Origin: Schizochytrium sp. TIO01
Lineage: Eukaryota > Protista > Bigyra: Labyrinthulomycetes
NCBI GenBank assembly: GCA_004764695.1
Contig: SMSO01000033.1
Coordinates: 1,240,001 to 1,304,000, forward strand
Length of the DNA: 64,000 bases
Direction: 5' to 3'
Shown: positions 1-64,000 of the stretch, in pieces
How positions within the stretch are numbered: position 1 is the first letter of the stretch
How the letters are laid out: each line of letters opens with the position of its first letter
Position numbers and translations under genes: made by a program
The notes under the pieces: model-generated
Seen by the model: only the letters and a program-made list of their open reading frames with translations
Database searches by the model: none
What the model was told of the DNA's origin: nothing

Positions 1-3000
1 AGACGCGGAGAAGACTTTTTGTTGGCAGGGAGCAATTGCACTTTCCTCTACTAGAGCATTGATTTTCATTTTCCTTTTCAATTTTATTGCCTCCATCTTC
101 TGGTAGTAAGTTAGCTAGGTACCTCCCTAGCGATACTACTATTTTGAAATTATATGGGCATACACCTATAGCAACAATTAAAGTTTGAAGAAACCAAGAC
201 TCAAATACAGTATGATGTCTCATTGTTTCTCTCACCTTCTTAGCTGCGCTTTCAAAAAGTTATGTAGTATTCAATAGCAAGCAGCGTACTAGAGAGGACA
301 TGTTTTATCTCACTTTCAGCTGCAGTCTGACAGTGCGGAATTCTCCGCAGTGTGCACCATGCCATCGTGCCATTGATTAAAAATCACACATTACAGATGT
401 TATTATTCAATGCCAGTGTTGTATGTTAAGATATGATAGGAAAGCAAAAACGTGCTGGAGCGATAGCAGGCCAACCGATTCTCATTAAAGCATGGCTTGC
501 TCAACAGAAGTTGGACGAATCCTAGAGACGGGTCAATTCCGCGAATGCGGACCCAGCGGGAAGTACAACTTTACATTCATAATAATCAATGAGCTTGTAG
601 AGTTAAAGAAACCTAAAAATAGATCATCGCACAGGCTGCAAAGTTTACTGTAAACTAGAGTTGCTGAGGATGCCTGATTTGCGAAAGATTCTAGCTAGAA
701 GGTCATTGCAACCTTTTAGATCTAAACTCATTTTAAACAATCGCATAGTACACGCCCCAGGGTTGAGCCACCATATATGAAGAGCTGCATCTTAACTACG
801 AACTATTTGGTCGAATGAGAGTACGTCCCTCCAAACAAAGGATACTACCATTTTCAACTCGGATTGCATTTCAGACCGCTGAAGGTTGCATTCTGATCTT
901 GCACCTGGCAATTTTTGCATTAATGTATTGTCAAGTTGTCATGTAATCGTATTTCGTACAGGGTAGAAAGATTACATATCATCTAACTTCGGAAAATCCA
1001 AAACGTGTTTTCATTTTGGGATAATCAAATATGGCCATGTATCTCCATACCAAATGATCTAAATCTGTAGAAAGAGAGTTTACCTACCCCAGAGAAAGTC
1101 CGGATGCCTATGTTTGTGGTGTTTATGCTTCATATAATTCTCGTTGCCAAAATTCGTTCACCTGGAGTCAGGTTTCATGGTATGGCCTTTAATTCAATAA
1201 CTATCATGAAACTTTAATGATGTGTAACTCATTTCACTGGCAACCAAGCTAGCAGTTTAAGCCTTTTGCGATATACTTCACCGTTATCTGCTAAAATGCA
1301 CTATATTTTCTCCTCGTAAAGTTTGACTGGCCTTGAAATGGGGTTATTTATAGCAAGCTACTTTTAGTCATAGTTGGCAGGTAGAGAAATGATTCAATTT
1401 AAAGCGGCAACTTTCCCCCCAAACAATCATCAGCTGCAAAACTTTAGAGTATTCTACTCGTGATAATCTTGCTATCGTCCAGAAACCTTCCATCTTTTCA
1501 TGCCAGCTTGTTGCAGATATTTCAGTAAAGTAAAATATAACCAATGTTACTCGAGTAGATATGAGAGCATACCCAATTAGTTGTACATAGTATTTGTCCA
1601 TTATATTTGTATATTACGCTTAGAACGAGGTAACATCTATTGTTCACGGCATCCTCAAATTTAAGATCTCTAACTGCCCCTCCATAAAAAAGAAGCAGCT
1701 ATGATGCAAAAGACTATGACACATTCAAGTTTACAAACTTCACCAAAAATTCTATTTGCACATTTGAAGCTTTATCCATTTGTAGGTTGAAATATTGAAT
1801 TCATTAGAACCTCTACAAATCGAAGAATAACGAATCGAAAATCTTAACCACAACATCCACAGGATTCCTTAGTAAATTCTGAAAGATGAAAGCTTTGAAG
1901 AAGGCATGATTGAGAAGACTTCGTAACTTTGGCTTCCAAAGTCGTGACCTGCTGTCCTTGGGACTCAACCCCAAAGAAGATAAATTTATACCAACCTTAG
2001 GAGACTGAGACAAACTTAATCACAACTGAACGGGATGAGTTAACTCGTTTCTTCAACAATGCCCCATACTAATTCTAGCAAATGCGTATGTTTACTTTCA
2101 GTTTTTGTATGTCCTGCGTTCACAACCATGGCTAGTCTCGTTCGTGTGCAAGCCCTTAATCCTTGAGGGTGTACAATCAAAAACTCGAGTAAGGTCTTGT
2201 TCACTAATTGCTTCGATTGAGAGTCTCACCAGTAAAAGGCGTCGTTTACATGAATACTTGCCAGTAGGAACTGGCAAGTTAATTTATCATCAGCTGGAAG
2301 AACATATCTGCTATCGGGTACCGCCTCTTGGTTGCTCTTTCCCTCACATTGACTCATAATCTGCCAAAATATACTGGTGCTTTCATTTTTAACAGTCGTT
2401 GTGTTTGGTGCTAAACGTTTAACTCTGACTAGGCAAAGGTTGACTGGCAAGATGACAGAATCTCAGTCTTCCTAGAGTTGAATTTTATAGGCCTTTTTTA
2501 ACATCTGAGTTAATTATGACGCTAAGCAGACGGTGGTGCGCGTTCTGTGGTAAAAATCCATGAAAAAGAGGAACTTCATGCATGCAGCCACGATTTTCAC
2601 TTCTGGTTTCAGCTCTCAGAATTCTATCGAATGTATCCATTTACATGCAGTCTTACTCACTTTAGCACTTTGTACCTAGAGTTTAATTGCTAGCTCCTGT
2701 TATGCCCTAGTATGCCTTTAAGATAGTGTGCAGACAGTCCTCGAACTCGTGTATGATTTTCGATAAATGTTCTTAAGTAACGAGTATGTTGATCACTCGC
2801 TACCCACCCCATGGAGTCGAGAGCATCCTTTGCACTGGGCTCGTCTCATTTGAGACCAGCTTCACACCGAAGTACTCTAAAAATCAAGGGAGTGTTTGCT
2901 GACACTTTTTGTAACTATGAAAGCTTTAATCTTCAAGCTGGAACAAACATCTTATCATGCCTGATCTCAGTGATACACATTGCGCTATGATACCCAAGTA

Positions 3001-4581
3001 ATTGCGATAATTTACAGCAGCAGTCTCTTGCTCTAATACTTTTTTCGTGAACTCACCAAAACATTTTTCTTGATTAATGAGTCTAGTAGCACGCGGACCG
3101 AGCGGTGCATTTATCTTAATGGTGAGAAAATCCTATTCTGTCTCTATCATGATTATGTTAGCTCGGGTCTCATACAATGCTAAGTCGTCAACTTTCTCAA
3201 CTCATAAATAATAATTTCATTGTTTACGATATATTGTTTACTTCAAAACGCACTTTATCCCTCGTGGCATGTCTGGTCGCGTGCCACCTTCACTAATCGG
3301 AGACAATAACTAGCTACTTTTCTCGAATTTAAAATCACTTTTCAGTTTTCCAATACACGCATATAGAATTCACCATTACACATTAAGTCTAGTTCAAATA
3401 AGATAAGAATAACAAGCATGGCTTGGGTAGGCAATGACCCTCTCATATAGAAGTAGCGTACCAACTAAGCCACACTATTTAGCATCCACTATTTTCATAC
3501 ACTTCATACTCAAACTCTACAAGAATGAGGAAAACTATGTCGTGCGCTACATATATGTTGCACCACATCTAGCTTTGCCGATTTCCACGCTCCAGGCTTT
3601 GGGGAAAGGCTAGGTACTAAATTAACACCTACTTTAGTTCATGATCTAGTCTAGTAGCTAGCTACCTACTTCTCGTATCTAACGAAAATCAATGCACATT
3701 TCCGTTGCTATTTTTCTGCTTCCAAGTTCTTCATTGCAATTGTTACAAGGACTTATGTTTTGCCAATTCTTGATATAGCATTAGCCGAAAAGAACTTATA
3801 TTCTTTGGTATGCTTATGACGAGTGCTCGCATAAGAGGGTGGTGTCATGCATCAATACTATCATTGTGTGCTTGTTTTGGCTTGAGTTCTATTTTTAACC
3901 CAAGTTTTAACTTTATTATTATTTTGTAATAGAAGTTGGCTCTAACTATTGAGTGTGGTTGTTCAGCTTTTAAGTGCTCGCTTTGACTTGGACATTTACC
4001 CAAACAAAATGATTACTATTCGTTGTAAAGCTGATTGCCCAAAGACAGTCTACTTCCGGACAAAAGCAATAAAATAGAAAGGAGCATGCCCAACTTTTTA
4101 TATTTTCTTTTTCAAATGAAAATTAAAATTCAAAAGCCAAGTTGAACCACCATCCCGATTCATGATTGCACAACTCTTGATACTTTATTTTTGCTCAGGG
4201 ACACGCGCTATTTGGCTACAGAGAGGAAAATTCCTATTTAAGAAGGTGAAGTTCTGGACTCAGAGCACAAACAAATTTGAGTTGATTACATCGAAGTTGT
4301 CCTAAGTCTCGAAAGTGTGAATGGGGGAGTTCCACACTTAAGAGAAGTGTATACATATCGAATTAAGCCTACAAATTTAAACCTGCATACTTTTGACTAT
4401 GGGACAATCTAGGGACTTGAGCTTCCATAGCTATGTGCTGAATAGGAGCTATAGGTATATTACAGAATCGCAGTGCCTGTTCCGTAAACTATATGCTGGT
4501 CGCTCAATAGCATCAGCAGCTAGTGCTGCAGCAAATCCCCAAAACCTGAATTCGAAGAAAGACACGTCCATAGTAGAAAGA

Positions 4582-5642
4582 ATGACTTCGCCTTTCCATA
4601 CCGTCATACTTTGTGCTGTTGTAGTACTGGCTATTCTTAGCCAGACGGAAGCTAAGCTCAGTGGCTTGACAGGACGCAAGCTCAGAGAATCTCTTGAGAA
4701 GGACCTTGCAAACATTGACGCGGCTCAGGCTCGCAGCTTGGGCCTTACGAGCTCGCAGGTGAGCCTTGTCAATGCTGCATGGGCTGAAATTGAAGCAGCT
4801 GAGTACCCGAACGCTGTTGTCTTCGGCAGCGACCGTGCAGCTGTCTATCGTCAAGAAGACACTGTCTATGGCACGGATGGTGAAACTTCAGGTTACGCAT
4901 GCTGGGTGATGGCAGAGGAAACCTCATCTGATGACAGTAAGTTTTGAGCACTCGAAAAAAGGTCAAAACATGGTGACTGACCCTTGACAAAATTATGAAA
5001 ACTGTTTAATCTATAGTGAACGACTGGATGAATAATCTTGACGCTGGCTCAGAAGACATTTCCAGTATTAAAAAATATTTAATGCAGGACTCATCATGCG
5101 GCTGCAAGTCCTACACGTGGTGGGGCTTGTGGTGTAGCGAGTACAAGACTTGCGAGAAATCTCGTAGTTATGAGTCTGGCTATGATGGTTTTGTAAAAGC
5201 TTACAATGGTATGCGTGATGATATCTATAGTCGTATGCAGTCTGCCTGTAACCCTGAAGATCGCCTTATTTTAACAGGTTACTCCCGTGGTGCTGGAATT
5301 ATCAACGTTCTGGCCTATGTGATCTATAAGGATGACCTCTGGGATACAAGCAAGATTGTACAGGTGACCTTTGGCAGCCCACGAACCTTGTCCGACGATT
5401 TGTCTGATGAAGTTCATGGACAGTTTGACCAGCTTCGGATCATTTACAAAAAAGATGCTGTTCCTTCAGTTCCTTATTCCATCCTGGGTTTTAAGCACTA
5501 CGGCACAATGAGGTGCTTTGAGTGTGGTTATGAAGAAGGACGTGATAACCCATACTGGAGTTGGTTTGTAGACAATGGCATTGACGATCACGTCTCTTAT
5601 GCTGATTGGCTTCCCATTTCAGATGGCTCCTTCAGCGCATAA
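4582..5642 (+). CDS. Secreted class-3 lipase-like alpha/beta hydrolase, copy 1; join(4582..4936,5017..5642), 326 aa
   Basis: ORFs 4393-4947 and 5016-5642 join in frame through a phase-1 intron at 4937..5016 (GTAAGT...TAG, 80 nt). Hydrophobic signal peptide from ATG 4582. Nucleophile elbow LILTGYSRGAG (GxSxG), TFGSPR, acid motif DAVPSVP and a C-terminal DH follow the Lipase_3 motif order. Confidence 0.85.
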
Positions 5643-5919
5643 ACATACGAAACGAAACAGGCATAAAGAATAGTTTATTTCTATATCAGTAAAGTAATCT
5701 GTGATTAGTTTTCAGTGTAATGTGAGATTACAGATCTTATATATGGTATAAACGAAGTTTTCTTTAGTGACTTATAGTACATTGGCACATTTTTCCTTTT
5801 CTCTGATTCTCAAGAACAGCCATTTCGACAAATTCTACATACCTATATCGAATGTAAAAAGGCTAGAGGACAGCTCAATGTTGAAAGCTATTCGCAGGGC
5901 AATTTGCCCTGTGCCATGT

Positions 5920-5957
5920 TTTAAAGGTATCGTTTGATTTAAAGGTATCGTTTGATT
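5920..5957. repeat. Perfect 18-bp tandem duplication (TTTAAAGGTATCGTTTGA x2)
   Basis: Read directly from the sequence. Confidence 0.85.
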
Positions 5958-8286
5958 CTAAAACACCAAAAGAGAAAGTTTTAAAGGTTGAATTGGTGAC
6001 GATCCTGCAATTATCAATCGAAGGAGCACTTGGATCAGACATGATTAAAGTTCTTGGCTTTCCAACAAAATTCTTGGAGACTAAAGGTCTATTCAAAAAA
6101 AGAGATCAAACAACCAGATATGCTTTCGGAAAGCTAAGAAATTCCTATCTAAGATTTTTAGACCACAAAATAAATTTGTAGGAAAAAAAATTAAAAAGGA
6201 AAAAGAGAAGAGCGAGGAGGCAAGATCACCAAACGACCTTCGATTCTGTGTAAAACAAAATATGTCTGTTTTAGTATACCAAATCAAGAAATAGATCGCC
6301 CTCCACATATGCAGTCCACCTTTGGGTTAACAAGTTGCTAATTTAAATAGAGTAAGTAACAGCCTTTCTGAGTCCTTTCTGTACCTTGACTTTAATTAAC
6401 AAGTCACTCTCAAGCAAATTATTCCACAACATGAAGTGTATGATGAGAAGTTGCATATCTTCATCAGGGTAAAAAGTAAGACATATCTAAGGATGTTGAC
6501 TTTTCATACAAACAAACACAGTTTTCGACAATTTCCTGTCCTAATATCGAAACACGCGTATTTTAAATTTATAGTACCGGATTTTATATCCTGAATTTTA
6601 GACTTCTTGCTGTCCCATGTGTCTATCTTCGATTTCTCTTCGTAGACTTCAGCGTAAAAGGACATAATTCAAGGTTGCATATGAAAAAAGAGTTCTGGAC
6701 GTACACGCCTATGTGTTGGCCATGCGACATTTTTTAATTTCTTCACATACAAAATCTTATTTTTCTAAGGACCTATTCACATTTTCTAAGTTTGTTGACC
6801 CAGGTGTTTGCCTGCTGATACAAGTTTCATTTGCAGAGACGAGACGGATACATAAACCAATGCAGATATGATGTCCATTCTATTAGTTCGACAGTGTCCG
6901 GTCGGTAGGTTAAATACCAAGGAACGTGCAACCTGAATTCCAAAATTTGAGAAAGATGACTGGTGTCTTGTACTCATTCGGGATAGCAAGACTTCACTTT
7001 CAATATAGAAAGAACACCCCCCGTCGCCGAGATTCAGCAGATTTGGGTTACCAAGTAAACAGCGCGTACCCCTCCAGTGCTCAGGCCCTCCATATATTTC
7101 TGGCAGCAAGCCGTTGAGAAGAGGTAGATCCTCGCGTGTCCATTGAATTCAGAAAAGGAAAAGAAAAAAGGAATTACTTTATTGATTATACCCTTTACGT
7201 AACTTAACAAATGTCATAAGATTTGATTGGCTCTCCAAACCCGTCCGAAACAATGACTTTACCTTTCGTTCGGCCATCTTCGGAAATAAGTGTTGGGTTG
7301 TGAATTAGTAAATTACCCGAACGACGCTACAACTGCTGCTTACACAAACTCGTTAGTCTTTATTCTCCAGTCTTCGATGACATTAATATAATATCTACAA
7401 TACACCCATGAAATCTTGTATTAGCAGATTTTATCTTAACAAGGGGGTTAGATTACAACAATCAAGCATATTCACTACCCTAAACTACACTTTTTACTCA
7501 AAAGGTGTATGGAAGAGAGGTCTCAGGCAAAAAGCTAGATACTATTATAGAGATTTGTCGATTCACATGCCAGAGGATTTAAGTCTAGAGCTATGGTCAT
7601 TGCATGCAAGATAATTACCTCTTCACAATTCTAAAGATGAAAGGATGTGATTGCAAAGCTTCGTTTCTCCGATTGCAGTTGCTACAGGAGTTTTCCATGA
7701 TTTTAGTGTTTAATAGTTTGCTAGCTTTTCTGAATTTTGGTAGCCCGGAAAACTCGATATTTGAAGTTGTTAGTACTACCTACTTCAAATGCAAGTACTG
7801 CATACAATGAGGACCATATATAATTACGCACAAACCACAAGTTCAAAGCCACCAGCAAAAGATGGCAACAAATGTTAAAAAACGTGACACTACCTCCACC
7901 CAATTGCACTTCCCCCCTCTGGGACACGTGCTTTTGGTTGAGGCCCAAGGCCCTGCTGTTATGAAAGGTATAATTTTGTCTAGACACAGAGATCAAACCG
8001 ATCTGAGTTTATTTCATCAAAAGCATTTAGACACGGAGGAAGTGTTGCCCAACCCTTGTTATCTAAGAACATTGGACGCTTGAAGTCACGCACTTAAAAT
8101 AAACAGTCGATCCATGTTAATATGCTAGCTGGAATCTGTTAGCTGTTTTTCAAATCACTATAGATAGGGCCGTGCTTTGAGTGTGGGCTATAGACGCACC
8201 TAAAAACGTACCAACATCAGGTAAGCAGCTGGTGCTTCAGCAATCCCGAAATTTGAAAGCGAAGAATAGGCAGGCAAGATAAAGGA

Positions 8287-9352
8287 ATGGGTTTGTCTAT
8301 GCGTTTCATAGTATTTTGGGCTGTCATTTTATTAATAGTTGTTCCCCATGCAAATTCTAAATTGAATGATCTCAGAGGTCATACACTCAGGCGATCTCTT
8401 AAGAAGGAGCTTGCATACGTTGACTCAGCCCAAGCTCGCGGCTTAGGCCTTACAAGCTCGCAGGTGAGTCTTGTTAATACAGCCTGGGCCGAAATTATAG
8501 CGGCTAGGTACCCTCGTGCTGTCGTGGCTGGCAGCGACCGTGCAACAGTCTATCGTCAATTGGACACTGTCTATGGGACAGATGGTGGAACTTCAGGCTA
8601 TGCATGCTGGGTGATGGCGCAAGAAACTTCATATGGTGACAGTAAGTCTTCATTACTTGACACATATTTTATCAAAACAAAGTAGCTGACTTATGACAAA
8701 TTCTATGTAATTGCTGTATATTTTAGTGAACGACTGGATCAATAATATTGATATGGGCTTGGACAACATTCTTAGTATTAAAACTTACGAAATGCAAGAC
8801 TCATCATGTGGCTGCAAGTCTTATTCATTGTGGGGCCTATGGTGTAATGAATACAAAACTTGCAATAAAACTCGCAAGTATAGATATGGCTATGAGGGTT
8901 TTGTGAGAGCTTACAACGCTATGCGGGTTGGAATCCATAGCCACATGAAAACTGTATGCCAGCCTGAGGATCGACTTATTCTAACAGGCTATTCCCGCGG
9001 TGCTGGGATTATAAATGCTTTAGCCTACGTGATCTACAAAGATGATCTCTGGGACACAAGCAAAATTGTGCAAGTGTCCTTTGGAAGCCCGCGTACCTTG
9101 ACAAGTTCCTTGTCTGATGAGATTCACGGAAAATTTGACCAGCTTCGAATCATTTACAAAAACGATCCTATTCCTTCAATTCCTTATCCACTTATGGGCT
9201 TCAAGCACTACGGTACAATGAGGTGCTTCGAATGCGGTTACGAAGAAGGACGAAACAATCCATACTGGAGCTGGTTCTTAGACAATGGATACAATGATCA
9301 CATCTCTTACTATTATTGGTTTCCTATCGAGGACGGTTCCTTTGGCGGATAG
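8287..9352 (+). CDS. Secreted class-3 lipase-like alpha/beta hydrolase, copy 2; join(8287..8641,8727..9352), 326 aa
   Basis: Phase-1 intron at 8642..8726 (GTAAGT...TTTTAG, 85 nt) in the same codon position as copy 1, with identical coding-exon lengths (355+626 nt). Signal peptide, GYSRG, SFGSPR, DPIPSIP and DH present. Clear paralog of 4582..5642. Confidence 0.85.
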
Positions 9353-9825
9353 GACAATATGATGATTTAAATAAGAACTCATTTGACGAATAATTGTCTT
9401 GTTTTTATAGTGAAGCAATGTTCTATACTTATTCCTGGTCAAACTAAAGTAATCATTAACCTTGCTCGTAATGTCCTCTTTTTAAAAAAAAAGGTATTTA
9501 CGATTAAATAATCAGGATGAGTGCAATCGAAATGAAGTCCATGTTTTGAGAGTTTATTTTATGAATAATCTCAACCATACCCACTTTAACAAAGCTGTTT
9601 TTTTAAATCTTGTAATTGAAGTACGCTCTAGCAGATTGCACTTGAATAGTAGGCTCCTCCGTAACTATCTGCTATGTAAGATCGTTCGGAAATTGTTCCC
9701 CCAAATTCTTGCATTTATTAAACGAACGAAAAAACAGGACTAGGACTCCAAATGTTCAACTACTAGTTACCATATTAAATAAAGCAAATAGCTAAGGTAA
9801 ATAATATAATAATAATGTTCTCTCC

Positions 9826-10677
9826 ATGGCCCGGACAGCAATACTTGCAGAACCCTATTGCAGATTCCATTGCAACATGACGCATAGATCAAGCGGGTAT
9901 GATTTCACGAGCAAGGACGCTCGCTTGCGATGGCAACGCTGTGCTCCATGCCGACTCGTGAACAGAGACCTCGGTTATCCAGTACTCGTTGTAGACGACG
10001 ATGGCGAACCAGTGGACCCGGGCTCTTCAGAAGAGCTTGAAGTGTCTCTGCGGGCTGACCAGAGCAAACGATGGCAGGAGGCTGTGGAGAAAGCAGTTTC
10101 CGAAGGCTGGGTAGAGCTTGAAAATCGGGAAAGTCAAATTGAAGGCTTGGGTGTCTTTACCAAGGTCAAAGTTGCGAAAAACACAGTTCTAGGCTATTAC
10201 AATGGAACAGTGCACACAACAGAGACATGGGAGGAACTCACTGGAGGCAATGATGAAAATGAAAGCGAGGGCGAGAGTGAGAATGAGGCAATCAGAAAAG
10301 AAATTGCGAGTGGAGAAGAGGCTGGTCAGGCTAACAATACTATGGAGGCAGATAATATTACCTTGGACGAAAACTTTTTGTTTAACCTAAATGATGGAGC
10401 ACATGGAGTCATGCTGGATGGCAAGCATGGAGATTTTGTAAACGAGCTCAAATACCTCAATCACTCATGTGAGCCAAATGTAAAGATGCAAGAAGTATTT
10501 CTTGATGGGGCATGGGGAGTGATTGTCTATGCTCTACGAGATCTTGCTGAGGGTGAAGAGCTGACTCATGATTTTGCCCTGCATACTGAAGACCCGGATG
10601 AGGCTTTAATTTTGTGCAGATGCCAGACATCCAGTTGCCGGCAACGATTATTTGCATACTTTCCATGGGACGATTAA
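9826..10677 (+). CDS. SET-domain protein with post-SET cysteine cluster (lysine methyltransferase-like); start may be the downstream ATG at 9877
   Basis: EGLGVF...YYNG (motifs I/II), KYLNHSCEPN (motif III), EELTHDF (motif IV variant), post-SET CRCQTSSC. Confidence 0.85.
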   Translation: MARTAILAEPYCRFHCNMTHRSSGYDFTSKDARLRWQRCAPCRLVNRDLGYPVLVVDDDGEPVDPGSSEELEVSLRADQSKRWQEAVEKAVSEGWVELENRESQIEGLGVFTKVKVAKNTVLGYYNGTVHTTETWEELTGGNDENESEGESENEAIRKEIASGEEAGQANNTMEADNITLDENFLFNLNDGAHGVMLDGKHGDFVNELKYLNHSCEPNVKMQEVFLDGAWGVIVYALRDLAEGEELTHDFALHTEDPDEALILCRCQTSSCRQRLFAYFPWDD

Positions 10678-11653
10678 GATAGATTTGTTCATCATTAAAT
10701 GGGACCCTTCTATACGATAGAAATTGTAATTCATTCCAATAGAGTTATTACCATGAGAAGTTTTACACTCCAATCAACTTTAGCCACAGATAATGTGCAT
10801 TAAGTATATTGCATTGGTTCATGCAACAACTATGAGCTAATAAAATTGAAATTAGGTGCTAAATTGTACCTTCCATATGTAATCAACATTAACGTTGATT
10901 TTGCGTTCAGCATACCATGAAATAAACTAGGTTTTAGTTCGAAAACAACAAATCACGCTTCTACAGTAGGTAGTTAGAGAAAGAGATAATGCAAACCACA
11001 CATGGAGTGGCATCTCGCGATACAGTATTTCTTCTCGTCACATTGCAAGCCGTGAACGCATTTATTCATTCCTGATTTCCTCCCCTTTTTTTTTTTCACA
11101 ATTATGCTGTCTACTCTTATTACGAGATGTTCCTATGCATGAACTCAAATATTTTGCAGAGCATCATTTGGCATACTTCGTGATCTCTGAACTTTATTTT
11201 TCTTTTTATTTGGAGACTAGCCGCCTTTGAACCAAACTTTCGTCCAAACATACTTTTAAAATATATTATCTATTAATCTTTAACTCTTGGCATAATTGGT
11301 TATGAAACCCCTTCGACCCAACTGACTCACGAATTGTGCAGCACAACTGGTGCCTACTCCTTCAATGTCCACCTATCAAGCGATCTGCTCTCTTTTTTCG
11401 ACAACCGAGGTCTCACCGCAGTTAAAGACGTTCTTGTATGTATCTTAAATAAGGAAGCTTCCTCACAGTAACTTAAAAACGAAGAAGAAGCAAAAAGAAG
11501 GTCTTCCTTCTTTCATTGTCTTCGCTCAGTGAGAGTAGGTACTCAAGCTAGAGATCATCAAAACTTGTGTAAAACCCAAACAAAGCCTGGCATCAGGCAA
11601 GACCTAGCACAAGGTCTGTTTGCCTGCTTGACTACTCTCGTGGATAACGCAGT

Positions 11654-14600
11654 ATGAGTGGAAATGACGAAGCTGAGGAGGTTGCCGCCTTGGATCGTGT
11701 GTTGACAAGGCTCGCTTTAACAGATGACAACGAGCGTCTTGAACGTGTGCTGGACAAACTCTTGCCACGTCTGCTCACGAGACTTGGAGACTCCGTCGCT
11801 GTGCGTAACAAAACCTTGCAGGTGCTACAGCATATCAACAAGCGTGTTAAGGACACTTTGAGCATTAAATTGCCATGCTTCGACCTCGTCGAGCTCACAA
11901 AATCTCGTGCAGCCAGTAGCAACATTACAGTGAACTTCGCTTTGGTGTATATCGAAATGGGTGCAGATCGACTAACTCCGGGCGAGAAAACACGGCTCGC
12001 ACCACAAATTTGTGAAGGTCTTGCAGATTTTCAGCCTGCACAGCGTGTCATTGCACTCCGCGTCTTGAGAAATGTGCTCCCAGCAATCACATTTTCGACA
12101 GAACTCGGTTGGTTCACGCCAGACACTACGCAGGAAGACCGAGCTGTGCTCTTGAGCTACTTTCTTGATTGGCTTTTTTTTGTTCCAGCAAGTCGATCGG
12201 CCACAACTAGAGTAATTCCGCCGGGGCTTACGCCAAGCCGTGTAGACGGCTTGAAGAGTAAGGCTGGCGAACTTCCGGATGCCGCAATCTTATCAGAAGT
12301 CCAGCAGTCCATTCTTCGCATGCTATCTGCACAGATATTCACTCCAGAAGAGTGTCTCCCGCACTTGGTCGTAGCACGCAGTGGTTTACGCCACGAGGTT
12401 GTAGATGCAGCTGAGATGACCATGGTACAAGTCATGAGAATTGTGGACCTTAACAAGCCTTCTCTCTTAGTTAATCTAATGTCTCTGGCTGCCCCATCAG
12501 TGAAAGAGTATGGTCAGACAGATGGATTGCGAAAAGAAGCTTCTGCTTCCGTAAGGGAGCGTGCCATAAGTGTTTTGTTACAGGCTGGGCCTGAAGGCTT
12601 ATCTGCAACTGTGGAACCTGCTACATTGGTAATTGAGGATGCACTAATCGGTACAGCAAGTGGGTCCTCAATGCGAGTACTCGCCCTGGAATTTATGGAG
12701 GTCCTTTTACGTGCAGTTCCCGCTGATGCGTTGATAGAAGCAAAGAGTGACTCAAAGCTTTCTCTTATCATCCGCAAACAGCTCGAACAAGTGAAGCAAT
12801 ATGCTACGAACCGGAATCGTTTGCAAGAGAGAGAACGCACGTATACTGCTCTTGGCCGTCTAGCTCATAAATTTCCAGCCATGTTTAGCGACAGCGTTCT
12901 TCTTGTCTCGGATCTGGTCAGTCTGCTTGAGGTTGATACTGAGATTCGCTTGTCAATTCAGGAAGCCCTGGGCAGTCTCTGTTTAGCCTTTTTACCTTCT
13001 TCAGGTGCATCTGCAAATGCAAGGACCACCATCAAGAAAATGATGCTGCCATATGCTTCGAGTACTGAACCACGTGCGCGATTGGTGGCTGCTGACTGGT
13101 GTAGACGTCTCTTTGGTTTTGAAGATTGTGAGTCACGTTTGGTATGTCTACGCCTCGCTTGCGACGGAGACCTCGCGACGCGCCAGGTTGCAATTCGGGG
13201 TCTTCTTCCAGAGCTATGTGGTCTACGCGGAGAAGCAGACGCTGCCTTGCCTCGCACAACATTGGAGTCTCAAGATGATCAAACGCGTAGAAAGAGGCGC
13301 CGTATGGAGCGCCGTGTTGAGAAATTCAGTTCTTGGGCCGTGGAAACACTGTCCACAGCTGCTGGTGTTGACCCTTCAAGACTGGCTTTGGCCTGGACGG
13401 ATTCTGTGCATTTATCTGAAGAGCACGCCATTCTTGTTCGCCGCTCCAAAGCAGGTGAGTTTCCACCTTTTAGTATTTGGATAAACTTTCTTGAAGGCCA
13501 GGAAAGATATCTAGAGGAAATGGCAGCATCTATGGATCGCATTCAACAAGCCCAGCTCGCCTCAATTTTGGGGTTTACGAGTGCATGCCTTGAGCAAACG
13601 GCTCATTTGGACCTTGAAACTCCTCGTACCAATCATCTAGAATTCTTTCGTTCTATCGTAGAAAAGGGCATGCAAGCTCGTGACGTAACTCAGATTAGAG
13701 TACTGCACCGAGTGGCATCAAAAAGTTTGCTCATACTCGTCGCTCGTCATTCTACTATTGCTGACATGCTGAAAACAGAGTGGCTACTTACATGGCTGGC
13801 AGCAGATTCGCCTGTCGTAAGAGAAAATGTAGCCGACCTTGTCGCATATTCCTCTGATGCCCGTAGTGACCCCAGCTTTATCACTGTTCTCTTGGAACGT
13901 GCTTCAAAACGAGTTCCGTCTGCAGCTGCAGCTCGCCATGGCGCTGTGCTCGCCATGGGGCGTCTTCTTGGGGAATCAGACCTTGAAATGGCCACGATGA
14001 AAACATTAAGCGAAAATCTATTAAAATTATTGCAAGAGCGTTCTAAGTTTAGAATTGTCACAGTGGCTACAATTGATGCTGTCGGTAGGGCAGCACAAAA
14101 GGACTGTCTAGCACTCGATGAGGAACAACTTAAAGATGTTGTCGAAGAGTTGCGCAAAATCACACAGGTTGAAGCACAGAGCAAGCAGGACGGCAACAGT
14201 GGCTCATCTTCATCATCTTCAGGAGGTGCCAGTGCTGCTGATGCTGAAACTTCCAATTTTGCTGCCATTGCTGGTGCTTTGCGAGCTTTGGGCAGTATTG
14301 CTGTCGTGGCACCGGACAACATCCGAGACGATATTATGCAAGTTTTGCTTGATGCTGGAACACAAAAGGAAGTTGAAGTACAACTGGTAATTGCCGAAGC
14401 TTATTCAAAGCTTGCGAAACGCAGTGACCAGGTTCTTAATGATGTAATTACACTAATTGTACGCAACGCTTCTACATCCATTCGGAACCGAGTCCGTGCC
14501 TCATCAGCATTTTGGCTATTGCAGATTGTGCGAGATTTTGCCTCTGAGGAATCTCTCCAATCTCATTTAGACGACTGCCATAGCACTTTTGCGCGCCTTT

Positions 14601-17416
14601 TGCGTGAACGCTCCGAGCTGACTCGCGAGTGTGCAGCTCGCGGCATGTCTTGGTGCTTCTACGCCGCTAGCAAGAATGGATTGCGCGACGAGCTTGTTTC
14701 AAGCCTTCCTCGCCACTTGGCTGTGAAGAGTACATTTATGTCAGACCTTAAACGCGACTACGAGAAGCAGAAAAGCAAGGAGGCTGCCGAGCGTGAGGGC
14801 GGCTTGGACGGAGCAGCACGTGCCGCTTCTGCAGCCGCGTCTGGAGGCACTGGGAATGATGACGATGATGATGAAGCAAATGTTGTGGACTTGCAAGCAA
14901 TGGCAGACCAGCTGAGGCAGGTTGTAGCGCCAGACGGCACAGTACGGACAGACGAGAATCAAGGTGGCCCAGCCCGCAATCCAGTAATTCTTCCGTTGCA
15001 TGCTGCATACAAAGAAATGTATGAGGTTGCAGTCCGCGTGCGACGGCCCGACTTAGTGTATCGCCTGTTATACCTCAGTGTTGGCGACCCTCTCTGGAGG
15101 ACTGCGTCTACGCGCCACTTTCGTTGTCCTGAGTTTGATGTGGACGAAATTGAGCTCGCTGCTGGTGAGAGCTCGACTGAGGACCAAGAAAAAGCAGAAG
15201 TGGTTCTCACTCATGGGCTAGATGCATCTATTGTAGAAACCCTTATTCCTATTCTTTTTCACTACCGGTATGACACCGATAAAGCAATGCGATCTGCCAT
15301 GACAAAATTGTGGGAAACCATTAGCTTCGACCTCGGCACAGACGTTGAAATTCTTCGGGGTTGTCTTGACGAAATAGTGCAAGAGCTTCTGCGAAACATT
15401 GGATCCAAAAAGGTGCGAGAGCGCCAAGCCGGCGCCCTCGCTATGGTCTTTGTCATTCGCGAAACTCCGGATTCTGATCTCCTGCGATACTTGGAGGATA
15501 TCTGGGTTCTTTCCCTCCGCTTGCTAGATGATCTGAGCGACGCCACGAAAGAGGCTGCTTTGAGATTGGCCAAAGCTTTGAATAACCTGACAGTACGTCT
15601 TTGTTCTATCAAAGAGAAAAGGACCAAGGAGTCTCGCCAGATTGCGCAAGAAGCGCTTGACATCGTTTTGCCTTTTCTAGTTGAGCAAGGACTCGGACGA
15701 AACCAAAGCAAGGAGGGCCAAGCCGTCAGTGTCCATACACTTGCACGCGTAGTGAAGGCTGCTGATGCGAATATTCGTCCTCATATTGCTGTTGTTATGA
15801 TTCGACTTTTGGAGAGCATGAGTGATCTGGAAGATCAAGTACTTCAATATGCTATGTTTCATACAAGCGATCAAGGCGGAGACCTACAAGTGAGTCGCGA
15901 GCAGCTTGAGACATTGCGGATTCAAGCTTCAAATGCGTCCCCTATGCAGGAAGCAGTTGAAGTATGCATTGATCAAATTCCAGCGAATGACGATCTCGGG
16001 GAGATTTGTCCGGAGCTTGCTCGCTTAGCCCGCTCTGGTGTCGGTCTGCCTACTCTAGCAGCCACAGCACGCGCCATTGCACGCATTGTAGCCCGTAGGG
16101 AGCTAGAGGAATCTCTGCGGCCTTATGCTGGTATCCTTCTCAAAGGTCTCGCCGCCTCGCTCAACGACAGAAGTAGTACCGTGCGTAGGACTTTTGCTGC
16201 CACGGCAGCAGCAGTTGCTCGTTTGGCGCCTGACAATGAGGTTCATGCATATGTTCAAGGTTTGCACAAGATTTACGTAAATAGCTTTGATGATGCTCGG
16301 GGCCGACTTACAACTGGCGGTGCAGTGCGCGAACTATTGAGTCGTTGCCCTGATGCTTTTCAAGAGCATCGCGATGTGCTTTTGCCTTTCATTTTCCTTG
16401 CTCGCCACGATGATGATGAAGAAATTTCTGACATGTGGCAACAGATCTGGATTGAAAATGCGGGTACCATTTCTCACGGTGTAAGCAATCATTTGGCACT
16501 TTTGATGCCAGCTTGTGAAGATGCTTTAACAAATACTTCCTGGCTTCGCAAACGTCAGGGCGCAGAGGCATTGCGTAGTATTGCATCAAATGTTGACAGT
16601 GAACGCATCTTGCAATATGCTGGGGCCATGCTTGATATGCTTGTTGCTGCGCTTCCAGGTCGGATTTGGAGTGGCAAAGAGTCTGTTCTTGCTGCCACAT
16701 GTGAGGTTTGGCGCCGCACGAGAACACTGCCGACAGTTTCCGATGACTATCGCTCACCCGAAGCATTTTGTATCAATGTTCTTCTCCCTGAGGCATCACG
16801 CTCGGGTGGTAATATCCCTAAAGCCTATACAATAGCTGCTTTTGATGCTATCACCACAGTGTGTGCTGCTGGCAACCCAACTAGCATTGATTTGATCGAA
16901 AAGCTTTTCGAGCGGGCTGAACAGGATGATAAAGATTCACAGATTGCTGCAAAGTCCTTTGAGGCGATTGGCACAGCGTGGTATGCTGAAGTGCCTGAAG
17001 AAAAGCTTGAAAAGGTCCACGCGCTTGCACAGACTGCTTTGGGCGGATCAGGCTATGTCGTCGCGGTGGGAGTGATGCGAGCTCTCAAGCGCATTTTCAA
17101 GGTTGTGCCTGTGTCGCAAGAGTTTGTCAAGCCGTTACATGATGTTGCATGGCGTTGTATTGTGGAAAATAGAAATACATCGGCCATCATCGCAGCTCTA
17201 TCCGCGCTACAAACATTTTTTCGTGATAATGAGGATACAACATCAGCGACTGGGGCTCCGAAGGCTCGCGCATTAGCGGCCAGCACGAAAGTTCGCGTCC
17301 AACCTTTGCTTGAGCACCGAGAATCTACTGTTGTTCATGCTGCAACCTCTTTACTTCATACATTAGAGCGCCATCTTCAGGGCGTTTCTGATTCTGATGA
17401 ATCGTACTATCAGTAG
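11654..17416 (+). CDS. ECM29: Proteasome adapter and scaffold protein ECM29 (HEAT repeats), 1920 aa
   Basis: The N-terminus LDRVLTRLALTDD...LLPRLL...VRNKTLQVLQHINKRV and NFALVYIEMG are typical of Ecm29. So are LIPILFHYRYD, LLESMSDLEDQVLQY, RSGVGLPT and LPGRIWSGKE. Length and helical-repeat character fit. Confidence 0.92.
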   Translation: MSGNDEAEEVAALDRVLTRLALTDDNERLERVLDKLLPRLLTRLGDSVAVRNKTLQVLQHINKRVKDTLSIKLPCFDLVELTKSRAASSNITVNFALVYIEMGADRLTPGEKTRLAPQICEGLADFQPAQRVIALRVLRNVLPAITFSTELGWFTPDTTQEDRAVLLSYFLDWLFFVPASRSATTRVIPPGLTPSRVDGLKSKAGELPDAAILSEVQQSILRMLSAQIFTPEECLPHLVVARSGLRHEVVDAAEMTMVQVMRIVDLNKPSLLVNLMSLAAPSVKEYGQTDGLRKEASASVRERAISVLLQAGPEGLSATVEPATLVIEDALIGTASGSSMRVLALEFMEVLLRAVPADALIEAKSDSKLSLIIRKQLEQVKQYATNRNRLQERERTYTALGRLAHKFPAMFSDSVLLVSDLVSLLEVDTEIRLSIQEALGSLCLAFLPSSGASANARTTIKKMMLPYASSTEPRARLVAADWCRRLFGFEDCESRLVCLRLACDGDLATRQVAIRGLLPELCGLRGEADAALPRTTLESQDDQTRRKRRRMERRVEKFSSWAVETLSTAAGVDPSRLALAWTDSVHLSEEHAILVRRSKAGEFPPFSIWINFLEGQERYLEEMAASMDRIQQAQLASILGFTSACLEQTAHLDLETPRTNHLEFFRSIVEKGMQARDVTQIRVLHRVASKSLLILVARHSTIADMLKTEWLLTWLAADSPVVRENVADLVAYSSDARSDPSFITVLLERASKRVPSAAAARHGAVLAMGRLLGESDLEMATMKTLSENLLKLLQERSKFRIVTVATIDAVGRAAQKDCLALDEEQLKDVVEELRKITQVEAQSKQDGNSGSSSSSSGGASAADAETSNFAAIAGALRALGSIAVVAPDNIRDDIMQVLLDAGTQKEVEVQLVIAEAYSKLAKRSDQVLNDVITLIVRNASTSIRNRVRASSAFWLLQIVRDFASEESLQSHLDDCHSTFARLLRERSELTRECAARGMSWCFYAASKNGLRDELVSSLPRHLAVKSTFMSDLKRDYEKQKSKEAAEREGGLDGAARAASAAASGGTGNDDDDDEANVVDLQAMADQLRQVVAPDGTVRTDENQGGPARNPVILPLHAAYKEMYEVAVRVRRPDLVYRLLYLSVGDPLWRTASTRHFRCPEFDVDEIELAAGESSTEDQEKAEVVLTHGLDASIVETLIPILFHYRYDTDKAMRSAMTKLWETISFDLGTDVEILRGCLDEIVQELLRNIGSKKVRERQAGALAMVFVIRETPDSDLLRYLEDIWVLSLRLLDDLSDATKEAALRLAKALNNLTVRLCSIKEKRTKESRQIAQEALDIVLPFLVEQGLGRNQSKEGQAVSVHTLARVVKAADANIRPHIAVVMIRLLESMSDLEDQVLQYAMFHTSDQGGDLQVSREQLETLRIQASNASPMQEAVEVCIDQIPANDDLGEICPELARLARSGVGLPTLAATARAIARIVARRELEESLRPYAGILLKGLAASLNDRSSTVRRTFAATAAAVARLAPDNEVHAYVQGLHKIYVNSFDDARGRLTTGGAVRELLSRCPDAFQEHRDVLLPFIFLARHDDDEEISDMWQQIWIENAGTISHGVSNHLALLMPACEDALTNTSWLRKRQGAEALRSIASNVDSERILQYAGAMLDMLVAALPGRIWSGKESVLAATCEVWRRTRTLPTVSDDYRSPEAFCINVLLPEASRSGGNIPKAYTIAAFDAITTVCAAGNPTSIDLIEKLFERAEQDDKDSQIAAKSFEAIGTAWYAEVPEEKLEKVHALAQTALGGSGYVVAVGVMRALKRIFKVVPVSQEFVKPLHDVAWRCIVENRNTSAIIAALSALQTFFRDNEDTTSATGAPKARALAASTKVRVQPLLEHRESTVVHAATSLLHTLERHLQGVSDSDESYYQ

Positions 17417-18956
17417 ACCTAATTTTTATCATTTTGATTTCACAGTTTTCAATGCAGTTCGTGCCAGTACAAATTAGAAGAAACCAATTGATAACCTGAT
17501 CAATCAAAAATTGATCAATGCCTCCAGCGATATACTATGGCACATCAATGCTTGATGTTTTAACGTTAAAGTTGAATCGTCAATTAATCCATCAGGTATT
17601 TTCAAGAGACAATTTTGACTCGAAGCTCCATCTCATACTACTTTCCATGAGGTTAAAATCTATTCTCATCTATTGGGTGACGGTCTGCAATGGCATCGCC
17701 CCGTTGAGCTCGTGCCTAGACGCAAGAACCTTGACCGCTGATAGCTAACCACCGTCCATCCACTCGATGTGTTCATGCCATCTTCGCTCTCTTCCAAGGA
17801 AACTGCAATTCGCAAGCAAGAGTAGCAGCTAGGTAGAACTAGGTACCATCTTCCTCGTTGGCTTTGTCGAGCCTAACCTCCGACTCGCCAAACTACCGCT
17901 GCGCTCTGCTAGCTTTGAGAACATATTCACCATTACGTCAGCGCTGGCACACACGATTGCTATCTATCGGTAACTAGTCCTACCTATGCTCTTTCATATC
18001 AGAATAAATTTATTTATCTAACACGGTAGTAGGCGGCCCAATAAGAGCTATTAGGCGACTACTAGGCTCTGCTTTCTCTGTAGGAGATAAAAAGTGAACT
18101 CAACAACTAACAAGATTTAACTAAGCCTCTCTAACTGCCACCATACTGCAAGGCAAGCCCAACTGTCATGCTGAGTCCTCGCTCCCTCCCCTCCAGTACG
18201 TGCAAGGAACCTCGAGACTCCTTTGGCTGCGGCTTCGTGCTGGTTTCTCGCAGGTTTTCCCAGCTCTGCGGCGGCGGACTCCCCCCCGAAGGCGCCTTTG
18301 GAGCCAGGATTGCAGCTTCAGTTCAGCGGTGCTTGCGGAACGCAAATTCTGATTTTTCCCGTGGGGCACTCAACCACGGTAGTTAAAGCGGTCCTTTGGG
18401 AAGCAGGGAAGGGAAAAAAGCGCTCGTCGCGACGCCGCCAGCGCAGCAGGTCCCTAACTTAGGTAGCTAGGCTCCCGCGTCCAAGCAGCTCGCCAGCTAG
18501 CTAGCCTGCTAGCAGCCCGCTCGGGACCAAACGGCCAAGCCAAGAAGCCAGGCAGCCAGCCCCGCCTTCCTCCTCCCGAGCAAACCCCTTCCGCTTCTGC
18601 AGGCAGCCTCAGCTCCGGATCAGCTCGAGCAGAGTCTCTCTTCGTCAGAAAAAAGCAAAGGAACAGACAATATAGGCTGTGAGCTAGCTAGCTAGCTAGC
18701 TAGACGTACGCTGAGGACTTCGAAGCGAGGGTTGCGAAGAAGGTTGCGGCTCTTGGCGCGAGGATATCGAGGTTGAGATTGTTGAAGGCTTGCTCATTGA
18801 GTGAGTTCATCACCGGTGTGGATATATCTTAAATTTTATTCCTAGTTTGTGCGCTGAAGGGCAGCAAGCAACGACTATTTGATTAAACAAACTGCCGACC
18901 GTCGCGGTTTTGTGTTGCGAATAGATTGCCATTGATATTTTGCGATAAATATAAAG

Positions 18957-20117
18957 ATGATGGCGAGCAACAACATGATGTTCACGCCGTCGAAGCAGCA
19001 GCGCTTTGATGAGGACGATGATGCATCTATGGATGGGGACATGACTGACCCTGCGCTGACACCGTCCCCGGCGCCAATGCAGACTCCAGTGGGTCAACGT
19101 ATTGGTCGTCGCAAGCTCACGCGCCAGGCGGTGGCGCAGCCCATCAAGAAGAAGCTCAGGTTCTTCTCTGCGGGCACGATTATTCCGCACTCTGCAAAGA
19201 ACGGTGAGGGAGAGGATGCCATGTTCATGGCCCAGGATGGTTCCGCAATGGCTGTGAGTGATGGCGTCGGTGGTTGGAGCAAGCTTGGTATTGACTCTGG
19301 TGAGTACTCCCGCGAGCTCATGCACAACGCGAACCGTTTTGTCGAGGATTCAGGCTCCACAGACCCACTCGAGATCTTGTGCGTCTCTCATGATGCTGCT
19401 ACTAAAACGGGAACGGCTACTGCATGTATTATGACGATTAACGGCGAGACTATGCGCTGTGCAAACCTCGGCGATAGCGGTTATGTTGTTCTTCGGCCAA
19501 ATGATAACCGCTACATTGTTTTGACTGTTTCAGAGAGTCAGCAGCACGACTTTAACTGCCCCAAACAAATTGGTACGAACGCTGTTGATCACCCACATGA
19601 TGCTGATCGCTACGAGGTAACCCTCCGCGAGGGTGACTTAGTAATCATGGGTACTGATGGCTTGTTTGACAACCTCGGTATCGACGATATCATTACTGTG
19701 CTTGGCATGAGCGAGGAGGAAATTACCAACGAGGACGCTGTCGTGCGGCGAATTTCTCACAATCTTGCACGAGCAGCATACAAGGTGTCTCAATGCCCAC
19801 AGTATACGACGCCGTTCGCCCGTGCTGCTCAGGAGCATGATCTGGATCATGAGGGTGGTAAGGAGGATGACATTACTGTCATTTTTGCTGTTGTGGGTGA
19901 GGATCCCTATAATGCGAAGCCGGAGGTCTATTTCCCCCCGAGCGCGTTCCCACAAGTAAGCAAGCAGGCTGACTCGTCCCCTTCTTCTGTATATCTTGAC
20001 TACGACTCTTCTGCATCCCCTGCATCAACTATGTCATCTTCGCCATCAACGATGCATGCCGAGGATATAGAGGAAACTTTCCAATTTGGAATTGCCAACA
20101 TGGATGAGGAAGAGTGA
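18957..20117 (+). CDS. PP2C-family protein phosphatase, PTC7/PPTC7-like, 386 aa
   Basis: GEDAMF, AVSDGVGGW, GTATAC, ANLGDSGY, QQHDFNCPKQ, GTDGLFDN and GGKEDDITV: the metal-binding aspartate motifs of the PTC7 subfamily. Confidence 0.9.
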   Translation: MMASNNMMFTPSKQQRFDEDDDASMDGDMTDPALTPSPAPMQTPVGQRIGRRKLTRQAVAQPIKKKLRFFSAGTIIPHSAKNGEGEDAMFMAQDGSAMAVSDGVGGWSKLGIDSGEYSRELMHNANRFVEDSGSTDPLEILCVSHDAATKTGTATACIMTINGETMRCANLGDSGYVVLRPNDNRYIVLTVSESQQHDFNCPKQIGTNAVDHPHDADRYEVTLREGDLVIMGTDGLFDNLGIDDIITVLGMSEEEITNEDAVVRRISHNLARAAYKVSQCPQYTTPFARAAQEHDLDHEGGKEDDITVIFAVVGEDPYNAKPEVYFPPSAFPQVSKQADSSPSSVYLDYDSSASPASTMSSSPSTMHAEDIEETFQFGIANMDEEE

Positions 20118-21588
20118 ATAAACACTTTCTTTTCTCTGCCAATCATAATTCAGGCAAACCAACATAGCCCATCCCCAAATGCGCAGCTTTTGTAGGTCTG
20201 CGCATTTGATAAACAAAGCCAAGCAGTCAGCTTTGGAGTTTTTCTGTTCTGCTGCTGTAAAACGTATTCAGCATAGTAATGATGCATATATACGATCGGT
20301 TCCCAACGCCAATTCCTTTTCTTCGTTGTCTTTTAGACTTTTGTCAAGTCCTGACAGGAGTATTAAACCAATTTTAAACTTGTGAACTTTTAAGAAAATA
20401 GACTTGCAAGTTCACTCTTCACTGATTTTCTAAATAAATAAATCTGTATTCGCTTTTTCTAATCTCTTCCCTCTAAAAAAAATAAATCTTCTCACTAACA
20501 TTTTAGAAGATGGTTTGAAACAATCAAGTTCAACTGAATTATCTTTCAGAAAACCAACATGATTCTTCACGGCCTGCATCCCATGTTGATTAATAATACT
20601 TATTTGGTCTCATTTTGTGATTTTTGAATGAAGTCTTGCCCATATTATTTCTCTCGTCAAAGTCCAAAGAAAAAGTCCACCTTCCTTTGTATTCCATCAT
20701 CTAACTTTATTTTTGGGTTGATTATTGCATGGTTCTGTCACCAATGTACTTAAATACTACAACAGAGGAGACTTGCCAATATTGAGCATCTTGTCAGGCT
20801 AGTTTAGCCATTCGGAAAAAACAGAGGAAAAAAAAATCAATCAAGTTTAAAGCTGACAATAATGGGATTGATCGATTCTATTGTATAAAAACCTTGGTTC
20901 CCTGTTTTCATCATATTTTTTTTTTAATAAATTGTTGTTCTCGATGATGGATCTGTCCTGGCGATAGATGAAAGACATCATCTCTTTCCAGTAATAGGCC
21001 TAATATTCCTTCTTTCTACAATTTTGAATACAGTGAGACGGTTCTTTCAACTTTCACGAACATGTTATAATCTTGCAATGTTTTCTTTTGCTATATCAAA
21101 ATTATGATATTTTTCGGTGCCAATTTCAATATAACTACGTCGTACTTATCGTATAGTATGTCTCTATTCCAACATTGCATATAAATTTAATTATTTTGAA
21201 GTTTGTTGTCTCTACCAAAGCCCTTGTATTAAAAACAATGATAGTATCTGCTTTTGCGAATTAGTCATGAAATCTGTTTCCTGTAGTACTACTGACACCT
21301 TGTAAGAAATCATTATATTGAATGCTGTCATGCGTAATTCGTATAAAATTGATCTTGCGGAGCATTCGCTTTTCACGTAACGTTAAATCATTCAAGTCTG
21401 ATGCTTCTTTTCAATTATAATTTTTCATTATTTTCTTCTAAAGAAACAAATAAAAGTAAACAAAAGAAATACTTCCAGTTGACACAGCTATTTGGTACGC
21501 AAGATGCCAAAAGCTCTATGTGAATAGGAGTAAGCGTAACTATGAAGCACAAATTTATCATACCAGGAAGCCTTAAGAAACTGTATGA

Positions 21589-24000
21589 TTAGAGGTCCAA
21601 CATGAATTGTACACGTCTTTTCGCTGCACCAGAATCGTCTTGGGATGCAACCTGGTGTTGTTGTCTCTGCACAGCTTTGGCACGGTCTTCAGCACTAACA
21701 GACACTAGCGATTGAAGTTTAGAGTTCACGTGATGGCGAAGAATTGCCACTTGGGAAATTGGAGGTAGAGGAATGGGGATAAAGTAAGCATCAGCAGGTA
21801 CATGGTCCAAGGGGGGCATGTTACGCACCATTTTCTCAAGCTCTTCAAGGGGCACGCCGCTGCTCAAGAAGTTCATGAGGTCAAGCTTAATAAGTTCAAT
21901 ATGCCAGAAATAAGCTCGCCAAAACGCAGCCTCCGAAATCTTACCAGGGACGAGATCCAATCGCGCACGTTCTAGATTTGGGTCTAAATCTAGTGCGCAT
22001 TTCGCTTGAAATTTGATAGAAGCTATCGAGAGTTCAAAATCTTCAGGAGGAGGTTTTAGAAGTTCCGTCCAACGTGAAGCCCATATCTCCTTTTTCTTAC
22101 TTAAAGATTTAACTCGATCACGCAATAGAAGCTTATAGATTTTGCTCATACGCGGGTTCGGCAGGTCATTGACATTCCATGGGGCTCCATGTATGCATGT
22201 GTACTCGCTTCGAATCATCGCCCACTCTTCCTTCATATCAGGAATCGAATAGTAATCATTGTCTCCATCTTCATCCTCATCCTCATCCTCATCTTCATCT
22301 TCATCCTCTTCGTTTTCGTCTTCACCTGCGTCGTAATTGTCCTCTGCATCCTCAGCTTCGTCATCTCCATCATTGGCATTATCCTCCTCAGTTTGGATGC
22401 CTCCTAGTTGATGTTGTTGCTGTTGCTGTTGCTGCAGATGATCTGTAGAAGGATCTTGGCCGCCTTCAGGCCCGACATCATTTGGATCCTTGCTATGAGA
22501 ATATTTTGCTTCGACAGCTGGCAAGGTGTTAGACGGATGTGTTTCCTCTAAGACAGGCGCGGGGGGAGTTGAGGAGTCCGTCTGGTTTTCAATCTGCGCT
22601 GGGCTAGTTTGCGCATCATCGTTTTGGGATGCCAACTGTATATCCTCCAATGGAGCAATATCTGTGGTGGGTTCTTCCTCTAGTGCCGTTTTGTTTTTGC
22701 TTTCAATGTTTGATGGCTCTAGAAGAGCGACAGGGAATTTCTTCTTGCGATTCGGGCTGTCTTCTGGAGACCTGGCGGCGTTCTTTGGGGAGGAAGACGA
22801 TGTTGAACGAGGACTTCCTCCTCCGCTAGACTTCCGTCTAAGCCCTCCCTTTGTAACAGCTTTTTTTGGGGGGCGCGGTGGTATGTGAAAGCTCTGGCGC
22901 TCAAGATGAATGCCTAGCGGCCCTTCAATGTGAAAGACGTCTGAAGACGCAAGTATTTTTTCCGGCGAATCCGACATCTCTCCACAGACGTATGAGATAC
23001 GGAAGCTGTTATAACCATCCAGCAAATCTGGTACGGAAAATGTCGCGATTGCTTTAGGTGTTCCCGTGCGATCAACAATGAGTCTGCAGCTTGCAATTCT
23101 CTTAAATCTTGTGAGCAGTGGCGCCATATTCCAAGGCGTCTGTCGCACTGTCATCACTTGTATAAAGTCCAGTTGGTCTAGCGCTAAGTCAAGCACCCCT
23201 TCACTAGGAAAGTGGACAATGCAGTCGAGTTTCTCTCTTGGATCCTCCTCATTTTTTGCCACTTCGATTTGAATCTTTGCCTGCCAGTTTGCATATGTGA
23301 TTTTCTCCTGGAATAACGGCCGTGCCTCTTGCAATAACGCTCGTGGAATCCTCAACAAGTTCATCCTTGCTTGTCCCGCCCCCCGAGGTTCTGCTTTCTT
23401 GCTAACTTTTTTATTTCCTACCCTCGATCTCGATTTCAACGGTTCTTTCTCGACTTCTTCGGAGTCCTTTCCATTACGAGAGTTGAAGTTGCTCTCGCTG
23501 TTATTATTGGCATTGGCCTCGTCTTCGTCATCCTCGTTCTCACTCGTGTTTTCATCTTCATCCTCGTCATCGCTTTTGTCATCGACGGAGTTAATGGGCT
23601 CTCTGCCCTGGACTTGGCTGGCGAGAACCTGGAGTGCAAAGAGGCCATCGTGATCTCTGGCAAGCGGTGGTGCCCCTCTTTGGAGCAGCAGTGCAGCCGT
23701 TTCGACGGCGCCAATAGAGCATGCGTGGTGCATGGCGGTCCATCCGCGAGCATCTGCGTGTGCAAGGTCAGAGCCAAAATCAATAAGGACCTTGACAACC
23801 TTGTCTCTGCGCAAAGTGCCTACATCAGCCTGCCTTGACCCTGCTGCCACCAGCAGCGCAGTCCTGCCCTGGCTGTCCTGTTCAGCTAGCAGTTCTTCTC
23901 TGCGCGAAGAGCTACGCACTGCCTTGCTCACCGCTTTCAAATCGCCATCGTGCGCGGCGCGATGCAGGTCGCGGCCTTCTGTGGACAGGCTGCTGCCCAT
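21589..24000 (-). CDS. Ankyrin-repeat and BSD-domain protein with acidic low-complexity linkers, 803 aa
   Basis: Ankyrin motifs LHRAAHDGD, GRTALLVAA and GWTAMHHACSIG at the N-terminus. DPNLERARLDLVPGKISEAAFWRAYFWHI matches the BSD consensus (LVP..(V/I)SE..FW..YF). Confidence 0.85.
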   Translation of the reverse strand: MGSSLSTEGRDLHRAAHDGDLKAVSKAVRSSSRREELLAEQDSQGRTALLVAAGSRQADVGTLRRDKVVKVLIDFGSDLAHADARGWTAMHHACSIGAVETAALLLQRGAPPLARDHDGLFALQVLASQVQGREPINSVDDKSDDEDEDENTSENEDDEDEANANNNSESNFNSRNGKDSEEVEKEPLKSRSRVGNKKVSKKAEPRGAGQARMNLLRIPRALLQEARPLFQEKITYANWQAKIQIEVAKNEEDPREKLDCIVHFPSEGVLDLALDQLDFIQVMTVRQTPWNMAPLLTRFKRIASCRLIVDRTGTPKAIATFSVPDLLDGYNSFRISYVCGEMSDSPEKILASSDVFHIEGPLGIHLERQSFHIPPRPPKKAVTKGGLRRKSSGGGSPRSTSSSSPKNAARSPEDSPNRKKKFPVALLEPSNIESKNKTALEEEPTTDIAPLEDIQLASQNDDAQTSPAQIENQTDSSTPPAPVLEETHPSNTLPAVEAKYSHSKDPNDVGPEGGQDPSTDHLQQQQQQQHQLGGIQTEEDNANDGDDEAEDAEDNYDAGEDENEEDEDEDEDEDEDEDGDNDYYSIPDMKEEWAMIRSEYTCIHGAPWNVNDLPNPRMSKIYKLLLRDRVKSLSKKKEIWASRWTELLKPPPEDFELSIASIKFQAKCALDLDPNLERARLDLVPGKISEAAFWRAYFWHIELIKLDLMNFLSSGVPLEELEKMVRNMPPLDHVPADAYFIPIPLPPISQVAILRHHVNSKLQSLVSVSAEDRAKAVQRQQHQVASQDDSGAAKRRVQFMLDL

Positions 24001-24784
24001 CCTCCTCGCCGACCTTCTGCCTGCTTCCCACCTGCGTGCTCCGAGGTTCTCCGCTACGGAGGCGTTGCCGGTTTGGATGAACTCCTTTCTTTCAATTCTT
24101 TGTGTACCGACGACTGTTTTTATGCTTCAATTTGATTTCGCTGTGTAGTCTCTTTCTTTATTCTACCATATCACACTAATAGACACCTATTGCCGTTCAT
24201 ACTGCTCTCTGTGTATTTGGTTGTTCTCTTTGTGCGACTTCGACTTCTTCAAACTTCGTTCTTGTACTCGATCTCGACTTTGGCTTATGTGGGATTCTCG
24301 TCTTCCCCGATCTCAGGTCCTCCGCAATCGTGGCTTAGAACTTGAACAGAACGTTTGGATGGACTTCGACTTAGTTGCAATGGCCAATGGTAATCGTGGT
24401 TGGCAAGTTTTGTTGCTGTGATGAAAGTGTCGATCACGATCAACATATGATGGCAACTTGATAGCAGTTTTTATAATTCATCAATTGCGAGGTGTGCCGC
24501 AAGGATGAAGAGCTTCTGCCAAAGGTTGTTAAGTGGTTGCTTTTTCACTCTAAAGAGTGAGTGAGCTGCCAGCCTGCCACCAGATTACCTGAGCTTCGTC
24601 AAGGTGGAATCTTCAAGTAAGACTTCATTTTGCAACTCTAAAATCAAATCAGCTGTGAAACTTTGCGAGAGACCTTCGATTCTCAAGTCACCTTGGGATG
24701 GTGACCTTCTGGTAGCTCGCCTCTTCGGTATAGGGAAGATATTGGGTCGTGGATCGTGACGACACGCCAGTGAACCTATATAAT

Positions 24785-24864
24785 TGTATGAAGACTGTAT
24801 GAAGACTGTATGAAAACTGTATGAAACTTCATATGAAAACTTTATATGAAAACTGATATGAAAG
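24785..24864. repeat. Degenerating ~10-13 bp tandem array with a TATGAA core (7 units)
   Basis: tgtatgaagac tgtatgaagac tgtatgaaaac tgtatgaaac ttcatatgaaaac tttatatgaaaac tgatatgaaagc, lying in the divergent intergenic region. Confidence 0.8.
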
Positions 24865-25739
24865 CTTTTGCGCGTAAAGCTGCAACCTCTCTAAAAGTCC
24901 AGCAAACAAGATGAAAGCCACTAATAGTAGGCCTATTATATACCCTAAGCTAAGAGAACCGTCTCATCATTGCACGACCCGCGACGCTGAAGAGTCCATA
25001 TAGCGCCTTGTGGAGAGACTATTCGCGGCAGGCGGTCTGAGGGGCCTTGCAAGAAGTTGAGGCCGACATAAGACGAAGATGAATGAAGGTTTTCTCAAGG
25101 TAGCAGCAGTCATCCGCGTTCGCTTTGACACATTTTTGTTCTTTACTCGAGGTCGGCTCTATAGTGGCAAATAATGCAATAAAACGACCTAAAGTAAACT
25201 ATATAGATCTTATAATTCGCGGTCGTGTCGCCACATTGGAAGCGGAACGAGGATCTAAAATTCAATGTTGCCTGGGAAGTTATTGCAAAAGACAGATCTG
25301 AGAATACGCATACCTGATCCTCAAGAATAAATAAAGATGTTGACGATATCACCACGTCTTCAATCTTTAGCATAGAATAAAAATCCCAGTCTGCGAGGGC
25401 TCTTAAGCGTATGTCTCAGCTGTTTTTCACATATAAGAGAAAAAGAACCGAAATATCAAAAAAGGCAGCGACAGCCTACCTCGGATTTGCATAATGATTT
25501 GACGAAACTACTTATCCTATGGAACAGCACCTAGCTATAGAAAGACGCGCGGCAACCAACAAAATCCAAACGCAAGAGGCCTTGGCGGTCTCTGGCATTA
25601 AAGAGGAGAAGGAAAACGCGCTTGACTTTAGTCACGGCTTGAGACAAAGCGATCCGGTTCGTTGACAGAAAGATAGGGGACACAGATACAGAAAAACTTA
25701 TTCTCGCAGCCGGTTCCTGCAGGGAAGGAAGCTACCACG

Positions 25740-26513
25740 ATGGTGTCAGAACTGTCCTGGGCCCGAACAAATGTGGAGGAGTTCTTGGGTTGCGCACTTG
25801 CAGCACTTTTATCAGGAATTGCATTTTATGGACCTGTTGCATTGGATCTGAAGGGAGAAATGCTCGTCGGAACTCAAGGAGCACTATTCTACGTCTCACT
25901 ACTCATTCTTCATGAAGTTGGACTCCGTGCCATCACTAATCCAGCATTGCACTTGCAGCAATTCTTTCAGCAAAAAGATATGGTGTCCTTTATTACTGGC
26001 TCGTGGCTATCCTTTGTTGATATTTTGGGGTTTGCGCTCGGCAACCTTGCAATGTATAAGCTTGTCGGCCTTATTGACCCTGCACTCTCATTCGATCCGT
26101 TACCTCCTCAAGTTGGCTTTGTCTTTTCCACATACGCGGAAACAGTTCTTATTGAAGGTGCAATTCTTGTTTTACTTCAAGCATTTGGCCACTTTGTGAC
26201 ACCTTCCCTCTATGTAGAGAGTGCCTTCTGTACAATTGTTATTCTTATTTTTCTTGAACTCACCGGAAGTTACTCAAACCCTTCGTTATATTTGTCCAAG
26301 ATGCTCATTTCCAAGACTCCTAGTGTGGAGGAAGCTTCTGCGTACATGCTAGGCCCAATAATTGGTGCAGCAGCTGCTATGCCTTTTCTTCATCCGGCCA
26401 CTATTCCAGAGCCAACGGCCAGAAATCCACCCTCTACAGGAGGAGATAAGACAATAGCGGAGAAAACTGGCCAGCAAGACAATGTGAAAGCCAAGGTTGA
26501 AAAAGTCGAATGA
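25740..26513 (+). CDS. Divergent major intrinsic protein (aquaporin-like channel), 257 aa
   Basis: About six hydrophobic segments. First box ITNPAL (25938-25946), second box GSYSNPSL (26277-26285), and TM6-like YMLGPIIGAAAA (compare YWxGPxxGAxxA). Confidence 0.75.
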   Translation: MVSELSWARTNVEEFLGCALAALLSGIAFYGPVALDLKGEMLVGTQGALFYVSLLILHEVGLRAITNPALHLQQFFQQKDMVSFITGSWLSFVDILGFALGNLAMYKLVGLIDPALSFDPLPPQVGFVFSTYAETVLIEGAILVLLQAFGHFVTPSLYVESAFCTIVILIFLELTGSYSNPSLYLSKMLISKTPSVEEASAYMLGPIIGAAAAMPFLHPATIPEPTARNPPSTGGDKTIAEKTGQQDNVKAKVEKVE

Positions 26514-26939
26514 AATTTCAAGTTAGATAAAACATGGCTTATTGATACAAATGCCAGCCCAAGAAAGACTTAATCGTAAAAAGGAAATTTAGCATGTCTA
26601 TAGAGCTTCCTTCATCATATGAATAAAGTCCTCTCTTCTCGCACATTAGGCTTACTTGGACACTTCTGATTGTGTTTGTCGCACTAACGTTCTTAGTGGG
26701 CACATACAAAATACTCTAGTGTGCAGGTCAAATCCCCTATGAGTGGGGCAATCCATAAAAGAATCCAAATGAAATCCATGCAACGAAAATACTTATCGTA
26801 GAAAATCTAACAGCAGAGAGCCTATTTCTATACTACTATGCAATTATAGTTAGCCAATATATTTCACAAATGTAACGTGTAACTTTTAACTGTGAAGGCA
26901 GCCCATTTACCTTCCAGCTATTACTTAACTGATATTGAT

Positions 26940-28943
26940 TTAAAAGTCAACAGAGCCATCATGCTCGTTTACAATTGCAAAAGCAGGGATGGTAGAAGGA
27001 CGTTTTGCTTGTTTCGCTGCTCGGTCAGCAGCCAGTCGGTTTTGCTCTATTGAAACTTCATATGGAGAAACATATGTGCTAGAAATTGTCATTGCGGCGG
27101 CATCGTCATTTGCCATCTTGCCAGGATTACCATCTTTATCACCAAGTTGCTCGAGCTTTTTAGCAGTCCGCAAGGCAACTGCTTCCGCAGCCTTGCGCTT
27201 CTGGAAGGGTGTTAGCAATTCTGTAGCAGACTGGGTTGTTGGAGCACGTTGCTTGGACTTTGATTTGCTTTTAGTTGACCTTTGTTGAAGTCCAACAGAA
27301 TCTGGGTTATCGAGAAGTTTGTTGGCCTCATCCCACTTTTTCTTTTGGCGAATAATATCAAGGCGCTCAGCGATGAGATCTCTCCGAATCTTGGCATCTT
27401 GAGCTGCTTTCTTGCGTTGTTGAACAATTTCTTCTTTCCGATCAAGCATCTTATTGATTTTGCGAGTTTCCTGATTGATTTTATTCATAATTTGTTCCCG
27501 TTTATAGGCTTCTCTGCGACGTGCCATTTCTACCTTTTTCCGTTTTGCCTCAATACGCAAACGATTCTTCTCTTTTTGAATAGCGAGCTGCTGATCCTTG
27601 CTAATATTGATTTCCTCCAGAGCCTTTTCGATCTCTTCTTGTTTGGTGATAAGCTCCTGTGCACGAAGGGCCTCCTCGCGATGTGCCTCCTCGATGGCCC
27701 TGCGTCGCTTCTCCTCGTTGAGCTGCGCAAGCATGTTTTTGCGACGAAATTCGTCTTGCTTTTCTTCTTCAAGGCGTCGGGCACGCTCTTGCGCCATGAC
27801 TTCTTTCATATGCGCCTCATCTGCGCGCTTTTGTTCGGCTTCTTCGAGCAGCTTACGGTTCATTTCCATTCTTTCACGTGCCTTTTCCTGCTTTTCAATA
27901 GCCAGACGTGTGCGCTCCTCTTGTTGACGTGCGAGCTTTGCCAGTCGTCGTTTCTCCTTTTGTTCTGCCTCCATCTTGCGTTTAAGAATAGCTAGCTCAG
28001 CCACACGCATTCGGCGTGCAGAGTCTTCCTTCTGTGCTTGTGCCTTACGCTGTCGCTCTTGTTCAAGCCGAATAGCCTCTTTGCGTCTGATTTCCTCTTC
28101 TTGCTTCTTTCGATCCGCCAGCTCCTTTTCTCTTCGAAAAGCAGCCTCAGCTAGACGCCGCCTTTGTTTTTCTTGAAATTCCAATTGTGCCTCGCGTTGT
28201 AGTTCTTTCATCCGAGCTTCCTCCGCTGCCTTTTTCTTCCTCGCATTGACTTCCTTTGCAATTTTCCTGGCCCTCTCCTCTTCTGCAGCCGCTTTAGCTT
28301 CGGCTGCTTGCTGCAACTCCACTTGCCGCATCTCGAAAGCAAGCATCTGCTCGATCTCCTGTTTTTTGCGCAGCTGGATCTTTCGAAGGCGCTCCTCTTC
28401 TTGTTGAACTAGCTTAGCAATGTCGTCCTCGGGTTCTAATCCTCCAAGAACTGGTGTAGGGGATTTCTCTCCAGCAAGCATCTCCTTGCTTGCATCCTGT
28501 CGCTTGATAATGGTGTCCCTGGAAAGCCGCGCATCTTTCATCAAGTCGCGGCGTCTCGTGCTGTACTCTTCATATCGCAGACGTTGAACCTGTGGCGTAA
28601 CCTCTGGCTCAAAGAACGAATCAAGGTCCCGCACTCTCAAATCTTCAGAATCAATACCTGTCCGCAGTAGCGCCTCGGAAGACCTTGGCGTAAGAATGAC
28701 TCGTGGAATGGGTGGACACATTCCATACATTTTCTGGTTGCTCACGGACTCATACACGTCCTCAATAGTAAGTTTACGATGTCTGCGCTTTGAGATCTTT
28801 TTCCTTCTGCGCTTCTGGTCTCCGTGATCACTTTTGGAGGCCGATTCGAGCTCATCTAAGGCCGAGACATCATTCATATCTTCTCCACTTGGTGACATCA
28901 ACGAGGATTCGTCGAAGTCGCCTGACTTTGACTCAGTGTCCAT
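26940..28943 (-). CDS. Long charged coiled-coil protein, 667 aa, possibly CCDC177/CCDC185-like
   Basis: Long uninterrupted ORF with an E/K/R/Q-rich helical body. LTPRSSEALLRTGIDSEDL resembles the (S/T)PRSxEAxxRxGI motif I recall from CCDC177-like proteins; the family call is tentative. Confidence 0.75.
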   Translation of the reverse strand: MDTESKSGDFDESSLMSPSGEDMNDVSALDELESASKSDHGDQKRRRKKISKRRHRKLTIEDVYESVSNQKMYGMCPPIPRVILTPRSSEALLRTGIDSEDLRVRDLDSFFEPEVTPQVQRLRYEEYSTRRRDLMKDARLSRDTIIKRQDASKEMLAGEKSPTPVLGGLEPEDDIAKLVQQEEERLRKIQLRKKQEIEQMLAFEMRQVELQQAAEAKAAAEEERARKIAKEVNARKKKAAEEARMKELQREAQLEFQEKQRRRLAEAAFRREKELADRKKQEEEIRRKEAIRLEQERQRKAQAQKEDSARRMRVAELAILKRKMEAEQKEKRRLAKLARQQEERTRLAIEKQEKARERMEMNRKLLEEAEQKRADEAHMKEVMAQERARRLEEEKQDEFRRKNMLAQLNEEKRRRAIEEAHREEALRAQELITKQEEIEKALEEINISKDQQLAIQKEKNRLRIEAKRKKVEMARRREAYKREQIMNKINQETRKINKMLDRKEEIVQQRKKAAQDAKIRRDLIAERLDIIRQKKKWDEANKLLDNPDSVGLQQRSTKSKSKSKQRAPTTQSATELLTPFQKRKAAEAVALRTAKKLEQLGDKDGNPGKMANDDAAAMTISSTYVSPYEVSIEQNRLAADRAAKQAKRPSTIPAFAIVNEHDGSVDF

Positions 28944-29817
28944 CTTGAAGGATGTTGCAACTATTCACCGCTGAATGCAACCAGACGAAACTAGTTATCT
29001 ATACAGTTGACTGCTCTTGGACACAGCTATGGCCGAGGGCCGAGGTTATTTTTGAGACCTTGTGCACAGCGCTACCAATGAAGAGTTCAACTGTTGCGAT
29101 AAATAGCCCACGGAAAAGACAACAAATTAGGGAGCAACTCTATTGGTTTTCGTCCTGTGTCTGGGGTTTCGCTTAAACCTTGTACACCTGACGTGCGTGC
29201 TTCTTTCAAGCGCACCGATGTCTCGCTCTGCGTTTTATGTGAGAAATGAGGTAAAGAGAGGATTTATGTGCGAGGGCGAACACCGCCGTATGAGGGGGTT
29301 GTATTAAAAACATCAATTTATATATTGTAATACTAGCGCAAGTGCTAGCAAAAGAGAGAATCCGAGGTACACACCTTCTACATCGAGTCCTTGTTGAGAA
29401 GAGCTTGTGGAAAGAAAAACATGAGATACTAGCTAAAACATTATTTGATGACATTAAAGAAAACCACTACTAGTAGGAAACATGCCTAACTCCCTAGCGT
29501 TATACTAACTGTCAGTTTGCTGTTAACATTAGGTTTTTGGAGACTCAGGCAGCCGAACGGATAATTTTTAGGGAATGATGGGAATGGTGGGAACAAAGGG
29601 AATTTATTGGGAATTCCCTCTTACTCGTGCACACGCAAGATTTGGTTCAATAAAAATCTAGATTGAGAGCTCTGAAAAAAATAATTTTTGCGCATGATTG
29701 AGAGGTGTTATCAGTATACATGTTTGGTTGATAATAAAGACATGAAATGAAGAATGTAATTCTTTCCTTTTTTTATTTGTGGCAAATGTACATAATATGG
29801 TATTCGGATGCCAAAAT

Positions 29818-32800
29818 CTATATTGTTGGTGGTGGGGTAGCGGATTGCTCAGGTCTATCATTTTCCATGATAACGTTGGATGCGGAAAAATCGGGATCAA
29901 TCCCAAGAGCTCGAATAATTAACGCGGCTCGGTGTGCAGCATCCTGAACGAGAGCAATTAGTGTTTCTGTTTCGTTTGATTCAGGGACAGGCTTTTCGGT
30001 GTGCAAAAAGCTCAAAGCTGAAGCAAACGCATCTGAGGCTTTGCGCGTCTCGAAAGATACAAGTACTGTTCTTAAAAATGAAATTTCGGCTCGTAATTGC
30101 ATAGCGAAGCCACGTGCATTTGATGGATCAAAACCATCCGCTACGGCCGCAGAAATAGCAATAGAGTATATCAGAGCGAGGCGATGCATGAGACCACAAA
30201 TGAGGCGGCGAGTTCCAAGCTCGCCTACGCGAAAAGAGCATTCTGCGACGACATGGACAAGATGGGATAACACATCCATGGTGTATTGTCGAACCATCAC
30301 CGGTGGGTATTGCCAGTCGATGCGCATGGGCACCATAACAGATTCATTTACTAAGGACTTTAGACCATGGCCATTTTGTTGCACGTATTGGGCCATCAGT
30401 TTGTCTTCTAGTTTTTGCAATTTTTCATGTTGCTTTGTAACGAATGGCTCGCGCTCGTTCTGGTGAGTGCGGATCTCAGGTTGAATCGCTTCTGCTAAGA
30501 GTTGCTCCATACGATCCACAAAGGTGTCACGAAGGAAAAAGCAATCAGCAAATAGAAGCGCAATGGTTTCGGCAGATGCACCCTTTGATCGTCGCTCTGT
30601 CCAGGCACATATGTTGTCCAAAAGATCGGAGAATTTTGTACTCACGTCAGAGACACATTCATCAAGGAACGCATTACTCCAGAACGAAAGACCATCAGTA
30701 CTACGCACAAGTGTTTCAATATCTGCAAGTACTGCATGTAGTTGATCAACGGCCCTTACGACGACTACTAGTTGAGGTACATGACCATGTCGACCAGTTA
30801 CTCTAGGAAGAGAGCTCATCTCATCCTTTACGATGTCTTGTTTGGTTGTAGAAAGTTGCATTTCTAATTTACGGCGTGCATATTTCGCAGCAAGTCTCTC
30901 AAGAAGTGCAAAAGGCTCAGACTGTGCAATGAAATCAAGTCGAGACTGGTCCCCAGCGTGTTTACGCTCAAGACGCTTAGCGGCGTGTGCTGCTGCATTG
31001 AAGGCTCCGCGGGCGCGCATCGATCTACTACTTTCTAAGAGAGACTGCAGGGACTTTCGCACAACAGCAAGGTCACCCTTGGCAAAGCGAGCCTCCGCTA
31101 CGCGACGGCCAACATCCATATAAGCACTAACAATGCTCCATGCCATTTCATCACTTGACTTGCGTCGCTCCGCAAGATCTTCCAATGTACAGTTTGCGGC
31201 AGAGCGCTTACGAATATCAAAAAGCAGGTCAGTAGAGCCTGCACGATGTCTCCCATCGCGATCGTCATCACCTGGACTCGATGACGCACCAGCAGCGCCG
31301 CCGCGAGTACCACTTCTTGCATTTCGGAGACGAGCAAGTTCATCCATAACCTCGGTGTCTGCGTCCATCTCTGCGCTGGGGTCTTGAGCTACTTGCAATC
31401 CACCACTTCCTCGGCTGCTTACAATTGCCCCAGCCTCTCCTTTGACACGATTGAGGACATCAAAAATGTGTTCTTTTCCAGAAGAAGCACTTGAAGGATC
31501 TAAGCAGACCCGGGCATCTTCCCAAATGCCAAGATACGCACGAGCAATCTTACCTGCTTGGCGCAGTGCACCATGCTCGTTGGCATTGATAGCTTTGAGC
31601 GCAGCTGCACCATGTGTCTGCTGACTGACGGCCAAAACAAGGAATGGATCATTATCTTCGTCGAGCATACGATAGAGACGGCTTTGTTGGGGAACATGAT
31701 CCCGAAGTTCAAGAAGTAGGCTAAGAGCCTCTGTGCAGAGGAGACTATCGATTTGATCTTTGCGTAGGGCTAGGTCAGTGTCCTCAGTGAGAGTGCCCGC
31801 GTCACCACCATCTTTATCATCTCCAGTTAGCGCGGCCTGTGCAGCGCCGCCATCCTTTGCTGTGAGCTTAGACTTGAGAGCATTGACTAAGTCAATACCG
31901 CATGCCTCGAGATCACGCACAGCATCGTGATAGAAAGTGCGATGCTCGCCTACAGAGGATTTGTTTCGATTCAAAACAGCGAGAAGCTGGCCAACGTTTG
32001 AAAATTCAATGACGGCAACAATCCACTTGTGGCGCGCCATGAGATCCCGCAAGCGTTGGGGCAATTGCCACAAGTACTCGAGACGTTGAAGCATGTCAGC
32101 TGCGCGGCGAAGTTTGCGAATTCGCTTGCGCTTAGCCAATAGAGGAGAGAAATTTTCTTCTGCTGTTCCAAGTGCTTGCTCCAGAATCGAGTCCACCTTG
32201 GCAGTTCGTCCAGGCCCATTTGCTGTAGAAGAAGAAGAAGAAGATGCGGCGTTGTTATTTGCAATGATTGTGGAAGAGCTGGAGTGTTGCATCCGGCCCG
32301 AGTTGGATTGCATCGGGGAATCACTAGCTGAAGGGGCAGTGACAGCATGCTGGCGCATCAATGAATCAATTTGACCAATGGTTGAGCGGCAGTGGACAAA
32401 CTCATCAAAATTCTCCCGGACCAGATTTTTCATGGCACGTGTTTGATCTTCGTTATCCTTTTCTAAATTACGCAAACCAAGGACGAGGTCACCTAGCTCT
32501 GTGTTACGATGTACGCGCCAAAGATAAAGACTCGGGTTAAAATTGTCAGCATTTGGCATCAGCGAAAGCTTGTCGTTCTGGCCTGTGCCAGATGCCAAAG
32601 GCGAGCGATTACTTGCAAAAGAGGTATGCGCACTAGGGAGTGAGGAACGGAAAGAACCTGACTCGGGGCGTGGCGGGTTTTGCTTAGCATATTCATATAT
32701 TTGTGCAAGCACTTGGCGGTCAAGAAAGTGGTCTCGATCTTCTTGAGAGATTTCTGGCTCGATTGAGTTCGCAGTAGCATCCATTGTAGTCTCGCCAGCA

Positions 32801-34197
32801 TAACTAAGGTTTGGCATCGACGAAAGTTGAGATAAGCCTTCCTTTTTCGGTTTGCGACGAAACGTGCGAAAGGTTTTTGAGTGCACAGATTTTGTGAGTG
32901 TGTTGGCGGTGTAGACTGAATCATCGTCAGCATAGGACGCTCCATCTGGGCCGGCAGCATATGCTTCTGCATTTTTCCGTGAAACTTGGCCTCGGAGAAT
33001 ATTCCGAAAGCGGGATTTTTTCTTTTTCATGCTAGGAGCCCCTGGACTGTCCATCATGGAACTTGATGCTACAGATTCTGTGTCACTGTTGTCAAAGATT
33101 GCGTCTTCGTCGATTGGGGGAATTGTACTGCTATTCATACCAAGATGTCTCGTGCTTGCTGCTGCAGCTGCTGCTTGCTTTTGGAAAGCAAGGGCAGTAC
33201 CGCTTGCCACGGGTGCTTGGCTGAGGTTCATTTCATAGCTCCGGATGTCTCCAGCGCGAATTCTCAGAGGATCCTCAACACGTGCACTGTCTGTACCAAG
33301 GGATTTGAAAGATTCAGATAATTTTTGAGATGCTTCATTCTCCATAGCCAAATCCTGGGCATTGAGCGAAAAGCGTGCATCGGGCTCTGCAGAAGTTGCA
33401 GCCGCAGCAGCTGCAGCTGCTTGTTCCTGCATGGTGTTCTGGAGAACGGAGGCGAGAAGTGTCTTTGTAGGGTTGTCATCATCCTCGTAGTGGTCTTCTT
33501 CTTCATTTTCAATGGTTAAATTTACTTTGTTCCATGTACCAGGATCTTTCTTTTCTGCGGGCTCTTCCTCTTCCTCGTCTTCATCGAATTCGTCTTCCCA
33601 TTCAATATACATATCGTGAGCGTCATCATCTTGCAGCAAGGTTTCAAGTACAATTGGTGTGGACATTCGGTTCCCGCCCTCGCGTTGGCGCTGGCGCTGG
33701 TATTTGAGTACGCATTGCACAAGTCGAAATGCCTGAAGTCGAGTTTGCTGTACTGCATGGCGGTCAAACCGAATTTTCTGCAGCAACTTTACAGGTAGAG
33801 ATGCAAAGGTTTCCCTAAAGAGTGGTCCTGATGGGTGTGTTGGATAGATGTTAACGATTCTATCAAGCAAGTCTATTGCAAGAATAGCACTTTGTGTAAG
33901 CAGTTGGACACCTTGCTCTTTACGTCGTTTAAGGAATCCCGAAAGGTGCACTAGACCTGTGCGTTTCGAGCTTTTCGAGCGCCCGGCGTCGACCCTCAGC
34001 GCATCACCTACAAGAACCTGTTCGACTTGCGAGGCATTCAATTGTGGAGGTGCGTCAAGATTCAGATACCATTGGCTAAATTTCGCAAGTGCCTTCTTAC
34101 GCTTCTTGCTTGCTGTCAGGCTCGACGAGGCTTGGATATCCTGCAAGAAGTCGTCCACGTTTGCCTGCACCACGACAGCCGGATTGGCGCCGCTCAT
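29818..34197 (-). CDS. SEC5: Exocyst complex component Sec5/EXOC2 with long N-terminal extension (first ATG at 34197, ~1459 aa)
   Basis: FNPSLYLWRVHRNT...LVLGLRNL...MKNLVRENFDEFVHCRSTI matches the conserved Sec5 block. C-terminal VRQYTMDVLSHLVHVVAE also fits Sec5. Confidence 0.85.
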   Translation of the reverse strand: MSGANPAVVVQANVDDFLQDIQASSSLTASKKRKKALAKFSQWYLNLDAPPQLNASQVEQVLVGDALRVDAGRSKSSKRTGLVHLSGFLKRRKEQGVQLLTQSAILAIDLLDRIVNIYPTHPSGPLFRETFASLPVKLLQKIRFDRHAVQQTRLQAFRLVQCVLKYQRQRQREGGNRMSTPIVLETLLQDDDAHDMYIEWEDEFDEDEEEEEPAEKKDPGTWNKVNLTIENEEEDHYEDDDNPTKTLLASVLQNTMQEQAAAAAAAATSAEPDARFSLNAQDLAMENEASQKLSESFKSLGTDSARVEDPLRIRAGDIRSYEMNLSQAPVASGTALAFQKQAAAAAASTRHLGMNSSTIPPIDEDAIFDNSDTESVASSSMMDSPGAPSMKKKKSRFRNILRGQVSRKNAEAYAAGPDGASYADDDSVYTANTLTKSVHSKTFRTFRRKPKKEGLSQLSSMPNLSYAGETTMDATANSIEPEISQEDRDHFLDRQVLAQIYEYAKQNPPRPESGSFRSSLPSAHTSFASNRSPLASGTGQNDKLSLMPNADNFNPSLYLWRVHRNTELGDLVLGLRNLEKDNEDQTRAMKNLVRENFDEFVHCRSTIGQIDSLMRQHAVTAPSASDSPMQSNSGRMQHSSSSTIIANNNAASSSSSSTANGPGRTAKVDSILEQALGTAEENFSPLLAKRKRIRKLRRAADMLQRLEYLWQLPQRLRDLMARHKWIVAVIEFSNVGQLLAVLNRNKSSVGEHRTFYHDAVRDLEACGIDLVNALKSKLTAKDGGAAQAALTGDDKDGGDAGTLTEDTDLALRKDQIDSLLCTEALSLLLELRDHVPQQSRLYRMLDEDNDPFLVLAVSQQTHGAAALKAINANEHGALRQAGKIARAYLGIWEDARVCLDPSSASSGKEHIFDVLNRVKGEAGAIVSSRGSGGLQVAQDPSAEMDADTEVMDELARLRNARSGTRGGAAGASSSPGDDDRDGRHRAGSTDLLFDIRKRSAANCTLEDLAERRKSSDEMAWSIVSAYMDVGRRVAEARFAKGDLAVVRKSLQSLLESSRSMRARGAFNAAAHAAKRLERKHAGDQSRLDFIAQSEPFALLERLAAKYARRKLEMQLSTTKQDIVKDEMSSLPRVTGRHGHVPQLVVVVRAVDQLHAVLADIETLVRSTDGLSFWSNAFLDECVSDVSTKFSDLLDNICAWTERRSKGASAETIALLFADCFFLRDTFVDRMEQLLAEAIQPEIRTHQNEREPFVTKQHEKLQKLEDKLMAQYVQQNGHGLKSLVNESVMVPMRIDWQYPPVMVRQYTMDVLSHLVHVVAECSFRVGELGTRRLICGLMHRLALIYSIAISAAVADGFDPSNARGFAMQLRAEISFLRTVLVSFETRKASDAFASALSFLHTEKPVPESNETETLIALVQDAAHRAALIIRALGIDPDFSASNVIMENDRPEQSATPPPTI

Positions 34198-34950
34198 TGC
34201 GGGATTTATAATTTTATAAGACCGACGATCACTGCAGAGCAAATCTTGGAGTCTCAATCACAAAATCCATAAACACTTTGCTCCCCAGAGTTCTCTCTGA
34301 AGTCGCTGCAATGCCAGGATTCGAAGCTGTTGAAGTGCGCTCTGCTCTGCACCTTCTTCGTCTCATCTTCATTACTGCTAGGTAGTAGTAGTAGGCCTGT
34401 GTTACAAAACCTTCTACAGCAAAAAAGCAAGCAAGCCGGCCTTCAAATATGGTCTATTTGTTACAGTTTTAAGCCTTTTCATGTGACATTTAGTTGGTTT
34501 AGTTACACGACGGACAAGGGAGCCTTTGTGACGAAAGGCTTCAAAGTTCGTGCCTGCGCAGGACAGTTTGGTTTTGAGACTTGGCGATTTCTGTAAAGCT
34601 GTAAAGTTCGGAGAAAGTCTGACTGCACAGCTACTTATTTTTGAGTCAAGGGCGTGGGTTTGGCTTCAACGGGACTTGTGTCGTAGACTTTACATTACGA
34701 TTGCCACATTTGATGACTTTGTGAGTGTGTGCTGATATCTCATGGTAGTGAAGAGCAAAGATAAGGACTGGAATAATAGAAATCTCAGTCCGCTGCCAGG
34801 TTGAGACCTTGGGTCTTAGTTCAAGAAGAGCGGCAAAGTAGATTGGGAACGAAGGTCGGGTTAAGGCGCTACTTGCGAGAGGTGTTCAAGGCATAGTGCA
34901 AGGCATCGAGGGGGGTTCCTACCTTTGGTTCTTTCTTGGTGCAAGCGAAA

Positions 34951-35902
34951 ATGCTTGTCTCCAAGTCAGTCTCCCATCGGAAGTCTGTGAGACAGTTCCT
35001 GGACAAGCCCGTGCCAGAGGAAACAGTACGGAAGATTCTAGAGTTAGCATCGCGGTCCCCTTCTGGAGGTAACACGCAGGTAAGTTTAGGTCAGATTGTA
35101 TTCCTAATTGGATGTACAGAATAGTCCTGCCGAGCTGACAAGAGCGTGGGAAATAATGTTGCATGTATGTACTTCTTGGAGTTGGGCTTTCTCTTTCGAC
35201 AAATCAGCCATGGCATGCGTATGTGGTCATGGGAGATGCGCGTGACGAGATGTGTAAGGCCGCTATCGAAAAGGTGAGCTCTGTTGGCTTTGACGAGCCT
35301 GAGTTCCAAATGTATCCAAAGCCCTCGGAGTCTAAGGAGTTCTTGGATAGACGCCGCAAGTTGGGCTATGACATGTACGGTCTTATGGGTATCGCTCGCG
35401 ACGACGCAAAGGGCAGGACGGAGGCTATGCTCAAAAATTACGAATTTTTTGGTGCTCCTGTTGGTATCTTCGTGACTGTTGATCGTGTTGGAGATCGCAA
35501 TGGTAAGTGTACTTTCTGAGTGTTGGCTGATGCGTATGATGATCTATGTGGCAAATTGCAGATCTGATTGAATTTTGGAAAATTGGGGCATGGTGAGGGT
35601 TTGATTCGTACGTGGTGACGAAGTATTAACTCACTTTGAATTATATTATAGCCTGGGGTCATGTTGGCATGTTTCTGCAGACAATCTGCCTGCTTGCGCC
35701 TGAATTTGGCTTGGAAACCTGCCTTCAGGAAGCCTGGTCCTCCATTCATGACACTGTTTCCGAAAAGTTAAACATTCCTGACTCGGAGGTTGTGTGGTGT
35801 GCAGTAGCGCTTGGTTATGCTGATTGGTCAGCAAAGGTAAATGAGTTGAAAAGCGAACGCGAACCTTTGGAGAAATTTGCTACTTTCAAGAATAAGCTGT
35901 AA
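34951..35902 (+). CDS. FMN-dependent nitroreductase (PnbA/NfnB-like); join(34951..35079,35208..35502,35652..35902), 224 aa
   Basis: Three short ORFs splice in frame via intron 35080..35207 (GTAAGT...CAG, phase 0) and intron 35503..35651 (GTAAGT...TAG, phase 1). Splicing restores RKSVRQF, SPSGGNTQ|PW, FFGAPV, GMFLQTICL, GLETC and ALGY. Confidence 0.9.
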
Positions 35903-37859
35903 CCGCACGAAGGATCCTCTGGTTCCCTACCTTTTTCTCTGCTTATTTGGTGATAGATACATGTTGCTTTATTACTATGTAGGTGGTAAGGATAGAAATG
36001 GTTCACGATAACTACACAATATAAATAATATTATTATGAATCAAAATTCGAGCTAAATTCATGAGAAAAAAAGAGAGCGGAAATTCACTTTACATTATCT
36101 TAACTTTACATCATCTTGGTTATATTTCGTTACTATCACATACCATGATTCTGTGGACGGAGGGAACATACTACTTATGAAAGGTGTTTTATTCATGATC
36201 TTGTCGAAATAGATCCACATTAAGCTTCCACAAAAATCAACCATTAGCTCAAAGTTATTCTCGTGTTAAAGAAAATAATTGTGCAAGTAATTATTCAGCT
36301 TCTGGTTTGTTCCTTCAGGTTTACGTTCGGCAAAGAAACAGAAAAAGAAGACCAAGTTACTCCTATTAATGAAACATGGTTCTTATATTTATATGCGTAA
36401 ATGTATAGAAGATAGCATAGAGTGAATCGAACCTAGCGTTCGTAGAGGCGAGATGAGAGCCCACAAATTTGTTATTTTGAGGACCACATTTGAGTTGTGC
36501 TAACAAGTAATTCCTATTTCATTAGAAAAGAACATACTTGAATAACTATGTTATCTCAAAGCTTTTTCGATGTTTTACATATATTGAGCTCGCGCTACTT
36601 ATACTTACTGATCATAGTTCACCATATATATGCGATAAGCACTTCTTACTTAAAAAAGAGAATGAGTCAATTTAGATTTCAGTCATCCTAATTTTCGATT
36701 TTCATGATATGAAGTACATGTAGGTTCAAAATTCTACTATGCAACGCTGTATGGAATGGCCATGTTTCTTAAACTGAAAATTCTTCATGATTTTGACAGA
36801 TAAAATATACTTACAAGAGGACACGTGTACAGATCCACGTTATTTTCGCTCACATACGCGCCAAGCAGAACGTGGCAGCAATAACAACGAAAACATATAA
36901 AGCTTTAACATTATGATCTCTCCTGCCTCAAAGGGAAAGCCTGATGCATCTTAGTTTTCTCAGAAGGTAGGGTTTCGGAGGTTTGTATACCATATTCTAT
37001 ATGTGAGAAGTTGCATATCTCACCGGCTCTGAAAGATACTGTCAACACAAAGCTATTACGATGGCTTCGGGAATCTCAGCTCTGCAACAAGCTTCGACCC
37101 TGCTTACTAGAACGTCAATCAAGCATTCATACATTGGTCCTACACCCCTCCCTTCCCAGCTGACCAACTGGTTTGGCCTAATTTATCTTGGATTCCCAAG
37201 CTTAGAGGTGCTTGTGTCGCGGTTTCAATCTTGACAAGTGTGCGCACGTGCGCACAGTTTCCAATCTCGACAGACGGTACCCCAATCTGACCATAACTTA
37301 TCCCCTAATGCTTCAATTCTGCTCAAACCTAAACTTCTGATTCGGCCTTGTCTTGAACATCTTACTGGCACCAAATATCCTCTCGAAGCCATCCTCTGCG
37401 CTCCCCTCGCGCAGGTTTATCTCTGTCAGCCGCAAGACTGGATACGCTTTTTTCCCCCCTTGCCGTCCCAGTGAGCCTTACCTTCGCCCTACCTACTCCT
37501 ATGCATCGCTGTCTCTGTAGTGCGAGGAAGACGAGGAAAACAAGGACCACGACACTTTCTTTCTTTCTCCCTTCGTAGTTCCCTCCGTTCCCTCCTTTTT
37601 TTGCTAGAGGGGGCTAGGCTACGTTAGCACTATGACGACGCTGATGATGGCATGCCTTTTTCAGCGCAGCCCCTTTCAGCTTTAAACTTCCGACGCTAGG
37701 GACACTTATGCACCAAGTAGCACTAAAATTTTGAGTTAAAATTTTAACTTAACTTAATTTAATTAAAAAAGCAAAAGCGAAATCGAAAGGTAAACAGAGA
37801 AACCTCCCTTAGAAACCTTCTCACGACGAGTAAGTAAGTCCCTCACTTCCATAGAAACT

Positions 37860-38012
37860 TATTCACTCACTTACTCACTTCGTCGCTCATTCATTCATTC
37901 GCTCCCTTAATCCCTTAATCCCTCCTCTTCCCTCCCTCACTCACTCGCTCACTCACTCACTCACTCACGCACTTACTTAATTACCTACTTACTTACATAC
38001 TTACTTACTTAC
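37860..38012. repeat. Compound imperfect microsatellite (TCAC/TCAT/TTAC)
   Basis: Runs such as actcactcactcactcac and ttacttacttactt. Confidence 0.75.
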
Positions 38013-38055
38013 TTCGCTCAGGGTTGAGTTGAAAAAACACGAGCACTCTCCGAAG

Positions 38056-38136
<81 letters not shown>
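38056..38136. repeat. (CTTT)n microsatellite, ~20 units
   Basis: Read directly from the sequence. Confidence 0.95.
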
Positions 38137-38137
<1 letters not shown>

Positions 38138-39880
38138 CGCTGTCCTTTCCGTGGCTCCAGAGAAGGATGGATCGGCGCTGCGGGTTCAAGAACAACAGGA
38201 TGAACGCTGATGCTTCAGACAGAGAGCCGCAGTCAGTCTGTCTGTTTCAACGGAGAGTTTTGGTGTTCGAACCTTCGACACGCATAAGCAAAGAAAGGAG
38301 GCTTGCGTATTTCAAAGGACAAGGAGAGAGAAAAGATTGATCTGCTAATTTAAGAAGAATATTACAGAACTGTTTCTCAGTATGCTAGCTTATTAGACAG
38401 CTACAGCTACTTCCGAAGGAAGAGTTAACACTTTCTTTCTTTCTTTCTTTCTTTCTTTTTATCAAGAAGCTCACTTCATCAATCCACGCAGTTAATCTGA
38501 AAGGAGCAATTTCGCGATGTGCCTTGTAAAATTCTGAAAAGCCGTGGCCTCCAGAGGAAAGGGAGGACTTCTGTAAGCCTCTGGTGGTGCCTCGCCATTG
38601 CTTACGCGCTAGACCCAATATTAGGGAAAGAGAAGCATCTCGCCAGAGACAGAGTAGTTTCGACCCCAAGGCATTTTAATTTCCGGAAACAGAAGTAACT
38701 TTAAAAAAAATAAAATAAAAAATAGAATCGAATAGCATTCTTGAGGACAAACACTTAAAAAAAATAATAAAATACATATATATAGAGAGAGAATAGGAAA
38801 GAACAAACAAGTTTTTTCAATTAAAGAAGAACAACTTGATCACTGCCTCGAATTGAACATTCATTTTCCTCTGTGTAGGTAAGTTTGCTCTGAGATAAAC
38901 AGCATTTCCTCGGCCAAACTTCGAGATGAAAGGAATCAACGTCACGTCCTTCCTATCATTGTGCTCTCCAGCGACGAGCTTGAAATAGGGATACAACAAG
39001 TGGGTGGCGGACCTTTTCTTATTCAACAAAAAAGGGAAGAAGGAGTTAGTTAACATTCATGAAAACTAAAGAACAGAACGCAAAGAAAGAACCTGTTCTT
39101 CTCGCTAGTAGCTGAGTCAAAAACTGATGATCTTGCCGATGCGGTATGATCGGCTGTACAGAGCGACGTGTGAGGAGTACGCTGGAAGAGCTCCATGATT
39201 AAAGCTTCCCCTCCCATCGGCAGAGTCAGCGCCACCAATTGGATCCTCCTTCCGCAGTAGAGGCACAGGCACCAACGATACTTCATGTTTGAGGTGGGTG
39301 GTCTTTAATTTGCGACGACTGTTTGGAGTGGAACACAGAACAGAACGCTTGTCCTCCTTTCAACCACTGCGCTTTATACCTTAGTGTTGGTTTATTTATA
39401 AACCAAAAATAATAAATCGTCAGTGTTGGAAAAGAAAAGAATGGTAATACTATCTTCTGAAAACGTTCATGAGTTTAAGAGTGGGGCCCTCAAAAACTTC
39501 ACTAAAGTAAACAAGTTCGGCAATGTTAGTTACAAGACATGCCAAAAAAAGGAAAAAAAAGAAAAGAAACGTAGCGTCTGTTTTAGAAGTAGAAAACTCG
39601 GCCAACAATAAAGAAAGTGGCATTACAGAATCTCCGCTCCTCATAGGCAGATGATTTGCTTGTCTGGAGCTGTTTTGTCCTTCGGACCTGCATCGTGTGC
39701 GCGAGGATTACTCAGGGATGGGCCTGCCTGTCAATGCGGCGCTCTCCGGCTCATGCGATGCAAGAGACGAAACGAAAGAAAGCTTATTCATCACCTGATT
39801 TCATTCTCTGCTGCGACATTTTTGTAATAATATATGCATTTCGAACAGAGGATACCCATTACAAGATAAGCAAAAGCAAA

Positions 39881-39982
39881 CTTGACCTATGAAGTTTGCA
39901 AAACTTGCATTTCCTATGGTGACAAAGTCGGGCGAATGCCCAATCGCGGTTAAAAAACTAACCCGCGACTCAATGGCAATTC
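39881..39982 (-). ncRNA. Putative omegaRNA (Fanzor guide scaffold) remnant downstream of the nuclease stop codon
   Basis: Consecutive stem-loops right after the TAA at 39983. Minus strand reads TCGCGGGTTAgtttttTAACCGCGA (39944-39968), GGGCattcGCCC (39930-39941) and AAGTTTTGCAAACTT (39892-39906). The position matches where TnpB/Fanzor omegaRNAs are encoded; function is inferred. Confidence 0.45.
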
Positions 39983-41179
39983 TTACATCATGTCCTTGGA
40001 TAGGTAACGCAGAAGAATGCCTCTGATGGCGTGAATATCAATCACGCTTGTCTACGTGTTTGCATTTGGGCATTTGACAACCTTGGGTTTTCTGAGCTTG
40101 TCATGGGTGGTACCACAATCATTGCACGCTTTGGATGTATAGTCCTCCTGACAAACTGCAAGTCTGCTCAAGGGGATAGGGCGGAAGCTAAAGTGGCTCT
40201 GGCGACGCAGCACTCGAGCTGTCTTGCTTTTGATCTGTCTTGTTAACTTGCTGATCTTCAGAGTAATTTCAAATTTAAGCAAAGGGATAGCACAGTAGTT
40301 TTGACAAATCCGGAATGCAAGCTTGTGGTGAATCTCGGTAGTCTTGTTTTCATCTTGAGGAGTGCGAGTAGGTAGGTGTGCACGTCGTCAGGCAGTTTTC
40401 CCGTTTCCCTTTTCAGCTATTTTACCTTGAATTCTGTCGGCGCGGCGACAGAGTAAACATATGTATTTCATGTCATTGCCTGAGCCACACTAAATTGTTC
40501 GCCCATCAACATGTACATGGTTCGAAATGATTACTTTGGTGGGGAGCTCTTCCTGGCAAATGCAAAAGCTTTTGAAAAAGAATGCAGTTCTGCATTTCGT
40601 TCTGTTCCAGTCACGTGACCCGACCTCGAAAATATGAGGTTTATCACATTTTGTACGAAATTTGTAATAAGAGCCGATGTCAAGGTTTTTCTCGGGTGGC
40701 TCATGCCTCATTTTCGCTCGACCAACAGCAAGAGATTTGAAAATCTAACTGATTTCTGGACCTCCTACAGCTTATGTTACTCGAAGACACATTCAAGTGC
40801 GTCCAGTCTTTCTTTTTTTCATAGCTTTCCCCAAACATTTTGGGATTGCCTGGTTCATCTTCCAGGGCTTACTTCGTTTTAGGAACCTTCCTGATGCGCG
40901 CATCTTAATGCGAGGCCACGACCTTGTCTTTACCTCTGGACATATCATAAGGAAAGCCAACATTGATTTTGTAAGCAGATCAGTAAGATTCCTCCGGCTC
41001 TAGCTGTTGGAGAGTGTTCTCGTTCGTTTCGTCATGATGACTGTCAAACCATTTTTTCAGTGAAGTGCGCTGGGTTTTCGTAGGATAGACACGGATCTTT
41101 CTTGCACGAACTTAATTATAGTTGTTCCTGGCCGTCCTGCGTGCCTTCAAACACGGTCTCTTCTTTCTTGCTATGCCAT
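39983..41179 (-). pseudogene. TnpB/Fanzor2 RNA-guided nuclease pseudogene (stops, frameshifts, RuvC-I region apparently deleted); start approximate
   Basis: Hand translation of the minus strand gives, in order: VRARKIRVYPTKTQRTSLKKWF (HTH_OrfB-like); YKFRTKCDK..FEV..RDW; GNDMKYICLLCRRADRIQ; EIHHKLAFRICQNY...LKFE (RuvC-II Glu); RQIKSKTAR...SHFSFR; EDYTSKACNDCG...KCP/KCKHVDKRD/IHAIRGILLRYL (Zn finger plus RuvC-III Asp, across frameshifts). Confidence 0.88.
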
Positions 41180-41771
41180 TGCGGTCTATTTTGCGCTTCT
41201 CGTTTTCGGTGACACTACGAAGACGGTGATAATGCCAAGGAGGTCTTTTGTATAGGTGTCAGAGTCCCCGGCGTATGCATCTTGGCTGCGTACCACGAGT
41301 TTGTCATGTTTGCTTCTGATAAAGTGCTCAGGGAGTTTGCGGTGCATGATCATAATCTATCTGGCCGACTCCGCCGCTGTCGCAGGCATCTAGTAGGGCG
41401 CGTAAGCCTGGTCTTTTGAAGTTGATTCCACTACCAATGTCATTGTAGAAGGCGGATGCCAATGGATAGGCCACCCGCCTGGTATTTGAAATCCTCTTTT
41501 TACTTGGCGGAGGACACGCTGGCGTAGATAATAATACTGTATGGTCAGTGCTGCGTTGCTCGCGGCTGCCGGAAGCGCAGCCATGATGTACTTTTCATCG
41601 TCACTTGCAAACATGCGCTCATTTCCGGGGAAGCGCCCGCTGAACTCGCATCCTCCATCGATGGGCACTTGCTGTGACTCCAGATTTCCGGTTGAAATTC
41701 TTTGCTGGCTTGTATTGAAGGTTTGCTTCACTTGCAGTGTTCGAAGCTTGGTGGTTCCTTGGCCATGCCAT
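41116..41771 (-). pseudogene. IS607-family TnpA serine recombinase (transposase) pseudogene; ends approximate
   Basis: Across frames: N-terminal HTH-like YKPAKNFNRKSGVT...RFPGNERMF; IIYASVSSAK*KED (compare IIYARVSSxKQKxDL; 41491-41532); DIGSGINFKRPGLRALLD (starts at 41441); KDLLGIITVFV (compare EDLLxIxxVF). Confidence 0.88.
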
Positions 41772-43122
41772 TTTCTTACCTCGCCTCCTCCACATCTTTC
41801 TTTTTAAACAAGGACCTAAATCTTCATGACATAACATTTGTACGGAATAAAAACTACCATTCGGGGGTTATGTAACTTCTAGCGTTTTCGCAGGTCAAGC
41901 ACGTGCTCCAGCAAAAAGAAAGTTCAAAGGGATTCACCTTCACAATCTCATAAGTACATTTGAAAGAACTAGGATCTCCAAGAGACGATGAAGAATGAAG
42001 GGAGGAAATCAAAACGACACATAGCAGTCGGTAGGTATGCCTAGCAGCTAGGTAGCAAGCAGTAAATGGCAGGTTTCAAGACAAGACAAGACAAGACAAA
42101 ACAAAACAAGACAACCTTCGCTCCAGTACGGAGGAAACAGAAAAAGAACACTAATCTCCGGACTAGCGTGATGTCCGCGCTGTAGGAGCCACGGAAACAA
42201 ATCCGAGAGAACGGTCTTCTTCTGCTAGCAGAGGCTCTCTTCGCTGCTCTCTCTCTCTCTCTGACGATTCGGACGCCGCCGAGGACGAGATCGCGCTTAC
42301 ATTTTAAAAATTGATTGGGCGCCTGAGGAGCCAACAAACAAGAAACTTCTATGCTTAGTTTCTTTCTTTTCTCTCTTCTTGACTGAACTGGAAAGGAGAG
42401 GAGAGGAGAGGAGAGGAAAGGAAAGAACATCAAAACAACGAAACAACAAAAACGTTTTCCCTCCTCTTCTTCCTTTTGGTCCATCTTGGTGGTTCAAACC
42501 TTTTAAAAGATATAGATAGGCCTATACTTCCTTGCTTCCTTCCTTCCTCACCATCCACGGAAAAAAGTAGAGAAACGGAAACAAAGAAACCAGCCAATCA
42601 ATCAATCAATCAATCAATCAATTCAAATAAATAAAAACATTAAAATTAATTAGTTATGAAAGGAGGTTTTTATAATAATAATAAATTGAAAATGAAAATT
42701 AAAGAAGCGCACTTCGTTTGCGATTGTGTACTTCTTTCTTCGCCTTCTGAGTTATGGTCATCTCTGCAGAGCACTTGACTCATTGAGAGAACGACTGACT
42801 GACTGAATGACTGTGAGAGACTCACGAGAGCCATTCGCATACCATGACATTCCAAAGCGAAGGCCATGGCCACGCTGCCGTTGATCATTTGCGGAGCAGG
42901 CCTCGAGAAGGCCGTTTGTTTGGTGATTTGATAGTTAGTTACAGCTGGCTGCAGGGCAACTGGAAGAGGGCTGTTGAGCTCCCTTCATTTGCAGCAACAA
43001 CTATTTTGCAAACTTCTTCTCAAAGCGAGCGAGGTCGTGGATCTTGGTCCAAGAAGTTCTAGGCCGCCGCACTTCAGGTTTCTATGCCATGAGCAAGAGG
43101 GAATTTCTCTCAAAGAGGCATG

Positions 43123-43272
<150 letters not shown>

Positions 43273-44607
43273 TTCATCATCATCATCATCACGTGCCATT
43301 TAATCGAAGGCCATAGATTCTAAAGTCGCAAATTGCAGAGAGCTGGGTGGTTGATTAGGCCCTCCTCAATTATCGCTTCCCTACGCACGCAAATCTCTCC
43401 TCTCTGGCTTTGCAGGCGGCCTTGAAGACAGAGCCACGATTGGCGTCACTTTGCAATTTATCCGCAATCTGCATCAACAAACAAACAAACAAACAGACAA
43501 AGAAACCAACAAACACACAAGCAAACCAGCAACAGCAAACGTTCAGGCTCACGCGGCCAAAGGCTGTCTGTCTGTCTGTCTGTCTGTCTGTCGGCCGGTC
43601 TGTCAGTCAATTCCCAGAGCGCGCGCTGGCGCGCGAGCGAGCCAAGCGATGAGCTCCAAGCAGCGGCGCTCTCATACCTACGTGCTGCATGATGGCGAAG
43701 CGCGGCGGGTCGAGTTTGCGAACTTGACGCCAGTCACTCCTCACAGAGAGGCGAGGCAGTGCGCCTGAGAAGCTGCCAGCTTCACGAAAACAAAGCTGCC
43801 AGCTTTCAGAAAGTGCGCGCTGATGGAAGACCCGCCAGCACAATCGGAACTATGCTCCTGTTCTCTTCATTGGAGCGGTACGCGCATGGAACGTGTAGAT
43901 ACAAGTTTTGCGAGGCCGCAGCTAGCCTTTTTGTCGAAAAGGGTCGAATCGTTCCTCGCGTAATAGGGATCTTCTCTCTGGCCGCAGTGACTGACTGACT
44001 TGAGGGTTGATAGATAACAAGGACGGGAATGGCTGGCCAAAAGCACGGAATGCTGAGCGGAGCGCCGGCTTGAGAAGTCGTTTGAGGAGCAGGTGGATAG
44101 ATAGATAGATAGATAGATAGACGGATGCCTTCAGATTTTGATGACTCATAAAAGGGGCATAGATGTTCCTGTTATCGAAGGCTGACTTAGCACACCACAT
44201 AGTACTTGTTTAATTCCCTACTAAAGGAAAAGAAAAAAGAGTGTTCTAAAAGAAAAGAAAAGAAAAAGAAAAGGAAGGCAAAGGGAGCGAACAAAGCGGA
44301 GACTCACTCATGCATTGATAGATTAATTTATTAATCTAATTATAAAAAAAAACAAGGAAAACACCAAAGGACGAAGATGCTGCTCAGGTTTGGTTTTCCC
44401 TTCATGCACGAAGAAAGCTGCTGCCTTCGCCTCTCTCGCGCTGCATCGCGTCTCATTCCTCTGTCTCCGCCCGCGGTACGGGCACTGATCTCAAGGGCGG
44501 CGGCTTCTCGAGCTGCTTATTGTGCATGAGATTTGCTGCCTCTTTCGCCGAATGACTGACTGACTCTGCACGTCGTGGAATCAGATATTTGTTTGATGCA
44601 GGAGGCC

Positions 44608-44622
44608 ATAGATAGATAGATT

Positions 44623-44696
<74 letters not shown>

Positions 44697-44704
44697 CAGA
44701 TAGA
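44608..44704. repeat. (GATA)n microsatellite, ~24 units, nearly perfect
   Basis: Read directly; a shorter GATA run also occurs at ~44096-44121. Confidence 0.95.
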
Positions 44705-45091
44705 CCTGCCGTTCTTTCCGTTGAAAGTGAACACAGAGCAGTTAACTACTAACTAACTTACCAACTAACTAGAAGTGGCTCCCTTCCTTTCCTTACTTTT
44801 TGATCTGTTTGCAGATGCTCATGCGGACCCACTCATTGGTGGATGAGACGGAATACCGACTTAGGGTTGCGCTGTGCAAAAGCTGGCAAGGGAGGGTTTT
44901 ACGGATGAAGGTGATGCCATCAGAACGACTAATCTCTCTTTCCAGGGGTTTTCAGAGAGAAGGGAAGAAGAGAGCGGCGGCCATTGCCGATTGGGAAATA
45001 CAGGTTTTCTGATTACTACACGGAAATAACATGGATTCATTTTTTAATACCTATTTTCATTTTAAAATTAAAAATAAAAATGCAAGAGAAG

Positions 45092-45135
45092 AAGAAACAA
45101 AGAAACAAAGAAACAAAGAAACAAAGAAACAAAGA
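45092..45135. repeat. (AAGAAACA)n 8-bp tandem repeat, ~5 units
   Basis: aagaaacaaagaaacaaagaaacaaagaaacaaagaaac. Confidence 0.85.
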
Positions 45136-48100
45136 ATAGGCTAAGAATCAGACGTCGTTGCTTTCGAGTACAACCCAAAAAAAAGACCTCTGTGTGTTTG
45201 TGGTCTCTTTCATTTCCCTCTTTCCTCAGGATGTCAGACTACAATATCTGAAAGAGGACGGCGCTTACTACAAGAAAAAGGAATAGAGTAAGAAAGAAGC
45301 AGATCATGCAAGCAGTGAAAATTTATACGTATATAAAGCAAAACAAATTGACAAACTTGATAGCGAGAGATTTGGGAGAGCGTAATAAGAAAAGTTGAGT
45401 GAGACTCATCAAGCTCCTTTTTAACTTTAAAATAATAATAATTAAATAATAGTAGTTCTTTATTTATCTTTAACCTACACGTATTGTCAATTATTATAGA
45501 AAGATGATGGATGCATCGGCGCATGAAAAGCGGCAGTCGCTCAAGGCGGTCCAAAGTAAGCGAAGGTATGTGCGGCCGTCCCGGATGGCGCTCGTTTTGA
45601 AGCGTTGTTATTTGGGTTTGCGTGAACGATCAGTTATTTTTGTGAAAGGGTGAGGTCTCTGGTTGAAGACATGAGGAGCGAGGTCTCTCATATATGCGAG
45701 GCCGCCTTCGACCGACCGACCTTCGTCAAAGGGAACGAATACACCGTGTGAATAAAAAGTTAAAATACGAAAGTGCTGTCTCCTCGCTTTTTCATTTCCC
45801 ACCATTTCATTAAAAGCAAATTAGCATAAGTATTATTATAAAAAAAAAAAATGAAGACTATAAAAAAGAAAGAAAAAGGGTTTAGATTAAAATTAAGATC
45901 AAAATTAAAGAAGAGTTTTTAATTAAAGGTTGACGTAAGACCTTGAATGATTTTGGGAAAGTTGATAAAGCCACTAGTTAGAGAAGCTAAGTTTAAAAAA
46001 GCTTTTAATCTCGGTAAAAAACTCAAGCTAAAACAGGAAACAGTCACTCAAATAAGAGGCCCATAAAGTTATCAATATGATCATGTATGCTTTCGCCATG
46101 GGATATTTAAACGATTCCTGGCAAGTAAGGAATAAGTAAGGTCGTAAGTAGGCTTCTAATGCCTTCATATTGATCCATTCGCATCGCGACGCGCAATTGG
46201 ATTGAATAGCTTGAGGCCTTTTCTTTCTTTTTTCGCCTCCGAAAGTGTCAGTTTTTATTATTTTAGTCTCAAGAATGGCAAAAAGAAATGCCCGTTCTAC
46301 CTACTGCTACTATCTACTAGTGCACTACCTCTAGAGGTACGCCGAAGATGAAGAAAAACAGCGACCACTACTTTTCTTCACCTCGTTCTACCTAGCTCTA
46401 GAGGTAGACGGACAAATAAAATACAACAGGTATTTACTTCCTGGCTGCTCCAAACTTGGCGTGATCTCTGGGGATAAACATTGTCTCTAACTTGCATTCT
46501 AGGCAGGTGCACAATATCTAAAGCCAACAACTTCGGGCCCTTGGAAATCGAACTATCGCATATATAATTAAGCGCTCGAACATCGATTACTCATATGATC
46601 AATTAACATTTTAGCATGATAAGCTTCCTAACCAATTATTTGAATTGGTACCTGGCTTTTAGGCATCTATCCATCTATCACATTGGGGTATCTCCCGATT
46701 TTAGCGGTTTTGGTTGTTTGCACCTATGGGAATCAAAGAGCCTCAATCTATCCCTGTGATGCCAGTGGTTGATTATTCAGCTCGTGGCAACCGTGACGAT
46801 TTGCAGATTCCTCGCGAGGACTTCATCGCGCCACTTTACTAACTCATGCTTCTGATGAGTGCGCGAGCAACAGTACGTGCGTGCACATTTAGGCTTGCTT
46901 TGGTTTATATACTGGATAATGAAAGACTGCAGCTGCCAAGAAAATGTGGACTTTGAGTTATTCCTTAATTCGTTTCAATGTGTCTCGGGCGGAAAATGTA
47001 GGATTTGCTTTGCTACAGATGATGCATAGCTCAAGCAAGCACAACGCAAAGTACGCTATTGAATTCTCAAAGATGTACAAATCTGACAAGGAGACTGCAA
47101 ATTACGTGCTAGATTGACTTCGATCTCTCATGGTCTGATTTACTTTCAATCCACGGGAAAAAAGCCTCCCAGTTAAGACTTGAACGATTTTGGAGAGAAC
47201 CCCGCTTGAAGGGTTGCGTTTCGATTGGTGGATAAAGGAAAGTTACTATCCCTCAGATGATGCTGCAAAATCGAATTAATGGACTGCCAAGCAACCTGAA
47301 ACCTTTTTTCATTTTACATGACGCAAATCCTATTTAATCGAATGCATTATGTTTATAATTATCATTAAACTATGATTGCAAGCAAACGCACATACAGATA
47401 CAAACTATTGAGGGGATTTAAGCCTCTGCGCTCTCTACGTTATGAGGAGTTCCTCGCGCATTCATGAAATTCAATGCAAGCCACCATTTTGCAATGACAA
47501 GTCAAAACATCAGAACAATCCTAGGTTTTTAATCGCGGCCCTGCCTAGCATCATGCCTGAAACCAGTCTATATCTCCAGCAAGTAAAAGGGAAAAATCCT
47601 CTCCATAGTGGCTCACCGATAGACATATCCGTCGATCTATCCTTTACAAACATTCGATTCTCGATCATCTCTCGATACCTGCTCTTACGTCCAAAGACCT
47701 GAAACTTTCGCAAAGCATGGGCGGCTGGCTCCGCCCAAATGTCCTCTCCTCGCTCCTTTTAATGCAACCTTATGTCTGGCTCGACATTCCTCAACTATTG
47801 ATATTTGCAAAAACCATTCTGCAAACTGGATATCAGAATCTGAGGTTCGTGGCTGAAGCACAAACAAATAGCATTTCGTAAGTCCAAGACAAAATTTGAT
47901 CAGAGTGCCGCCCATTCCATTCTATAGTGCGACTGATGTCCGAGAAGCCGCTCGTTTCGACAACAGAAATATGCTGCCTTCTTCAAAACCAAAGAACTAA
48001 TAATGTTTCTTTTGCGCTAGCCACAAATAGATTAAAGTTAAAAAAGAAATATGATTGATTGATTGATCCATTGATTGCGTCCGCAACAAATGACTGTAAA

Positions 48101-50717
48101 CTTGAAATGCTGATTTGCTTGTCTCACCCAGACTCCAAGTCAGCTTCACGAGTTCTGAGACGTCTCGTCGAAATAAAAGTTTCTAATAATTACCGGAGCT
48201 GTTCTGTGTCTTGTATTTCACCTTAAAAGAAAGAAAAGGAAAAGAACAGGTTGAAAAATCAGCAAGAGAAAAGAAAGAACCGAATGATTTAAGCGATCGC
48301 TCGCTTGTTCTTCTGAGTGGCTAATGATCAAACATCCGCTCTACCATTGAATCCATAATCGATGTTTTTAGAAAAAGCAGTCTTTGCTTCTGCTACACAT
48401 GATGCCGTTTTTCTCACTTCGTGGCTCGGCGCTAACCCAGGTTGGCGCTTTAGGGCTTCAAAGAGCAAAAAAAAGAGAGGAAATGGAAAAGGCTTATCTT
48501 CCCATATACACTCCCTACCTAGCTACCTACCTACAACAGAAGGGAAGATAGCGAAAATGAACGGCGCTGTGATAATTTTCACAATTGATTCTCTGAAGAA
48601 CGAACTTCAAACGGGGAAGCATCATTGTCCATGCGGCCGCACACAATCTGACTGTTGGCGTAGCTCACGAATAATTGAGGATGTCGGCGCTAATGTGCAG
48701 TTGAGCTCCACCTGTCGTTGCACATGCCAGCGGGAATTCGGAGAAAGAAAACTCCATTCTTCCCATTTTACATTGTTTGTAATTTTTATTTACATGCTTT
48801 AATTTAATTATTTAAAAGAACTATACTATAAAATAGAATAAAACATAAAAGGAAAGTAATAAGTACTAATAAAGAAGGAAATACTAAAAATAGAAACGCG
48901 ATTACTATACTACGATTCATGTGTTGCTTCGGTTCTACTTCGCGTGGCTGGCTGGCCAAGAGAGAAGAGGAGAGGAAGACTATGTTCAGGCCGAAGGAGG
49001 TTCGGAGCAAGCTTGATTTCCAAGTGTGCGCCTCAAACACCGTCAATTTGGAGGTGGTGCCCCTTCCTAGCTACTGCGTTTTTGTTTTATATTCTTACAA
49101 CTAGGCATCACTACTTTTATCATATTCTCTTTTCCAATTTAAAACTTTTTAATTTCGTGAAAAAGAAAAAGAGTAGAAATAACAAGGAGGAAAGGGAACT
49201 TGAGTTTGGAGGCCCATCTCTTGTGAGCGAGCACATACGTTCCAGGCGTTTGGAGGTGCTGCACGAAGGATGTAAAGCAGAAAGGGGAACGAACGAATAG
49301 CACTAGGGCCGGCCTCTCGGCATCTTTTGCAGTTTGTAAATCACGTATGCACATCAAAGTGAGGCAAATAAACTATTTGTGAATATGCTAATGTTGCTAC
49401 AAAAGAATTTGTGACTTAAAGTTGCTGTTTCACCTACACAAACCAAATTAAATGATGTTGATTTCTTTGAAGCCGCACTTATGTTTGTCTATGGATGATG
49501 TCCTCATGTTTCCACTAATGTGATGTCCCCAGTTCCTCATCTTCTGCAGAGTCGAATACTCTCTTTACATTTATAGCCATCAGCGCTAGATAATGTCAAG
49601 CAAGGATGAACAAATGCTGAAAAATCACAATGTGATTATGCGGCGCAGTAGTCTCCAAATATGCCCAACCCCATAAATTGTCCGAGATGTATTAAGGATT
49701 TGAAAATGTTATTTCGAAAGTTAACTCCATCGCAATGATAAGAATTAATCTATGGCTACGAAATGGTCTGTCGCCAGGTTCAATTGATATACAGTCCTGG
49801 ATAGTTGCTTTTATTTTGCACAAATATAAGACTCTCAATTTTACTTGAATTGCTTTCTGGCGAAATAAACATGGAAGGATTGGAAATCGCTATATCTCAA
49901 ATTTAACGACCTTTGCTGCAATATTTCTGGCTCGATTTGATCTCGAAAGTTTCACAATAAAGACTTTGCATGTATATTCGCTTTTGCTAACTCATGGAAC
50001 CTTGCCTCTTGCAAAGGGAATGCTTGCATGTGATAATGAGAAACCTTCTCTCGTCCCAGAAATGAAATCTCTTGAAATGATCAGCAATGCTACTCTTTAC
50101 GATGCAAGTTCAGGTGCACGTAATCTGAAAAACCTCGGTCCTCGAGTAAATTCTTTCATTCATAGAACCATAAGTAACAATTGGCAGCTCATGTTCCTGT
50201 GCATGAGTCTGGAAACCTATATCTATGCAATAGTAGAGGAGATCCCAGAAGAAATACGATTTCCTGTCGTTAGCAATTGATAAAAAAGGCCTTTGGAGAG
50301 AGAAAGAAAGTACACGTACGCCAGAATTAGCACTTCATGAAACTAAGCGAGATCTCATATCCATCACTGCTTTCTCTGAAGTAATTATGGCAAATTTCCA
50401 GTAGTGTAGTCCAGAGGAATCCTGGAGCAAGTCAACCAAGTGGCGAGAGGCTCATCACCTCGTCTGTATTCGCACCAACGAACTCGAACGGGCATTCGCA
50501 GGCTATGGCGTATCGCAGCACGAGTTTGCCTTCTTCCAGGGTAACCAGAGAGGGACTCTGAGGGCGATGCGAACACACCAATCCACAGATTATACTTGGA
50601 AGCAGGCGCGTCCTAGGCCTTATCCTACTGCGGATAGTAGTGTTCCCTAAGTAAAAGCTGGTATGAAAAACAAAGAATAAATCGGGGTTCAGCCCGGTGT
50701 GCGTGGCCTTCCATTGA

Positions 50718-50785
50718 TTCATTTCATTTCATTTCATTTCATTCATCTCATTTCATTCATCATCCTCATTATCATCATCATCATC
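50718..50785. repeat. (TTTCA)n grading into (CAT)n microsatellite
   Basis: Read directly from the sequence. Confidence 0.8.
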
Positions 50786-53700
50786 GTCTTCGACGTCCTC
50801 CTCAGCGCCCAGTCAAGAGGGTATCGAACATAGCTGGACAGCTCGATACTGCTGTCTCCGCAGCGCCATCATGATGGCAATTGAGAGTATGGCTGGTTTC
50901 TAGCTAGATGGTCAAAATGGGGGGCTGGACTGCCTGCCCTGCCCGACAAGCCTGGATTGAGACGAATAATCAGAAGTTTGTTTTCTTGAAATGAAAGAAC
51001 CGTTTCCATTCATACCTTTGTACGAGGCCTAATTTGGTGGCAATGGTGAGAATGAATGCAGAAGCATATTTGAAGAATAGGCTAGACCGATCGAGCCTAA
51101 TGTCTATGTAATGCGGCAAAAATACATACGGGTTGCGTTCTATTACAATCACGTCGCACGGTAAGGCTCTTGATGAAGAATAGCGTCACTTGTTAGAGAT
51201 GTTTCCTGAACAGGAAACTCACAGAGCTCGCGTCGGAAGAGGTGATAGGTATCGTGTAGCTACTGTCGTGCATATAATCAGTCATCAACAAGCATGGCTT
51301 CGAATTTGTAGTGAAGTTCTTCTTACCCTGTCAGCTTGCTTTGAGAAGACCTCTCTCTGTGTGTGCTAGTCATGATATTGTCGCAAGCAGGATTCCGCGA
51401 TTTTGGCAATATTCCTTGCTGCTGAGGGTGCGATACATCTCTTTAAAGAAAAGTTGTAACATACATACGTTCCTTCACAGGCAACATCAAACCTTTCTTC
51501 AAGTAAAACTCTCTAGCTGAATATGTCGCTTATGAAGGCGTACGACTGACTTCAAAATGTGATTCAAGACTTTTTGACTGCAAAGACAAAATAAGTCAAT
51601 CTTGGAGCGCATGGTTCGAGAGCTGAAAGGAAATAAAGTACCTGAGAAGGCTGAAAAGTGTGCAGAAAAGAAAAGAAACTTATCTCTAACAAGAAGAATA
51701 AAATAATAATGTATATGTGTATATGTTCAATAAACAAAAACAATTTCTCACATCAGGAGTTTACTTGGAATAGATAAGTGTCATCTTAGCATTGCGTACA
51801 TCCTAAAAAGCACAGGAATCTGCAAAGAAGCTCCTTCAGGGATACAAGTTAATCTTGTTTTGCCCCGCGTCTAGCAATTACCCTCATGACTATCCTCATC
51901 TGCACTGAAAAGCTCCCTTCGCCTTCTTATAATTCATAACAAAACATTTTAATTTTGGTTTTTTAAACTTTTACTTTATAATAAATCGAATGAAAACTGC
52001 GGAAGAAAATGGCCATCCAGCAACAACCCCAAACTGGCGCTGTTACATCATGGACCGGCCTCCACCGTGTCTAATTTCAATCTTTGTGGCCACATCGTTG
52101 TGAACATTTGGAGTTTATTGGCCCCAGCTTCATCGCAAGTTCATGCTCAGTCCTCGAACTGCTTCACTATCCGGGTAATAGCCTGCTTAGCTAAGTGCGA
52201 AAAGGTGAAACTGGATCTGCTACTGTGACTAGTAACTAGATAATGTAAGATGTATCCTTCCCCCGTAGCTAGAGACGCAAAGTTGGAAATTTCAAACTAC
52301 GACAAAGCAAAGCAGATCATGCAGGATACTTCTTCACGTAGCAACGCGAAGCGGATTCATAGAAAAACCATGCAGTGACCTACCTACTCCCGATTACATG
52401 ATCTCGCCAGCAAGGTGCTTCCTCACTTTGCGGCGTACTAGCCAAGGAGAAGTTTTCTAATAGAGATAGTACTGCAAGAACTTTCCCGCTGCGGCATGTT
52501 CAATGAAGAGATCATGCGACAAATATGCTGCCTAGGCTTTGAGAGGGTTTTACTTCTTCAGTGTAGTTGTCAGTAAGTTTGCTTTCCCTTTTCATCATTT
52601 CAATTGTCTCATTTTATGCTTCTGGCAAAGAAGTTTATTCTCCCACGCATCAATAATGCCATTTGCATTGCATGCTCATGCTTCTCGTATATGAGGTCCA
52701 TTAATTGTTCATGATGAAAAACGCGTTGCGACTTGGTTTAAGAGACATGCTTAAAATTGCTTCACATCCAAAGTATCCATTTTTTTGGAATCCTAACTTT
52801 CTATTTAATCTCGCCAAGAATCATATGGGCTGCAAGCTGATTATGGCGAGGAAGGAGGTTAAAAACTCATCTGGTACGGATGCATTGAATAGGAATTGGT
52901 ACCACTCGAAGATGTTCAAAATTAAAGGGATGGATTTTTGCACAGTCGCATGGCGCCAACTAAGTGCGTATCAAACCCAAAGTCTTGTTTTTAGCTAGAT
53001 TTCTTCCAGCATGCAGGTTTAGTTAAAGCTCTTGTTAAACCATTTCGTGAAAACAGACTTATTGAACTAAACTTTGATGATAAGACACACTATGAAGCAA
53101 ATATTGATTAGTAGTACATAAGTTTCATCAGGTACATGTCTCGTTCTTAAGGGTATCAAGTACAAAAGATGAAAAGGTTGTTCTATCATAAACCTATGAA
53201 GATATCTCTAACTACAAAGTGATTTACGTATCTTTCTAAAAGAGGGCAGAAGAAATGTTAGCACAGGCAAGTGGTCAAAAGGGAACAACAACCTGTCTTG
53301 ATTACAACGTCTTTGATCTAAAGATAGGTTTATCAATAAGTACAAAAGTATGCAATGCAAAATTCAACTTGGAAATATTGATACCCAAGCATGTGTTCTA
53401 TTTGAAATAATTGAAAAGGCTACTGACGTTATAACAATAATAATTTATTCTCGAAATCTCCATGCTTTCGAGATGTATCAATAGAATGCATTGAGCAGAC
53501 ATCTACTCAAATCTTTTGTTTGGTAAACGGACGTACGTGAAGTGGTTATTTATTAAACAAAAGGATAGAGAGGCGAGAGCTTGATATTAGCGATTGACCA
53601 CCCCTAACTATAATGTGTTCTTTTTTAGCAGAAGGTCATACATGTGTTCCTTTATTTTGTTTTTGATACAGGGTTCTATTGAGAGTGCCGTGAGCTTTGA

Positions 53701-54144
53701 TTTTTTTTGTTCAATTTGAGCCGTTTATTGGTGTGGATGGCTTTTCTCGGGTATCCCTTTGCATGAAAGCGGTTTAATACTGTAGGATGTTGCATCTAAA
53801 ACGCAACGATTCAACAACGTATGTTTGAAAGGAGTACGATAGTGGCGAGATACGTGACGCGTGCCCTTTAGAAGTAGAAGGAGAGTGTTGTTGTTGCTGT
53901 CTGTGCCCTCTCCTGGAGACTAGGTCATGTTGATGCAGAGTCATTTGAATGAGACCAAAAAACGGCCATACCTGGGTTTGGTACATGAAGGATCAATAGC
54001 AACACGTTCTGAAGCTGAGGGAATAATGTAGTACACGCTCCTAGCGTAAACAAGCTCGTGGCATGAAAGTTGCATGACGGCTAGACTCCTTCAAAATTGG
54101 CTTGTGTATTCTCGTGAAAACTACATCAGGGCCACCAATAATAA

Positions 54145-54184
54145 CATGATTTTATAGTGCGAATCATGATTTTATAGTGCGAAT
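54145..54184. repeat. Perfect 20-bp tandem duplication (CATGATTTTATAGTGCGAAT x2)
   Basis: Read directly from the sequence. Confidence 0.85.
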
Positions 54185-57100
54185 TTTACATGATGCAAGT
54201 AACTTACCGGTGAGCACATAACCGCATTCAATTCAAACTATTTGCTGCTGTCCTTTGAGAGCATAGGAAGAAACTAGTTTAAGCTTCGTACCCCCAAAAC
54301 TTTGATACTTGATAGCAACCAAACAGCATCTTCAAAAATGCAGCAGAGGTAGTGGTGTGCGTGCTCTTCACTCCCCAAATGGAAGGTGAAATAACTGGCA
54401 CTAACGGTAGTTTTTTAGTTTCGCATTGAAAAGAAATAAATAAATAAAATCACTTGATACTTTTTAAATTTAAAAATATGTTTTTAAATTCAGTAGTGCA
54501 TTTTTAAAAAAGAGAGAGAAAGAATATGTTACGCTACAAGAATTCTTAAGTGCTATTAGAAGGTACCTAGTTCGCAAACGAATTCCCATAATGAGTTAGT
54601 TACTAACCACTAATTCTGAGAGCACGCACTTTTTTGCAATATATTCCGCGCTAAGTCAGTCCTTTCCCCAGCTTTGTCTGTCTTCCGAAGTTATATAATC
54701 AGTTTCTCACCAAATGCTTCGTTGTCAATGGAAGGCTCACAATGCTGCCATTCTAACTTCACGTAACAATGAAAAGAGTCTTCTGGCTATCGAAAGAACA
54801 AATCGCCGGTTTTAGCAGAATAATTCTTGAGGGCGGCTCCTAGACTTCACAAGGTTAAAATGTTAAAGACCAACTGAGCCTCCTATATTGACTGGCCACG
54901 AGATCATTGGTGGTGCATGGCTGCATTTATTCAAAGGTGTGAGACTAGAAAAGGGCATTGCGAGAGGATGTAGGCGCGTTAATGAGATAAATTGAAGACT
55001 TTATGTAGCGTACTGTTTAAGCCAAGAAAATAATTGCAGAAGGTTTGTTGTAAAATATTATCACAAATACATCACAATTCATTTTTTTGTGCAATTCAAA
55101 TTCAAAGATTGACGCTGTAGCATAACCTACCTATTCAAAGCTTACTTTGAGCTCATGATTCACAAATGCTTGTCTGTCTGTAGAGTTACTTTGGCATAAA
55201 ATAGTGTTAAACTATTGACATGACAGAAGTCTGAGTACCCATGAATTTGCAGAGGGCTATATTAAAGACGAAATGAAACTTGTTCTTCAGTACGATCAAC
55301 TTGGTTTCTAATATCAGATGGCTTTGTGCACTTCTGAGTAGTTGAATGAAGTGATTAGAACTAAGACTTCAAGTCCGGGCAGAACCTGACAGCTGTTTCA
55401 GCCTTAACTCTAAGGTTCTCAAGCTCCTCATTTCAGACAAAGATAGCTTGTATTCCTGGGACCTGCTAATGAAAGAGCAGCACGATCGCCAGCGACGTCA
55501 AAGCACAATATTTGATTGATTGTTTATTAATTTTGGAGAGTGTCCTAGTTTTACGCACAAAGCTACACGAAAGATTAGATTGCATAAAATCCTGTGTAAA
55601 TCAATGTCCATCTTCTATCCATTACTCCAATTTTTGCTACGAGTCATGGTCCATGCTTTTATCCCGACTGTCCGAGGTTATGTACAAGGCTGAGCAAGTT
55701 GCAAGGAAACCCCACCTTAGCAGAGAGAGCATAGCTTAAGAAGGTCTGTCACATGCTCCATTCGAACACAGGCGTTGCTTTCGGGAAAAGGATCAACGCC
55801 ACCTCTTTGGACAAAGTTCCGCGCTGGACCTGAGGCGAAGAACCTCGAATTGACAATGAGTTATCGAGGCGAAGTGGAGCGTTCTTCTCTCTCCGCCTCT
55901 CTTTATTGCAGTAGGTAGTCAGCAATGTTCCTTTAAGTGACATGCAAAGGAAACATAGAAAGAACAGCGCTTGTCAGCGCCCAAGAAGTGCGGACTTGGA
56001 GCATCTTCCACTTCCCAAAGAGACTTATGGAGTGAGTCTCTACTGCCCTTGCCTCCTCGTCATTGTCTAAAACTTACTTATGCCATCAGTTGTTAGGGAT
56101 ACCTGGTAGAAGGGGATAGTACCTCACTTCGATGAATCGAGAAAAACATTGTTTCAAGTGTATAGAGAAGGAAAGAAAAGGAAAGAATACCAAAGTAGGG
56201 TATCTGGCAGTGTGTAAGGAAAGAGAGAATTATCTGTCCGTGAAATTCTGAGTGCAGGGTATACATATAACAAGGATATTGAAGAAAGAAGGTATTCCTG
56301 ACTCATTCATGGGCGTGTGTGATGATGCTGTGTCCAAGGGGTGCAAAAAAACGTTTTCTCCTTCATCCAAAGGGCTTTATCAGGCCAGAGTAAGAGGCAA
56401 AAAGTATTAGGAACGGATTGCTTACTTTAAACATCACGGGCGGCTTTTGATTCCATTTATTACCATTTTAATAATCTTTTTAAAATAATAATAACGTAAA
56501 AGTAGTTTTAAAATAAACATAATTAATAATAAAACAATTCTTATTTTAAAAAAAATAAAGAAAAAAACGTTTTTATTTTTACAGACAAAAAATAGCTTGC
56601 ACAAAGTTTGAACCCCACCATCTGGACATGTCAACTTGAAACATGGTAACGTGAGTGCTGCAGAGCCTTTGTAATTTCTAGACAGCTGTTTTTCGGCATC
56701 TTCATGGCTGGTCCTGCTGCGAAGATAACAATTCTAATTTTTTCTTCGGTTCTAAATCTAAAGCAATACTTTCTACCTTCTTGTAGAAAACTAAAAATTA
56801 AAGAATGCATTACGAATCGTTATAAAAAAAATAAATAAAAAATAAAAAACTCACTTTCGGGTACTCCAAATAAATCCTCCACTAAATTTCTGAATCCTAG
56901 AAACAAAATATAACTGAGTATAAGGAAACATCTTCAAAACCTTTCTCTTGAAAAGCTGGACCTGGTAGTTTGTGTGAGGGTGCGAAAGAGCGCGAGCTTT
57001 GGAAAGCAAAACAAAAAGGACGAAAAGCACAAAAGGCTCTGGATGTTTCTTTTCTAGCACTAGCTACGCATGGTTCGCGCTGGCCTCAAACTGGCAGTGG

Positions 57101-60100
57101 CTGCCCCGATGGCTAGCTGCAAATGCAGAATCATCTTCCCTTCTTCGATGTCCTCTGCGGCTGCCACGAGTTGCAAGTCTTCTTGAGCTCTAAATCCGCT
57201 GCGGTGCAGCACTTTTCTCTTCAACAGTGTACGTTTCAATGGAGTTTGAATTTATTAGTGAGTGAGAGAATGTTTTACTTACGGTGGCCATCATGAGACA
57301 ATCAATGAAAAGCCATGGAAAGAACGAGGATGAACATCCATTTGTAAGCGGGTTTATTTCTTCATTCCCTCATTTCTTTTGTCTGTCTGCGAAAGAGCGC
57401 GCGGAGACCACATCCACCGATTCTCCACATTGCACAGAGCACAGCAACAAACACGCCATCTCCTGACACACACGCACACGCGATCTCTCGAGGTCGCCCG
57501 CCTCTCAGCTTTTCCTGCTTTTTTTCCAATCTTGAAAAAATCAGTCAACAGTCAATAAAAACAAGAGAGAAAATAAAATCAATCAGTCAATCAATCAGTC
57601 AATCAATCAATCGGTCATTCCCTTTGTTTCCATGTCTGCAGCAATTCAGCCTCGGCTGTATCTTCAATATGGGTTGACCTTTGCAGAACGAGCAGATTTA
57701 AGGCGCCTCGAAGGTGATCTATCGCGCCGATTGCTTCGCCAGGGCAGCTCAAGGCTCTAGACCTGTAAAGTGGCGCTGCAAAAAAGAAACGAACGGCAAT
57801 TGCTGTTCCCTTCTTTTTTTAAAATTAAATGTCACTTTATTAATTATTATTATTTTGAAAAGATAAAAGTTTTGGCGACTTCCGACTACTAAAACTTTTA
57901 GGTAGGTAGGTAGGTATGTTTCTAGATCCTTGTAGCAAGTACCTTCCTTGCAGAGATAACGATGCAGAGAAAAGGGTAGAAAATAAGGAAATCCCAGACA
58001 AGAGATGTGAATTACTCCGCTCTGCGCTGCATTTGCTCGCGATATCTGCACTGCCCGCCCCCCCCTCGGACGTCCTCCCTCCCTGCCACAAGCTTCTCTC
58101 CTTTCTGAGATCCTTCGGAAGCCGCCAACCTAGGAACGAATTATCTCTGCTGAGGCTCTTTGTGCCCACCCTTGTTCATTATTATAAATTAAAGAAAAAG
58201 AAGAATCACACCGGGCCTGAGAACGCCCGTTTGGAACGGAACTAAATGTGACATGGTACATCTCTACAAATAAACTGAGGAAATGCTTGGATGCACGAAA
58301 TCCCGATCTCAGTCTCGCCATGTTATCAGCCTCGAAACGCTGATATTCCACGTTAAAGCCGGTCGCGAGGTGGCCACAGAAAGGAATCGTTTACGGACCT
58401 CCGAGAGCGTCGGGCCATCAACGCGTGATTTAGTCAAGAAAGGCGACTTTGGAGATCATGATATGAAGACAACTTTGTAGGCATTGTTTATGTATAACGA
58501 AAAAAACAAAAAAACAGTACGAGTATTAGGAAAAGAAAAGAAAAAAGAAGAAAATCCCAGGAAACCAAGGTTAGGTCCGGTTCATAGGTCTATGCACTTG
58601 TGCCCGTCCCCAACGCGAAGTCTGCCTTGCATTGCGCCCAAACCATCTCCAGGCCTCTGCTTGTGCTGCTCTTTGCGCGTGATTCCTCTGCTTTGTGAGG
58701 TACTGGTCAACCACCATCGAAGAGGAGGCTAATTCGTTCGTCTTGTGAAGTGCAGATGTTCCAGGCGTTCCAGCGCTCATGATCACAGAGAATAAGTAAA
58801 TAATCAAGACCAGGTAAGAAGACGGACGCGGGAAGAACGATGACCGTGAATAGAACGGTTTGTGCATTATTCGCGCTCTACAAAGTCAAACTGGGCGGGA
58901 CAAAGCTGAGAACATTTGGAGAGATTGATGATTTCCTGAAAACCATAACTACAGAATTCGGAAAGGCTGAATCGCATCCAAAAGCCACCAACCAATAAGT
59001 CACTAAGTTTACGACCGTGTGGCCGCCTGGCCGACAGGCGAGCTCTGAAAGAGAATGCCTTGGCGAGAACAGGGCCGACACTTGGCAGGCCACGATGATT
59101 AAATGAGCGGCGCTTTACGCCTTGGGAACGTGTACATCGCAGCAGAGGGTTCGAGGGACCTTTTTTTGGAGGCTGCTTTTCAGAAAGGCGCCGTGGCCTT
59201 CCTCTAGTTGCGGCTCCTCCACTGCAGAAGTCGTGCGGATCGGTCCTTGAAGAAACTAAGCAAAGAAAGAACTCACGATTTGCGTGTCTGTGTGTCTGTG
59301 TGTCTGTGTGTCTGGAATGAGGAGGATGCATTGGGGATTTGAATTTTCAATTGATCTCGTCGCCTCATCCTCGAAATTGCACGACAGCACTCATCCTCAG
59401 CCGACATTCCACACGCAGACGCCTGAGAAGCTTGCTTGCCTCCTGCACGCTCGAGCTCGAGAGATGCAGTCGTCGCTAGACGCGAGCGAGGACTTGTGAA
59501 GAACCCGCTCCAAGCCATAGTAGCCAGCTAAAGTAGGTGATTGGCTCCGGTACATTTGCGAGGTGCCGCCGCTCTCGCTTCATTTCAATGCTGTGCGTGG
59601 ACAGGACATGGCGCCATTCCCCGTCTCCCTTTGGGCTTCGTCCATCCATCCCTCCGTCCATTCAGGCGCCCGTTCCCTCGACAGGCACTGCCGCAAAGCG
59701 CTTTGAATCCGCTCATGATGGATTGAATGAGTGAGTGAGTAGTGCTCTGCTCTCTGTGGCTGATTAGTAATAATATGAACAATAATAATAATAAGAAGAA
59801 GAAGAAGATTGTATTCAAATTCAAGTTCGTTTCTTCGCCTCCTTTTACAAGGCTACAATCTTCACTTTCGTTTGCATTCAAAACAGGGAAAGACTATCTC
59901 CCCCTTAAAACCAGAAAGGCGCTAACAAGTTAAGGCCAAGGCAGGAAAGACACCACCTCAGGAGTGGTCGCAGGCAAAACCTTCTTTCCATCCACTTTGC
60001 AACCAGTGGTGCAAAAACAAGGCCTCAGAAATCAAGAAACCGGCGAGGAATCCAAACGTCTGCTCAAAACACTGCGCATATCGTGACCTTCTGAGACCGA

Positions 60101-63100
60101 GTTTGCCTGACGAAGCGTTTCAAACAGCTTTTTCACGGGACTCGTTCCTCTGTCACAAAGCGACTCTCTATCTTCCCTGAGGGCTCTCAGAGCACAGTAC
60201 CGTATCGTATTATAGAGTATACGTTAACAACGTTGCTAGTTCCACTGCCAGTTCGACGACAATCTCTTTTTCTACTGCTTCCTCAAAGGGACGTTGCAGA
60301 TGGGTCCTAGTAGGCACCTACTACAAAACTTTCTCAACACTTGAAGCACGCATATAACATATGGTTAGTACTTCACGTAAGTATGACCTAGAGATGAATC
60401 CTGGTGCGCCAGTATGACCAAGCACGTTTGTCCCTTTCTCCTCGTCATCGAGCATTGAAAGCTGTTTGCTGGAGGTGGTAGGGAATTATGTATGCGGGTG
60501 GTAGAGATGCAAGTAGGTCGACAGGTGGAGAAGATGATGAGGTGTGTTTTGTTGGCTGAGGTGCCAGATCTTCGTTTGAAGTTTGCCGAAGTTGCACTGA
60601 TTTAGGCGCAGGTTCCTACATCTCGATTGCAAAAGCATCTTTTCTTCTTGTTGTATGTCTGACCTCTGTTCTTTGGTGAAACTTAAGTTACTTTCTTCTT
60701 TCATAGAACTTCTCTTTTTCAGAACTAAAACAAAAAAGTCAAAGTTTTTACTCTTTTTTAAAAATAAATTATCAATAATGATAGTCATATAATATATAAT
60801 ATAATGTGGGCTTTCTATATGACAAAATTGGAGGCACCTGAGAGTGCAAGGAAAAAAAAGTATTTTTTTACTATTGTAGTGCCTAATGCTGTAACTATCT
60901 ACGACTATCCTAGACGGACCGTAAGTGAGTGAGTGAGTGAGTGACGAAATAGTGCATTATAATAAGTCAATCCTGGCGAACGAGTCTTTTCTAATCTAAA
61001 GTAAGGCACAGCCGGCTAGTCAGCTAGCTAGTAAATAGCTTAGTGAGGAAAAGAACTAAGCACAAGGCTAGTGAGGAAAGGGCCCACTTTCGTTCGCTTT
61101 TCTCCGACCCCAGTGCCATGACTACCGTGGCGTGGCGTCTCTGGATCAGGTTCTGACGCAGTTTCCTTTCCCGTCGCAAGTCAGGTTTTTCCTGGCCCGA
61201 AGACGCGGCCTATCCCTGCTTTCTTGACTCCAATATCGCTGAGAGCGCTTGGACTCGAAGAGATCGGTCAGTAATTAAATAAGCCAGTTTATCTATCCAT
61301 CATGGATGTAATTTTCCATCTTTTGCACCAAAAACTTTAGTTTCACTGCGCAGGCGTAACGAGTGTATAGACAGCCTTAGCGCCGCACTAATGCTCACGG
61401 CGTGCGTACAAAACGAGGCAGAAAGAAACGCACGCCACAGTTGGTTTCCTGCTCGGGCCTCGCCCAGAACAGCACATAAAAGCTCCAAGCCGCCTCCTGG
61501 AGCACCCCTTCTGCGTCTTCGAAGGATGAAAACCTCATGGCACCTATCAGCATCCGCAGAAAACTATCTTTCTGCAGAGCCAATGCCGTTCAAGAGCCTC
61601 TCAGGCTGAAAAATCCTCAGCTCATTCCTAAGGAAAGGTCGGTCTCCATCCTACGAGTCCCTAAGCTTCTATTACGAGCCCATGCCGTCTAGGAGCGTCT
61701 AGGTAGTATCTATGGGGAAACCACATCGCAGGAACTTTGGGAACTCTTCATGCGTCTGTATGAAAATAGGTGAGTAGATAAATGCATGAGTGAAAGAGAG
61801 TGAGAATGCAAAAGGCATTTGGTCATTTATTTCATTCTTGAATTGGTGCGTTGGTACGCAGCTGGGCAAATTAATAGACCGACGCCTTGTCTTCGGCAGT
61901 GGGCGACGTTATGGTGGCCACCGACGGCCTTACGGTCACGAGAGGCTGGCCTCTGATCCAGACTTCACGCGCTTCGGGCTAGATTGCGAGGTGTGCGGTG
62001 AAGAGCCCTGTCTACTTACTTACTATGAAGGAAGGAGAGAAAGAATCGCAAGACGATGTTTTGAGATTACTTTTCCATGCAGGTAAGTAACATAACAATT
62101 CAAGATATAACAAAATACGATAAAATAAAATATATAATAAATAAGTACAAAGAATGACTGCCTACCCAACCCAGTGAAGTAAAGCCTTAAAGCGGAGGAG
62201 AACTCGATGCTCAAAATAAAACAAAGCATCGCATACGTGTTGCATTCACTGTCAGACGCCACGAATAAGGGTCTGAACGTTATGGAATCAGCTCAAGGAC
62301 AGAGGCATAGAACGGAAGTTGGTGCTATTGAGCGAGGGATGGCTCATTCACCTAACGATCCAGGCAGAACAGGTTAAAAAGAAAACAGGGGAAAGAACAC
62401 CGCGCAGAACAAGAACGTTGAGAGAACAGCAGCCTTGAAGTTTTAAGCGCAGCGTGGAGGAGAATTGATCAGAGTCAAACCAAAAAAAGTAACATAACAT
62501 TGTTGGACTTGGGTCCACACTCAAGCAGCCTTACTAAAGCGGCCCCAAGCATTGCGAGAAGGCTCAAAGCCCTCTTTGAGGAGGACTCCGATTACGTGTA
62601 GTGTGTACGTGTGCGATGCGCGCATAGGCTTTCAATACCTTTGTAATCCTGTTATGCAGTTTACGTGAAAAAAACACTAAAAAGCAGAAGACATTTTACA
62701 TAAATTCGGGACCCACTGAACAAGAGGCCATCAAAAGAGGAACACGGACAGCAAACACCACTTTGTCCACAGATCTCCGCACTCTAATTCGGCGTTCCAG
62801 AGTGCCAGAGTGTCTGTCGGCAGCCTCCTCAGGTTTGGCCTGTTCTTTCAAAGCTTTCATTATTCTTCCCGTTGTTCTGTTCCTTGTCCTCTGCTTCTCC
62901 TCCCATTGACGCTCTCATCGGTCCTTCCCTTTCGCCGAAAATCGTTCTGATTTCTTTTACATAAAAAGAAAACACTTAATCCTTCCTTGTTTCCTTGCTT
63001 CCTTGCTTCCTTGCTTCCTTCCTCCGCAGAGTATGTTCTATACTCCAAAGAGAGAAAGAAAGAGAGAGAAAGAGCGCCAGCTCGAGGGGTCTTTCTTAGT

Positions 63101-64000
63101 TTCTTCCTCTTTCCCCTTTAAGCTTCGATTTGGTTTCGCTCTTCGACGAGGTATCGTCCGTGTTAAAATCGATGCTGCCTTTTCATAAGCTCACCAAAGC
63201 AGGGCTGCCGAAGAAGAAGACGGAGAAGCAGGAGAAGAGCTAGCTGCGAATGCAAATCCACACATCCCAAAGAGCGCGTTTCTTCAGCTGGAACCGACCC
63301 AAAGAGCTCGAAAACGTTATCTTCTCGGCCTTCTTTCAGGCACCCATCGCTCTGAGTCCTTCTTGTGCAAAATAGTTGTTTATGAGTTTGTTTCTTTACC
63401 CGTTTATCTCATTGGAAAAGGGAAAATCAATCGCTCTCTTTCTTTCTTGTGTTGTTAGGTAGGCAGGTGCCCACGATTCTAGTGGTAATTACTTATACAT
63501 AGGAACATTCGAGCGCAATTGGAACAAAAGGACTTCGCTACAACAGGAAAAGCGCAACAAACAAACAAACGAACAAACAAACAAACAATCAATCAATCAA
63601 TCTAACTAAAAGCATTATCTCGGTAAGTTGCATACGATTGTTGTTGCGAGTGGAGGCGTGTGAGGTTCTTCATAAAGGCGCCTCAGCGCTTCAGGGAACG
63701 AAGAAGGCCTTTCTTGGACGCGGTTTGGAGGACCTTCACTTATTTAATTCGTGTTTTTGTCTATATTTTAATTTTTTTTTTTAAACATAATGTTTATTTT
63801 TATTATACATTTTTTAAAATAAATTTTCACTCAATCTGATCGATGGCCCGTTCCTAAGCAGTTCGTGTTCTTCATTGAAAGAACACCGCTGCTGACTGAT
63901 AGAGCAGCTGAACAGAAGGTGAAAAAGAACAATCCAAATCCACTTCGGACTCAGCGGAAAGAAAGTAAGAAGCAAACCAAACCAAACCAAAGCCATGCAC

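Follow-up and report, generated by a model that had tools for sequence, protein, structure and literature searches.

The 64,000-nt stretch of Schizochytrium sp. TIO01 contig SMSO01000033.1 analysed here (hereafter the window) contains, within a protist chromosome, a defunct IS607-type transposon insertion that belongs to an old eukaryotic family, a reading to which we assign a probability of about 93%. The element lies on the minus strand and carries the remnants of a tnpA gene, encoding a serine recombinase, followed by those of a Fanzor2 (TnpB-like) nuclease gene. The DNA itself shows what the element is, where it ends, how far it has decayed, how its family is structured and which motifs mark the junctions. 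A young family of the same type persists elsewhere in the genome.

Identity, limits and decay of the window element

In tblastn searches with the proteins of an intact sibling copy, TnpA residues 1-232 matched window positions 41771-41119 (E 9e-32) and Fanzor2 residues 1-437 matched positions 41150-39986 (E 3e-65). The two matches are collinear and far beyond chance, in agreement with the earlier note on this DNA, which had proposed a serine recombinase followed by a TnpB-like nuclease in the IS607 layout. Profile matching of stop-free pieces of the window gave a Pfam hit above cut-off for HTH_OrfB_IS605 (E 1.5e-5), together with Cas12f1-like_TNB (E 2e-3) and Resolvase (E 0.16). All peptide strings quoted in that note were recovered on the minus strand, namely IYASVSSAK* (41529-41500), DIGSGINFKRPGL and DLLGIITVF for the recombinase, and RKIRVYPT...LKKWF (~41108-41050), EIHHKLA..ICQNY..KFE, KSKTAR, QEDYTSKACNDCG (40150-40112) and DIHAIRGILLRY (40039-40016) for the nuclease. 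The following features were assigned:

~39872/39879-41896, minus: whole decayed IS607-type element of the old family, from collinear alignment to intact copy L021
41772-41896, minus: non-coding left end preceding the tnpA start, aligned to old-family left ends and L021
41119-41771, minus: tnpA remnant with MerR-type HTH and serine-recombinase catalytic domain, with frameshifts and one stop
41500-41529, minus: TnpA catalytic-serine motif IYASVSSAK, then a stop
41151-41647, minus: decayed N-terminal extension of Fanzor2, +1 relative to the tnpA frame, from frame translation
39986-41150, minus: Fanzor2 (TnpB-like) core remnant, from tblastn with the intact 437-aa core
40983-41111, minus: HTH_OrfB_IS605 piece RARKIRVYPTKTQRTSLKKWF (24.8 bits against a Pfam cut-off of 21)
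40513-40545, minus: RuvC-I remnant SPPK*SFRTMY, in a shifted frame
40112-40150, minus: shifted RuvC-II Glu and first zinc-ribbon CxxC (the Cas12f1-like_TNB match)
40016-40039, minus: RuvC-III region DIHAIRGI, with Arg-Asp only via frame stitching
39879-39985, minus: right end, candidate omegaRNA scaffold with hairpins S1 (39969-39943), S2 (39941-39930) and S3 (39917-39887)

The left end of the element lies near 41896. Over 40 other copies are homologous to the element from 41889-41901 down to 39878-39885, and the right end is projected at 39872, so that the limits proposed earlier, 39881-41899, were nearly exact. The description of the surroundings as a gene desert was likewise fair, as the region from 34.3 to 54 kb contains no ORF of at least 130 aa except two low-complexity ones. 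Such a setting, with 20 kb around the copy devoid of long ORFs, would also be expected if the copy had arrived inside a giant virus bearing such an IS607-Fanzor2 element, and were now a leftover of the integrated viral genome rather than the product of its own transposition, and giant-virus contigs do hold relatives with the same layout. However, the homology coincides precisely with the family's own termini on both sides and more than 100 copies are dispersed across many contigs, which makes a viral leftover very improbable and leaves the element's own insertion as the preferred reading.

In pairwise alignment, the window element shared 67.8% identity with an intact copy over 1929 aligned bases, with 25 indels, of which 22 were not a multiple of three, and with one stop in the tnpA frame and nine in the Fanzor core frame. 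The earlier judgement that the copy is dead is thus upheld, in-frame stops numbering at least 10 and indels that break the frame about 20. The RuvC-I motif could not be located in the earlier note; no intact motif is present, but it is not wholly lost, as SPPK*SFRTMY at 40545-40513, one frame over, aligns with DPGVRSFQTMY of the intact copy, showing that the catalytic Asp has been replaced. Just upstream of this motif ~54 nt are deleted relative to old copy L002, and the family's right-end terminus, CTAAGTG (~7 nt), is not recognisable. With stops and frameshifts in both genes, the RuvC-I Asp lost and the right-end terminus unrecognisable, the window copy is now inert.

The living family and its assignment to Fanzor2

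The survey covered the 64-Mb, 37-contig assembly and returned 71 DNA matches and 110 protein matches to the element in the same genome, with copies on many contigs. Eighteen are young copies, 95-97% identical and with exact common ends, and both genes are intact in nine of them, so the intact siblings predicted from the fossil do exist. More than 90 others are old fragments, including an amplified short derivative, and the window element is 68% identical to the living family. In intact copies (L003/L021), TnpA is 232 aa long and matches Resolvase (E 3e-20, residues 83-217) and MerR_1 (E 5e-3, residues 28-66), and the nuclease core is 437 aa long with Pfam matches to HTH_OrfB_IS605, OrfB_IS605 and Cas12f1-like_TNB. 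The tnpB-type gene lies directly 3' of tnpA on the same strand in the intact copies and in the window. Copy L024 has 99% identity with two ORFs from the marine-protist MMETSP collection (P0001 and P0121), and small oligo-dT RNA contigs map on the living family. This suggests that the family is transcribed, the evidence being contigs in which DNA carry-over is possible.

Fanzor nucleases are marked by a DPG motif in RuvC-I and by a RuvC-II Glu located six residues before the zinc finger, the canonical site not being Glu (Yoon et al. 2023). Both signatures were found here: ALDPGVR occurs in 17 of the 18 young copies (SPP in the window copy), the Glu precedes the zinc finger by six residues in both the intact copy (QESYTSKTC) and the window (QEDYTSKAC), and the canonical site is Pro in an alignment to L79. 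Among solved structures, the best sequence match of the intact nuclease was mimivirus Fanzor2 (9b0l). An AlphaFold model with a core pLDDT of 80-94 predicts a TnpB-like fold with a split RuvC and a zinc ribbon, and its top Foldseek match was again 9b0l (E 2e-15), followed by ISDra2 TnpB. The nearest relatives comprise one protein from a dinoflagellate, proteins from metagenomes and contigs of giant viruses, and the family itself sits in a eukaryotic assembly, paired with an IS607 TnpA. The Fanzor2 label given in the earlier note is supported for the family by these sequence features, and RNA-guided cleavage is predicted.

As the IS607 layout is bacterial in type, a bacterial-type element with an ordinary TnpB, present through recent acquisition or contamination, was also considered. 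Among 185,579 prokaryotic genomes, the only close matches were in four bacterial MAGs, and there on contigs of 0.6-2.1 kb made up of the element alone; no close relative was found on a credible bacterial contig in this set, and genuine bacterial TnpBs matched the C-terminus only, at 24-29% identity. The contig that holds the window moreover exceeds 2.8 Mb, further copies are present on many contigs of the assembly, and the combination of DPG, shifted Glu and nested N-terminal extension is absent from the genuine bacterial loci examined. A bacterial origin of this kind is therefore largely refuted, and the Fanzor2 assignment is retained.

The closest known systems are the IS607EU elements of eukaryotes and giant viruses (ISvMimi/ApmFz2 of mimivirus, ISvAR158/ISvNY2A of chloroviruses and Acanthamoeba Ac3/Ac4). 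In these elements too, the genes for a serine-recombinase TnpA and, next, a TnpB-like nuclease occupy the same strand, and target duplication is lacking. Their nuclease likewise has DPG and a RuvC-II Glu placed six residues ahead of the zinc finger, its N-terminus is extended and includes a basic stretch preceding the HTH, and its gene is followed by a right end that is conserved and non-coding. The present family differs from them in its candidate left-flank motif (CAG/CTG, not GGG), in a right end of ~110 nt as against the ~200 nt reported for mimivirus, and in its high copy number with an amplified short derivative, the window copy being dead. Bacterial IS607 elements (Helicobacter pylori IS607, Xylella ISXfa1) and cyanobacterial pro-Fanzor IS607 have the same gene order and the same TnpA domain order, and they insert at a matching dinucleotide, as the present family probably does. 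Fanzor1 (Spizellomyces SpuFz1, 8gkh) is also a eukaryotic RNA-guided nuclease of the TnpB family with DPG and the shifted Glu; unlike the present family, it is carried by DDE-type or Helitron transposons with inverted repeats and target duplications, and its fold match was far weaker (Foldseek E 1e-4 vs 2e-15 for Fanzor2). The IS607-Fanzor2 kind is thus already known and the host lineage is new by literature search; the search found no paper connecting Fanzor with Aurantiochytrium or thraustochytrids, which does not in itself prove absence from the literature.

Overlapping frames of tnpA and Fanzor2

Both in this family and in the giant-virus relatives, tnpA also encodes the first ~190 residues of Fanzor2, read in the +1 frame. 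The relatives compared at the DNA level were giant-virus and MAG loci. Over the whole length of tnpA, this frame was stop-free in 10 of 14 loci, as against 5-31 stops in the +2 frame, and the open frame encoding the nuclease N-terminus was present in the living copies and in nine of the 13 giant-virus relatives. Synonymous shuffles reached zero stops with a per-locus probability ranging from <2e-4 to 0.55. In four genuine bacterial IS607 loci, by contrast, the +1 frame contained 3-13 stops and tnpB started at the end of tnpA. The window fossil showed the same arrangement in decay, with one stop in the tnpA frame, two in the Fanzor frame and 12 in the third frame over 41151-41647; for example, AYAPY*MPATAAESAR at 41407-41360 corresponds to ACAPYWTPVTAAESAK in the N-terminal extension of the intact copy.

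The start codons of tnpA and Fanzor are 4-10 nt apart in seven viral loci, and in the protist copies each of the next three ATGs after the tnpA start belongs to the Fanzor frame. In a viral locus with Fanzor2 only (L080), the N-terminal motifs are kept and the tnpA frame is full of stops. At third positions, lineage-level variants were one third as frequent in tnpA as in the Fanzor core, singletons being equal. A search with the N-terminal extension alone found at least two proteins, and in the mimivirus Fanzor2 structure the N-terminal domain has been described as comprising RuvC-R, thumb and NLS. Protein identity in the +1 frame was also considered as evidence (0.257 vs a null of 0.207) but was rejected because the +2 control frame was likewise above its null (0.232 vs 0.197). 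Taken together, there is about an even chance that the IS607 elements of eukaryotes and giant viruses encode the structured N-terminal domain of Fanzor2 by overprinting on the +1 frame of tnpA, with both proteins made from one capped mRNA through alternative initiation (leaky scanning). This would be a derived adaptation by which a two-gene bacterial element came to suit translation in eukaryotes, an arrangement absent in bacterial IS607 and of which the fossil would keep the imprint. No description of nested tnpA/Fanzor2 frames was found in the literature search, and absence from the literature is not thereby proven.

Junctions, right-end hairpins and proposed mode of transposition

The left flank ended in CAG in 13 of 17 young copies, whose right end reads ...CTAAGAG, and in CTG in five of seven old copies, whose right end reads ...CTAAGTG. 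In both families the flank and the right end therefore show one and the same dinucleotide (AG/AG and TG/TG), as expected of IS607 elements, which recombine at dinucleotides that match (Yoon et al. 2023). The left-flank and right-end motifs differ in their first base (CAG vs GAG, CTG vs GTG), like those of ISXfa1 with a left-flank GGG and a right-end CGG (Yoon et al. 2023). No target duplication was seen at the junction pairs of young copies and no terminal inverted repeat was seen linking the ends of intact copy L021. In the window copy, a 13-nt match with 85% complementarity was rejected as a terminal inverted repeat, since four chance pairings within the element are at least as good. Among young copies the left end varies over its first 5-7 bases, so that the exact crossover point is uncertain.

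In the living element, the TnpA serine recombinase would have cut out the transposon and integrated it at a target carrying the two-base core of the right end, recombination probably taking place at TG in the old family and at AG in the living family, and this insertion would have left neither terminal inverted repeats nor a target duplication. Fanzor2 may then have been loaded with RNA from the right end and adjoining flank and may have cut the emptied donor site beside the left-flank motif, a putative TAM (CTG here, CAG in the living family), after which repair from a sister copy would restore the element at the cut site by a form of homing. The Fanzor2 TAMs reported so far are G-rich, such as GGG in mimivirus, and CAG/CTG is only partly similar to these.

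The right-end hairpins S1-S3 showed 85% pairing compared with ~40% when partners were slid. Their covariation remained within the shuffle level (0.167 vs 0.173), so that the RNA structure and role of the right end are only candidates, and a scan of the window element and an intact copy against Rfam by E-value returned no family. S1-S3 are intact in the window copy, and the living family has exactly the same S3 core, GAAATGCAAGTTTTGCAAA. It could accordingly be proposed that the right end of the window copy is still transcribed into an omegaRNA-like RNA which a living Fanzor2 binds in trans, as guide or decoy; this is highly improbable, given that the ~7 nt before the would-be guide are unrecognisable and that S1 and S2 of the window copy differ from those of the living family. 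An inert fossil remains the preferred reading of the copy.

Taken alone, the window fossil carries little weight, being one of over 90 decayed representatives of a transposon type already known. Its use is that of a dated layer, which in combination with the young family shows a long residence of IS607-Fanzor2 elements in this protist lineage in at least two waves, TG then AG. Amplification of the short non-autonomous derivative indicates that the machinery of transposition acted in trans in a eukaryotic setting. The nested frames, if confirmed, would explain both how a bacterial two-gene element expresses its two proteins in eukaryotes and the origin of the Fanzor2-specific N-terminal domain. 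Fanzors have so far been studied mostly in vitro and in human cells. The living family, a natural, multi-copy and apparently transcribed system with a predicted Fanzor2 nuclease, would permit tests in its own host.

The decayed element in the window

Identity was decided by tblastn with the intact sibling proteins of the same genome, which gave collinear matches, with many frame switches, to both proteins on the minus strand:

41771-41119, minus strand, tnpA remnant (intact sibling TnpA residues 1-232, E 9e-32)
41150-39986, minus strand, Fanzor2 core remnant (intact sibling core residues 1-437, E 3e-65)

This bears out the earlier note, which had placed a serine recombinase and a Fanzor2 nuclease in this interval and whose quoted peptide strings were all found again in a six-frame reading of 39700-42100 (minus strand). 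A Pfam search of stop-free pieces returned HTH_OrfB_IS605 over its cut-off (E 1.5e-5), Cas12f1-like_TNB (E 2e-3) and Resolvase (E 0.16). In a global DNA alignment, the window copy shared 67.8% identity with an intact copy over 1929 aligned bases, with 25 indels of which 22 were not a multiple of three, and stops interrupt its tnpA frame once and its Fanzor core frame nine times. It is thus dead through in-frame stops and frameshifts, as had been proposed. The note had found no RuvC-I motif; the motif does exist, out of frame, at 40545-40513, but its catalytic Asp is gone, since DPGVRSFQTMY of the intact copy reads SPPK*SFRTMY in the window. Approximately 54 nt directly upstream are deleted relative to the old copy L002, which retains LDPGVR.

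Taking the element bounds as the points where homology to other copies begins and ends, the left bound lies at 41889-41901 and the right bound at 39878-39885; the final seven bases of the family, CTAAGTG, are unrecognizable here. A 13-nt inverted match at the ends (85% complementary, 39881-39893 and 41887-41899) is probably due to chance, as four internal pairs are at least as good and no terminal inverted repeat was seen at the ends of the intact copy. The interpretation in the note is supported: the window element belongs to a known kind, the eukaryotic IS607 with Fanzor2, and this copy is dead. The surrounding 20 kb or so (34300-54000) contains no ORF of ≥130 aa save two low-complexity ones; near 43100-43300, an (ATCA)n microsatellite gives INQS repeats when translated.

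Living siblings, classification and relatives

Searches of the assembly (64.07 Mb, 37 contigs), in which the window is C32:1240001-1304000, gave 71 DNA matches at 63-83% identity and 110 protein matches. Eighteen young copies of ~2204 bp are 95-97% identical in DNA and have exact ends in common. The prediction of intact siblings elsewhere in the genome held, 9 of the 18 retaining the 232-aa TnpA as well as the nuclease. Five others (L023, L024, L027, L029 and L036) have tnpA cut to 51-166 aa and a fully open Fanzor frame of 661-665 codons, and in four copies (L023, L024, L029 and L037) ~295 bp are inserted close to the left end. The element is present in many strain-level DNA runs. Expression of the living family is suggested by two marine-protist (MMETSP) ORFs, of 601 and 617 aa, with 99% matches to copy L024, and two oligo-dT RNA-seq runs gave small contigs over the nuclease and tnpA region, assembled contigs being unable to resolve RNA ends. 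Run X1, which spans the element flanks without differences, is probably same-strain DNA.

Stops occur in all old copies, defined as every match with less than 60% protein identity; the window copy is among them (47% over residues 248-437). One internal deletion (query 506-511 to 1557, corresponding to window ~41390 to 40343) is common to at least seven of the old copies:

G000 (this assembly) C24:867684-868603, deletion derivative
G000 C24:3050680-3051567, deletion derivative
G000 C30:8989866-8990832, deletion derivative
G000 C30:9208544-9209509, deletion derivative
G000 C30:1138488-1139398, deletion derivative
G000 C7:537156-538011, deletion derivative
G000 C33:4452891-4453738, deletion derivative

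The shared deletion indicates that a short non-autonomous derivative (~1 kb, both ends retained) was amplified, which implies mobilization in trans.

The intact TnpA has Resolvase and MerR-type HTH domains, and the intact nuclease HTH_OrfB_IS605, OrfB_IS605 and Cas12f1-like_TNB. Fanzors and pro-Fanzors are defined by two signatures, DPG in RuvC-I and a shifted RuvC-II Glu (Yoon et al. 2023); the intact nuclease has the DPG, its RuvC-II Glu lies six residues ahead of the zinc finger, and Pro occupies the canonical Glu site. The nearest solved structure, by both sequence and fold, is that of mimivirus Fanzor2, 9b0l (‘TnpB-like protein L79’, sequence E 2.5e-19; as ternary complex, Foldseek E 2e-15 with an AlphaFold model of mean pLDDT 69.6, core 80-94), followed in Foldseek by bacterial TnpB and Cas12f, whereas Fanzor1 structures were much weaker matches.

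The closest proteins were MMETSP transcripts (95% identity), followed by metagenomic relatives (45-49%) and a Durusdinium trenchii protein (46%), and relatives are encoded at 24 loci in giant-virus contigs. When 185,579 prokaryotic genomes were scanned by pattern, a scan that did not pick up cyanobacterial pro-Fanzors, close matches were limited to four MAG contigs of 595-2116 bp (L099-L102, from Hydrogenophaga, Bacteroidetes, Gammaproteobacteria and Myxococcales MAGs). Each holds only a eukaryotic-type element or fragment – TnpA plus an N-terminal extension with the nested frame in L099 and L100, Fanzor fragments in L101 and L102 – and mis-binning of eukaryotic or viral DNA is the probable source. 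Genuine bacterial TnpBs in this pattern-limited scan matched at the C-terminus alone (24-29%). No link between Fanzors and the host lineage was found in the literature searched.

Element ends

In the young family, 13 of 17 copies have a left flank terminating in CAG (14 of 17 in AG) and the right end is ...CTAAGAG, followed by unique DNA; in the old family, 5 of 7 left flanks terminate in CTG and the right end is ...CTAAGTG. In both, the flank dinucleotide equals the last dinucleotide of the element, as predicted from the recombination of the IS607 serine transposase at matching dinucleotides (Yoon et al. 2023), and no target duplication was seen at the junctions of the young copies. The left-flank and right-end triplets differ in the first base alone (CAG versus GAG, CTG versus GTG), paralleling the GGG-versus-CGG arrangement by which ISXfa1 TnpB cuts empty sites and spares occupied ones (Yoon et al. 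2023); because of this parallel, CAG/CTG may be regarded as a candidate TAM.

Past the stop codon, the right end can form three hairpins in the young family, the old family and the window copy, with pairing kept in 85% of cells against ~40% when partners are slid. Since covariation was no greater than in shuffles, an RNA role of the right end is only plausible; no Rfam family matched the element.

The Fanzor2 N-terminus and the tnpA frame

The Fanzor frame, +1 relative to tnpA, remains open for ~200 codons upstream of the HTH and so over the greater part of that gene. The overlap was noted at the following loci:

L021:1388-3592, intact copy
Window 41151-41647, remnant
L075-L098, viral loci

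On sequence grounds, Fanzor2 residues 1 to ~190 appear to be encoded within tnpA; the wider reading, in which one capped mRNA would yield both proteins through alternative initiation (leaky scanning), as an adaptation of a two-gene bacterial element to translation in eukaryotes, is given even odds (probability about 0.5). Relatives at 37-46% identity (555-711 aa) have CVPFW, LWSCT, SWFTV and a basic stretch in common, and segments of the extension were modeled by AlphaFold with moderate confidence. The extension corresponds to the N-terminal domain of mimivirus Fanzor2, described by Schargel et al. as structured and functional, with RuvC-R, thumb and NLS. Among 14 loci from this protist and giant-virus contigs, the +1 frame is stop-free over the whole of tnpA in ten, the +2 frame having 5-31 stops; in synonymous shuffles preserving protein and codon content, the probability of zero +1 stops ranged from <2e-4 to 0.55 per locus. 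Seven giant-virus loci have a spacing of 4-10 nt between the two start codons, and in the protist each of the next three ATGs downstream of that of tnpA belongs to the Fanzor frame. In contrast, the +1 frame is interrupted by 3-13 stops in four genuine bacterial IS607 loci, with tnpB beginning at the tnpA end and the nested layout absent.

The shared motifs are more than a shadow of TnpA, since a Fanzor2-only locus on a giant-virus MAG contig (L080:2800-4467) keeps SPFW, LWSP and TWFNV while its would-be TnpA frame is full of stops. Lineage-level variants among young copies are threefold rarer at tnpA than at Fanzor-core third positions (4.7% versus 13.4%), with singletons equal at both. In the window fossil, the overlap still has one stop in the tnpA frame and two in the Fanzor frame, against 12 in the third. 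Protein identity in the alternative frame was discarded as support, the control frame being likewise above its null. The nested layout is undescribed in the literature searched and, together with the living siblings, forms the interesting part of this family, beyond the fossil itself.
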